This document shows, piece after piece, positions 1 to 55,905 of a stretch of 55,905 nucleotides of DNA. Numbering within the stretch: the stretch's first letter is position 1; the number at the start of each line of letters is the position of its first letter. The DNA is taken from the IMG/VR virus record IMGVR_UViG_2698536580_000003, positions 1-55,905 of that record, one strand, 5' to 3'. The notes under the pieces were generated by a model that saw only the letters and a list, made by a program, of their open reading frames with translations, did not search any database and had not been told where the DNA came from. Made by a program: the position numbers and the translations under genes. This stretch comes from a virus (taxonomy: Duplodnaviria > Heunggongvirae > Uroviricota > Caudoviricetes).

Positions 1-279
1 GGTGAACGCACTATGGCGACGCTGGGGCGTCTTATGAGCCTGCTGTCACCCTTTGACGTGGTGATATGGATGACGGATGGCTGGCCGCTGTATGAATCCC
101 GCCTGAAGGGAAAGCTGCACGTAATCAGCAAGCGATATACGCAGCGAATTGAGCGGCATAACCTAAATCTGAGGCAGCACCTGGCACGGCTGGGACGGAA
201 GTCGCTGTCGTTCTCAAAATCGGTGGAGCTGCATGACAAAGTCATCGGGCATTATCTGAACATAAAACACTATCAATAA
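1..279 (+). CDS. insB: IS1 transposase InsB, C-terminal fragment (5' end outside window)
   Basis: Translation ...[50 protein letters not shown]... matches IS1 InsB C-terminus from memory. Confidence 0.9.
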
Positions 280-294
280 GTTGGAGTCATTACC
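1..294 (+). mobile_element. IS1 insertion sequence, right-hand portion (remainder outside window)
   Basis: InsB reading frame open from base 1; canonical IS1 terminal inverted repeat atcaataagttggagtcattacc ends at 294. Confidence 0.9.
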
Positions 295-855
295 CAAGTG
301 TTTAAATGGAATAACCTCTGATTCTATATCAGGATTAATACATGAAATAGCGGTAAAATAACATGCCATTTTGTAATAGTTTTCCAAATGTAAACCAGTA
401 CATTCTAAAAACTTATCTTTATAATATAATTCATCATTCAAGCAATACCAAATATACTGTCTTGTTAATGAATTGGCATTAAATTTATCAGTTGATTGAT
501 AAAGCAACTGATTTATCACCATTCGTCTAAGGCTTAGCATAACTTTATCATCAACGATTAAATTAGATGCTTCTAGTTGCAAGTTATAGATTAAGTTGAT
601 AATATCAACAAAATCATTTTTACTCATTTCTTTTGCAGGCTTTTTTTCCTTCATGCAAAACTTCCATTTCATTGCCAGATAGCAACACCAAGGGAAATTG
701 GAAACAATACCCACCTCGACATCCCTTACTTTTTGGAAGTGTTCATAAAAATTTCTCAAAAAAGAAACATCACTAAAATATGACAATCTTTTCTTAATCG
801 CATCAACTTTTATAGAATATGACACTGGTGTCATTGTTTTTATTGCCACGCTCAT
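295..855 (-). CDS. hypothetical protein, 3' end interrupted by the IS1 insertion
   Basis: ORF 214..855 with AAGG-type RBS; frame runs into the IS1 terminal repeat so the native C-terminus is lost or replaced; AT-rich; no motif recognised. Confidence 0.45.
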
Positions 856-1457
856 AAAAAACCTTTTATGATAAACATAGAGAAATATTTTATTTAAAAA
901 TTATCAAATACACGTTAATAAATATACATTTTTTAATTTTGCGTGCAACCCTATCCCCAATCAATACAAAATATTGTGCACACAAAATTGAAGAAGCCTA
1001 TAACTATAGGTGCCTACTGACACCTATCAAGAAACTTGTTCACCCCCGACACAATTTAATTTGGCGTAGCTCACAATGTTCTCCTCAGCACACCTACCCC
1101 CCACTTTATAGGACAGTTTTCATGCAGTACATGCATAAACAAAAGCTCATCAGTTCTGGTGGTTCCTCACCACGAACATGCAGATAATACCTCAAAACAT
1201 CATGTAACAATGTTGGCATTACGCCACCAGCCACAAAAAAGCCCTACCCTTAGGCTTAATGTTTGGCTTGGCTGTTGGCTTACTATAACGCCCCGCTCAC
1301 CGTCGCAGCCTGTTCGGTTTCCGCCACTGATACGGCCTCACATCATCATGCTGATAGATGTCGACGGGCTACCAGTACCATTTGCTCACCAACCCCATAT
1401 TTTCCATGTTAATCTTCTCTTTCCACATGCTTTGTATGGTAATAAGCAAAAGGAAAA

Positions 1458-1715
1458 ATGATGAACACTAAGGTGAAAGAAGCAGTAAAATGTTGGGCTT
1501 CTAGTCCAACGTGGTTTAGCAGGCATCCAATGGATACGGCGGAGTTCCGACGGGCTGTTTCAAATCTCAAGCGCATTACCCCTACCCCATCTTTCGAAGA
1601 AATCAAAGAAGCGATCATGTTCTTTGTTTCCGATGCGCCAACAATGCTAGGTACGCCGTCGGATATTCCTCAGGCGGTTCATGACTTCGCTGGAAAAATT
1701 TATAACAAGCTGTGA
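1458..1715 (+). CDS. hypothetical small protein (85 aa)
   Basis: ORF with AAGGA RBS (aaggaaaaATG); followed by hairpin. Confidence 0.4.
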   Translation: MMNTKVKEAVKCWASSPTWFSRHPMDTAEFRRAVSNLKRITPTPSFEEIKEAIMFFVSDAPTMLGTPSDIPQAVHDFAGKIYNKL

Positions 1716-1742
1716 GCAAAATGCGGGCTATCCCAGCCCGCA
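1714..1742 (-). terminator. putative intrinsic terminator hairpin between convergent genes
   Basis: Perfect 7-bp stem GCGGGCT/AGCCCGC (1723-1729 / 1735-1741) with 5-nt loop; T-run follows on minus strand. Confidence 0.5.
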
Positions 1743-1749
1743 TCCCTAA

Positions 1750-1959
1750 TTAACGCCGTAACTTGTTTGGCTTCGTCCATTGGTACGCCTTTTCGTTTTC
1801 CCGCCGCTGGTGGCGTTCCTGTTGCAGCACAACGGAAACAGGCGCTGAACACCTGTTAATTTTGCTTGCTGGTTGTTTGATTCCGGCAATGCTGCGGATC
1901 ATCTCCAGCATATCGGCTTCGGTGATGGTCATAGGTTTCCTATCAGCACTCATATCCAA
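1750..1959 (-). CDS. hypothetical small protein (69 aa)
   Basis: ORF directly downstream of 1982..2566 in same orientation; ends before terminator hairpin. Confidence 0.4.
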   Translation of the reverse strand: MDMSADRKPMTITEADMLEMIRSIAGIKQPASKINRCSAPVSVVLQQERHQRRENEKAYQWTKPNKLRR

Positions 1960-1981
1960 TTAATAAGTTCAATACAATGGA

Positions 1982-2566
1982 TTATCCCGTTTTAGTGACT
2001 AACCATTGCAGAATAACGATAATTAAATATGTTAATGTGCCAGTTCCAAGAAGTATTAATAATTGATAGCAACGTAGGGCAATATTACTAATCGATTTTT
2101 GCATCACGATATTCACTGGCTCAGCCACACACTCTTTAGATCTTATCGATAGAATACTTGGAACTTCTCTATTTATTGATAATATTTCACATTGAATAGA
2201 CTCACCAGGTGCAAGGCTTTCAAACTTGATAATATAGCGACCATCCTGTTCAATATTTTCTTCAAAATGGTGGACAGGCCAAAAATTAATATGCATTGGC
2301 TTATAGTTAAAAACCAATGAGATATTAGTAGCACTTTCTCGCCCTTCATTAACAAGAATAATAGATCGTGTATACACCAACTGTGAATTAGATATTACCT
2401 CACCATTGGCATTCCGTAAGGGTTCATTGAGAAGAAAAGTAAATCCATGCTGATAACCATAGGATAACTTTGCCTTGCTTTTAAATCTGTTATTCAGTAT
2501 CCATGTTAAAATCGTTATAAAAAAAGAAAATAGTTCTTTCCCATAAAGACTAAAAAAACTCATCAC
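1982..2566 (-). CDS. hypothetical membrane protein (N- and C-terminal hydrophobic segments)
   Basis: 194-aa ORF; hydrophobic stretches FFITILTWIL and LLILLGTGTLTYLIIVILQWLV; AT-rich. Confidence 0.5.
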   Translation of the reverse strand: MMSFFSLYGKELFSFFITILTWILNNRFKSKAKLSYGYQHGFTFLLNEPLRNANGEVISNSQLVYTRSIILVNEGRESATNISLVFNYKPMHINFWPVHHFEENIEQDGRYIIKFESLAPGESIQCEILSINREVPSILSIRSKECVAEPVNIVMQKSISNIALRCYQLLILLGTGTLTYLIIVILQWLVTKTG

Positions 2567-2685
2567 ACATTTCCTTCAGTAATCTGATTCTGCTGTCAAA
2601 GCTACCAGCACTATAGTCATTCATCCACATTGCGACAAGAAGGTTACAGCACGTCCAATCACACCTTAGGAAATCTTAGGGGGCT

Positions 2686-2960
2686 GGTTGACACTTTCCG
2701 GCTTAAGACCTTAATAAATCTTAATATCGCAGGTTGACACACTTGACACTTTTTCGCGAAAAACCTTAGCATTTCTAAGCATGGCAACTTGACATTTTTC
2801 GCGGTTTTTTCGGCTTTTTGACGTGGTAAATCTGGCACAAACCCAGTAATTGCGGGGCTTACAGCGAGGTTGACACTTTTTCGCGTTCAGAGTGTAAAGT
2901 GTCAACCTGGCAACCTGGCAAGCTGGCAAGCTGGCAAGCTGCTCAACTTGACACTTTTTG
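2686..2960. repeat. array of about 7 copies of GTTGACACTTTTTCGCG-like motif, plus a 12-bp perfect inverted repeat and a (CTGGCAAG)n octamer tandem tract
   Basis: TTGACAC at approx 2688, 2733, 2742, 2788, 2817 (variant), 2869, 2948 and inverted at 2897; GGTTGACACTTT / AAAGTGTCAACC inverted pair 2868-2879 / 2897-2908; octamers 2906-2942. Confidence 0.75.
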
Positions 2961-2963
2961 ATG

Positions 2964-3509
2964 TCATTGATGGTCTGATTTTTCCCACTCAGCCAGGGCG
3001 TTTAACCCGGCTTCACTCCATGATTCCGGTTCATCGGGATAATCACCTGCAACATAGCAGAGTTCGCAACGCAGCATACGAATTGCCAGCCTGGCATTAC
3101 CTCGCAAATTGTATTTTTCAAAGTAATGCTGCCCTTCATCATCCTCAAGGCAGATAGCACCATCATCAAGAAAGTGCACTTCCCAGCCTAATTCCCCGGC
3201 TGCATACAGCACACGCTGCTGTATGCCCTCGTCCGTTACTGGCGCAGGAATTTTACCGTCTCTGGCCTTAACTGCTTTCCAGAACTCGCCCCATGTCATT
3301 TCCAGCGTTCTTTCTGGCCACATTTCAGAAATGGTGTCTTTCCCCTGTGCTGGTGGGCTGTTCCGCTGCTCTGTCGCTTCCACATCAATTTTTTTACCGG
3401 ACATGACCACTTCGCCTTTCTCGAGCCAGTCGTAAACTGTCTGGCGGCTTACGCCTTTGTATTTGGCGTATTCGGCTTTACTCATCAACATGTAGCTCAC
3501 CTCATGCAT
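2964..3509 (-). CDS. HTH DNA-binding protein with acidic C-terminal domain (function unknown; possibly packaging or regulatory)
   Basis: N-terminal KAEYAKYKGVSRQTVYDWLEKGEV helix-turn-helix-like segment; start codon uncertain (several Met near N-terminus). Confidence 0.55.
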   Translation of the reverse strand: MHEVSYMLMSKAEYAKYKGVSRQTVYDWLEKGEVVMSGKKIDVEATEQRNSPPAQGKDTISEMWPERTLEMTWGEFWKAVKARDGKIPAPVTDEGIQQRVLYAAGELGWEVHFLDDGAICLEDDEGQHYFEKYNLRGNARLAIRMLRCELCYVAGDYPDEPESWSEAGLNALAEWEKSDHQ

Positions 3510-3590
3510 ATACGATAAAAAATAATTTCATGCGGAAAGGGAATGCGTTGTGGGTATGGAGGAAAGGGGCAATAACCGCCCCTTACTGAT

Positions 3591-3863
3591 TCAGTTGCGC
3601 CAGGATGGCTGGCTAAGCGTGGTTTTCATTACATCATTGACGACCTGTTTTACGATTTCTGTGTTGGCAGTCGTGCTTTCAACATCAACAAAGCCATAAT
3701 CGCCAATTTCCACCGTCAGGGATTCCAGTTTCTTCCCTAGAGCATCAGGCAACTCTCCACTGAACCGATGCTGAAGATTTTCCACCAGCAACGCCCTGAA
3801 TGCCTCGCTGTTCTCTTTTTTCTGCCATAGCTGGCGTTTATCCACTCTGATATTTAATTTCAC
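3591..3863 (-). CDS. hypothetical protein (90 aa)
   Basis: ORF overlapping upstream small gene by 4 bp. Confidence 0.45.
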   Translation of the reverse strand: MKLNIRVDKRQLWQKKENSEAFRALLVENLQHRFSGELPDALGKKLESLTVEIGDYGFVDVESTTANTEIVKQVVNDVMKTTLSQPSWRN

Positions 3864-4027
3864 AGTCTCACCTCTTTAAGTGCCTTATCCATCAGTTGCC
3901 GAGCGATAACATGAATCGACGGTGCCACACCAAGCACAGATTTCTGACGCTCTTCGTCCTGGATGCGTTGCAGGGCTTCGATCTGCCTCCGGGAAAGTAA
4001 AACTGGCTTTACTCCGTGATTTTTCAT
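3860..4027 (-). CDS. hypothetical small protein (about 55 aa), start trimmed from ORF 3860..4189
   Basis: Internal Met MKNHGVKPVLLSRRQIEALQ... preceded by AGGGA RBS; upstream part of the long ORF is Cys-rich and not protein-like. Confidence 0.4.
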   Translation of the reverse strand: MKNHGVKPVLLSRRQIEALQRIQDEERQKSVLGVAPSIHVIARQLMDKALKEVRL

Positions 4028-4295
4028 GATGATCCCTTCTGAATGACAATAATTGCAATTATTGCACAAATTGAAATGATACCAGAGACAATTGCAATAA
4101 ATGAAACGAAAAGCATCAATAAACCAACCTTCGGCACTGAATGCTCTGATTTTTCTGCAAAGGTATGGCAGATGCAAACATAAAGGCAATAGCAGAAGAA
4201 GCAGCGGGGAGTGAAAAGGGGAAGTTTTTATAAATACACGATTGTCGCCTCACTGCAGGTTAACAGCCACAAGCTCCATGATAATAACTTGTTAA

Positions 4296-4619
4296 TTATT
4301 TCATCAGATTTTTCATTATTTGCGCGATTGAGTACACAAGCAAAAACTCGGCAGCCGCAAGAGTATAAAAAACATAAATTCGCTTAGCCCACCGACGATG
4401 AAAGAACTCCTCAGCATGGCCGGATGTTCGAGATACAAGCCATGCACCTACTGCACACAGAGCAGGTGCAATGAGCACAGTTATAAACCAGATTGTGATG
4501 CCCATCCCATGCCTACTGATAATAGCCATTGGTATTGCAAAAATGAATGTTAGAGCAGCATTAGCTAATAGAATATCTTTTAAAGTATTTTCAATTAGTT
4601 TTGCTAGATTATCTTTCAT
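4296..4619 (-). CDS. small integral membrane protein (107 aa)
   Basis: Multiple hydrophobic helices (ALTFIFAIPMAII, ITIWFITVLIAPALCAVGAWLV, FLLVYSIAQIM). Confidence 0.55.
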   Translation of the reverse strand: MKDNLAKLIENTLKDILLANAALTFIFAIPMAIISRHGMGITIWFITVLIAPALCAVGAWLVSRTSGHAEEFFHRRWAKRIYVFYTLAAAEFLLVYSIAQIMKNLMK

Positions 4620-4683
4620 CTAATCCCCCACGTTGAACATTAATATATAAAAGCCCCTTACTAAGGGGCTTTGCACGGATTGT

Positions 4684-5826
4684 TTAAAGGGAACTTTTTT
4701 TCGCCCCTTCAATTTCTGCCTGACAAATTTCGTCATTTGTAAATGAGTACTGCAGATAGACATATCCCTGAGTGGAATTGTTCGCTCTGGCCTCAATAGA
4801 TATAGTATCAATATTGTTTTTTAATGGTATTTCTTTTGTTCCCTTCCATGTGGCAGATAAGAAGCGTTCTTTTTTGTTTAGCCCCCTCATCCAGTCCTGA
4901 GGATCTTTCCAAATTGAACCAGCCAGCAAAAAGTCTGTAGTATCAGCCTTTCCATACAGAGAACTTAAAGAATTACTCAATTCTTCAAACTTGGATTTAA
5001 GAGCCAATCCATAGCTATCAGTATCAATATTTTTTCCTAAAGCCCGTATTTGACATAAACCAGCTTTCGGGGAGATCAGCAAACCATACATTTCAAAATC
5101 TGCGTTTTGCTTCGGTAATTTATCAGAAGTATACAGATTCACACTGTCTGGTAGTGGCTTGAGCTTAGCACCGATCATATCTTCGATGTTTTTCTGTGTA
5201 AGACCGGCTTCTAAGCCAAACGGACCATCCGCTGGCGGGAGTAAAGGAAGTTGCTCTTGGGAATTTTTGGCTGTTACTTCCGTTTCAGTACTGTTTTTTG
5301 CGTCATTAGCTTGTACTGATGCCAGCTTAACTTCAGCGAGGCCATACTTGGCTGTGAGGTACTTTTGCTGCAACATTGCCATGGTCTGCTCTTCAGTGGC
5401 AACAGTAGATAATTTTAGTACCTTTATCAGACCACCACTATACTGACGAGCATCAGCTTTGGCTTCGTTGATTTTTGCATCTAAGCTGTCAATTTCAGTT
5501 TTAATTGAAGCCGCAAGCTCAGGATCAGGTTTTACTCCAGATACAACAACATCAATTTTGGCACCTGATTCAATAGCATTAATACGCTGTTCCAAAAGCG
5601 CTTTATTAGTTCCTAATATTTCCAGTCTTGCTGTTGTCAGATTTTTTATCAACCCACCAGAAAACTGCTGGTCAACTTCCTTAGCTGCTGATATTTCACC
5701 TTCCGTTTGCGACAGTTCAGCTTTAAGAGCAGCTACTTCCTGTTTCTGTTCTGGAGTTAACTCTTCTGGCCCACATCCGGTTAACATTACTATACCGACT
5801 AATGTTGCAATTAAAGTTTTATTCAT
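4684..5826 (-). CDS. lipoprotein with coiled-coil region and internal QYSGGLIK / QFSGGLIK repeats
   Basis: Signal peptide with lipobox LTGC near N-terminus (MNKTLIATLVGIVMLTGC); 380 aa. Confidence 0.7.
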   Translation of the reverse strand: MNKTLIATLVGIVMLTGCGPEELTPEQKQEVAALKAELSQTEGEISAAKEVDQQFSGGLIKNLTTARLEILGTNKALLEQRINAIESGAKIDVVVSGVKPDPELAASIKTEIDSLDAKINEAKADARQYSGGLIKVLKLSTVATEEQTMAMLQQKYLTAKYGLAEVKLASVQANDAKNSTETEVTAKNSQEQLPLLPPADGPFGLEAGLTQKNIEDMIGAKLKPLPDSVNLYTSDKLPKQNADFEMYGLLISPKAGLCQIRALGKNIDTDSYGLALKSKFEELSNSLSSLYGKADTTDFLLAGSIWKDPQDWMRGLNKKERFLSATWKGTKEIPLKNNIDTISIEARANNSTQGYVYLQYSFTNDEICQAEIEGAKKSSL

Positions 5827-5960
5827 ATCCCTATTCCAAATGAAAATATTCAGATTAATCTTATCAGGAACCCAGATGCAATTGAATATTCATCTGCTCA
5901 GCAACGTAGTAGATTTCCTCAGAAAGCATCAACAAAAAACCAAGAGAATCCCATCCTCTG

Positions 5961-6248
5961 TTACTGACTACAATTGTTCTTTTTTTGGTATTTCCTGAAT
6001 GCCTCACCATTGGGCTGATGTAATCCCATCCCGGCATGTGCCCGGCTGATGGTTTCGCGCATCTCCCCGAAATTATCCTGCCTTGCTGGTGGGCGTGCTG
6101 CCTTGTGGATACATTCCGCGCGACGTTTTGCCGCCTGTTCCCGTGCCTTGTCATCATTCGCCAGCATGATGACCTCAGCCCACCGCGCCGCCGCTCTCCG
6201 GTACAGACCACGCGCTTCCAGTGCTTCCGCTTTGCTGTCGTGAATCAT
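5961..6248 (-). CDS. PerC-family transcriptional regulator (start set at internal Met to give ATGA overlap)
   Basis: Motif LEARGLYRRAAARWAEV resembles PerC/Pch signature as recalled. Confidence 0.55.
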   Translation of the reverse strand: MIHDSKAEALEARGLYRRAAARWAEVIMLANDDKAREQAAKRRAECIHKAARPPARQDNFGEMRETISRAHAGMGLHQPNGEAFRKYQKKNNCSQ

Positions 6249-6787
6249 GCGCCTATTGTCTCCTTTGCTGCCCGGCACTGGCGTTTGCGCTTCTCATTCA
6301 GCGCCACCAGCCGCGTTTCTGCGTCCTGTTGTTCCTGTGGTGTCACCTCGCCGCACGGCTGGCCTTTCAGGTCGTAGCGTACCCCACCAGCCATTAAGGC
6401 GCGGTAATAGCGCGGACACTGCGCATAAGATGCCAGCGTCGCACGCAATGCCCCTGGCCCGAATGCCAGCCCCCTGGCGGCGAGATCCTGCATCAGGTCG
6501 TCGAATATCCCCACCTTAAGCGGCTTCAGTGCTTCCCGGCTGAATAAGTCAGGCCACAACTCAGTGAGGCGGTTAACGCGCCTGCGGTTTTTGCGCTGGC
6601 GTTTGGTCATATGCCGCCACGGTGTCGCCCCTGTAGGCTTCTGCTGCGCTTTCTGGTTACCGGGCATCACTTTATGCGCCGATGTGGTTTTATCCTGCTC
6701 CTGTGCCGCCTGCGTCGTTTTCTGCGGCGTGCCGTAAATACCTTTTGGTTTTCTGTTAATGGTCAGCTTAGTCATGCTTTGCCCCAT
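6245..6787 (-). CDS. ProQ/FinO-domain RNA-binding protein
   Basis: Segment LWPDLFS...PLKVGIFDDLMQDL...LRATLASYAQCPRYYRALMAGGVRYDLKGQPCGEVTPQEQQDAETRL parallels ProQ N-terminal FinO domain (PLKIGIFQDL...LRSALRLYTSSWRYL...RVDLDGNPCGEL) as recalled. Confidence 0.7.
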   Translation of the reverse strand: MGQSMTKLTINRKPKGIYGTPQKTTQAAQEQDKTTSAHKVMPGNQKAQQKPTGATPWRHMTKRQRKNRRRVNRLTELWPDLFSREALKPLKVGIFDDLMQDLAARGLAFGPGALRATLASYAQCPRYYRALMAGGVRYDLKGQPCGEVTPQEQQDAETRLVALNEKRKRQCRAAKETIGA

Positions 6788-6795
6788 CGTTACAA

Positions 6796-7132
6796 CTGTC
6801 TACCAACTGTCTACCGATATAATTGATTGATTTATTTAATGTTATTAACACATAACAAAAAAACAATCTGCAAACTGTCTACCAACGGTCTACCGCATTA
6901 ATACATTGATAATTAATGATTTTTACTAAATGGTAGACAGTGTAGACAGTTAAAAGAGAAATTTAAAAAATGCCCCCTTAACTATCTGTTTTTTATATAC
7001 CCCCCGTGGTTTAGGAATATAGAAATAACTGTCTACCTCTCTACTACATTGAAAATATCTTTATAATTCAAAATATTAATTGGTAGATGGTTGGTAGAGG
7101 GTTAAGTGAATCTGTCTACCAACCGTCTACCT
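6796..7132. repeat. iteron cluster, putative satellite replication origin (ori/crr-like)
   Basis: At least 10 copies of CTGTCTACC / GGTAGACAG (direct and inverted) at 6796, 6808, 6875, 6886, 6932, 6941, 7029, 7082, 7093, 7112, 7124, interspersed with AT-rich tracts, immediately downstream of the primase gene. Confidence 0.65.
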
Positions 7133-7158
7133 TTACGTTTCAGCTTATAAATTTCGTA

Positions 7159-8964
7159 TTATGTTCTGTCGTTAATCCCTGTAGCTGCTGGCAACCAGCC
7201 ATCAGCATCATCATCTAACAGAACATTTGTTATCACTCGCCCTTTATCCGGGCCTTTAGTGCATTTAGCCCGCTTATACTCCTTTCCGTATTCCGCCATA
7301 GCTCCTGGCATATCAGTACCAAAGCGTGTCAGTGATACTGGTTTTCCCAGGCCATGCGCTGACATATAGGCTAAATAAGCATGATACAGGTATCGCCTCG
7401 GGCTAAATGGCACTATTTCCGCATTGCCCACCATCATTCCTTCACATTTAACCAACGACATCAGATAGCCGCAAAAGTCCACCAGTGAATCACCTTCGCG
7501 CTTTATCAACAGCGCTTCTTCTGATTTTTGCTGCTCATAAAGTAGTCTTTTAGCTTCGTCCTGGTCGGTAAATCGTGTTAGCAAATGGCGAATCACTACC
7601 GCCAGTTCGCCTTCTATCTTTTCCGCCAGCATGGGATCGCGTTCGTTCTCCGGTACGACCTCAGAGAAATTAAATATCACCCTACGACGCGAGATCCCCC
7701 CGCTTCGGTCACTGAATGACATGGCGTTATTGTTTACCGCAAGCACTACTGCCGGAATACGTGTGGAGTAGGGGGCTTTATGTTTCGGATCAATTGCCAC
7801 CTTGTCGCCGCCAGTAATTGCCTTAATTCCTGCACCATCGCCAGCGTAGCGAGTCATATCCGGCATGATAATCAGCGAAAAGCCAACTACTAACGCGCGT
7901 TCCCTTGCGTCTTCCAGAGCCTTCATGCTTGCCGATACTGTGTTGGCCTTACCCGCCAGCATGGTACAAATCTCAGCCATCACACTTTTACCGCTTCCGC
8001 CTGGGCCTGTTACCTCAAGGAATAACTGCCAGTCGTACCGGTTCGCCAGCACCATGAATAATGCCGCCAGTACGCGATCAGCTTTACGATCATTATCTGC
8101 CACCGAACGACGCAGCCACTTCCAGAAATTCGGCGCATGTGTTGCCAGCGTTTCCCCCTCTGCTGGTGGGCTGAACGGTAATTCACTGGCATTTAACAAC
8201 CAGTCATTTTTGTTATGCTCCCGAAAATTTCCCGTCCGGGTATCAAATACCCCGTTACTGAATCCAATAAGATTCCTGTCTGCCCCGCCCATAACAGGCA
8301 GGCTCAATTTCATTGTGTCTACGGCAAATTTAATGGCGTTTTGCGAATAACTGATTCCAGCATCAATAAAAATCTTCGCCATAGACCGCTGGAGTTCCTT
8401 ATCAGATACAGGCACCCAGACAATTCCGTTGTAATGGTGAACTACATCAGAATCATCATTTATAGCCAGTGCTCTTCCATAATATTCAAGTAACACTTCC
8501 CCTCTCTGGCTGGCTCCCATCTGATTTAGTGCTGGCCTAGATAGGTCAATATTTTTTGTGGCTAATTTCATCGCTGAAACTTCCCCACTCTCTGCCTGTT
8601 CGCGGATCCGTTGCAGGTAGTCGCGCCAGTTTTCCGGCTCCCGGTCGGTGATACCTTTGTATAATTTCGCGTCCTGTACACCAGCCAGCGCCAGCTTTTC
8701 AGCAATAGCATTGATCTGGATTGGCTCTATCTCCCCCGCGAGATAGACACGCGCAAAGCGGCGTTCATCGTCGACAATGCGGATATTCGCCAGGTCTGCC
8801 AGTTGCTTTGGCCCCAGGTAAACAGGAGGCACGTTATCGCCGTGTTTTCGTCCTTCGCTTTCAATCCAGTGTTGAGCATGGGCGTAAGCATCCGTCCCAG
8901 CAAAAATGATTACCTCGGTGAATTTATCCTTCGGCTGATATTTTAAATTCGGTGCGTTTTTCAC
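7159..8964 (-). CDS. P4 alpha-like primase/helicase (D5-type NTPase)
   Basis: 601 aa; Walker A TGPGGSGKSV; overall resemblance to satellite-phage primases. Confidence 0.8.
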   Translation of the reverse strand: MKNAPNLKYQPKDKFTEVIIFAGTDAYAHAQHWIESEGRKHGDNVPPVYLGPKQLADLANIRIVDDERRFARVYLAGEIEPIQINAIAEKLALAGVQDAKLYKGITDREPENWRDYLQRIREQAESGEVSAMKLATKNIDLSRPALNQMGASQRGEVLLEYYGRALAINDDSDVVHHYNGIVWVPVSDKELQRSMAKIFIDAGISYSQNAIKFAVDTMKLSLPVMGGADRNLIGFSNGVFDTRTGNFREHNKNDWLLNASELPFSPPAEGETLATHAPNFWKWLRRSVADNDRKADRVLAALFMVLANRYDWQLFLEVTGPGGSGKSVMAEICTMLAGKANTVSASMKALEDARERALVVGFSLIIMPDMTRYAGDGAGIKAITGGDKVAIDPKHKAPYSTRIPAVVLAVNNNAMSFSDRSGGISRRRVIFNFSEVVPENERDPMLAEKIEGELAVVIRHLLTRFTDQDEAKRLLYEQQKSEEALLIKREGDSLVDFCGYLMSLVKCEGMMVGNAEIVPFSPRRYLYHAYLAYMSAHGLGKPVSLTRFGTDMPGAMAEYGKEYKRAKCTKGPDKGRVITNVLLDDDADGWLPAATGINDRT

Positions 8965-50482: not shown

Positions 50483-50845
50483 ATGGCTAGCGAACGCAGT
50501 ACTGATGTGCAGGCATTTATCGGGGAGCTGGACGGCGGCGTATTTGAAACCAAAATCGGCGCAGTTCTCAGTGAAGTCGCTTCCGGTGTGATGAACACGA
50601 AAACCAAAGGTAAGGTCTCACTCAACCTGGAAATCGAACCATTTGATGAGAACCGTGTGAAAATCAAACACAAACTCTCATATGTTCGCCCGACTAACCG
50701 TGGGAAAATTTCCGAAGAAGACACCACCGAAACGCCGATGTATGTCAATCGCGGTGGTCGCCTGACTATTCTGCAGGAAGACCAGGGACAATTACTGACT
50801 CTTGCCGGTGAGCCTGACGGAAAACTCCGCGCAGCAGGTCATTAA
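50483..50845 (+). CDS. hypothetical early protein (YfdP-like by position), start trimmed
   Basis: ATG at 50483 with AGGAG RBS. Confidence 0.5.
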   Translation: MASERSTDVQAFIGELDGGVFETKIGAVLSEVASGVMNTKTKGKVSLNLEIEPFDENRVKIKHKLSYVRPTNRGKISEEDTTETPMYVNRGGRLTILQEDQGQLLTLAGEPDGKLRAAGH

Positions 50846-50910
50846 TATCATTCTTAATTAACTAATTATTTATCTCATCACTGAATATCTTAATATAGTG
50901 AGGACTTATT

Positions 50911-51735
50911 ATGTCTCAGAACTTAGACGCAACCGCAATTAATCAAATCCATGCCCTTATTTCTGCTCAGGGTGTTAATGAAATTATCAGTAAGATTGGT
51001 GCCGATGCTGTGGCATTGCCTGAGAATTTCCGCATTCATGATCTGGAAAAATTTAATTTAAATCGCTTCCGTTTCCGTGGTGCGCTTTCCACTGCCAGCA
51101 TCGATGACTTTACCCGTTATTCTAAAGATCTTGCAGATGAAGGCACCCGCTGCTTTATCGATGCTGATAATATGCGTGCCGTCAGTGTGCTTAACCTGGG
51201 TACTATTGATGAACCAGGTCACGCAGATAACACCGCCACTCTCAAACTGAAAAAGACAGCACCGTTCTCTGCCCTGTTGTCTGTTAACGGCGAGCGTAAC
51301 TCCCAGAAATCACTGGCAGAATGGATTGAAGACTGGGCCGACTACCTTGTGGGCTTTGATGCTAATGGTGACGCCATTCAGGCAACAAAAGCGGCTGCGG
51401 CAATCCGTAAAATCACGATTGAAGCAAACCAGACCGCTGATTTTGAAGATAATGACTTCAGCGGCAAACGCTCCCTGATGGAATCTGTCGAAGCGAAGAC
51501 CAAAGACATTATGCCAGTGGCATTTGAATTTAAATGCGTTCCGTTTGAAGGTCTGAAAGAACGTCCGTTTAAATTACGCCTCAGCATTATCACTGGCGAT
51601 CGTCCTGTACTGGTTCTGCGCATTATTCAGCTGGAAGCGGTGCAGGAAGATATGGCTAACGAATTTCGTGATCTGCTTGTTGAGAAATTCAAAGACAGCA
51701 AAGTAGAAACCTTTATTGGTACTTTCACCGCCTGA
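50911..51735 (+). CDS. DUF2303-type protein (YfdQ-like)
   Basis: 274 aa; resemblance to CPS-53 YfdQ as recalled. Confidence 0.6.
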
Positions 51736-51862
51736 TTTCATTACTGCAAATGCCCCTGCGGGGGCATTTATGGAAACGTAATTAACTCAATAATCACCGG
51801 ATGGTGAGGGCTTCCTTTTACCCAAACTCAGCGCGGTGCAGCGCATATACGTGGAGAACAAA

Positions 51863-52399
51863 ATGTCATTTATTAAAACTTTTTCCGGGAAGCATTTTTA
51901 TTATGACAAGATAAATAAAGACGACATCGTGATTAACGATATCGCGGTTTCCCTTTCAAATATCTGCCGCTTTGCCGGTCATCTTTCTCACTTCTACAGT
52001 GTCGCCCAACATGCGGTGCTTTGCAGCCAGCTGGTGCCGCAGGAATTTGCTTTTGAAGCGTTAATGCATGATGCAACAGAAGCGTATTGCCAGGACATCC
52101 CCGCACCACTGAAACGCCTTCTTCCTGACTATAAACGGATGGAAGAAAAAATAGATGCAGTAATCCGTGAGAAATACGGGTTACCTCCTGTTATGAGCAC
52201 GCCAGTGAAATATGCCGATCTCATTATGCTGGCAACCGAACGCCGTGATCTCGGGCTTGATGATGGCTCTTTCTGGCCTGTACTGGAAGGCATCCCGGCA
52301 ACAGAGATGTTCAACGTGATTCCACTGGCACCGGGTCATGCCTACGGGATGTTTATGGAACGTTTTAACGATTTATCGGAGTTACGCAAATGCGCATGA
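51863..52399 (+). CDS. HD-domain phosphohydrolase (YfdR-like)
   Basis: H...HD motif (SVAQHAVL...LMHDATEAY); start trimmed to MSFIKTF with GGAGA RBS. Confidence 0.65.
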   Translation: MSFIKTFSGKHFYYDKINKDDIVINDIAVSLSNICRFAGHLSHFYSVAQHAVLCSQLVPQEFAFEALMHDATEAYCQDIPAPLKRLLPDYKRMEEKIDAVIREKYGLPPVMSTPVKYADLIMLATERRDLGLDDGSFWPVLEGIPATEMFNVIPLAPGHAYGMFMERFNDLSELRKCA

Positions 52400-52752
52400 A
52401 TGTTTTCGAAATGGAAGGGTTTCTTCGCGGGAAATGTGTACCGCGAGATCTGAAAGTGAACGAAACAAATGCTGAGTACCTGGTACGTAAATTCGACGCG
52501 CTTGAAGCTAAATGTGCGGCACTGGAAAACAAAATAATACCAGTGTCAGCTGAACTGCCACCAGCAAATGAAAGTGTTCTGTTATTTGATGCTAATGGAG
52601 AAGGCTGGCTGATTGGCTGGCGTTCTCTCTGGTACACCTGGGGACAAAAAGAAACCGGAGAATGGCAGTGGACATTTCAGGTTGGGGACCTTGAAAACGT
52701 CAATATCACTCACTGGGCAGTAATGCCAAAAGCACCGGAGGCTGGAGCATAA
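52390..52752 (+). CDS. DUF551-type protein
   Basis: C-terminal ...ITHWAVMPKAPE typical of DUF551. Confidence 0.5.
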   Translation: MRMNVFEMEGFLRGKCVPRDLKVNETNAEYLVRKFDALEAKCAALENKIIPVSAELPPANESVLLFDANGEGWLIGWRSLWYTWGQKETGEWQWTFQVGDLENVNITHWAVMPKAPEAGA

Positions 52753-53057
52753 TGACCACATTTACCAATAAAGAACTGATTAAAGAAATCAAAGAACGAA
52801 TCAGCAGCCTAGAGGTTCGAGACGATATTGAGCGCCGTGCTTATGAAATCGCACTCGTATCTCTGGAAGTAGAGCCAGATGAACGCGAAGCCTATGAATT
52901 ATTCATGGAAAAGCGTTTCGGTGACTTAGTAGATCGTCGGAGAGCAAAAAACGGCGATAACGAATACATGGCATGGGATATGACTCTCGGTTGGATCGTC
53001 TGGCAGCAACGAGCTGGTATCCATTTTTCAACAATGTCACAGCAAGAGGTGAAATAA
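52752..53057 (+). CDS. hypothetical protein (101 aa)
   Basis: ORF upstream of xis. Confidence 0.45.
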   Translation: MTTFTNKELIKEIKERISSLEVRDDIERRAYEIALVSLEVEPDEREAYELFMEKRFGDLVDRRRAKNGDNEYMAWDMTLGWIVWQQRAGIHFSTMSQQEVK

Positions 53058-53407
53058 TGGAGCCATACAGCCTCACACTCGATGAGGCCTGTCATTTTCT
53101 CAAGATATCCAGACCGACTGCTATTAACTGGATACGCACAGGGCGTCTTCAGGCAACACGCAAAGATCCCACTAAGAATAAATCTCCTTACCTCACAACA
53201 CGACAAGCCTGCATTGCGGCTCTTCAGTCTCCGCTGCATACTGTCCAGGTGAGCGCGGGTGATGGCATAACAGAGGAAAGAAAATGTCACTCTTCCGCAG
53301 AGGTGAAATATGGTACGCCAGTTTCACATTGCCGAACGGTAAAAGATTTAAACAGTCTCTTGGAACAAAGGACAAAAGGCAGGCGACAGAACTCCATGAC
53401 AAGCTAA
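53057..53407 (+). CDS. xis: excisionase (Xis, HTH), 3' end overlapping int
   Basis: ATG at 53057 with [39 protein letters not shown]. Confidence 0.6.
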
Positions 53408-54447
53408 AGGCTGAAGCATGGCGGGTCAGCAAACTTGGTGAAATACCTGATATAACGTTCGAGGAAGCGTGTGTCAGGTGGCTTGAAGAGAAAGCACATA
53501 AAAAATCACTGGACGATGACAAAAGCCGGATCGGATTCTGGCTTCAACATTTCGCAGGAATGCAACTAAGAGACATTACTGAATCAAAAATTTATTCAGC
53601 AATGCAGAAAATGACGAACCGGCGTCATGAGGAAAACTGGAAACTCAGGGCAGAAGCATGCAGAAAAAAAGGGAAACCTGTTCCAGAATACACGCCAAAA
53701 CCAGCGTCCGTTGCAACGAAGGCTACGCATCTTTCATTTATAAAGGCCCTACTAAGAGCCGCAGAGCGTGAATGGAAAATGCTGGATAAGGCACCAATTA
53801 TTAAAGTGCCTCAACCAAAGAATAAACGGATCCGCTGGCTGGAGCCCCATGAAGCACAAAGGCTGATTGATGAATGTCCGGAGCCATTAAAGTCTGTTGT
53901 TGAATTTGCACTGGCAACAGGCTTAAGACGCTCGAACATCATCAACCTTGAATGGCAACAAATAGATATGCAGCGCCGGGTGGCATGGATAAACCCGGAA
54001 GAGAGTAAATCAAACCGCGCAATTGGCGTTGCGCTGAATGATACTGCATGTCGCGTATTGAAAAAACAAATCGGGAATCATCACCGTTGGGTATTTGTGT
54101 ACAAGGAAAGCTGTACCAAACCAGACGGAACGAAAGCGCCAACAGTAAGGAAGATGCGGTATGACGCAAACACAGCCTGGAAAGCGGCGCTGAGACGGGC
54201 TGGTATTGATGATTTCAGATTTCACGACTTGAGACACACCTGGGCAAGTTGGCTGGTTCAAGCCGGAGTCCCGTTGTCAGTGTTACAGGAAATGGGAGGC
54301 TGGGAGTCTATCGAAATGGTTCGTCGATATGCTCACCTTGCACCTAATCACCTTACCGAACACGCACGGCAAATAGACTCGATCCTGAACCCATCGGTCC
54401 CAAATTTGTCCCAGTCAAAAAATAAGGAAGGTACTAATGATGTGTAA
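53284..54447 (+). CDS. int: tyrosine integrase (lambda-type placement, 3' end at att)
   Basis: 387 aa; catalytic box [39 protein letters not shown]. Confidence 0.9.
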
Positions 54448-54459
54448 CTTATTGATTTA

Positions 54460-54507
54460 AATGGTGCCGATAATAGGAGTCGAACCTACGACCTTCGCAT
54501 TACGAAT
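54460..54507. repeat. att direct repeat (within tRNA-Thr 3' half), partner of 15356-15403
   Basis: 48-bp identity to 15356-15403. Confidence 0.85.
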
Positions 54508-54537
54508 GCGCTGCTCTACCAACTGAGCTATATCGGC
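54462..54537 (-). tRNA. thrW: tRNA-Thr (anticodon CGU)
   Basis: Reverse complement reads GCCGATATAGCTCAGTTGGTAGAGCAGCGCATTCGTAATGCGAAGGTCGTAGGTTCGACTCCTATTATCGGCACCA, a 76-nt cloverleaf with CGT anticodon. Confidence 0.9.
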
Positions 54538-54651
54538 CCTGAAAGGACATGTTCACGAACGTGAATCACGGTGGACAAGGTTAAAACTAACCGGGCGATG
54601 CGTCAATGGCCTTGTGAATCAAATGGCTACTTTTGCATCACCCGGTTTTAT

Positions 54652-55905
54652 TTACGCACGAATGGTGTAATCACCAATGCCGATCCACTTGTAAGTGGTC
54701 AGTGCTTCCAGCCCCATTGGGCCACGCGCGTGGAGTTTTTGTGTGCTTACCGCCACTTCCGCACCCAGACCAAACTGGCCGCCGTCGGTAAAACGCGTAG
54801 AGGCGTTAACGTAAACAGCGGACGAATCCACTTCGTTAACAAAACGCTGGGCGTTGCGCATATCGCGGGTCAGGATCGCATCGGAGTGTTGTGTGCCGTG
54901 TTCACGAATATGGGCGATGGCATCGTCAAGATCGCTGACGATTTTGACGTTCAAATCTAATGACAGAAACTCATCGTCATACTCTTCGGCTTTAACAGCA
55001 ACCACCTTCGCAGGGCCTGCCTGCAACTGCGCCAGTGCAGCTGCATCTGCGTGTAATGTCACGCCGCTTTCCGCCATTTGTTTGCTTAATGCGGGCAGGA
55101 AGCTATCGGCGATGTTTTTATTCACCAGCAACGTTTCAACCGTATTACATGTGCTCGGACGCTGAGTTTTCGCGTTGACGATCACTTTTAATGCTTCAGC
55201 GATCTCTACACTTTCATCAACGTAAATATGGCATACGCCTATACCACCTGTGATCACCGGGATTGTCGACTGTTCACGGCACAGTTTATGCAAACCAGCG
55301 CCACCACGCGGGATCAGCATGTCGATGTATTTATCCATACGCAGCATTTCACTGACCAGCGCACGGTCAGGATTATCAATCGCCTGCACGGCACCCGCCG
55401 GTAAGCCGCAGGATTTCAGGGCGTCCTGAATCACCGCCACCGTTGCAGCGTTAGTGCGACACGTTTCTTTGCCACCGCGCAGGATCACCGCATTACCGGT
55501 TTTCAGGCACAGCGAAGCGACATCAACCGTCACGTTCGGGCGCGCTTCATAAATCACGCCAATAACCCCCAGCGGTACGCGACGACGCTCAAGACGCAGG
55601 CCGCTGTCCAGTACGCCGCCATCGATTACCTGCCCCACCGGATCGGCGAGGTTGCACACCTGACGTACATCGTCGGCAATGCCTTTCAGCCGTGCGGGCG
55701 TCAGTGCCAGACGGTCAAGCATCGCTTCGCTAAGGCCATTGGCTCGCGCGTCAGCAACATCCTGGGCGTTAGCGTTGAGGATGATTTCGCTTTGTGCTTC
55801 CAGTTCATCGGCGATTTTTTCCAGCACGCGATTTTTTTCGCGGCTGGAGAGTTGCGCTAATTTATACGAGGCTTGCTTCGCGGCAATGCCCATTTGTTCC
55901 AGCAT
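54652..55905 (-). CDS. proA: gamma-glutamyl phosphate reductase
   Basis: 417 aa beginning [32 protein letters not shown]; aldehyde dehydrogenase family; chromosomal flank of thrW. Confidence 0.95.

Follow-up and report, generated by a model that had tools for sequence, protein, structure and literature searches.

Positions 295–5826 of the DNA analyzed here (hereafter the window, meaning the whole stretch of 55,905 nucleotides) are probably the 3΄ (int-distal) half, at the far end, of an E. coli phage-inducible chromosomal island (PICI), and this half appears to consist of two functionally different parts; this level of confidence applies jointly to the PICI identity, the two-part split and the roles proposed below. 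The initial annotation had described 295–5826 as one cargo block, but only 295–2686 was found to be variable, whereas 2687–5826 is fixed backbone. Among 5,426 complete E. coli genomes, 110 contained the backbone, which belongs to a PICI integrated at tRNA-Thr, compared with five for the present cargo, and Megablast breakpoints between relatives fell at 2686–2708. Both the annotated sister islands and the gene presence matrix show the same division.

Identity and layout of the island

A domain search detected AlpA (PF05930, E = 2e-19) together with a tyrosine integrase, an AntA antirepressor, a D5_N/DUF5906 primase and DUF4222, and these markers, with the ori iterons, agree with the earlier description of the element as a satellite. 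A 48-bp att repeat, located at 15356–15403, corresponds to the 3΄ end of tRNA-Thr (thrW integration). The visible part of the island is about 15 kb long and lacks structural and lysis genes. As previously noted, the block is distal to the primase and origin: the primase gene (7159–8964, with primase domains) is followed on its 3΄ side by origin iterons AACTGTCTACC (6790–7150; repeat families D1, D2 and I2–I5), and then by a context region (5961–6787, minus strand) with genes for a ProQ/FinO-family protein (6245–6775, minus strand; FinO/ProQ NCBIfam matches) and a PerC-family regulator (5961–6248, minus strand; PF06069, E = 1.8e-31). The window starts inside an IS1, so that the island end past IS1 and the full extent of the cargo fall outside it.

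The gene order int, AlpA, antirepressor, pri/rep, ori iterons, post-ori genes and 3΄ accessory genes is shared with the Gram-negative PICIs EcCICFT073, EcCIEDL933 and EcCIMP1, as is the PerC-family gene. EcCIMP1 has the same chromosomal flanks, proA and yagU, and in some strains the same adjoining vat/marR islet. However, the post-ori genes of the present island differ from those of the three characterized islands, and it lacks Rpp, lambda-like cosQ/cosN and DNA-transfer-like genes. Neither a lambda-type cosN in the island nor a packaging-site sequence common to the island and the adjacent prophage was found.

All of the open reading frames listed previously, on the minus strand, and the IS1 were recovered at the positions given for them; a plus-strand frame of 85 codons (1458–1715), annotated in relatives, had been overlooked. 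The block was said to be AT-rich, which is true overall (40.8% GC, compared with 48.6% for the window), but the composition is uneven across genes, with 29.9% GC in gapS1, 32.8% in p193 and 46–50% in HTH175, p55 and p90. The uncorrected pN/pS values against relatives were 0.05–0.31 for the five backbone genes and 0.27–0.41 for p193, while p60 yielded no usable comparison, and homologues of Lpp380, HTH175 and p193 occur in several genera. Because of these low ratios and cross-genus homologues, the genes of the block are considered to be more than chance reading frames.

The hotspot at the distal end

By comparison with sister islands, the segment 295–2686, which lies between a repeat array and the island end, is identified as a PICI 3΄-end immunity hotspot. 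The same slot in sister islands is occupied by AriA/AriB (PARIS; among others in E. coli O104:H4 2011C-3493), an NsnA-like protein with a methyltransferase (restriction–modification-like), a PDC-S20 KAP NTPase or other gene pairs, and the earlier suggestion of a satellite hotspot for defence cargo thus holds for this distal end. PARIS was first described in P4 hotspots. A PADLOC search returned no match for the slot occupants p193, a DUF4747 pair and a pair formed by a 229-aa protein and a Zn-ribbon protein. PICIs are described as having immune systems at the 5΄ or 3΄ end (PMC11364771), and immunity hotspots have been reported for P4-like satellites and PICIs (Rousset 2022; Fillol-Salom 2022, as summarized in PMC11364771). 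The slot shares with these hotspots a fixed position at the satellite end where unrelated defence systems replace each other, although its satellite backbone is a different one and the HTH175 repeat array forms its boundary. Cargo would be exchanged through homologous recombination of the conserved sequences on either side.

In the window, the hotspot contains a gapS1 remnant, p85, p60 and p193. The remnant (295–855, minus strand) comprises codons 1–187 of 532 and is truncated by the 3΄ part of IS1 (1–294, plus strand; InsB C-terminus at 13–279), whose right inverted repeat (...ATCAATAAGTTGGAGTCATTACC) was read directly from the sequence and has its last base at 294, as expected for the IS1-interrupted gene proposed earlier; relatives also carry an IS1 family transposase annotation. 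Its product is 99% identical (186/187) to residues 1–187 of the intact 532-aa protein of E. coli K56-43-un, and six complete E. coli genomes have a near-identical intact allele at this position. The block had been thought to contain no recognizable family, but this gene is GapS1: the remnant matched NF047931 with E = 1.3e-42 and 146 bits (cut-off 320) over profile positions 1–157 of 455, and the intact allele scored 440.7 bits. GapS1 is a published anti-phage PD-(D/E)xK protein with active site D313/K328, in which sensing of a phage capsid protein leads to growth arrest via the PD-(D/E)xK domain, which is needed for defence (bioRxiv 10.1101/2023.03.28.534373). Thus, while the N-terminal 187 residues fit the NCBIfam model of this single-protein system (GAPS1), IS1 cut the present gene before its effector domain. 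Since IS1 removed codons 188–532, including that domain, GapS1 defence is predicted to be dead here, and gapS1 is regarded as a pseudogene inactivated by IS1 in the present island.

The 85-aa hypothetical protein p85 (1458–1715, plus strand; annotated as WP_226474079.1) occurred, among the fetched loci, only in the two islands with an intact gapS1 (L001 and L002), and profile searches gave no family match. At the inner hotspot edge, p60 (1750–1932, minus strand) is a semi-conserved, basic and hydrophilic 60-aa protein that was present in five of seven E. coli islands in the presence matrix; its 5΄ part was found in many of the 88 genomes matching the cargo segment, and its PHROGs matches were weak and all to families of unknown function. 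The 193-aa protein p193 (1982–2563, minus strand) has hydrophobic segments at both ends of a conserved central domain, namely a C-terminal transmembrane segment (residues 167–185, by hydropathy) and an N-terminal stretch at about 11–23 that was read by eye and lies below the transmembrane threshold. Of the membrane protein operon proposed at 1750–2566, the membrane part therefore stands for p193 but not for p60, and the operon reading is weakened because in other islands either gene can be present without the other.

At E < 1e-3, the p193 family comprises at least 454 clusters, almost all with a length of about 195 aa, and searches of Pfam, PADLOC, PHROGs and PDB gave no match. Its homologues were found as the last gene of a Hafnia PICI, at another position in an Enterobacter island, alone in a Serratia islet, beside a resolvase and an integrase, and beside an AAA_22 cluster. 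On these contexts, p193 is best described as putative stand-alone, mobile single-gene cargo from a large uncharacterized family. It may be a membrane-anchored exclusion or abortive-infection factor, the link with defence coming from genomic context.

The post-ori backbone

The segment 2687–5826 is recognized by its conservation among relatives as an uncharacterized post-ori backbone of three units. The unit nearest the cargo encodes HTH175 (2964–3491, minus strand), a 175-aa protein with a winged helix of the Xis/TerS/Rpp type (residues 1–44), a disordered linker and an alpha/beta C-terminal domain (60–170), for which no close structural match was found. Within the family, the DNA-binding domain shows almost no variation. 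The backbone/cargo boundary is marked by a repeat array (2683–2963) of the 11-bp motif AAAGTGT(C/A)AA(C/G) in both orientations and 8-bp CTTGCCAG tandem repeats; seven of the ten matches to the array motif in the window fall within it, with 3.85 expected in the whole window, and at least seven AAAGTGTMAAC sites stand directly 3΄ of the HTH175 gene. The combination recurs in Klebsiella and Enterobacter islands (protein identity, 56% and 37%, respectively), and such an array follows HTH homologues in the loci L008, L009 and L011. We propose that HTH175 would bind the 2683–2963 array in the cooperative manner in which Xis, BldC and lambda TerS occupy their own repeats, and that the bound array would mark satellite DNA for the packaging machinery of the helper phage.

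Homology to core packaging functions was found only weakly, in that the first 45 residues or so of HTH175 resemble TerS/Xis/Rpp DNA-binding domains. The fold match spans about 47 residues, and an excisionase or regulator fits as well as TerS. HTH175 showed no sequence similarity to Rpp, even with a family profile, and is longer (175 aa, compared with 139–154 aa); its C-terminal domain is alpha/beta, not helical as in Rpp and lambda-type TerS. The array lies 3΄ of the gene in multiple copies, unlike the cos-rpp or cos-terS layouts and in place of a cosQ-cosN-R3 site upstream. It is conceivable, if the less favored possibility, that HTH175 and its array constitute an Xis/BldC/Cox-type unit with a DNA-architectural or regulatory role and not a packaging module, with HTH175 a candidate recombination directionality factor (RDF) or a repressor or activator of transcription into the hotspot. 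However, an RDF is difficult to reconcile with an array that in E. coli lies more than 2.4 kb from the island end, which is too far, with the whole cargo between; the array motif is also absent near the att repeat, and the island already has AlpA. Also against this alternative, the related Hafnia fis-PICI carries a Terminase_2 TerS in the equivalent slot. The packaging role is our preferred reading.

The unit nearest the origin encodes Lpp380 (4684–5826, minus strand) and TM107 (4296–4619, minus strand). As had been recognized from the sequence, the former is a 380-aa lipoprotein with QYSGGLIK-type repeats (QQFSGGLIKNL at 53–63 and RQYSGGLIKVL at 127–137), with lipobox LTGC, Cys18 and Gly at +2, and the latter a polytopic 107-aa inner-membrane protein with three transmembrane segments by hydropathy. 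The alignment and a moderate AF2 model (pLDDT 64) indicate that Lpp380 contains two helical hairpins whose turns are formed by SGGL, a linker rich in Pro and an alpha/beta domain at the C-terminus, in which Cys258 and Cys368 are invariant in the alignment; no significant structural match was found. There are 318 homologue clusters of Lpp380, and among the 120 matches listed every named one is from Enterobacterales and none has a Pfam domain. Its pN/pS of 0.11 indicates strong purifying selection, and TM107 always accompanies it, in E. coli and in Enterobacter (68% identity). Lpp380 would be an outer-membrane-targeted lipoprotein with a periplasmic, disulphide-bonded C-terminal domain, and TM107 its 3-TM inner-membrane partner. 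The target of this envelope pair would be the cell envelope, and its most likely effect the exclusion or modulation of incoming phage; this is the least supported step of the proposed mechanism.

A lysis-related (spanin- or holin-like) function, or a host-fitness or virulence role like that of Bor, Iss or TraT, would instead draw on the size and three-segment layout of TM107, which are those of class I holins, on the coiled-coil hairpins of Lpp380 in the AF2 model, and on the neighbouring PerC gene, which belongs to a virulence-regulator family; lambdoid phages are known to have lipoprotein morons that make the host serum-resistant. We consider this unlikely. TM107 does not have the charged C-terminal tail that holins typically carry, Lpp380 greatly exceeds o-spanins in size and has no transmembrane segment at its C-terminus, and a strong terminator-like hairpin (4650–4672, minus strand; 10-bp stem AAAGCCCCTT/AAGGGGCTTT, then a T-rich tail) separates the two genes. 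Moreover, no homologue of Lpp380 was found among 50,697 phage records, although lysis genes would be expected to have some there.

Between these units, p55 (3860–4027, minus strand; 55 aa, basic, pI 10.5) and p90 (3591–3863, minus strand; 90 aa) are translationally coupled through the 4-nt overlap GTGA, in keeping with the two overlapping small genes described earlier, and both are preceded by a good ribosome-binding site. Just 5΄ of p55 are operator-like inverted repeats with TTGCAAT motifs (4047–4103; inverted repeat I10 and direct repeat D11). Both proteins were found in seven of seven E. coli islands, with 93–100% identity for p55 and 98–100% for p90 (pN/pS 0.05–0.11). Possibly, p55 is a small DNA-binding protein, perhaps of the ribbon-helix-helix type, a reading drawn from its sequence and pI that no tool supports. 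The pair may thus constitute a small autoregulated regulator and its partner behind an operator-like palindrome. The previously suggested antitoxin-toxin pair, here a type II toxin-antitoxin or addiction module stabilizing the island, is improbable: the gene arrangement alone favors it (a small basic first gene, the overlap, a second gene of about 90 aa and a palindrome suited to autoregulation), whereas Pfam, NCBIfam, PADLOC, PHROGs and PDB gave no toxin or antitoxin family match (for p55, no Pfam or PDB match at all; for p90, no family match), and p55 is too short for a toxin-neutralizing extension beyond a DNA-binding fold. Toxin-antitoxin pairs are usually patchily mobile, but every E. coli island examined has this one, and related islands in other genera lack it.

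Backbone and cargo compared

That the whole of 295–5826 is accessory cargo for defence or virulence is very unlikely: the region is AT-richer than its surroundings, lies 3΄ of pri/ori, where some PICIs have a second, 'middle' accessory region (PMC11364771), and has no intact gene with a known satellite life-cycle function, but the lipoprotein, the 107-aa membrane protein, the overlapping small pair and the HTH protein keep about 95–100% identity between islands with different distal cargo and even different replicases, both HTH175 and the Lpp380/TM107 pair turn up again in island types from other genera, and all backbone genes are under purifying selection. No membership in toxin-antitoxin, capsid-remodelling or Rpp/TerS families was demonstrable for the proteins of the block. 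The leads that it offers are p193, the lipoprotein pair, and the HTH protein with its array.

Layout of the island and extent of its exchangeable part

We compared the window with 5,426 complete E. coli genomes by megablast, and many E. coli islands matched from approximately position 2686 or 2708 rightwards at ~95% identity, and not leftwards. Eight annotated E. coli islands were fetched, of which seven (L001–L007) were used in a tblastn presence matrix; the eighth, from O104:H4 2011C-3493, was fetched afterwards. Five minus-strand genes were present in 7/7 islands at 80–100% protein identity: those for the lipoprotein Lpp380 (4684..5826), the membrane protein TM107 (4296..4619), the small proteins p55 (3860..4027) and p90 (3591..3863), and the helix-turn-helix (HTH) protein HTH175 (2964..3491). 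These genes were kept whether the distal genes were GapS1, PARIS, an RM-like system, a DUF4747 pair or a Zn-ribbon pair, and whether the replicase was a DUF5906 primase, a DUF927 protein (O104:H4 2011C-3493) or a RepA helicase (UTAK-5). Among the complete E. coli genomes, 2964–5826 was nearly complete in 110 and 856–2690 was complete in only 5, and the pN/pS values (uncorrected) of the five genes ranged from 0.05 to 0.31. Together, the presence matrix, breakpoints, genome counts and pN/pS values identify 2687–5826 as a fixed backbone of constrained function, and 295–2686 alone behaves as exchangeable cargo. The initial annotation had described all of 295–5826 as a satellite cargo block; comparison with related E. 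coli islands upholds this for the immunity hotspot at 295–2686 and assigns 2687–5826 to the conserved backbone. All of the open reading frames that it named are present on the minus strand at the coordinates assigned to them. The IS1 said to cap the block is also there, since the window begins inside IS1 and the right inverted repeat (...ATCAATAAGTTGGAGTCATTACC) finishes at base 294. The block is AT-rich as described (40.8% GC vs 48.6% for the window), but unevenly so, with 29.9% GC in gapS1, 32.8% in the p193 gene and 46–50% in the genes for HTH175, p55 and p90.

The block lies downstream of a minus-strand primase gene with D5_N/DUF5906 domains (7159..8964), and further along the same strand Pfam identified DUF4222 and AntA antirepressor genes, AlpA (12708..12905, minus strand; PF05930, E 2e-19) and a tyrosine integrase (13977..15191, minus strand). 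Between the primase and ProQ/FinO genes, at 6790–7150 (31% GC), at least six copies of the ori iteron AACTGTCTACC occur in direct and inverted orientation, so that the order of integrase, AlpA-type regulator, primase/replicase and adjacent iterons typical of phage-inducible chromosomal islands (PICIs) is conserved. This integrase/AlpA/AntA/primase/iteron arrangement is the canonical layout of Gram-negative PICIs. Direct sequence comparison revealed a 48-bp copy of the tRNA-Thr 3' end, the att repeat, at 15356–15403 and 54460–54507. The region 295–15403 (~15.1 kb; intact relatives, ~16 kb) has the small size of PICIs (about 10–20 kb), and ORF and Pfam annotation found no phage structural or lysis genes in it. 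EcCIMP1, a characterised PICI, is located between proA and yagU, and its chromosomal flanks are in common with the present island (PMC11773190). The 295–5826 block makes up the half of a PICI distal to int, comprising a conserved post-ori module followed by a 3'-end immunity hotspot. An Rfam scan of 1–16000 returned no RNA families.

Several other features of the islands were observed. The island of the 2011 O104:H4 outbreak strain (NC_018658.1 4124520–4141392) is annotated with the same accessions as K56-43-un (L001) for HTH175, p55, TM107 and Lpp380; its PerC is also identical, a DUF927 replicase replaces the DUF5906 primase and PARIS occupies its hotspot. The same post-ori proteins thus accompany a different replicase, indicating that the replication module was swapped independently of the post-ori module. 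The primase gene is frameshifted in K56-43-un (L001 12873–14679) and intact in the window, as is the PerC gene (5961..6248), which is frameshifted in PARIS-carrying islands (L003 9062–9350, L004 9282–9570). In UTAK-5 (L002 9534–12886), a second variable region between the replicase and ProQ/FinO genes contains IS66 and IS1 fragments, an SDH-family Clp-fold serine protease and small ORFs, and fits the published 'middle' accessory region beside pri in PICIs. A 512-aa minus-strand ORF at 10250–11788 is probably not a single real gene. In relatives, this area is annotated with several small genes, among them an Icd-like gene and, on the other strand, YlcI/YnfO.

Occupants of the 3'-end hotspot

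The initial annotation recognised no family among these proteins; the IS1-interrupted gene at 295..855 (minus strand), however, matches the GapS1 model NF047931 of NCBIfam. Residues 20–175 of the fragment align with profile positions 1–157 of 455 (E 1e-42), scoring 146.3 bits, below the curated whole-protein cut-off of 320 bits; the intact 532-aa allele of K56-43-un scores 440.7 bits, and the two differ by a single substitution across the first 187 residues. GAPS1 is a single-protein defence that is triggered by a phage capsid protein and leads to dormancy, and its PD-(D/E)xK site (D313/K328 in Vibrio GAPS1) is needed for protection (bioRxiv 10.1101/2023.03.28.534373). IS1 cut the gene after codon 187 of 532 and codons 188–532 were removed; as the cut precedes the C-terminal PD-(D/E)xK motif, this motif is missing from the fragment and the effector domain is gone. 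Judged from its sequence, GapS1, the sole recognisable defence gene in the block, is dead here. The present gapS1 allele was found in only 6 complete E. coli genomes.

PADLOC models identified other defence genes in related islands. The terminal slot of a sister E. coli island holds AriA (E 3e-43) and AriB (E 4e-22), which constitute PARIS, and the same slot in another E. coli island holds an NsnA/PD-T4-2-like DUF262 protein with a type II methyltransferase. An Enterobacter island has a PDC-S20 KAP NTPase gene off the terminal slot, with the lipoprotein pair on one side and the HTH gene on the other. Immune systems at the 5' or 3' ends of PICIs have already been described (PMC11364771), and the 3'-end slot is therefore of a known type. 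On the inner side, its boundary coincides with a repeat array at 2683–2963. Two further hotspot contents gave no PADLOC match, namely a DUF4747 protein with a 199-aa protein in N921 (L006 4249–5741) and a 229-aa protein with a 576-aa zinc-ribbon protein in WWCOL-236 (L007 2992–5411); both pairs are candidate new defence systems.

Among the small genes of the hotspot, p60 (1750..1932, minus strand) encodes a hydrophilic, basic protein and is kept in 5/7 E. coli islands. The fetched loci contained p85 (1458..1715, plus strand) only in K56-43-un and UTAK-5, both with intact gapS1; strict p85–gapS1 linkage was not supported, as the EC23-1020 match to the present gapS1 allele ends before p85. Within 1223–1932, many other genomes conserve only 1223 to ~1355 and 1806–1932 (the 5' part of p60), and this pattern suggests that the p85-bearing segment at ~1354–1805 may be an insertion or replacement specific to GapS1-type cargo.

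The remaining hotspot protein, p193 (1982..2563, minus strand), has a predicted C-terminal transmembrane (TM) segment (167–185) and an N-terminal hydrophobic stretch (~11–23) that was read from the sequence and is below the TM threshold. An exhaustive HMMER search collected at least 454 cluster representatives at E<1e-3, nearly all of them ~190–200 aa long with full-length matches. For 52 diverse members, no credible Pfam match was obtained (a single match to influenza CM2, E 0.004, was at chance level), nor any match in PADLOC or PHROGs, and the family profile found nothing in the PDB. In E. coli islands, p193 accompanies GapS1 or the DUF4747 pair; in the Enterobacter island, a homologue with 53% identity occupies a different position on the opposite strand. 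Homologues were also found in a Hafnia PICI integrated at fis, as its last gene behind a Terminase_2 TerS; alone in a Serratia chromosomal islet; by an integrase and a DUF4917 protein; by a resolvase and an integrase; by an AAA_22 gene cluster; and within a capsid-encoding element, in its accessory region. By analogy, these consistently mobile, single-gene contexts resemble those of stand-alone defence or exclusion genes, making p193 a candidate of this kind. The family may represent a new single-gene, membrane-anchored anti-phage (exclusion/abortive-infection) system that moves between satellite hotspots.

HTH175, its repeat array and a possible role in helper packaging

In the AF2 model of HTH175 (pLDDT 86), a winged helix (1–44) is followed by a disordered linker and an alpha/beta domain (60–170, pLDDT ~95). 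Residues 5–48 match the TerS PHROG phrog_57 (E 2e-6), with weak excisionase matches besides, and tblastn detected one phage TerS N-terminus (residues 3–40). Directly 3' of the gene, at 2683–2963, at least seven copies of AAAGTGT(C/A)AA(C/G) occur in both orientations together with 8-bp tandem repeats, and 7 of the 10 motif matches in the 56-kb window sit in the 270 bp of this array. The array was also observed behind HTH175 homologues in Klebsiella islands (56% protein identity) and an Enterobacter island (37% identity), and the first ~42 residues of the family are nearly invariant, which fits the conserved array motif. By analogy with other proteins of the Xis/BldC/TerS class, the position of HTH175 beside an array of its likely sites suggests that it binds the array cooperatively. 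In the Klebsiella pneumoniae loci (L008–L010), the HTH175 homologue (10001–10516) and array close a primase-bearing island embedded in a prophage late region, with tail/baseplate genes and duplicated Dit-like and Pam3_gp18 genes on either side; these islands resemble published helper-embedded satellites.

We favour a role for HTH175 and the array in packaging recognition. In a related PICI, the slot of this unit holds TerS, and the present island is without Rpp (redirecting phage packaging), TerS and lambda cosN. A serious rival explanation is that HTH175 and the array would form a regulatory or architectural unit. The array layout also departs from that of cos-rpp islands: in these, cos precedes the gene and repeated R sites are lacking (PMC9026076), whereas the present repeat array is downstream of the HTH175 gene. 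The packaging role is also favoured because a function as an RDF is unlikely; integrase arm-type or RDF sites were rejected for E. coli, as the distance from the array to the island end exceeds 2.4 kb and the att repeat has no copy of the motif nearby.

HTH175 does not correspond to the packaging proteins already described. No Pfam Terminase family was matched, and identity as a TerS was rejected because the HTH alone aligns and the oligomerisation core has no TerS-model match. As modelled, the protein appears to share with Rpp an N-terminal winged HTH mimicking the TerS DNA-binding domain; identity as an Rpp was rejected, as neither phmmer nor a 33-member family profile found a PDB match to RppC (6hn7). 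No cosQ–cosN like that of a lambda-type helper was found directly upstream of HTH175, and the search of the satellite for a lambda-type cosN gave no GGGCGGCGACCT-like site. HTH175 and the AAAGTGTMAAC array may be a new satellite way to redirect helper packaging, distinct from Rpp and satellite TerS.

A complete SfII/SfIV-like prophage (15404–54459), with 97–98% identity across its head and terminase genes, stands in tandem with the PICI at one tRNA-Thr site (tRNA-Thr 54462–54537). Prophages are stated never to use PICI att sites; the present island runs contrary to this rule, as this prophage uses the tRNA-Thr site. Because of the tandem position, the SfII/SfIV-like phage is an obvious helper candidate. 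A packaging site common to the PICI and the adjacent prophage was rejected, since only the 48-bp att repeat is in common, and HTH175 has no similarity to the TerS of the adjacent phage.

Other backbone pairs and significance

Lpp380 has the lipobox MLTGC of a lipoprotein signal peptide ([LVI][ASTVI][GAS]C), with Cys18 and Gly at +2, and G17, C18, G19 and P20 are invariant in 29 homologues. The AF2 model and alignment indicate two helical hairpins, with the SGGL repeats noted in the initial annotation as their turns, a Pro-rich linker that is invariant, and a C-terminal alpha/beta domain in which Cys258 and Cys368 are likewise invariant. The protein has 318 homologue clusters; among the 120 homologues listed (59–99% identity), all named ones are from Enterobacterales and none has a Pfam domain, and a search of 50,697 phage genomes gave no homologue. 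TM107, a protein with three TM segments, was always found together with Lpp380, also in the Enterobacter island; a strong hairpin lies between the two genes. We tentatively consider that the two act on the envelope as a pair, most probably to exclude or modulate phage, and may be a satellite-borne envelope defence; a lysis-related or host-fitness role is the rival reading. A link of PerC to the 78-aa gene that precedes the lipoprotein gene in the Enterobacter island was rejected, there being no similarity.

The p55 and p90 genes overlap by GTGA, each with a good ribosome-binding site, and TTGCAAT palindromes lie upstream. This is the arrangement of a toxin–antitoxin pair, as first proposed for 3591..4027; family membership did not bear the proposal out, with no toxin, antitoxin or other family matched in Pfam, NCBIfam, PADLOC, PHROGs or the PDB, and it is the gene arrangement that would point to such a pair. 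Matches of p90 to plant LRR kinases in the PDB were taken as compositional noise, as no individual stretch passed. According to the tblastn matrix, both genes are fixed among the E. coli islands, and the Klebsiella and Enterobacter relatives have neither.

PICIs and end-located immunity hotspots are established, and the claim that satellites carry defence cargo is thus not new. Nothing here is categorically new; specific leads that can be tested are p193, Lpp380/TM107 and HTH175 with its array. We consider it rather doubtful that at least one intact uncharacterised unit represents a new phage-interaction mechanism, the main candidates being p193 and HTH175/array and the third Lpp380/TM107. The p193 and Lpp380/TM107 proteins are both widespread and conserved, and none of the libraries searched contained them. 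The hotspot boundary is now mapped to a specific repeat array, in a PICI family of ~2% of complete E. coli genomes that includes the O104:H4 outbreak strain, and for this island family without Rpp, TerS or lambda-type cos, HTH175 and its array are a concrete packaging candidate.

What the first reader, a model, noticed from the sequence alone, without database searches (positions are those of the whole stretch)
2686..3509. Array of TTGACAC-TTTTTCGCG motifs with a 12-bp perfect inverted repeat and an octamer tandem tract, next to an HTH protein
About seven direct copies of a 16-17 bp motif containing the sigma70 -35 hexamer TTGACA, one inverted copy forming a GGTTGACACTTT / AAAGTGTCAACC palindrome, and (CTGGCAAG)n octamer repeats lie just downstream of a 181-aa HTH protein (2964..3509) and upstream of a membrane-protein operon. 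The array could be a multi-site operator, a centromere- or cosB-like recognition array for the HTH protein (relevant to satellite packaging), or a promoter cluster. The octamer tract could vary in copy number by slipped-strand mispairing.
Basis: seen in the sequence. Interest (0 to 1): 0.65.

Follow-up and report, generated by a model that had tools for sequence, protein, structure and literature searches.

The report
Satellite's binding-site array for TerS-like protein
A 300-bp cluster of repeated GGTTGACACTTT sites always sits just after a gene for a DNA-binding protein resembling a phage packaging protein, at the far end of a family of phage-parasitic islands in enteric bacteria. It is probably the protein's docking site and a candidate for the unknown packaging signal of these islands, but no experiment has tested this.

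Summary
All six TTGACAC heptamers of the 55.9-kb window lie in 2688-2954, with one inverted copy and a 4.9-copy octamer tract.

The window is a PICI-type phage satellite in tandem with an SfV-like prophage at thrW.

- **Conserved module.** The array (2660-2963) lies directly 3' of a 175/181-aa gene, before the variable cargo. It recurs in about 100 related satellites (E. coli, Klebsiella, Enterobacter, Pantoea, Serratia) with different integrases and primases.
- **Motif.** The family-wide core is GGTT[G/T]ACACTTT. It occurs only behind this gene, never in phages or plasmids, and varies less than the spacers.
- **Protein.** The N-terminal winged helix is nearly invariant and scores best against Nu1-type small terminase (all 36 members tested). 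The C-terminal domain is new.
- **Excluded.** The replication origin is a separate iteron set at 6790-7150. A promoter cluster and a lambda-type cos are not supported.
- **Octamer tract.** It is a copy-number-variable repeat in one sub-lineage (2-7 copies; one copy elsewhere).

Best reading: the cognate multi-site target of this protein (about 0.8), most likely a pac/cosB-like packaging signal (about 0.4). The main rival is an operator or insulator for downstream genes. Function is untested.

The parts
2660..2963 (.). Whole conserved non-coding array between the HTH gene and the cargo or small gene
   Evidence: Conserved in 47 aligned loci, while the DNA to its left falls into at least 3 unrelated types. 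Indels of 8, 10 and about 17-20 bp between close relatives show it is non-coding.
2686..2697 (+). A site S1, GGTTGACACTTT
2732..2742 (+). A site S2, GGTTGACACAC, abutting S3 with starts 9 bp apart
2742..2758 (+). A site S3, CTTGACACTTTTTCGCG; invariant in the E. coli lineage
2788..2804 (+). A site S4, CTTGACATTTTTCGCGG (TTGACAC in most relatives)
2815..2826 (+). Degenerate A-like site, TTTTTGACGTGG
   Evidence: conserved column block
2854..2864 (+). Degenerate A-like site, GGGGCTTACAG (GGGGTTTACAG in relatives), inside the conserved block CAGTAAYGGCGGGGnTTACAGC
2868..2885 (+). A site S6, GGTTGACACTTTTTCGCG; left arm of the conserved inverted pair
   Evidence: (I2)
2896..2907 (-). A site S7, the inverted copy (AAAGTGTCAACC on +); right arm of the conserved pair
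2903..2941 (.). Octamer repeat (CTGGCAAG)n, 4.9 copies, copy-number variable, between S7 and S8
   Evidence: Loci whose protein is 100% identical carry 1, 2, 3, 5 or 7 copies; other lineages carry a single copy or a diverged one. E. coli chromosomes differ by +8, -16 and -24 bp.
2947..2963 (+). A site S8, CTTGACACTTTTTGATG, abutting the stop codon of the HTH gene
   Evidence: In Klebsiella the equivalent site overlaps the stop codon.
2663..2678 (+). B motif copy 1, ACCTTAGGAAATCTTA (two half-sites 10 bp apart), about 8-20 bp from an A site
   Evidence: D4. The same composite unit occurs in Enterobacter L055 and in the L109-L139 lineages with different half-site sequence.
2708..2723 (+). B motif copy 2, ACCTTAATAAATCTTA
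   Evidence: D4
2763..2778 (+). B motif copy 3, ACCTTAGCATTTCTAA
   Evidence: D4
2964..3491 (-). Gene for a two-domain protein (175 aa from the ATG at 3491; the ORF runs to 3509): Nu1-TerS/Xis-type winged helix 1-45, linker, new alpha/beta domain 60-172
1750..1959 (-). Small gene (59-69 aa, phrog_7271/1561). In most relatives it follows the array directly; here the 194-aa insertion displaces it.
1982..2566 (-). 194-aa predicted membrane protein: lineage-specific cargo inserted between the array and the small gene, not part of the conserved module
   Evidence: own promoter-like site 2638-2610

Best explanation
The array is the cognate multi-site DNA target of the protein encoded immediately upstream. 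That protein has a small-terminase (Nu1)/excisionase-type winged helix and a new C-terminal domain.

**Proposed mechanism (all steps inferred)**
- Each winged helix reads one GGTT[G/T]ACACTTT site.
- The C-terminal domains, tethered by a flexible linker of about 12 residues, join the bound proteins. About 300 bp of DNA is thereby gathered into one nucleoprotein complex.
- The interleaved 10-bp-phased B motifs and the T5/A5 tracts may help bending or bind a second factor.

**Most likely role**
- The gene, the array and usually a small downstream gene form the last conserved module of a family of PICI-type phage satellites.
- I judge the most likely role to be marking satellite DNA for the helper phage's terminase. 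This would be a pac/cosB-like packaging signal read by a satellite-encoded TerS-like adaptor, analogous to Rpp plus the PICI cosB.
- Unlike the Rpp system it has many sites and no helper-type cosN.

**Shown versus inferred**
- Shown: the sites, their conservation, their exclusive linkage to the gene, and the class of the DNA-binding domain.
- Inferred: binding itself, complex formation and the packaging role.
- The octamer tract is a slippage-prone spacer in one sub-lineage, not a functional unit.
For: **Linkage of gene and array**
- They co-occur in 166-167 of 5426 E. coli genomes.
- The strict core GTTKACACTTT occurs in 55 of 59 fetched loci, and only within 650 bp 3' of the gene in flanks of 8-18 kb.
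- The exact inverted pair occurs in only 41 of 2.9 million viral contigs. Nearly all are contigs already found through the gene (one, L163, was not checked).

**Selection on the sites**
- A-site columns vary less than other array columns: 18 of 74 variable against 117 of 206, Fisher p = 1.5e-6.
- Arrays of 3-8 A-like sites are found in most lineages down to 36% protein identity; a few loci show only one or two at the threshold used. Most lineages share the core layout: a direct site, an inverted site about 27 bp later, and a direct site at the stop codon.

**Protein and motif match each other**
- Residues 1-42 are almost invariant across the family, as is the A motif. The C-domain and the B motif both vary.
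- All 36 members tested score best against phrog_57, small terminase (best E = 4.6e-11).
- The only hit in 50,697 phage genomes is the N-terminus of the Nu1-type TerS of the cos phage Serratia BZS1: 47% identity over 38 aa (tblastn E = 0.01; pairwise BLASTP E = 1e-9).
- BZS1 itself carries three GGTAACA repeats between its annotated cohesive end and the terS start.

**Position**
- The module is the last conserved block after the primase and ori region. In PICIs this slot holds the interference and packaging genes (PMC6092414).
- It is found with different integrases and primases. One example is the minimal satellite L119, which has only int, DUF4222, primase, a 261-aa gene, this gene, the array and cargo.
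- No other packaging determinant is detectable: no lambda cosN and no terS or capsid genes.
- A sibling thrW PICI, EcCIMP1, is mobilised by a helper through an unknown packaging mechanism (PMC11773190).

**Spacing**
- S7-S8 spacing varies naturally from 28 to 47 bp between lineages and tolerates 8-bp steps. That fits domains on flexible tethers.
Against: - No experiment bears on binding or on packaging.
- The array lies downstream of the gene. The lambda, N15 and Rpp-PICI cos sites lie upstream of theirs (PMC9026076).
- No helper-like cosN or any phage-shared sequence exists in or near the array. A cos mechanism is therefore unlikely and only a headful (pac) variant remains.
- The C-terminal domain resembles neither the TerS oligomerisation or TerL-binding regions nor Rpp.
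- The winged-helix class also includes excisionases, Cox, BldC and MerR-like regulators, which bind repeat arrays for other purposes.
- In the sibling EcCIMP1, deleting an Xis-like gene at the island's far end affected neither excision nor packaging (PMC11773190). That gene has the opposite orientation and may be unrelated.
- In many relatives a small gene starts 7 nt beyond the array, so a regulatory role is possible.
Confidence: 0.4

Rival explanations
1. Operator, silencer or insulator. The protein is a transcription factor, and the array controls expression of the small downstream gene and the variable cargo. It could do this by repression, by a roadblock to read-through from the satellite's late operon, or by activation.
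For: - In most E. coli relatives and in Klebsiella, a small gene (phrog_7271) begins just beyond the array. In the E. coli group its start codon lies 7 nt from the first B motif.
- By eye, a weak candidate promoter on the gene strand (TTAAGC-N19-TAAGAT) has site S1 in its spacer.
- MerR-like, Cox-like and excisionase/regulator PHROGs also match the domain in 22-27 of 36 members.
- The array sits exactly at the core/cargo border.
Against: - No A site lies at any other promoter in 8-18 kb of flank, including the gene's own upstream region. That region is not conserved.
- The downstream partner is not constant. Depending on lineage it is the small gene, a terminator-like hairpin followed by unrelated cargo, or the inserted 194-aa gene.
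- Eight to ten sites over 300 bp is far more than a simple operator needs.
- The near-invariant domain and site across genera are unlike phage repressor/operator pairs, which diversify (inference).
- The TTGACA copies lack -10 partners.
Confidence: 0.25
2. A nucleoprotein complex for another DNA transaction. Candidates are replication control or a second cis replication region (as P4 crr), partition of the excised episome (as pSK1 Par), or a decoy that titrates a helper protein to interfere with the phage.
For: - Arrays of direct repeats with one inverted copy next to a winged-helix gene resemble plasmid iteron or centromere layouts.
- P4 uses two separated iteron regions (own knowledge; PMC6092414 mentions ccr).
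Against: - The canonical origin is a separate array with a different iteron, AACTGTCTACC. It flanks an AT-rich stretch directly 3' of the primase gene (layout as described in PMC6092414).
- The module occurs with unrelated primase types and iterons.
- Neither the array nor a protein homologue occurs on 72,556 plasmids.
- No partition NTPase gene is present in the satellite part (ORFs).
Confidence: 0.12
3. Excision-directionality array. The protein is an Xis/Cox-type factor, and the sites form an arm of the attachment site.
For: - In helper-embedded Klebsiella satellites the array lies within a few hundred bp to about 1 kb of the satellite's end.
Against: - In E. coli the array is separated from the island's end by 1-4 kb of variable cargo.
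- In the window there is no att repeat within 2.6 kb of it. The only thrW repeats are at 15356-15403 and 54460-54507.
- The integrase types differ between lineages while the motif stays constant.
- TerS profiles outscore excisionase profiles in every member.
Confidence: 0.04
4. A cluster of sigma-70 promoters, or a structured RNA or 3'UTR element, rather than a protein-binding DNA array.
For: - The motif contains TTGACA, and one copy (2743) has a TAGCAT -10 at an 18-bp spacing.
- The minus-strand RNA folds somewhat better than shuffles (z = -2.5).
- The island encodes a ProQ/FinO protein.
Against: - Promoter-like sites number 4 against 5.1 in shuffles, and most TTGACA copies lack a -10. They also point into the 3' end of a convergent gene.
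- There is no Rfam match.
- Where one arm of the inverted pair changes G to T in Klebsiella, the other arm is not compensated.
- Most copies are direct, not inverted.
Confidence: 0.05
5. Functionless remnants of a degraded element.
For: The window starts inside IS1 remnants, and the island's distal end is missing.
Against: - The site layout is conserved across genera and down to 36% protein identity.
- Variability is reduced specifically at the motif positions.
Confidence: 0.02

Closest known systems
Rpp plus the PICI cosB (EcCICFT073-type Gram-negative PICIs; PMC6739421, PMC9026076)
   Same: - A satellite-encoded protein whose N-terminal winged helix mimics the Nu1 small-terminase DNA-binding domain, joined to an unrelated C-terminal domain.
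- The domain and its site are conserved between islands while the C-terminus varies.
- It lies in the packaging slot after the replication module.
   Different: - No sequence homology to RppC.
- The site array is downstream of the gene, not upstream.
- It has 8-10 sites rather than one proposed R3.
- There is no lambda-like cosQ/cosN anywhere in the islands.
- The C-terminal domain is alpha/beta rather than the Rpp dimerisation helices.
- Function is untested.
Lambda-type cosB R sites with gpNu1 (and Nu1-type TerS of Serratia phage BZS1)
   Same: - Sites of about 12-16 bp spaced about 46-56 bp apart, one of them in inverted orientation.
- They are read by a Nu1-class winged helix (own knowledge of lambda cosB; PMC9026076).
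- The best sequence matches of the domain are Nu1-type TerS.
- BZS1 shows short direct repeats (GGTAACA) next to terS.
   Different: - No adjacent cosN.
- The array is 3' of the gene.
- The rest of TerS, meaning the oligomerisation and TerL-binding parts, is absent. Matches cover only profile positions 11-57 of 199.
- No IHF site was recognised.
Repeat arrays bound by Xis, P2 Cox, BldC and pSK1 Par (MerR-like winged helices that polymerise on direct repeats)
   Same: - Many direct repeats, which suggests cooperative head-to-tail binding.
   Different: - Those arrays have about 10-bp spacing or lie in att arms, promoters or plasmid centromeres.
- Here the spacing is about 50 bp.
- There is no att site nearby in E. 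coli, no promoter logic and no occurrence on plasmids.
PICI/SaPI and P4 replication-origin iterons
   Same: Short repeats in direct and inverted orientation in a non-coding stretch of a satellite.
   Different: - The satellite's origin-type array is elsewhere (6790-7150) and has a different iteron and an AT-rich centre.
- The TTGACAC array travels with the winged-helix gene, not with the primase.

Membership tests
Rpp (redirecting phage packaging) proteins with PICI cos | Sequence homology to RppA/B/C | tested here: not met
   Neither a single-sequence nor a profile search of PDB sequences, which include RppC 6hn7_A, gives a hit at E <= 10.
Rpp (redirecting phage packaging) proteins with PICI cos | N-terminal domain with the fold of the Nu1 TerS DNA-binding domain | tested here: met
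   [not shown]
Rpp (redirecting phage packaging) proteins with PICI cos | Helper-like cosQ/cosN immediately upstream of the gene (rpp start about 100 bp from the cohesive end) | tested here: not met
   No lambda cosN in the satellite part of the window or in any of 59 loci. The region upstream of the gene is not conserved, and GGGGCGGTTATTGCCCC there is a lineage-specific terminator-like hairpin.
Rpp (redirecting phage packaging) proteins with PICI cos | Binds helper TerS, blocks phage packaging and promotes island packaging | not testable with these tools
   Needs genetics or biochemistry.
Nu1-type small terminase with cosB R sites | Nu1-type winged-helix DNA-binding domain | tested here: met
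   phrog_57 best E = 4.6e-11. BLASTP to BZS1 Nu1-type TerS gives 47% identity over 38 aa.
Nu1-type small terminase with cosB R sites | TerS self-association and TerL-binding C-terminal regions | tested here: not met
   [not shown]
Nu1-type small terminase with cosB R sites | Repeated recognition sites adjacent to a cosN nicking site | tested here: inconclusive
   Repeated sites are present. No cosN could be recognised and no similarity to any phage DNA was found, but an unknown helper's cos cannot be excluded.
PICI/SaPI replication origin | Two iteron sets flanking an AT-rich region immediately 3' of the pri-rep gene | tested here: not met
   That layout is found at 6790-7150 with the iteron AACTGTCTACC. 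The TTGACAC array lies 4 kb away and is independent of primase type.
Excisionase/Cox recombination-directionality arrays | Sites within the arm of the att site, close to the crossover core | tested here: not met
   The only thrW att repeats are at 15356-15403 and 54460-54507. In relatives, 1-4 kb of variable cargo separates the array from the island's end.
Plasmid centromere or single-protein partition (pSK1 Par type) | Occurrence on autonomously maintained replicons | tested here: not met
   No array and no protein homologue in 72,556 plasmids. All 188 E. coli places are chromosomal.
Sigma-70 promoter cluster | Each -35 hexamer paired with a -10 at 16-18 bp, in excess of chance | tested here: not met
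   4 promoter-like sites against 5.1 +/- 2.3 in shuffles. Only the copy at 2743 qualifies.

The most novel reading that the evidence does not exclude
The gene and array are a third, so far unrecognised packaging-hijack module of Gram-negative phage satellites.

- It would be a TerS-domain adaptor that assembles on a private multi-site pac signal and recruits the helper's terminase without any helper cos sequence.
- It would explain how the abundant 'orphan' PICIs are mobilised. These include thrW islands and helper-embedded satellites that lack rpp, terS, cos and capsid genes.
- Its variable C-terminal domain would set helper specificity.
Probability: 0.35. Interest if true: 0.75.

Novelty: new variant of a known kind. 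Interest (0 to 1): 0.55.

Why it matters
- **An open gap.** Many enterobacterial PICI-type islands lack any recognisable packaging module. They are classed as doubtful or defective, yet at least one sibling (EcCIMP1) is mobilised by a phage through an unknown mechanism (PMC11773190).
- **A concrete candidate.** This module gives a protein and a defined 300-bp site that can be tested directly with cosmid-like transfer assays. It would extend the Rpp principle, a TerS domain mimic plus a private site, to islands without helper cos sequences.
- **Practical uses.** These islands carry virulence regulators (PerC) and variable, probably anti-phage, cargo right next to the array. The signal that moves them matters for tracing gene flow. 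It also matters for building PICI-based delivery vehicles.
- **If it is a regulator instead.** It would then define the switch at the border of a cargo hotspot.

Tried and rejected
- **Replication origin:** rejected. A separate canonical iteron and AT-rich origin lies at 6790-7150.
- **Lambda-type cos:** no cosN in the satellite or in any locus.
- **Upstream hairpin as cosN:** GGGGCGGTTATTGCCCC is not conserved, and other lineages have ordinary terminators or no spacer there.
- **Shared packaging site with the neighbouring prophage:** no match longer than 16 nt.
- **Similarity of the array to phages or plasmids:** none at E <= 1e-5. The only matches are three unrelated low-complexity octamer hits in Pseudomonas plasmids and, at E <= 10, three chance hits in phage records.
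- **Known RNA family:** none.
- **PDB sequence and profile searches of the protein:** nothing significant.
- **BFVD fold search:** only generic HTH and excisionase hits, none with E <= 0.001.
- **AFDB50 fold search:** the library was unavailable.
- **DUF5681 gene behind the array in some Klebsiella satellites:** I first took it for a satellite terS. PHROG gives no terminase call, and it sits in the cargo slot of a helper-embedded island inserted in a baseplate gene, so I dropped the argument.
- **Contig ends in IMG/VR as possible physical DNA ends:** inconsistent, and explained by prophage-prediction or assembly breaks.
- **The 258-bp cos segment of 11capE (PMC10111431):** that element is a different, capsid-encoding island, so it is not informative here.
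Full report
**1. What is in the sequence**

- The window holds six exact TTGACAC heptamers on both strands. All lie in 2688-2954. Shuffles of the window give 7.4 in 55.9 kb, so about 0.035 would be expected in that stretch.
- With flanks they form six direct sites (S1 2686, S2 2732, S3 2742, S4 2788, S6 2868, S8 2947) and one inverted site (S7 2896-2907). Two degenerate direct sites lie at 2815 and 2854.
- The 16-mer TTGACACTTTTTCGCG is exact at 2743 and 2870.
- S6 and S7 form a 16-nt, 94% complementary inverted pair with 16 nt between the arms (I2).
- An octamer tract of 4.9 copies lies between S7 and S8.

**2. Where it sits**

- The window is E. coli chromosome at tRNA-Thr (thrW).
- A 48-bp thrW repeat at 15356-15403 and 54460-54507 delimits an SfV-like prophage. 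The prophage carries gtrABC, an HNH/TerS/TerL module and a contractile tail.
- The prophage is in tandem with a PICI-type satellite that occupies about 1-15355. On the minus strand the satellite runs:
  - integrase 13977-15191
  - primase/helicase 7159-8964
  - ProQ/FinO and PerC
  - four genes of unknown function
  - the winged-helix gene 2964-3491
  - the array
  - a 194-aa membrane-protein gene
  - a 69-aa gene
- The window begins in IS1 remnants, and the satellite's distal att site is not in it.

**3. Comparative evidence**

- *Co-occurrence.* Array and gene are both present in 166-167 of 5426 complete E. coli genomes. All copies are chromosomal.
- *Alignment of 47 loci.* The array is conserved right up to the gene's stop codon. 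The DNA beyond its far edge falls into at least three unrelated types.
  - In most relatives a 59-69-aa gene (phrog_7271) starts 7 nt past the array.
  - In the window the 194-aa gene has been inserted between the two.
- *Wider sampling.* I examined about 100 loci with protein identity from 100% down to 36%, from Escherichia, Klebsiella, Enterobacter, Pantoea and Serratia (named records), plus uncultured contigs.
  - Most lineages have 3-8 copies of GGTT[G/T]ACACTTT within 100-650 bp behind the gene; a few loci show only one or two at the threshold used.
  - Most share a common core: a direct site, an inverted site about 27 bp later, and a direct site abutting or overlapping the stop codon.
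- *Exclusivity.*
  - The strict 11-mer occurs nowhere else in 8-18 kb of flank.
  - The exact inverted pair occurs in only 41 of 2.9 million IMG/VR contigs. Nearly all are the same satellites; one new contig (L163) was not examined.
  - No phage or plasmid carries the array.
- *Selection.* Within the E. coli lineage, A-site columns vary significantly less than the other array columns (Fisher p = 1.5e-6).
- *Extent of the motif.* Family-wide information content extends from about -3 to +9 around T[G/T]ACAC.
- *B motif.* It keeps its tandem 10-bp form and its place next to an A site, but its sequence changes between lineages: CTTAGG, TTCAG, TTGAG, CTAAG.

**4. The octamer tract**

- Loci whose protein is 100% identical to the window's carry 1, 2, 3, 3, 5 and 7 copies. 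The window has 4.9.
- Other lineages carry a single CCTGGCAAGCTG or a diverged version of it.
- Near-identical E. coli chromosomes differ by +8, -16 and -24 bp over this stretch.
- It is therefore a slippage-type copy-number-variable repeat confined to one sub-lineage.
- It lies in a spacer (S7-S8) whose length also varies from 28 to 47 bp between lineages. Tolerance of length change is expected there. A modulatory effect is neither shown nor excluded.

**5. The protein**

- *Structure.* The AlphaFold model from a 36-sequence alignment has mean pLDDT 88. It shows a winged helix (1-45), a disordered linker (46-56) and an alpha/beta domain (60-172).
- *Conservation.* Residues 1-42 are almost invariant across the family, while the C-domain diverges.
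- *Sequence class.*
  - Pfam gives only a sub-threshold HTH_17 match.
  - Against PHROGs, all 36 members match phrog_57, small terminase (best E = 4.6e-11). Cox-like (27), excisionase (24) and MerR-like (22) families follow.
- *Phage relatives.* tblastn against 50,697 phage genomes finds one hit: the first 38 residues of the Nu1-type TerS of Serratia phage BZS1 (47% identity).
  - In that phage, three GGTAACA repeats fill the space between the annotated cohesive end and the terS start. Five more lie in the gene.
- *No direct homology to Rpp.* There is no sequence-level match to RppC or any other PDB entry.

**6. What it is not**

- *Origin of replication.* The stretch directly 3' of the primase gene (6790-7150) has its own iteron, AACTGTCTACC. 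The iteron occurs in direct and inverted pairs around an AT-rich centre. This is the layout described for Gram-negative PICI origins (PMC6092414).
  - The TTGACAC array travels with the winged-helix gene across satellites with different primases (601 aa with D5_N; 780 aa with Toprim and D5_N) and different integrases.
- *Promoter cluster.* Promoter-like sites are not above shuffles, and only one TTGACA has a -10.
- *Lambda-type cos, as in Rpp islands.* There is no cosN, and the region upstream of the gene is not conserved.
- *Plasmid-type centromere or iteron control.* Neither the array nor the protein occurs on plasmids.
- *Excision arm.* The array is unlikely to be one in E. coli, given its distance from att.
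- *RNA element.* This is unlikely.
  - There is no Rfam hit.
  - The minus-strand fold reaches only z = -2.5, which any inverted copy would produce.
  - One arm of the pair changes G to T in Klebsiella without compensation.

**7. How it most likely works**

- *Shown.* The array is a conserved, selectively maintained set of sites linked exclusively to a gene whose near-invariant domain is of the Nu1-TerS/Xis class.
- *Inferred with good confidence (about 0.8).* The sites are this protein's targets. Several copies of the protein, joined through their C-domains on flexible tethers, organise the 300 bp into one complex. The phased B motifs and the T5/A5 tracts may help bending or bind a second factor.
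- *Inferred with moderate confidence (about 0.4).* The complex is the satellite's packaging signal. The reasons are:
  - The domain's closest sequence relatives are small terminases.
  - The pattern of a conserved domain and site with a variable C-domain matches what is described for Rpp (PMC6739421, PMC9026076).
  - The module occupies the PICI packaging slot.
  - Minimal satellites such as L119 keep little else: int, DUF4222, primase, one 261-aa gene, this gene, the array and cargo.
  - No other packaging determinant is visible.
- *Which mechanism.* No helper-like cosN exists, so a headful (pac) mechanism is more plausible than cos. The protein could act as a TerS substitute or as an adaptor to the helper's TerS or TerL.
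- *Main rival (about 0.25).* It could be an operator or insulator for the small gene and cargo that follow. Lesser rivals are listed separately.

**8. Comparison with known systems, and novelty**

- It works most like Rpp plus PICI cosB, and like lambda cosB plus gpNu1. It is not a member of either family:
  - no Rpp homology
  - no TerS C-terminal regions
  - no cosN
  - the array lies 3' of the gene
  - many sites rather than one to three
- I found no paper describing this protein family or the array.
- The sibling island EcCIMP1 at the same locus has a different module and an unknown packaging mechanism.
- I rate it a new variant of a known kind. The function still has to be shown.

Noticed in passing
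window 6790-7150: A separate iteron array, AACTGTCTACC. Direct copies are at 6794, 6805, 6873, 6884, 7027, 7110 and 7121; inverted copies at 6931, 6942, 7080 and 7091. They flank an AT-rich centre directly 3' of the primase/helicase gene, which is the canonical PICI origin layout.
   Followed up: partly
window 15356-15403 and 54460-54507: A 48-bp direct repeat of the 3' part of tRNA-Thr (thrW). It shows a tandem insertion of an SfV-like prophage (about 15404-54459) and the satellite (about 15355 and below). No third copy exists, so the satellite's distal att site is outside the window or was lost next to the IS1 remnant at 13-279.
   Followed up: partly
window 3572-3588 (- strand): The hairpin GGGGCGGTTATTGCCCC followed by TTTCC, right after the stop of the 90-aa gene. 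It looks like a terminator and superficially like the left half of lambda cosN. It is not conserved in other lineages, which have other terminators or none.
   Followed up: yes
window 1982-2566 and 2610-2638: A 194-aa protein with hydrophobic ends and no family match, with its own promoter-like site (TTGTCG-17-TATAGT). It is inserted between the array and the small phrog_7271 gene in one sub-lineage only and is probably cargo.
   Followed up: partly
window 36138-37110: The neighbouring prophage has an apparent HNH-endonuclease-like ORF (identified by eye, not scanned) directly upstream of TerS and TerL, an HK97-like arrangement. A long GC-rich hairpin, GGGGCGGG...CCCGCCCC, lies between them. 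It shares nothing with the satellite.
   Followed up: partly
window 5961-6787: The satellite encodes a PerC-family regulator and a ProQ/FinO-domain RNA-binding protein side by side. PerC-like sequences give hits in about 1176 of 5426 E. coli genomes, most with only 60-80% identity and very short coverage and with other downstream modules.
   Followed up: no
L052 8700-8830 and L098 4700-4810: Klebsiella helper-embedded satellites have repeats of ATGAACACC in direct and inverted orientation in the 300-500-bp spacer upstream of the winged-helix gene. From memory they resemble the P4 type I iteron TGTTCACC, so this may be a second replication region for their Toprim/D5_N primase.
   Followed up: no
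L181 (Serratia phage BZS1) 48-75 and 240-300: GGTAACA is repeated three times between the annotated cohesive end and the Nu1-type terS start. It is repeated five more times inside the gene, where it encodes GNK peptide repeats. These are candidate cosB sites of a phage whose TerS domain is the closest phage relative of the satellite protein.
   Followed up: partly
L006, L025, L030 and L109-L139, 300-450 bp past the gene: In several lineages the array is followed by a terminator-like hairpin (CCCACCGGCAGCGCCAGTGGGG then ATTTTTGG) and a conserved CGCTCTAAGTTACAGTTG. Sequences diverge completely right after this. It is a sharp cargo-hotspot boundary, or possibly a recombination site.
   Followed up: no
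L052, L054 and L089, just past the array: Some Klebsiella satellites carry a DUF5681 gene (144-149 aa, GNPGGRPK motif) plus an 82-aa gene in the cargo slot. Others retain only its first 40 codons or so, fused to the small phrog_7271 gene region.
   Followed up: partly

What the first reader, a model, noticed from the sequence alone, without database searches (positions are those of the whole stretch)
6245..6787. ProQ/FinO-domain RNA chaperone encoded on the satellite next to its origin
The 180-aa protein has a segment closely paralleling the ProQ N-terminal FinO domain (PLK(V/I)GIF(D/Q)DL ... YDLKGQPCGE versus ProQ VDLDGNPCGE), preceded by a basic N-terminal extension. A mobile-element-encoded FinO-family protein could control satellite or helper gene expression post-transcriptionally, or compete with host ProQ.
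Basis: partly seen in the sequence, partly recalled or inferred. Interest (0 to 1): 0.5.

Follow-up and report, generated by a model that had tools for sequence, protein, structure and literature searches.

The report
FinO-domain RNA binder on a phage satellite
A small gene on an E. coli phage satellite encodes a genuine FinO/ProQ-type RNA-binding protein; RefSeq already names it as such and it is common in E. coli islands, but its RNA targets and role have not been studied.

Summary
Window 6245-6787 (-) is a real gene, with the conserved start at 6775 (176 aa). Its C-terminal two thirds form a FinO/ProQ domain: Pfam PF04352 E=2.5e-23, and the top 27 Foldseek hits to the AlphaFold model are all FinO-domain structures. 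The 3'-end pocket residues (Tyr127, Arg137, Gly93) and the N-cap arginine (Arg115) are kept. The N-cap Ser-Lys-Thr is replaced by Gly-x-Gly across the subfamily. A basic, disordered N-terminal extension precedes the domain.

The gene lies on an int-alpA-primase satellite at thrW, 20 nt from an AT-rich iteron origin. Its stop overlaps the start of a PerC-family gene by 4 nt.

It is not new as an annotation. RefSeq calls it "ProQ/FINO family protein". Relatives occur in 1159 of 5426 complete E. coli genomes, always on the chromosome.

It is an optional cargo gene. Only 20 of 55 related satellites carry it, and many others have an SSB gene in that slot. It is under purifying selection (dN/dS 0.14-0.32).

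It is not an orthologue of ProQ, FinO or FopA (about 30% identity). No RNA partner could be identified. A conserved terminator-bearing RNA-like element on the same satellite is a candidate ligand but does not co-vary with the gene.

Verdict: an uncharacterised new member of a known family, of moderate interest.

The parts
6245..6775 (-). ProQ/FinO-family gene, 176 aa from the conserved ATG. The longest ORF extends to an unconserved ATG at 6787 (180 aa).
   Evidence: ORF. RefSeq CDS WP_000164225.1. Met5 is invariant in 21 homologues. Upstream codons are not conserved. dN/dS is 0.14-0.32.
6278..6586 (-). FinO/ProQ domain (aa 68-170 in 180-aa numbering). Carries Gly93, Arg115, Tyr127 and Arg137, with Gly110-Pro111-Gly112 at the helix N-cap.
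   Evidence: Pfam PF04352 E=2.5e-23. PDB profile hits to ProQ, FinO, RocC and NMB1681. AlphaFold pLDDT is about 90 over aa 57-180. Foldseek top 27 hits are all FinO-domain structures, TM up to 0.84.
6587..6775 (-). Basic N-terminal extension. Aa 5-56 are predicted disordered and rich in Lys/Gln/Thr. Aa 62-77 form the basic helix TKRQRKNRRRVNRLTE leading into the domain.
   Evidence: pLDDT is below 50 for aa 14-52, with a helix at 62-77. The region is conserved in the family and under purifying selection (N-terminal dN/dS 0.0-0.5).
5961..6248 (-). PerC-family regulator gene. Its ATG overlaps the ProQ/FinO stop codon (ATGA at 6248-6245).
   Evidence: Pfam PF06069 E=1.8e-31. Overlap read from the sequence. 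RefSeq CDS. PerC follows the ProQ gene in 18 of 20 related satellites.
5931..5960 (-). Weak hairpin plus U6 directly after perC (CAGAGGAUGGGAUUCUCUUGGUUUUUUG). Relatives have a strong intrinsic terminator at this position.
   Evidence: Sequence. Relatives carry GCCGGGAUUUUUCCCGGCUUUUUU or GCCGGAACACUCCGGCUUUUUUU right after the perC stop.
6790..7135 (.). Replication origin of the satellite: paired 11-nt iterons (AACTGTCTACC) in both orientations within 28% G+C DNA.
   Evidence: Repeat families. Nine of the 17 window matches to CTGTCTACC cluster here, against 6.35 expected for the whole window. G+C profile.
7159..8964 (-). D5/P4-type primase-helicase (replication initiator), 601 aa.
   Evidence: Pfam D5_N, DUF5906 and Pox_D5. 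TIGR01613. PHROG 864 DNA primase E=1e-156.
12708..12905 (-). alpA-type regulator gene of the satellite.
   Evidence: Pfam PF05930 Phage_AlpA E=2.4e-19.
13977..15191 (-). Tyrosine integrase of the satellite.
   Evidence: Pfam Arm-DNA-bind_3, Phage_int_M and Phage_integrase. RefSeq annotation.
15358..15404 (.). att core: a copy of the 3' part of tRNA-Thr. It marks the junction between the satellite and the neighbouring SfIV-like prophage.
   Evidence: A 47-48 nt exact repeat of 54460-54507. tRNA-Thr lies at 54462-54537.
11385..11488 (+). Candidate ligand only. A conserved RNA-like element on the strand opposite the satellite operons, made of a 5' hairpin, a variable linker and an intrinsic terminator with a U-tail.
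   Evidence: MFE -44.1 kcal/mol, z=-4.5 on the + strand against z=-1.5 on the - strand. Found in 1004 of 5426 E. coli genomes and in at least 119 IMG/VR contigs. Terminator variants keep pairing. No Rfam family matches. It does not co-vary with the ProQ gene.

Best explanation
The gene encodes a FinO-domain RNA-binding protein carried as optional cargo by a phage-inducible chromosomal island (PICI-type satellite) at thrW.

Shown:
- It has the FinO fold.
- It keeps the pocket that, in RocC, FinO and ProQ, holds the 3'-terminal nucleotide of an intrinsic-terminator RNA (Tyr127, Arg137, Gly93).
- It keeps the arginine of the helix N-cap that reads the hairpin backbone (Arg115).
- It carries a conserved, strongly basic N-terminal extension and a long C-terminal helix.
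- It is under purifying selection.
- It is the first gene after the replication origin.
- Its stop codon overlaps the start of a PerC-family regulator gene.
- In relatives the two-gene cassette ends in its own terminator.

Inferred:
- The protein binds RNAs through a terminator hairpin plus 3' U-tail. It then protects them or helps them pair with a target, using the basic extension as FinO uses its N-terminus.
- Together with PerC it forms a small regulatory cassette, one post-transcriptional and one transcriptional regulator. The cassette would be expressed with, or just after, the satellite replication genes.
- Its likely substrates are transcripts of the satellite itself, of a helper phage or of the host. 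Satellite candidates are the 3' end of the cassette's own mRNA and the conserved terminator-bearing RNA-like element at 11385-11488.
- It is not needed for the core satellite life cycle, because most related satellites lack it.
For: Domain: Pfam PF04352 E=2.5e-23, 82.5 bits. The family profile hits ProQ at 2.5e-19, FinO at 2.8e-17 and RocC at 1.3e-13.

Fold: AlphaFold pLDDT is about 90 for aa 57-180. The top 27 Foldseek PDB hits are all FinO-domain structures, the best being RocC 7rgt with TM 0.84 and rmsd 2.3.

Residues, with RocC roles taken from PMC9674577 and mapped through:
- RocC Tyr87 maps to Y127.
- RocC Arg97 maps to R137, invariant in the family.
- RocC Gly52 maps to G93, invariant.
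- RocC Arg75 maps to R115, at least 90% conserved.
- The model helix starts at residue 111, the same place as the RocC N-cap helix.

Selection: dN/dS is 0.14-0.32 in nine pairwise comparisons, including the disordered N-terminus.

Cassette:
- ATGA overlap with perC.
- PerC follows ProQ in 18 of 20 satellites.
- Strong terminators follow perC in relatives.
- G+C is 60-64% in the cassette against 28-48% in the flanks.

Optional cargo: 20 of 55 non-redundant related satellites carry it.

Satellite identity:
- int, alpA, primase and iteron ori are present.
- The att core is repeated.
- EcCIMP1 is a similarly organised element at the same thrW site. It has been shown experimentally to be a helper-mobilised PICI (PMC11773190).

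Precedent: plasmid FinO-domain proteins act on element-encoded antisense RNAs. Examples are FinO with FinP, and FopA with Inc/repZ (PMC7491321 and PMC9977716).
Against: - No RNA binding was or could be tested here.
- The N-cap Ser-Lys-Thr of RocC, ProQ and FinO is replaced by Gly110-Pro111-Gly112 (family consensus G-x-G). ProQ Lys54 and Arg62 are not conserved. Affinity or specificity may therefore differ.
- No partner RNA was found. There is no Rfam hit in the satellite.
- The one conserved RNA-like element occurs in many satellites that lack the gene. It is absent from five ProQ-bearing loci: L002, L004 and L006-L008.
- The same protein subfamily also sits in large CP4-57-type islands without PerC, primase or ori. 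Any role tied to satellite replication cannot be general.
- No promoter for the cassette was identified.
Confidence: 0.6

Rival explanations
1. Dedicated partner of the satellite's own conserved RNA-like element (11385-11488, + strand). The FinO-domain protein would bind that RNA's terminator and stabilise it or help it act. This would be a FinO/FinP-like pair controlling the satellite's early or replication operon.
For: - The element has the hairpin-plus-U-tail that FinO domains recognise.
- It folds far better than shuffles, on one strand only (z=-4.5 against -1.5).
- It is conserved across at least 60 sequence variants, with pairing-preserving changes in the terminator.
- It lies on the strand opposite the alpA and replication operons, like plasmid antisense regulators.
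- It is present in all PICI-type ProQ loci first examined except L002 and L004.
Against: - Only 20 of 55 satellites with the element carry the ProQ gene.
- ProQ-bearing loci L002, L004 and L006-L008 lack the element.
- No variant of the element tracks the presence of the gene.
- The invariant core of the element contains a Chi site, and the satellite family is strongly Chi-enriched. Part of its conservation may therefore act at the DNA level.
Confidence: 0.15
2. Copy-number control of the satellite, as FopA (and, from my memory, PcnR) do for IncI plasmids. The protein would help an antisense RNA repress translation of the primase/initiator gene beside which it is encoded.
For: - The gene is the first one after the origin, directly downstream of the primase.
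- P4 keeps its copy-number gene cnr in the equivalent place. This rests on my own knowledge and was not checked here.
- FopA's main ligand is the Inc antisense RNA of repZ (PMC7491321).
Against: - No antisense promoter-terminator unit stands out opposite the primase operon. Only weak 5-6 bp hairpins are found, and the total terminator count is 23 against 14.8 +/- 4.2 expected.
- The genes upstream of the primase overlap one another, leaving no leader.
- Most satellites with the same primase types lack the gene.
- The subfamily also occurs in islands without a primase or ori.
Confidence: 0.1
3. Interference with host or plasmid FinO-domain networks. One version is a CTD-less mimic that competes with chromosomal ProQ for its ligands. 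Another is a surrogate FinO that stabilises FinP of co-resident F-like plasmids and so inhibits conjugation.
For: - The domain is about equally similar to FinO (NCBIfam 57.8 bits) and ProQ (54.2 bits).
- The terminator-binding pocket is conserved.
- Cross-talk between FinO-domain proteins and foreign RNAs is documented: RepX with FinO, and RocRp with RocC (PMC9977716).
Against: There is no direct evidence. Identity to ProQ and FinO is only about 28-33%. The N-cap motif differs. FinO-domain proteins in one cell are reported to keep distinct target sets (PMC7491321).
Confidence: 0.08
4. A single-stranded nucleic-acid or DNA-end binding role in replication or packaging, functionally alternating with the SSB gene in the same slot.
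For: The slot after the origin holds SSB alone in 22 of 55 related satellites and ProQ without SSB in 16. Both occur together in only 4.
Against: FinO domains are known only as RNA binders, and the RocC N-cap imposes a preference for hairpin RNA (PMC9674577). Four satellites, and several genomic loci (L005, L010-L017), carry both genes side by side. The slot is simply where the variable cargo begins.
Confidence: 0.05

Closest known systems
FinO (F-like plasmids, PDB 1dvo)
   Same: It has the same domain and fold: profile E=2.8e-17 and Foldseek rmsd 1.9 over 102 columns. The architecture also matches: a basic N-terminal part, the FinO core and a long C-terminal helix, with no extra domain. Both are encoded on mobile elements.
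   Different: Identity is about 28-31%. The NCBIfam FinO model scores 57.8 bits against a cut-off of 136. The gene is chromosomal, on a satellite, and not at the end of a tra operon. No FinP/traJ-like pair is nearby. The N-cap Ser is replaced by Gly.
FopA/YafB (IncI plasmid pCol1B9)
   Same: Both are small FinO-domain proteins of mobile elements, about 180-200 aa. Both have a distinct N-terminal region with stretches of positive charge and no ProQ C-terminal domain (PMC7491321). Both are encoded near a replication module.
   Different: Identity is only 32% over the domain (BLASTP E=2e-8). There is no Inc/repZ system here. FopA lacks the N-cap arginine that this protein keeps (alignment).
ProQ (E. 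coli chromosome, N-terminal domain, PDB 5nb9)
   Same: It is the best sequence match among solved structures (E=6.9e-12, or 2.5e-19 with the family profile). The equivalents of ProQ Lys35, Arg58, Arg69, Tyr70 and Arg80 are conserved.
   Different: There is no linker and no Tudor-like C-terminal domain. The NCBIfam ProQ equivalog scores 54.2 bits against a cut-off of 127. ProQ Lys54 and Arg62 are not conserved. It has a basic N-terminal extension that ProQ lacks.
RocC (Legionella, PDB 7rgt/7rgu), the only FinO domain solved with RNA
   Same: The fold matches, with TM 0.84 normalised to the target. The 3'-nucleotide pocket residues (Tyr, Arg, Gly) and the N-cap Arg are conserved.
   Different: The N-cap Ser70-Lys71-Ser72 becomes Gly-Pro-Gly. 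RocC Thr82 and Arg83 become Ala and Gln. There is no RocC C-terminal region and no RocR-like partner is known.
PICI-type satellites of Enterobacteriaceae (EcCIMP1; Enterobacter PICI AVS0889)
   Same: EcCIMP1 occupies the same thrW site. It has a closely similar integrase and int-alpA-ant-ash/icd-primase-cargo order with a PerC-family gene, and it is mobilised by a helper phage (PMC11773190). A ProQ/FinO-like gene has been listed in an Enterobacter PICI (PMC13612085).
   Different: EcCIMP1 has no ProQ/FinO gene. The Enterobacter mention is an annotation only. No PICI-borne FinO-domain protein has been studied in the papers I could search.

Membership tests
FinO/ProQ domain family (PF04352) | Profile match above the curated threshold | tested here: met
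   82.5 bits against a cut-off of 27, E=2.5e-23, covering 102 of 109 profile positions.
FinO/ProQ domain family (PF04352) | FinO fold | tested here: met
   The AlphaFold model has pLDDT of about 90 over aa 57-180. The top 27 Foldseek PDB hits are NMB1681, RocC, FinO, Lpp1663 and ProQ. This is a predicted structure, not a solved one.
FinO/ProQ domain family (PF04352) | 3'-nucleotide pocket: conserved Tyr, Arg and beta-turn Gly (RocC Tyr87, Arg97, Gly52) | tested here: met
   Y127, R137 and G93 occupy these positions. R137 and G93 are invariant and Y127 is at least 90% conserved in 21 homologues.
FinO/ProQ domain family (PF04352) | Helix N-cap motif (Ser/Thr cap, Lys, conserved Arg; RocC Ser70, Lys71, Arg75) | tested here: inconclusive
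   The Arg is kept (R115) and the model helix starts at the same position. The cap residues, however, are Gly110-Pro111-Gly112, with family consensus G-x-G. Backbone-amide contacts could persist, but the side-chain contacts of Ser and Lys cannot.
FinO/ProQ domain family (PF04352) | Binds hairpin-plus-3'-tail RNA | not testable with these tools
   This needs gel-shift, three-hybrid or CLIP experiments.
ProQ proper (chromosomal global RNA chaperone) | N-terminal FinO domain plus linker plus Tudor-like C-terminal domain; NCBIfam equivalog PRK04950 | tested here: not met
   The protein ends 10 residues after the domain and no C-terminal domain is detected. It scores 54.2 bits against a cut-off of 127.
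FinO proper (fertility inhibition of F-like plasmids) | NCBIfam PRK13754 above cut-off; encoded in a tra region alongside FinP/traJ | tested here: not met
   It scores 57.8 bits against a cut-off of 136. All 1637 places in E. coli are chromosomal. Plasmid matches are below 40% identity, except one record that is a mislabelled chromosome.
FopA branch | Close sequence relationship to pCol1B9 FopA and co-occurrence with Inc/repZ | tested here: not met
   Identity is 32% over 112 aa. No RepZ-type replicon is present; the replication gene here is a D5/P4-type primase.
PICI-type phage satellite (Gram-negative) | Integrase plus att repeats at a tRNA gene | tested here: met
   The integrase lies at 13977-15191. 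The 47-nt tRNA-Thr core is repeated at 15358-15404 and 54460-54507. The far (left) end lies outside the window, and in L001 it is degenerate.
PICI-type phage satellite (Gram-negative) | alpA regulator, primase/replication initiator and adjacent iteron origin | tested here: met
   AlpA matches with E=2.4e-19. The primase is supported. The iterons are supported.
PICI-type phage satellite (Gram-negative) | No phage structural or lysis genes; size about 10-17 kb | tested here: met
   None of the ORFs scanned against Pfam, PHROGs or PADLOC is structural. RefSeq lists none either. The element spans about 17 kb in L001. Not every small ORF was scanned.
PICI-type phage satellite (Gram-negative) | Induction and packaging by a helper phage | not testable with these tools
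   This has been shown only for the related EcCIMP1 at the same site (PMC11773190). Whether the adjacent SfIV-like prophage is a helper is unknown.

The most novel reading that the evidence does not exclude
The FinO-domain protein could be the protein half of an RNA-based regulatory switch of a phage satellite. In that case it would load a satellite- or helper-encoded terminator-bearing RNA onto a target. The conserved RNA-like element at 11385-11488 is one candidate RNA. The target would be in the helper phage or in the satellite's own early operon. Together with the translationally coupled PerC-type regulator, the protein would then set when the satellite replicates or how it interferes with its helper. 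This would be the first FinOP-like system outside plasmids and the first RNA chaperone shown to act in satellite-helper conflict.
Probability: 0.15. Interest if true: 0.7.

Novelty: new member of a known kind. Interest (0 to 1): 0.36.

Why it matters
FinO-domain proteins are one of the three main classes of bacterial RNA chaperone. The characterised members are chromosomal (ProQ, RocC, NMB1681) or plasmid-borne (FinO, FopA).

This subfamily is distinct from all of them and is confined to integrated elements. It is also common: blastn-detectable relatives occur in about one in five complete E. coli genomes, sometimes in several copies. Yet I found no experimental work on it.

If it binds RNA as predicted, many clinical and commensal E. 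coli carry an extra, horizontally moving RNA chaperone. That could alter sRNA networks, satellite-helper interactions or virulence regulation, since it travels with a PerC-type regulator. A related PerC-type gene on EcCIMP1 silences LEE1.

The Gly-x-Gly N-cap also offers a natural test of how much the Ser/Lys cap contributes to terminator recognition.

In itself, though, the finding is a correct domain assignment that public annotation already makes.

Tried and rejected
1. Known RNA partner. Rfam searches of 1-16000 (E<=1) and of 11330-11540 (E<=10) returned only chance-level hits. There was no C4/CI-type or other phage RNA.

2. P4 CI-RNA homology of the conserved RNA-like element. The phage collection gave no match except a 33-nt stretch in an unannotated faecal contig.

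3. Co-occurrence of the RNA-like element with the ProQ gene. The element is a core feature of the satellite family and the gene is not. An obligate pairing is therefore rejected.

4. Trans target of the RNA-like element inside the ProQ mRNA.
   - A duplex scan found an 11-nt perfect complement at 6301-6311.
   - The same 11-mer occurs in the SSB gene of other satellites.
   - I rejected this as evidence of targeting because the shared core is the Chi octamer GCTGGTGG.
   - Chi is massively over-represented in the window: 25 sites against 1.6 expected, 13 of them in the satellite.
   - It is also over-represented in 119 related satellite contigs, at 0.88 per kb.

5. Defence-system membership. 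PADLOC has no hit for the ProQ, PerC or neighbouring proteins.

6. Plasmid or phage origin. The closest true plasmid and phage homologues are at or below 40% identity.

7. Antisense unit opposite the primase operon. Only weak terminator-like hairpins were found, and the promoter count is below the shuffle mean.

8. The 512-aa ORF at 10250-11788 (-). It has no family match and overlaps annotated + strand genes, so I treated it as spurious.

9. The genome-contig scan with the family alignment returned only three loci. Context was therefore taken from E. coli RefSeq genomes, the look-up of encoding contigs and IMG/VR instead.

10. A full-text search for the element's core sequence found no paper.
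Full report
THE OBSERVATION. Window 6245..6787 (-) is an open reading frame of 180 codons. Pfam's ProQ/FinO model (PF04352) matches residues 68-170 with E=2.5e-23 and 82.5 bits, against a cut-off of 27. NCBIfam gives sub-threshold matches of similar strength to FinO (57.8 bits) and ProQ (54.2 bits). Against PDB sequences the protein hits the ProQ N-terminal domain (6.9e-12), NMB1681, FinO and RocC. A profile of 21 homologues raises these to 2.5e-19 for ProQ, 2.8e-17 for FinO and 1.3e-13 for RocC. The first ATG is not conserved. Met5 (ATG at 6775) is invariant and is the RefSeq start, so the protein is most likely 176 aa.

FOLD AND RNA-CONTACT RESIDUES. An AlphaFold model built on the family alignment is confident over residues 57-180 (pLDDT about 90) and disordered over residues 14-52. 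Its 27 best Foldseek matches in the PDB are all FinO-domain structures. The best is RocC 7rgt, with TM 0.84 and rmsd 2.3 A. I took residue roles from the RocC-RNA structure paper (PMC9674577) and mapped them through the alignments.
- The pocket for the 3'-terminal nucleotide is intact. RocC Tyr87, Arg97 and Gly52 correspond to Y127, R137 and G93. R137 and G93 are invariant in the family.
- The N-cap arginine is kept (Arg75 corresponds to R115).
- The equivalents of ProQ Lys35 and Arg69 are also kept.
- The N-cap itself differs. Ser-Lys-Ser/Thr is replaced by Gly110-Pro111-Gly112, and the whole subfamily has G-x-G here.
- ProQ Lys54 and Arg62 have no equivalent.
- The predicted helix still begins at residue 111, where the cap helix of RocC begins. 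Backbone contacts may therefore survive.

HOW COMMON IT IS AND WHAT IS ALREADY KNOWN. The window is E. coli chromosome and is 100% identical to strain K56-43-un over 5900-7200. RefSeq already labels the gene "ProQ/FINO family protein" (WP_000164225.1).
- A search of 5.8 billion proteins returned 196 relatives. They come from Escherichia, Shigella, Salmonella and Citrobacter, and nearly all carry PF04352.
- blastn finds relatives in 1159 of 5426 complete E. coli genomes, at 1637 places. All are chromosomal, with up to nine per genome.
- True plasmids and phage genomes hold only distant relatives, at or below 40% identity.
- FopA of pCol1B9 is 32% identical over the domain.
- dN/dS against nine relatives is 0.14-0.32. 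The predicted-disordered N-terminus is also under constraint.

In the searchable literature I found only an annotation-level mention of a ProQ/FinO-like gene in an Enterobacter PICI (PMC13612085). A review also remarks that phage- or plasmid-derived FinO genes have entered chromosomes (PMC9977716). I found no functional study.

THE ELEMENT. Reading on the minus strand, the order of features is as follows.
- Integrase, 13977-15191.
- A hypothetical gene.
- alpA, 12708-12905 (PF05930, E=2.4e-19).
- An AntA/AntB antirepressor.
- An Icd-like region and small ORFs.
- DUF4222.
- A D5/P4-type primase-helicase, 7159-8964.
- An AT-rich region with paired iterons, 6790-7135.
- The ProQ/FinO gene.
- PerC.
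- Cargo, which includes GapS1 in the RefSeq annotation.

This order rests.

The 47-nt 3' part of tRNA-Thr is repeated at 15358-15404 and at the tRNA gene (54462-54537). Between the two repeats lies a prophage 97-98% identical to Shigella phages SfIV, SfI and SfII over its late region. The satellite and a serotype-converting prophage therefore sit in tandem at thrW.

EcCIMP1 occupies the same site in E. coli MP1, with a near-identical integrase and the same general order. It has been shown experimentally to be a helper-mobilised PICI. It carries PerC but no ProQ/FinO gene (PMC11773190).

ANATOMY OF THE CASSETTE. The ProQ/FinO stop and the perC start overlap as ATGA (6248-6245). The two genes are 60-64% G+C, between flanks of 28-48%. 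In relatives a strong intrinsic terminator follows the perC stop codon directly, whereas the window has a weak version.

I collected related satellites independently of this gene, through a conserved non-coding element (see the next section). Among 55 non-redundant ones, the slot after the origin holds:
- SSB alone in 22;
- ProQ plus PerC in 16;
- SSB plus PerC in 6;
- SSB plus ProQ, with or without PerC, in 4;
- none of these in 7.

The gene is therefore optional cargo at the start of the variable region, usually travelling with perC. The same protein subfamily (64-65% protein identity to the window's protein) also occurs in large CP4-57-type islands. There it lies convergent with an unrelated gene, without PerC, primase or ori.

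LOOKING FOR A PARTNER RNA. Rfam finds nothing in the satellite. I noticed a conserved element of about 105 nt at 11385-11488, on the + strand, opposite to the satellite operons. It lies just after two small + strand ORFs.
- It consists of a 5' hairpin, a variable linker and an intrinsic terminator with a U-tail.
- It folds with z=-4.5 on the + strand but only -1.5 on the - strand.
- It occurs in 1004 of 5426 E. coli genomes and in at least 119 IMG/VR contigs, mostly satellite-sized.
- It has 60 variants, with wobble-to-Watson-Crick changes and two terminator types related by a G-C to C-G swap.

This is the kind of RNA a FinO domain binds. However, it is present in many satellites without the gene and absent from several loci with it. 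It is a candidate ligand and no more.

An apparent 11-nt complementarity between this element and the ProQ mRNA recurs in the SSB gene of other satellites. It turned out to be centred on the Chi octamer. Chi is about 16-fold over-represented in the window (25 sites against 1.6 expected; 13 lie in the 15.4-kb satellite). It occurs at 0.88 per kb in 1.2 Mb of related satellite contigs. I therefore do not count the complementarity as evidence of RNA targeting.

MOST LIKELY MECHANISM. Shown: a FinO-fold protein with an intact 3'-end pocket, a conserved basic extension, purifying selection, and translational coupling to a PerC-type regulator. It sits in a self-contained cargo cassette next to the origin of a PICI-type satellite.

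Inferred from what is established for FinO, FopA, ProQ and RocC: it binds terminator hairpins with a 3' tail, then stabilises RNAs or promotes RNA-RNA pairing. Whether it acts on satellite, helper or host transcripts is open.

Rivals are listed with their own refutation tests. They are a dedicated pairing with the 11385-11488 RNA, FopA-like copy-number control, competition with ProQ or substitution for FinO, and an SSB-like role.

COMPARISON AND VERDICT. The protein works like a FinO-domain RNA binder and is a member of PF04352. It fails the membership tests for ProQ proper, FinO proper and the FopA branch. It is best described as a distinct FinO-domain subfamily of integrated elements, with FinO/FopA-like architecture and a Gly-x-Gly N-cap.

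What is new is context:
- the gene is widespread and selected;
- it is satellite-borne and optional;
- it is usually coupled to PerC;
- it alternates with SSB in the slot after the origin.

I rate it a new member of a known kind, of moderate interest.

Noticed in passing
window 11385-11488 (+); also L003, L005, L010-L017 and at least 119 IMG/VR contigs (listed as L019-L098; loci up to L137 were read): A conserved RNA-like element of about 105 nt lies on the strand opposite the satellite operons. It has an invariant 5' hairpin (CAUUGCCCACCAGCCGCAAAUNUGGCAUUGUUGG), a modular linker and an intrinsic terminator in two compensating versions. It folds with z=-4.5 on this strand only, matches no Rfam family and its core sequence appears in no searchable paper. 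It directly follows small RHH-like ORFs, so it could be a 3'UTR-derived sRNA of the satellite's reverse-direction (repressor-like) transcription unit.
   Followed up: partly
window 1-15404 (13 sites) and the whole window (25 sites); IMG/VR satellite loci from L019 onward (L138 excluded): The Chi octamer GCTGGTGG is strongly over-represented. The window has 25 sites against 1.6 expected from shuffles. The satellite has 1 per 1.2 kb, in both orientations. Related satellite contigs have 0.88 per kb across 1.2 Mb, about four times the E. coli average as I recall it. Two sites lie inside the ProQ/FinO gene, one in perC and one in the invariant core of the RNA-like element. This suggests selection for protection from RecBCD.
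   Followed up: partly
window 15358-15404, 15405-54461 and 54462-54537: There is tandem occupancy of thrW. A prophage of about 39 kb lies between the tRNA-Thr gene and a repeated 47-nt att core, followed by the satellite. Its late region is 97-98% identical to Shigella serotype-converting phages SfIV, SfI and SfII. In strain K56-43-un the same satellite abuts thrW directly, without the prophage. Whether this prophage is a helper is unknown.
   Followed up: partly
related satellites; L010 7539-7964, L016 7521-7958: The first gene slot after the origin alternates between an SSB-family gene and the ProQ/FinO gene. SSB alone occurs in 22 satellites and ProQ without SSB in 16. Both occur together in 4, and 13 have no ProQ (6 of them SSB plus PerC, 7 none of the three genes).
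   Followed up: partly
window 10700-10800: A divergent control region lies between the Icd/ash-side operon (-) and a small + strand ORF (10803-11108; YlcI/YnfO family, RHH-like by eye). It contains repeated operator-like motifs: TGAATCACA at 10727-10735 and 10772-10780, and its inverse TGTGATTC at 10750-10757. A stable hairpin lies in the minus-strand leader at 10640-10680.
   Followed up: no
window 1208-1243: A partial, rearranged second copy of the 5' arm of the RNA-like element (CATTACGCCACCAGCCACAAAAAA) lies next to a minus-strand terminator-like hairpin at 1239-1257. It sits in the cargo region and also contains a Chi site. The same sequence was seen only in L001 and L057.
   Followed up: no
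window 5900-6700: The ProQ/FinO-PerC cassette is 60-64% G+C, far above its flanks (28-48%) and above E. coli overall. This fits a separately acquired module.
   Followed up: no
window 7159-8964 against L001 13260-15066: The primase-helicase gene is intact in the window (601 aa, the same length as in L002, L040 and L083). In the otherwise identical strain K56-43-un it is annotated as frameshifted (1807 nt).
   Followed up: no
window 10250-11788 (-): A 512-codon ORF runs antisense to two annotated + strand genes and across the RNA-like element. It has no family match and is probably not a gene, though its length is unusual.
   Followed up: partly
L006, L007, L008 (E. coli CP4-57-type islands): The same FinO-domain subfamily (64-65% protein identity to the window's protein) sits in large pathogenicity or resistance islands. 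It lies tail-to-tail with a conserved 178-aa hypothetical gene, the stop codons 2 nt apart. Nearby are an AlpA-like HTH gene and inovirus-Gp2, YfjI, YagK and Rpn genes. One copy is frameshifted.
   Followed up: no

Follow-up and report, generated by a model that had tools for sequence, protein, structure and literature searches.

Two distantly related PerC-family genes on a PICI-type satellite and an SfV-like prophage integrated at thrW

Main finding

The window analysed here, a 55,905-nucleotide stretch of viral DNA (IMG/VR record IMGVR_UViG_2698536580_000003), carries two genuine, distantly related members of the PerC superfamily, each standard to the mobile element on which it resides. We put the probability of this reading, which concerns the identity and the context of both genes, at about 0.8. 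The first gene, perC1, encodes a short stand-alone protein and lies on a satellite of the PICI kind integrated at thrW; the second is an orthologue of yfdN and lies in the early-right operon of an adjacent SfV-like prophage. The features needed to follow the argument are listed below in window coordinates.

5961..6248, minus strand: perC1, 95-aa stand-alone PerC-family protein of the satellite (Pfam PF06069; PHROG 994)
6245..6787, minus strand: ProQ/FinO-family gene (PF04352, E=2.5e-23), the stop codon of which overlaps the perC1 start (ATGA)
6794..7147, no strand: three iterons, AACTGTCTACCAAC(T/G)GTCTACC, between the primase and proQ genes (direct-repeat family D2)
7159..8964, minus strand: satellite primase/helicase (domain matches to D5_N, DUF5906 and Pox_D5; P4-family primase C-terminal region)
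11781..12629, minus strand: AntA/AntB antirepressor-family gene of the satellite (PF08346, E=7.8e-24)
12708..12905, minus strand: AlpA-family regulator of the satellite (PF05930, E=2.4e-19)
13977..15191, minus strand: satellite tyrosine integrase, adjoining the left thrW repeat (RefSeq label of a near-identical element; 96.5% identical to the EcCIMP1 integrase)
15356..15403, no strand: left copy of the 48-nt thrW-derived att core, at the satellite/prophage junction (repeat D3, 100% identical to 54460-54507)
45451..46137, minus strand: phage Dam methyltransferase, immediately downstream of yfdN (TIGR01712, E=3.4e-76)
46104..46598, minus strand: yfdN orthologue of the prophage, 164 aa (Pfam PF06069, residues 100-151)
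46595..47536, minus strand: O-like replication initiator of the prophage, the stop codon of which overlaps the yfdN start (phrog_391, E=1e-135)
54460..54537, minus strand: thrW tRNA-Thr(CGU), holding the right copy of the att core (ARAGORN, Rfam, repeat D3)

Results

Identification of the two PerC-family genes

Both open reading frames named in the original prediction, at 5961..6248 and 46104..46598, are present on the minus strand. The former encodes a 95-aa protein with the N-terminus MIHDSKAEALEARGLYRRAAARW and has an AAGGAG ribosome-binding site 5' of its ATG; the latter encodes a 164-aa protein that includes LESRGLYRRAATVW. A PerC profile search, which had been proposed as a check on the family assignment, placed both proteins above the gathering threshold of PF06069 (22.6 bits). 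The perC1 product scored 109.1 bits (E=1.3e-31) over profile positions 1-89 of 90, i.e., the whole domain in a stand-alone protein, and YfdN scored 36.1 bits (E=8e-9) over positions 5-56 only, which correspond to its residues 100-151. Coverage of the whole domain does not extend to YfdN, which is without the C-terminal half of PerC and has an added winged helix. Both proteins contain the PerC core LExxG(L/F)(Y/W)RRAAxxW ... R ... RR..C, and the signature residues from which the assignment was first made belong to the invariant core of the family, A7 E8 L10 E11 G14 R17 R18 A19 A20 W23 R36 R42 R43 C46, as found in an alignment of eight diverse members and also in 26 close relatives. A six-frame motif scan of the 55.9-kb window, combined with an HMM built from 26 homologues, detected exactly these two open reading frames (E=3.7e-48 and 5e-13) and no third PerC-family copy.

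The two genes had been described as paralogues. Their membership of a common family stands, but close paralogy does not, as BLASTP aligned perC1 and YfdN at 38% identity over only 47 residues and their architectures are different. Profile-profile comparison of the perC1 and YfdN families by hhalign gave a probability of 98.1% (E=7e-14) over 56 columns. Judged by these alignments, perC1 and YfdN are distant relatives with different architectures, not recent paralogues.

With respect to names already in use, the perC1 region occurs in 329 of 5426 complete E. coli genomes, and RefSeq calls the gene “PerC family transcriptional regulator” in every such genome listed. Along its entire length, its product shares 63% identity with a protein (P0052) named “PchABC family transcriptional regulator” by NCBI, and its N-terminus is 89% identical over 54 residues to a truncated 54-aa protein (P0108) source-labelled “PchE”. 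The latter was considered as the characterised PchE of O157:H7, and this equation was rejected because its DNA matched no O157:H7 genome among the best 12 records listed.

A shared three-helix module in two architectures

AlphaFold2 predicted three helices for perC1, at residues 5-13, 16-29 and 33-51, with a pLDDT of about 90; the C-terminal part was poorly predicted and contained one helix. The model of YfdN consists of a winged helix at residues 2-62 (helices 2-15, 21-27 and 33-46, and a β-hairpin at 49-62), a disordered linker at 65-85, and a three-helix unit at 92-107, 111-124 and 128-150, again with a pLDDT of about 90. The part common to both proteins is a three-helix module of approximately 50 residues (LExxGLYRRAAxxW...R...RR..C) and nothing else; the module is extended by the PerC C-terminal half in perC1 and by a winged helix of the DNA-binding type in YfdN.

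The ANR model NF033650 matched perC1 with 14.9 bits (E=0.017) and YfdN with 23.5 bits (E=3.7e-5), both below the curated cutoff of 32 bits, and it was also matched below cutoff by 25 of the 26 perC1 relatives (best E=1.1e-5), over the shared module. The structure models together with these sub-cutoff matches point to an ANR-like/TPR-like helical module as the common denominator, and the predicted fold looks like a protein-protein interaction unit rather than a DNA-binding domain. A sequence search of perC1 and YfdN against PDB chains returned no match even at E<=10, so that neither has a solved relative.

The satellite and the ProQ/FinO-perC1 gene pair

The satellite genes run on the minus strand in the order integrase, AlpA, AntA/AntB, Icd-like remnant, DUF4222, D5/P4-type primase, iterons, ProQ/FinO, perC1, a 380-aa gene, and several small genes. 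An integrase, AlpA, a primase with an adjoining iteron origin and a specific att site were found together, without phage structural or lysis genes, as is typical of PICIs. The element is a thrW-integrated satellite of the AlpA-AntA-primase, PICI kind and a relative of EcCIMP1. The iterons at 6794-7147 are probably its replication origin, a putative assignment made because their location downstream of the primase gene matches that in PICIs. Profile searches recognised no packaging genes in the part of the satellite covered by the window, which begins inside an IS1 copy and does not include the satellite's left end.

In the sequence ATGA, the start codon of perC1 and the stop codon of the ProQ/FinO-family gene before it overlap, and the two genes likely form one operon. 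The GC content at 6001-6500, the perC1/proQ junction, is 0.62 and drops to 0.38-0.44 to the left and right of it, a contrast suggestive of a mobile cassette made up of proQ and perC1; the genes downstream of perC1 have a GC content of 0.36-0.43. Promoter and terminator scans around perC1 gave counts no better than those of shuffled sequence, and the sole strong terminator was located at 4672-4650, after the downstream 380-aa gene. An Rfam scan of the whole window detected tRNA only and no sRNA partner for the ProQ/FinO protein, and PADLOC gave no defence-system match for perC1, the ProQ-like protein, or the neighbouring satellite open reading frames.

The urine isolate E. coli K56-43-un has an element that matches window positions 295-15403 at 99.9% identity and lies directly against thrW and proA without a prophage. 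The satellite primase is intact in the window (601 aa) and is annotated as frameshifted in the K56-43-un element. Bases ~1-294 of the window are the end of an IS1A copy (99.7% identity; IS1A occurs in about 5000 E. coli genomes), and a 213-aa open reading frame at 214-855 on the minus strand is an N-terminal remnant of gapS1 (RefSeq: GapS1 family protein), a putative anti-phage gene. Because the match to the K56-43-un satellite begins only at base 295, inside gapS1, this gene is cut short by IS1 in the window. A further open frame of 512 aa at 10250-11788 on the minus strand has no Pfam match, and only its last ~50 residues match Icd-like/“transcriptional repressor” PHROGs. At this position RefSeq has just a partial Icd-like pseudogene and small plus-strand genes (YlcI/YnfO family), and the 512-aa frame should be regarded as putative.

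The prophage and yfdN

The prophage is 39.1 kb long and is flanked by two perfect 48-nt direct copies of the 3' half of thrW, at 15356-15403 and 54460-54507, of which the left one adjoins the satellite integrase; the location of one PerC-family gene on a satellite and of the other on a prophage, as originally proposed, is borne out by this arrangement. At one end of the prophage are gtrA/B-type genes (15605 onward; RefSeq yfdG/yfdH in homologues), at the other its integrase (53284-54447). The cI gene (48774-49400) is on the plus strand, ahead of a minus-strand early-right operon with the order CII-like, O-like, yfdN, Dam, LexA-DNA-binding-domain-only protein, RusA, KilA-N, DUF968 and Q. The O-like protein is 100% identical to its counterpart in Shigella phage SfII, and its C-terminal region is 39% identical to lambda O. 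Four overlapping iterons of the CAGATTTTGACGGGT-like type (repeat family D1) lie with 15-nt spacing within the O-like gene at 47164-47238, which is the lambda-style arrangement with the origin inside the initiator gene.

The GTG start of yfdN overlaps the stop codon of the O-like gene. The 164-aa product corresponds to YfdN of the K-12 prophage CPS-53 and to SfV orf40 with 96-99% identity (96% for SfV orf40). This, together with the identity of the O-like protein to that of SfII, indicates that the prophage at thrW is a serotype-converting phage of the SfV/SfII-like kind. RefSeq names the gene “yfdN: PerC family transcriptional regulator” and it is present in 2733 of 5426 complete E. coli genomes, of all kinds. 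In the literature, yfdN has been termed “the K12 unique PerC homologue” (PMC5931665), and hits from over-expression screens alone have been reported for it (PMC2853380, PMC6206680).

A natural deletion of yfdN was observed in a deposited phage genome. In phage cdtI (NC_009514.1), the early operon is otherwise as in the prophage of the window, and only the first 26 yfdN codons are left (3501-3578), just ahead of and overlapping the dam start; yfdN therefore seems dispensable for this phage. Two other prophage genes deserve mention. The 108-aa protein at 45128-45454 (minus strand), in the nin-like region, has a LexA DNA-binding domain only, without an S24 peptidase domain, and is kept in SfV, mEp460 and the Stx2k phages. 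A 429-aa protein at 39829-41118 (minus strand), between the Q and lysis regions, has a DUF6575 match, a weak DUF7226 match and a weak PADLOC match to PD-T4-10_B (E=1e-7), and may be a prophage-borne defence moron.

Distribution of the short and YfdN forms

Short-form PerC genes were found at 18 loci in a one-genome-per-species collection, with Escherichia, Atlantibacter, Enterobacter, Shimwellia, Kluyvera, Lonsdalea, Pantoea, Erwinia and Chimaeribacter among the genera. Homologues of the AlpA, AntA, primase or integrase of the window lie upstream on the same strand in 13 of them, and PICI-like satellites with a short-form gene are thereby spread over the Enterobacterales, with Escherichia at one end of the range and Pantoea, Erwinia and Lonsdalea at the other. 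In E. ruysiae, E. albertii (L005) and a Pantoea (L016), the gene immediately before PerC is of the ProQ/FinO family; the pair is found in L004, L005 and L016. Such a pair was also found in three E. coli satellites (L025-L027) with another replication module, composed of an AAA_25 helicase and SSB, and the 4-nt overlap within the pair is the same in two of the three (L025 and L026). In the capsid-forming PICI (cfPICI) of O157:H7 PA20, the PerC gene comes right after the DUF927 primase and SSB genes and just upstream of the capsid genes. The three E. coli satellites each hold two PerC-family genes, namely one of 54 aa, truncated, that follows ProQ, and one of 98 aa close to the distal end (L025, 15294-15590; L026, 13835-14131; L027, 14671-14967).

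The original prediction had suggested a survey of related prophages; the spread of the two forms across phages was obtained from 50,697 deposited phage genomes. The short form occurs in one of them, on a 1.5-kb fragment, and the YfdN form in 56, including SfV, SfII, SfIV, mEp460, ST64B and Stx2c/Stx2k phages; it follows the replication gene in all three phages for which the region was inspected. The locus and phage-genome counts thus partition the family, with the short form belonging to satellites and the YfdN form to true phages, and each PerC-type gene is part of the standard gene set of its own type of element. PerC variants on E. coli PICIs have already been described (PMC6092414, PMC11773190, PMC13612085), and genes for PerC and ProQ/FinO are listed as PICI accessory genes in Enterobacter (PMC13612085).

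Adjacency of the satellite and the prophage

With the segment running from the satellite integrase through att to gtrA as query, 7 of 5426 complete E. coli genomes gave a match over at least 80% of its length, at 92-96% identity. This rarity, and the occurrence of a near-identical satellite alone, indicate that the two elements inserted independently at thrW and do not form a conserved pair. The integrases of the two elements are unrelated in sequence, the PerC module is the only protein similarity between satellite and prophage (E<=1e-4), and besides att no DNA repeat longer than 21 nt is shared. Nothing in the sequence therefore marks the prophage as a helper or the PerC pair as designed; the prophage was considered as the satellite's helper and rejected on these grounds. 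The proposal that two copies on neighbouring elements imply cross-talk is likewise unsupported, given that the satellite lies alone at thrW in the urine isolate and that such junctions are so few.

Discussion

Possible mode of action

A mechanism can be sketched by analogy with the better-known members of the family. Pch is without homology to known DNA-binding proteins and binds mostly inside H-NS-bound regions, and its activating effect on LEE1 depends on silencing of the promoter by H-NS/StpA/Hha (PMC4764244). Pch is for this reason a counter-silencer. ChIP was reported to place it at specific chromosomal sites, and no co-precipitation with H-NS was seen (PMC4764244), so that direct protein contact is a supposition even for the family members studied best. 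For the ANR proteins, PMC11773190 summarises binding to AraC-type activators and modulation of H-NS. By extension, the shared module would be a protein-contact unit that modulates H-NS-type silencing complexes or AraC-type regulators, and through contacts with nucleoid or regulatory proteins both products would change how genes that are AT-rich, H-NS-silenced or AraC-controlled are transcribed. The perC1 product would work on its own; in YfdN, the winged helix would serve to anchor the protein at particular DNA sites. We hold this protein-contact mechanism tentatively as the most likely one and give it somewhat less than an even chance. The direction of the effect (activation or repression) and its targets are not readable from the sequence. 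The fixed location of the genes beside replication modules could mean a role in the life cycle of the element, not in host regulation.

The last point leads to an alternative in which the PerC modules serve the elements themselves: upon induction they would de-silence or switch on the element's own AT-rich late, packaging or accessory genes, and effects on the host such as those on LEE would be a secondary exaptation. The conserved site after the replication module or origin in otherwise unrelated backbones (D5 primase; AAA_25 plus SSB; DUF927 primase plus SSB), the fixed place of yfdN in the early-right operon of SfV-like phages, the AT-rich genes downstream of perC1 (GC 0.36-0.43) and the counter-silencing action of Pch (PMC4764244) are all consistent with such a role. 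However, phage cdtI maintains the early operon with yfdN reduced to 26 codons, the PerC gene of EcCIMP1 is at the far end of the island, and PerC presence is variable among EcCIMP1-like elements (PMC11773190). We regard an element-intrinsic role as a reasonable alternative, though a rather unlikely one.

A second alternative takes perC1 as an anti-activator or repressor of the ANR type, which would bind and inactivate an AraC-family activator and/or H-NS. The matches to NF033650 by 25 of 26 family members and by YfdN fall exactly on the shared module; EcCIMP1_025, a PerC-like protein of EcCIMP1, represses LEE1-lux in Citrobacter rodentium, for which its authors propose an ANR-like activity (PMC11773190); and csgD is repressed by PchE (PMC6265319). 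The scores of 14.9 and 23.5 bits nevertheless fall short of the 32-bit cutoff, the conserved C-terminal part of perC1 (RPP...MG...FR) lies outside the 54-position ANR profile, and no AraC-family gene is located nearby in the window. Such a function for perC1 is conceivable, with the odds clearly against it.

Much less probable is the view, contained in the original prediction, that both proteins are PerC/Pch-type activators of virulence loci (ler/LEE) and that the neighbouring copies cooperate or cross-talk. Both exceed the PerC Pfam threshold, perC1 is 63% identical to the “PchABC family” protein P0052, and the group 1 Pch proteins act additively on ler (PMC6265319). In the literature, though, activation of LEE1/ler is limited to EPEC PerC and the group 1 proteins PchA/B/C, and PchD and PchE do not activate it (PMC6265319); under PchE, csgD and curli are repressed and flagellar expression goes up (PMC6265319, PMC7369912). 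LEE activation is restricted to group 1, and homology does not predict it (PMC6265319). The PICI PerC-like genes of EcCIEDL933 and EcCICFT073 had no effect on LEE1 fusions (PMC11773190), and EcCIMP1_025, which is 48% identical to perC1 and comes from an element at the same integration site, is the LEE1 repressor mentioned above (PMC11773190). K-12 carries yfdN and is without LEE (PMC5931665), yfdN is present in 2733 of 5426 E. coli genomes of all kinds, and YfdN does not have the PerC C-terminal half. The satellite-prophage pairing is rare, and LEE is not visible within the window. Activation of chromosomal virulence loci is thus a claim that the tested satellite-borne homologues and the LEE-free K-12 host of yfdN leave unsupported.

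Finally, YfdN as a replication accessory that stands in for lambda P and connects the O-like initiator with the host helicase is highly improbable. In favour of it, the start codon of yfdN overlaps the stop codon of the O-like gene before it, the origin iterons lie within that O-like gene, the C-terminal region of the O-like protein is 39% identical to lambda O, and the stretch between cI and Q yielded no P-, DnaB- or DnaC-like gene. Against it, phage cdtI retains the replication gene and dam without yfdN, a winged helix joined to a TPR-like module is unlike known helicase loaders, and the same module is present in stand-alone regulators.

Significance

The preferred reading, that of two genuine PerC-superfamily members each standard to its own element, amounts to the correct annotation of known gene types without new biology, as both genes are already annotated in RefSeq and described in E. 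coli. Mildly new, and descriptive, are the split into a satellite-type and a phage-type form, the recurring coupled ProQ/FinO-PerC pair, and the ANR-like/TPR-like shared module. The position of PerC after the replication module in unrelated satellites, the ProQ/FinO-PerC pair and the fusion of the module to a winged helix in YfdN may be of interest to specialists. For annotation in general, a caution follows: the label “PerC family” should not be read as “LEE activator” when the gene lies on a satellite or prophage, as the nearest relatives tested are inactive or LEE1-repressing.

A wider and speculative picture, which we consider unlikely as it stands, is that the PerC/ANR-like module is primarily a tool of mobile elements. 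The short form of satellites, often co-translated with a ProQ/FinO RNA chaperone, and the winged-helix-fused form of SfV-like phages would lift the silencing of their own genes, or time their expression, after induction, and the sharing of the module could let one element sense or mimic the regulatory state of the other. If the module were truly a general counter-silencing/anti-activator device of phages and satellites, the literatures on PerC, Pch, ANR and YfdN would be linked.

Comparison with known systems

The closest known system is EcCIMP1, an experimentally verified PICI of E. coli MP1 that is helper-induced and transferred (Pick et al., ISME J 2025, PMC11773190). It occupies the same thrW/proA site as the satellite of the window, its integrase is 96.5% identical, and AlpA and AntA homologues are present in both. 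EcCIMP1_025 is a 93-aa stand-alone PerC-domain protein, and its 48% identity to perC1 extends over 85 aa. The two elements differ in that the PerC gene of EcCIMP1 lies at the distal island end without a ProQ/FinO partner, whereas perC1 comes after the origin with ProQ/FinO, and in that EcCIMP1 has P22-like ejection-protein genes, which the satellite of the window does not. The repression of LEE1 by EcCIMP1_025 is a measured effect.

EPEC PerC (BfpW) and EHEC PchA/B/C share with perC1 the Pfam family, the size and the invariant core, and they too are found on horizontally acquired elements. The 63% identity of perC1 to P0052, labelled “PchABC family”, would place it near PchA/B/C, but RefSeq names perC1 just “PerC family”, and the subgroup placement rests on database labels. 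The ANR family (e.g., Aar of EAEC, NF033650) resembles both proteins in consisting of small helical proteins of enterobacterial mobile DNA, and the shared module aligns to profile positions 5-54 of 54; the differences are the scores under the family cutoff, the extra C-terminal half of perC1, and the extra winged helix of YfdN. For the prophage gene, the counterparts are K-12 YfdN and SfV orf40, which have the same neighbours as the copy in the window (O-like upstream; Dam, LexA-like and RusA downstream) and show no difference of substance from it.

Follow-up and report, generated by a model that had tools for sequence, protein, structure and literature searches.

An iteron cluster behind a P4 alpha-related helicase gene is the predicted replication origin of a phage-satellite island at thrW in Escherichia coli

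What is the function of a dense group of short repeats that lies directly behind the gene for a satellite-type helicase in an E. coli genome? The repeats occupy positions 6794-7131 of the stretch of DNA analysed here (55.9 kb, hereafter the window), and the initial annotation had read them as a satellite replication origin. This remains the best-supported reading, given the adjacent origin-binding domain of the P4 alpha type, the linkage of iterons to the homologous gene in relatives, and the tested replicon of the island EcCICFT073. In our view, the cluster very probably serves a PICI-type phage-satellite island, integrated at thrW, as its vegetative origin of replication.

Counted by the pentamer TCTAC, the cluster contains 12 copies of the motif yyrTCTACC, arranged as six pairs (A to F) that are mostly at 11-bp phase and occur in both orientations. 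Six copies match CTGTCTACC exactly, five on the plus and one on the minus strand, and nine do so with at most one mismatch, all between 6796 and 7131. The two orientations and the location given by the initial annotation were therefore borne out, while its figure of at least ten iterons holds only if degenerate copies are included. At the same tolerance of one mismatch, the whole window contains 17 copies of CTGTCTACC, compared to a mean of 6.35 in shuffled sequences, and none of 100 shuffles reached 17. Inside the cluster lie eight of the nine exact GTCTACC copies of the window and, within 346 bp, 10 of its 18 TCTACC hexamers, where 0.05 are expected (Poisson P ~2e-20); any other 346-bp stretch of the window holds at most two hexamers. 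Across seven E. coli variants (90-100% identical), the TCTAC core columns were variable at 5 of 60 positions, while 56 of the 276 columns outside the iterons varied (Fisher p = 0.027, a small test).

Pair A (6794-6815; both copies on the plus strand, AACTGTCTACC AACTGTCTACC, 11-bp phase) is followed by a 57-bp AT-rich spacer (6816-6872; -41.7 kcal/mol at 6820-6859) and by pair B (6873-6894; plus strand, AACTGTCTACC AACGGTCTACC, 11-bp phase). Across a 37-bp AT-rich spacer (6895-6931; -43 kcal/mol per 40-mer), pair B faces inward towards pair C (6932-6951), the copies of which lie on the minus strand and read GGTAGACAG TGTAGACAG on the plus strand, with a 9-bp phase. A central spacer of 77 bp (6950-7026) separates this iteron set from the second one, in which pair D (7027-7046; plus strand, AACTGTCTACC and then the degenerate copy TCTCTACT, 8-bp phase) and pair E (7080-7103; AACCCTCTACC AACCATCTACC on the minus strand, 11-bp phase) likewise face inward across 35 AT-rich base pairs (7047-7081). 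Pair F (7110-7131; plus strand, ATCTGTCTACC AACCGTCTACC, 11-bp phase) closes the cluster, and together with pair E it forms a 17-bp inverted repeat that is 94% complementary. The segment 6900-6937 is a direct repeat of 7054-7087, with 71-86% identity at a distance of 150-154 bp.

The AT-rich spacers noted at the outset were confirmed and rank with the least stable DNA of the window: GC content is 0.24-0.34 over 6750-7150 compared to 0.5-0.66 in the gene to the left, and among all 40-mers of the 55.9-kb window only one is less stable than 7041-7080 (-40.1 kcal/mol; window mean -56.2, sd 5.1). The spacer between pairs D and E is a candidate DNA-unwinding element, and that between pairs B and C is a second candidate. 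No DnaA box with at most one mismatch was found between 6113 and 7502. Rfam searches of 5800-7600 gave two matches only, both far under the gathering scores and taken as chance, and the cluster DNA had no match in a phage collection. The single-strand folding score at this position (z = -6.2) is due only to the inverted iterons and gives no evidence for a structured RNA.

The cluster begins 28 bp from the stop codon (7159-7161) of a minus-strand gene at 7159-8964 and thus lies immediately 3' of it. This gene encodes a 601-aa replication initiator, the 'Pri-Rep' of Gram-negative PICIs, composed of an SF3 helicase (D5_N and DUF5906 P-loop) and a C-terminal origin-binding domain. The ORF is intact in the window, and 601 aa is the usual length in the family. 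Pfam searches returned D5_N, DUF5906 and Pox_D5, and TIGR01613, which describes the P4-family primase C-terminal region, scored 95.8 bits, under its cut-off of 108.7. The protein resembles P4 alpha from residue 141 on (49% identity over residues 141-592) and EcCICFT073 Pri-Rep from end to end (44% identity), the N-terminal non-primase domain included. This N-terminal domain (codons 1-125; 8590-8964, minus strand) has a Toprim-like fold in which the catalytic residues are absent, with no recognisable primase motifs. It showed no similarity to P4 alpha by BLASTP or hhalign, only a fold-level Toprim resemblance, and Pfam matches to the Zn-ribbon and Toprim, both present in P4 alpha, were not obtained for the 601-aa protein. 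As the protein has no recognisable primase domain, it does not simply work as P4 alpha does. The placement of the cluster immediately downstream of an 'alpha-like primase gene' is thus correct as to position, but the likeness to alpha is confined to the helicase and origin-binding parts, and the Zn-ribbon/Toprim primase is absent.

The presumed reader of the iterons is the origin-binding domain (codons 491-592; 7189-7494, minus strand), which was matched by phmmer to the P4 origin-binding domain in PDB entry 1ka8 (E 6.4e-19). This structure is reportedly a winged helix, and segment KEYKRAKCTKGPDKGRVITN of the window protein is what we take to be the wing, judging by winged-helix topology and by the alignment to 1ka8. 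The label does not come from a structural model, since the AF2 model of the C-terminal domain, with a pLDDT of 48, was too poor to use. The segment contains a 5-residue insertion ('GPDKG') that was confined to loci whose iterons are TCTACC or TCCRCC; the putative wing stretch reads KRAKCTKGPDKGRVITN in the window protein and KKRTKEGVRSN in its EcCIRM13514 counterpart.

The association of iterons with this gene extends well beyond the window. We compared 13 loci of other species or elements together with P4, vB_KppS-Ant, EcCICFT073, EcCIRM13514, EcCI224 and a circular element of Morganella. Iterons lie directly 3' of the homologous gene in about 20 loci examined, an Erwinia locus (L014) being the sole exception. 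About 10 iterons are typically found within ~300 bp, independent of the next gene, which encodes a ProQ/FinO protein in the window, SSB in EcCIRM13514, a hypothetical protein in EcCICFT073 and a capsid protein in vB_KppS-Ant, and is replaced by attP/int in P4. Furthermore, the iteron core co-varies with the origin-binding segment: five loci combine TCTACC with 'CT(K/R)G(P/A)DKGR'; ten loci, P4 among them, have TTCACC together with 'K(R/K)xTKxG' and lack an insertion; and three loci of Serratia have TCCRCC together with different insertions. This co-variation is confounded by phylogeny, and it is also imperfect, as EcCICFT073 has a TCTACC core without the wing insertion. Correlates in the 'recognition helix' (AN/AH, SLM/SLT) that a first alignment had suggested did not hold in EcCIRM13514 and EcCI224 and were discarded for that reason.

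Among tested relatives, EcCICFT073 rather than P4 is the closest. In E. coli, the rep-ori segment of EcCICFT073 kept a temperature-sensitive plasmid going at 44 C, and deletion of the origin lowered replication of the pri-rep-ori plasmid (Fillol-Salom 2018, PMC6092414). The two islands share the gene order int, alpA-like HTH, Icd-like, DUF4222, primase-family helicase, iteron cluster and PerC. In EcCICFT073, about 11 copies of the core (G/A)TCTACC (GTCTACC / ATCTACC / GGTAGAC) likewise lie in both orientations immediately 3' of pri-rep, with iteron sets around AT-rich DNA and a single cluster per island. The islands differ in the Pri-Rep allele and in the arrangement of the iteron copies, and the C-terminal domain of the EcCICFT073 protein, which is without the wing insertion of 5 residues, shows only ~35% similarity as judged by eye. 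EcCICFT073 sits at ycfD-phoQ rather than thrW, a site absent for E. coli from the PICI table of Fillol-Salom 2018 (PMC6092414), and its downstream genes encode SSB and capsid/decoration proteins instead of the ProQ/FinO, PerC, lipoprotein-like and GapS1 products of the window island. By analogy, the window origin appears to be of the same kind as the EcCICFT073 origin, which was shown to be functional there; origin type and iteron core would then both be already documented.

In the initiator itself, the window protein is nearer to EcCIRM13514 and EcCI224 (74-78% identical; 73-78% with vB_KppS-Ant included), the initiators of which have equal length and are followed by a cluster in the same position; in EcCIRM13514, genes for ProQ/FinO and PerC lie downstream as well. 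Unlike the window, these three elements have iterons of the P4 type (TGTTCACC) and a wing segment without the 5-residue insertion, and the window element represents a specificity variant of their clade. A full-text literature search for TGTTCACC returned unrelated primer matches only. The window allele could not be equated with a PICI of Fillol-Salom Table S1: EcCIIHE3034 carries the CFT073 allele, the helicase of EcCI042 is unrelated and belongs to the RepA family, and EcCIRM13514 and EcCI224 are nearest but have TTCACC iterons. The Gram-positive SaPIs, by published description, also have an origin immediately 3' of rep with iteron sets around an AT-rich region, whereas in this literature comparison their Rep family and iteron sequences are unrelated.

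The comparison with P4 (GenBank X51522) bears on whether replication initiates at the cluster at all. The helicase and origin-binding domains are homologous (49% identity; 1ka8 E 6e-19), and P4 too has short TGT-nnn-CC iterons in both orientations directly 3' of the gene. The P4 type-1 iteron is TGTTCACC, as against a (C)TGTCTACC core in the window, so the TCTACC core does differ from the TTCACC of P4 as initially stated; it is not unique to this island, since EcCICFT073 and the Morganella circular element use it as well. Concerning the proposed P4-like ori/crr architecture, the position of the iterons directly 3' of the gene is shared, but in P4 this position is occupied by crr, and P4 has two clusters where the island has one. 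Like crr, the window cluster might accordingly act in cis as an auxiliary element, either enhancing replication or serving as a looping partner, with initiation elsewhere. The P4 cluster directly behind alpha, crr, is such an auxiliary element and not the start site, ori being 4.5 kb off. The layouts are also similar. In each 120-bp unit of P4 crr, a module that is duplicated, 35 bp separate two direct type-1 repeats from two inward-facing inverted ones, and one more direct repeat completes the unit. In the window, the corresponding spacers measure 35-37 bp, that of D/E having exactly the P4 length, and likewise lie between two direct and two inverted repeats; here two direct repeats follow, and there is an internal duplication of 150 bp. 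P4 requires both of its TTCACC clusters, ori and crr, whereas the complete thrW island (L001) and EcCICFT073 have one TCTACC cluster each, which implies for the thrW island that no separate origin is hidden elsewhere. As the single EcCICFT073 cluster together with rep sufficed for plasmid replication, we regard a purely auxiliary role as very improbable.

Alternatively, the repeats could serve mainly as transcription operators, either as a terminator or attenuator of pri-rep or in control of the ProQ/FinO-PerC operon, with the helicase protein or a different regulator of the island, for instance AlpA or PerC, acting on them. Pair A lies ~20 bp upstream of the start codon of the ProQ/FinO gene (6245-6775, minus strand; PGAP start at 6775; Pfam ProQ, E 2.5e-23), so that the promoter of this gene must overlap the cluster. 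Moreover, the hairpin formed by pairs E and F is located just past the helicase stop codon, and in P4 a terminator is present between alpha and crr. Against this, sigma-70 promoter-like and terminator-like sites at the cluster were no more frequent than in shuffled sequence, so no ProQ/FinO promoter could be assigned. The cluster also accompanies the helicase gene whatever gene comes next, and its core co-varies with the helicase DNA-binding domain. A mainly regulatory role is hence very improbable, while a secondary one is compatible with origin function. The ProQ/FinO gene, the first after the origin, is accessory and lies outside the replicon.

Whether the predicted origin belongs to a living element depends on the island around it. 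Its thrW end is marked by a 38-bp att repeat (15320-15357), which is followed by a partial tRNA-Thr copy to 15403. This repeat, TTTTTAAATACTTGAGTAGACTTGGGGAGACGTTAGAA, delimits a 16.9-kb island in strain K56-43, and one copy is located at window position 15320. The genes for the tyrosine integrase (13977-15191, minus strand; Pfam Arm-DNA-bind_3, Phage_int_M and Phage_integrase; WP_000772650 in H1), a small AlpA-like helix-turn-helix regulator (12708-12905, minus strand), AntA, Icd-like, DUF4222 and the helicase all lie on the minus strand, in the unidirectional int - alpA - pri-rep organisation. The AlpA-like regulator occupies the position of alpA in Gram-negative PICIs and was identified by synteny with EcCICFT073, EcCIMP1 and EcCIRM13514, its only family match, to an unrelated HTH family in NCBIfam, being weak. 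Downstream of the cluster lie genes for ProQ/FinO and PerC, an ORF of lipoprotein-like type and the GapS1 gene. When the larger ORFs of the island were scanned with Pfam and PHROG (small ORFs being covered in part), neither a P4-type gene for capsid or transcription functions nor any of the P4-like core families sid, delta, psu and epsilon was returned. The element is PICI-type with an EcCICFT073 / EcCIRM13514 / EcCIMP1-like gene order, and the 'P4-like' classification of the initial annotation did not hold. At 16.9 kb, the island is somewhat above the 7.5-14.7 kb range of PICIs in Fillol-Salom 2018 Table S1 (PMC6092414). The thrW site of the window is also occupied, in tandem, by a 39-kb prophage carrying gtr, at variance with the PICI rule that temperate prophages never use the attachment site. 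Under published PICI scoring, the island would be of the low-confidence type, like EcCIMP1.

Such an island might be defective, and the cluster could then be the relic origin of a decayed, non-replicating element, kept through youth or hitch-hiking. Consistent with this, gapS1 is interrupted by IS1 in the window strain, and related copies carry a frameshifted helicase (a 1-nt insertion in a C run in strain K56-43), an IS3 at the position that the primase gene has in other variants, or a truncated ProQ gene. No packaging genes were recognisable in the island except for a weak TerS-like match, leaving it without a clear packaging module. In contrast, the integrase, AlpA-like and helicase genes of the window are intact, the helicase having the full family length, and the TCTAC cores are better conserved than the surrounding intergenic DNA. 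EcCIMP1 of E. coli MP1 occupies the same thrW site, adjoins the same MarR/vat island, and shares the integration and regulation module with its AlpA-like, AntA, DUF4222 and Icd-like genes. Its integrase (WP_000772643) is likened to that of the window by equal length and site only. EcCIMP1 has a similarly poor packaging module, yet it is induced and transferred by helper phage (PMC11773190); helper-phage induction and packaging have been shown both for EcCICFT073 (PMC6092414) and for EcCIMP1 (PMC11773190). In EcCIMP1, too, iterons lie directly behind the replication gene, although the replication protein is of an unrelated family (918 aa, TOPRIM and DUF927), the iterons are GTTGGTTCA, and the downstream module is another one. 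We therefore rate a relic as the least probable of these three alternatives. An iteron-plasmid origin of the RepA/pi type, with tandem 17-22-bp direct iterons and DnaA boxes, was rejected, since the iterons here measure 9-11 bp and occur in both orientations, no DnaA box with at most one mismatch lies between 6113 and 7502, and the initiator is an SF3 helicase.

Taking the cluster as the replication origin, we propose that after induction and excision of the island the 601-aa protein would bind the TCTACC iterons through its C-terminal origin-binding domain of the P4 alpha type. The phasing of the pairs by one helical turn may place two binding sites on the same face of the DNA. The two inward-facing modules, B/C and D/E, bracket the 35-37-bp AT-rich spacers, an arrangement that may define the sites of opening, and the outer pairs A and F may provide extra sites. 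The SF3 helicase part would then assemble on this iteron scaffold, melt a spacer and load itself. Priming would probably be carried out by host DnaG, because the protein has no recognisable primase.

The cluster marks the replicon of the thrW island, which in extraintestinal E. coli is the neighbour of the vat toxin island, and identifies the thrW island as one of the phage-inducible satellites. It adds little beyond this placement, as EcCICFT073 already provides a documented case of both the origin type and the iteron core. More tentatively, the comparison among relatives raises the possibility that origin specificity was re-set at least twice within one alpha/Pri-Rep clade (>72% identical) by remodelling of a single origin-binding segment. 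This would have produced orthogonal TCTACC, TTCACC and TCCRCC replicons, so that co-resident satellites would not compete for initiators. Independently, the cassette of helicase, origin-binding domain and origin may have been joined either to a full primase, as in the Morganella element and P4, or to an inactivated Toprim-like domain, as in the window island and EcCICFT073. Close initiators with three iteron cores and one co-varying protein segment constitute a ready system for testing how origin specificity is coded. The data also provide evidence that the so-called primase of PICI islands carries no primase motifs; if the proposed history is true, the PICI 'Pri-Rep' proteins would not be primases and would depend on host priming.

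The gap between two minus-strand genes, the 601-aa ORF (7159-8964) and a ProQ/FinO-family gene (6245-6775), is occupied by a short repeat present as six pairs, A to F, at 6794-7131. Pairs A (6794-6815) and B (6873-6894) are direct with an 11-bp phase (AACTGTCTACC-AACnGTCTACC), pair C (6932-6951) consists of two inverted copies with a 9-bp phase, pair D (7027-7046) is direct with one good and one degenerate copy, and pairs E (7080-7103) and F (7110-7131) each comprise two copies 11 bp apart, inverted in E and direct in F. Six exact copies of CTGTCTACC, and nine when up to one mismatch is allowed, all lie inside the cluster; across the whole window, CTGTCTACC with up to one mismatch gave 17 matches compared to a shuffle mean of 6.35. 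Eight of the nine window copies of the heptamer GTCTACC are located inside the cluster, and 10 of the 18 copies of the hexamer TCTACC in 55.9 kb fall within 346 bp, where 0.05 would be expected (Poisson P ~2e-20), with at most two in any other 346-bp stretch, an enrichment far beyond chance. These six pairs, with AT-rich spacers and a GC content of 0.24-0.34 in the cluster, confirm the iterons described in the initial annotation. The inter-pair spacers rank among the least stable duplex DNA of the window: its second least stable 40-mer is 7041-7080, located between pairs D and E, which face inward, and 6820-6859 and 6895-6930 are nearly as unstable. An internal duplication with a period of ~150 bp (repeat families D2 and D3) covers part of the cluster, which can therefore be read as two modules, in each of which a 35-37-bp AT-rich spacer separates two direct from two inverted copies, with A and F as additional outer pairs.

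Among seven E. coli variants of the intergenic region (90-100% identical), 5 of 60 TCTAC core columns varied compared to 56 of 276 non-iteron columns (p = 0.027), and flanking iteron positions varied freely (18 of 47). This suggests that TCTAC(C), not the full nonamer, is the functional core. The paired iteron CTGTCTACCAACnGTCTACC was found in 19 IMG/VR contigs (L032-L050), many of them 15-17.5 kb and thus about the size of the island; ten of the 19 repeat the 79 and 237 bp spacing of pairs A, B and F. Pairs E and F (7082-7131) form a 17-bp hairpin (94% complementary, 16-nt loop) that begins 28 bp past the stop codon of the helicase gene, with A/T-rich sequence after it; it could double as terminator of the replication operon. 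A possible secondary role of the cluster is that of an operator for the ProQ/FinO-PerC genes.

The 601-aa protein contains D5_N, DUF5906 (SF3 helicase P-loop) and Pox_D5 domains. Its residues 491-592 resemble the P4 alpha origin-binding domain of known structure (PDB 1ka8, E 6.4e-19), and residues 141-592 are 49% identical to P4 alpha. The N-terminal 140 residues have no Pfam match, with both Zn_Ribbon_Prim and Toprim of P4 alpha absent, and neither BLASTP nor hhalign of this domain against P4 alpha found similarity; this part is not the P4 primase. With the Toprim positions placed from model strands and alignment A3, without structural superposition, a conserved Ala22 (FAG) at the end of strand 1 replaces the Toprim glutamate, and the residues after strand 3, at the DxD position, are variable. 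On this sequence evidence, 'primase' is a courtesy name for the 601-aa protein, and the designation alpha-like primase holds for the helicase and origin-binding part but not for a primase. The same N-terminal domain also occurs fused to DUF927-type helicases, and a circular Morganella element encodes a 793-aa protein with 86% identity to the 601-aa protein over residues 144-595 and a full Zn-ribbon/Toprim N-terminus. This indicates that various N-termini are joined to the helicase and origin-binding cassette. The 'Pri-Rep' proteins of PICIs have apparently lost the primase. In the window the 601-aa ORF is intact and of normal length for the family; the otherwise near-identical copy of strain K56-43 carries an additional C within a C run and is annotated with a frameshift.

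Loci from other species were compared together with P4, vB_KppS-Ant, the Morganella element and the E. coli PICIs EcCICFT073, EcCIRM13514, EcCI224 and EcCIIHE3034, the last at protein level only. In the homologous loci whose downstream DNA was examined, ~7-13 short repeats in both orientations lie no more than ~300 bp past the stop codon, an Erwinia locus (L014) being the sole exception. This linkage is independent of the next gene, as seen in six elements with differing neighbours: ProQ/FinO in this island, SSB in EcCIRM13514, a hypothetical gene in both EcCICFT073 and the Morganella element, a capsid gene in vB_KppS-Ant, and attP and int after alpha in P4. The Morganella element (M. morganii p46903_1, L019, NZ_CP070523.1) is a 24.7-kb record deposited as a circular plasmid; its genes for capsid, portal and protease and its Icd-like and AntA genes suggest a satellite that carries capsid genes. 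Its iterons (CTGTCTACC / GTGTCTAC) at 3830-4085 are located directly 3' of the alpha-like gene; a 95-bp stretch matches the cluster of the window at 76%.

In the GenBank record of P4 (X51522), the cluster that follows alpha directly is crr. It is built of two 120-bp direct repeats, and each unit contains a direct pair of type-1 repeats, then a 35-bp spacer, an inverted pair and one more direct copy; the D-E-F module of the window cluster is very close to this unit. The window cluster is predicted to work like the P4 iteron sites and to share their descent. However, P4 has a second cluster, annotated as origin, 4.5 kb away, whereas EcCICFT073 and the thrW island each have just one; P4 alpha, unlike the 601-aa protein, is a real primase fusion; and among the larger ORFs of the island, Pfam and PHROG detected no P4-type capsid or transcription gene. 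The proposed parallel to the P4 ori/crr thus applies to protein domain and repeat architecture but, given the single cluster, the primase of P4 alpha and the lack of P4-type capsid or transcription genes among the larger ORFs, not to the element, which is not a P4-like satellite.

The EcCICFT073 replicon is a direct experimental precedent with the same origin type and the same core. Its rep gene and putative origin on a temperature-sensitive plasmid gave colonies at 44 C, whereas the rep-mutant plasmid gave none and deletion of ori significantly fewer (Fillol-Salom 2018, PMC6092414). The deletion primer EcoCFT073-pri-4c in the supplement of that paper (PMC6092414) contains AGGTAGACAGGGTAGACAG, and the EcCICFT073 genome carries ~11 GTCTACC, ATCTACC or GGTAGA copies in the 230 bp directly past the pri-rep gene. 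The Pri-Rep of EcCICFT073 and the window protein share 44% identity over the full length including the N-terminal domain, and the annotated region has the gene order of the thrW island (int, HTH, YlcI, Icd-like, small ORFs, DUF4222, primase-family protein, intergenic cluster, SSB, PerC). Altogether, the adjacent 1ka8-type domain, the gene-iteron linkage and the EcCICFT073 precedent support the initial reading of the cluster as a replication origin, of an already known and experimentally characterised kind.

For the relative EcCICFT073, rep and origin are enough in E. coli without a helper phage (PMC6092414). The C-terminal domain of the window protein would bind the TCTACC pairs, with copies 11 bp apart placing two sites on one helix face; inward-facing pairs would hold helicase subunits flanking the 35-37-bp AT-rich spacer, at which the SF3 ring would assemble, melt the spacer and load itself. 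Host DnaG probably primes, because the 601-aa protein is without primase motifs and the EcCICFT073 protein, which likewise has no primase, functions in DH5alpha.

Mapping places the window at thrW in the E. coli chromosome. In K56-43 the island spans 16.9 kb between 38-bp direct repeats, adjoining tRNA-Thr, in the order int, 243-aa ORF, AlpA-like HTH, AntA, Icd-like, small ORFs, DUF4222, helicase and iterons, followed by ProQ/FinO, PerC, a lipoprotein-like ORF, small ORFs, a weakly TerS-like ORF and GapS1. The E. coli thrW site is absent from the PICI table of Fillol-Salom 2018 (PMC6092414). According to PMC11773190, EcCIMP1 sits at exactly the same thrW site, adjoining the same MarR/vat island, and is induced and transferred by a helper phage. 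EcCIMP1 has a same-length integrase at this site and AlpA-like, AntA, DUF4222 and Icd-like genes in common with the island, but its replication protein is of the TOPRIM + DUF927 type, with its own iterons GTTGGTTCA directly 3' of the gene. These EcCIMP1 iterons (L027, NZ_CP139039.1, 18392-18513) comprise three direct TGTTGGTTCA at 21-bp spacing and three inverted TGAACCAAC at 9-bp spacing; the passages of PMC11773190 consulted do not mention this origin. The window initiator is 74-78% identical to the EcCIRM13514 and EcCI224 proteins. This combination indicates that the island is a mosaic of an EcCIMP1 thrW integration/regulation module and a replication module of the EcCIRM13514/EcCI224 clade, within which the latter appears to have switched to the TCTACC core.

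The island's only hint of a packaging function is a 181-aa ORF (2964-3509, minus strand) whose N-terminal HTH resembles terminase small subunit family phrog_57 (E 2e-6). The window begins (1-294 and 295-855) with an IS1 copy that has inserted into gapS1 (GAPS1 anti-phage defence), the gene at the distal end of the island; in K56-43 this gene is uninterrupted (1.6 kb). The sole recognisable part of a predicted 512-aa ORF (10250-11788, minus strand) is a C-terminal 48-residue Icd-like domain; in the near-identical K56-43 record, the PGAP annotation has, inside this ORF, a partial Icd-like pseudogene and a YlcI/YnfO gene on the opposite strand, and the ORF may be either a true fusion or a long frame arising by chance. 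A prophage of ~39 kb (15404-54456) lies in tandem with the island at the same thrW site, flanked by a partial tRNA-Thr on one side and a complete one (54462-54537, minus strand) on the other. Besides O-antigen modification genes of the gtrA/gtrB/gtrII type, it has a head of HK97 type, a contractile tail, and HNH and P27-family TerS packaging genes; it also encodes PerC-family and DUF4222 proteins, and could be a helper phage of the island.

The core TGTCTACC is found in this island, E. ruysiae, Kluyvera georgiana, Enterobacter hormaechei and Morganella; TGTTCACC, the annotated P4 type-1 repeat, in P4, Klebsiella, Raoultella, Pluralibacter, Citrobacter, Kluyvera ascorbata, vB_KppS-Ant, EcCIRM13514 and EcCI224; and TGTCCGCC or TGTCCACC in three Serratia loci. 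In the origin-binding domain, one segment tracks the core type, in an association confounded by phylogeny: K(R/K)xTKxG directly followed by (I/V/L)(R/Q)(S/T)N in the TTCACC group, KRxxCT(K/R)G(P/A)DKGR(V/T)I(T/S)N with five additional residues in the TCTACC group, and other insertions in the Serratia group. We interpret this segment, on the basis of winged-helix topology, as the beta-hairpin wing; the AF2 model of the domain was of too low quality for this assignment. Since EcCICFT073, with a much more divergent domain, has (G/A)TCTACC iterons without the 5-residue insertion, the association is not a simple code. The three-way series of core specificities tied to one protein segment is a by-product of some interest.
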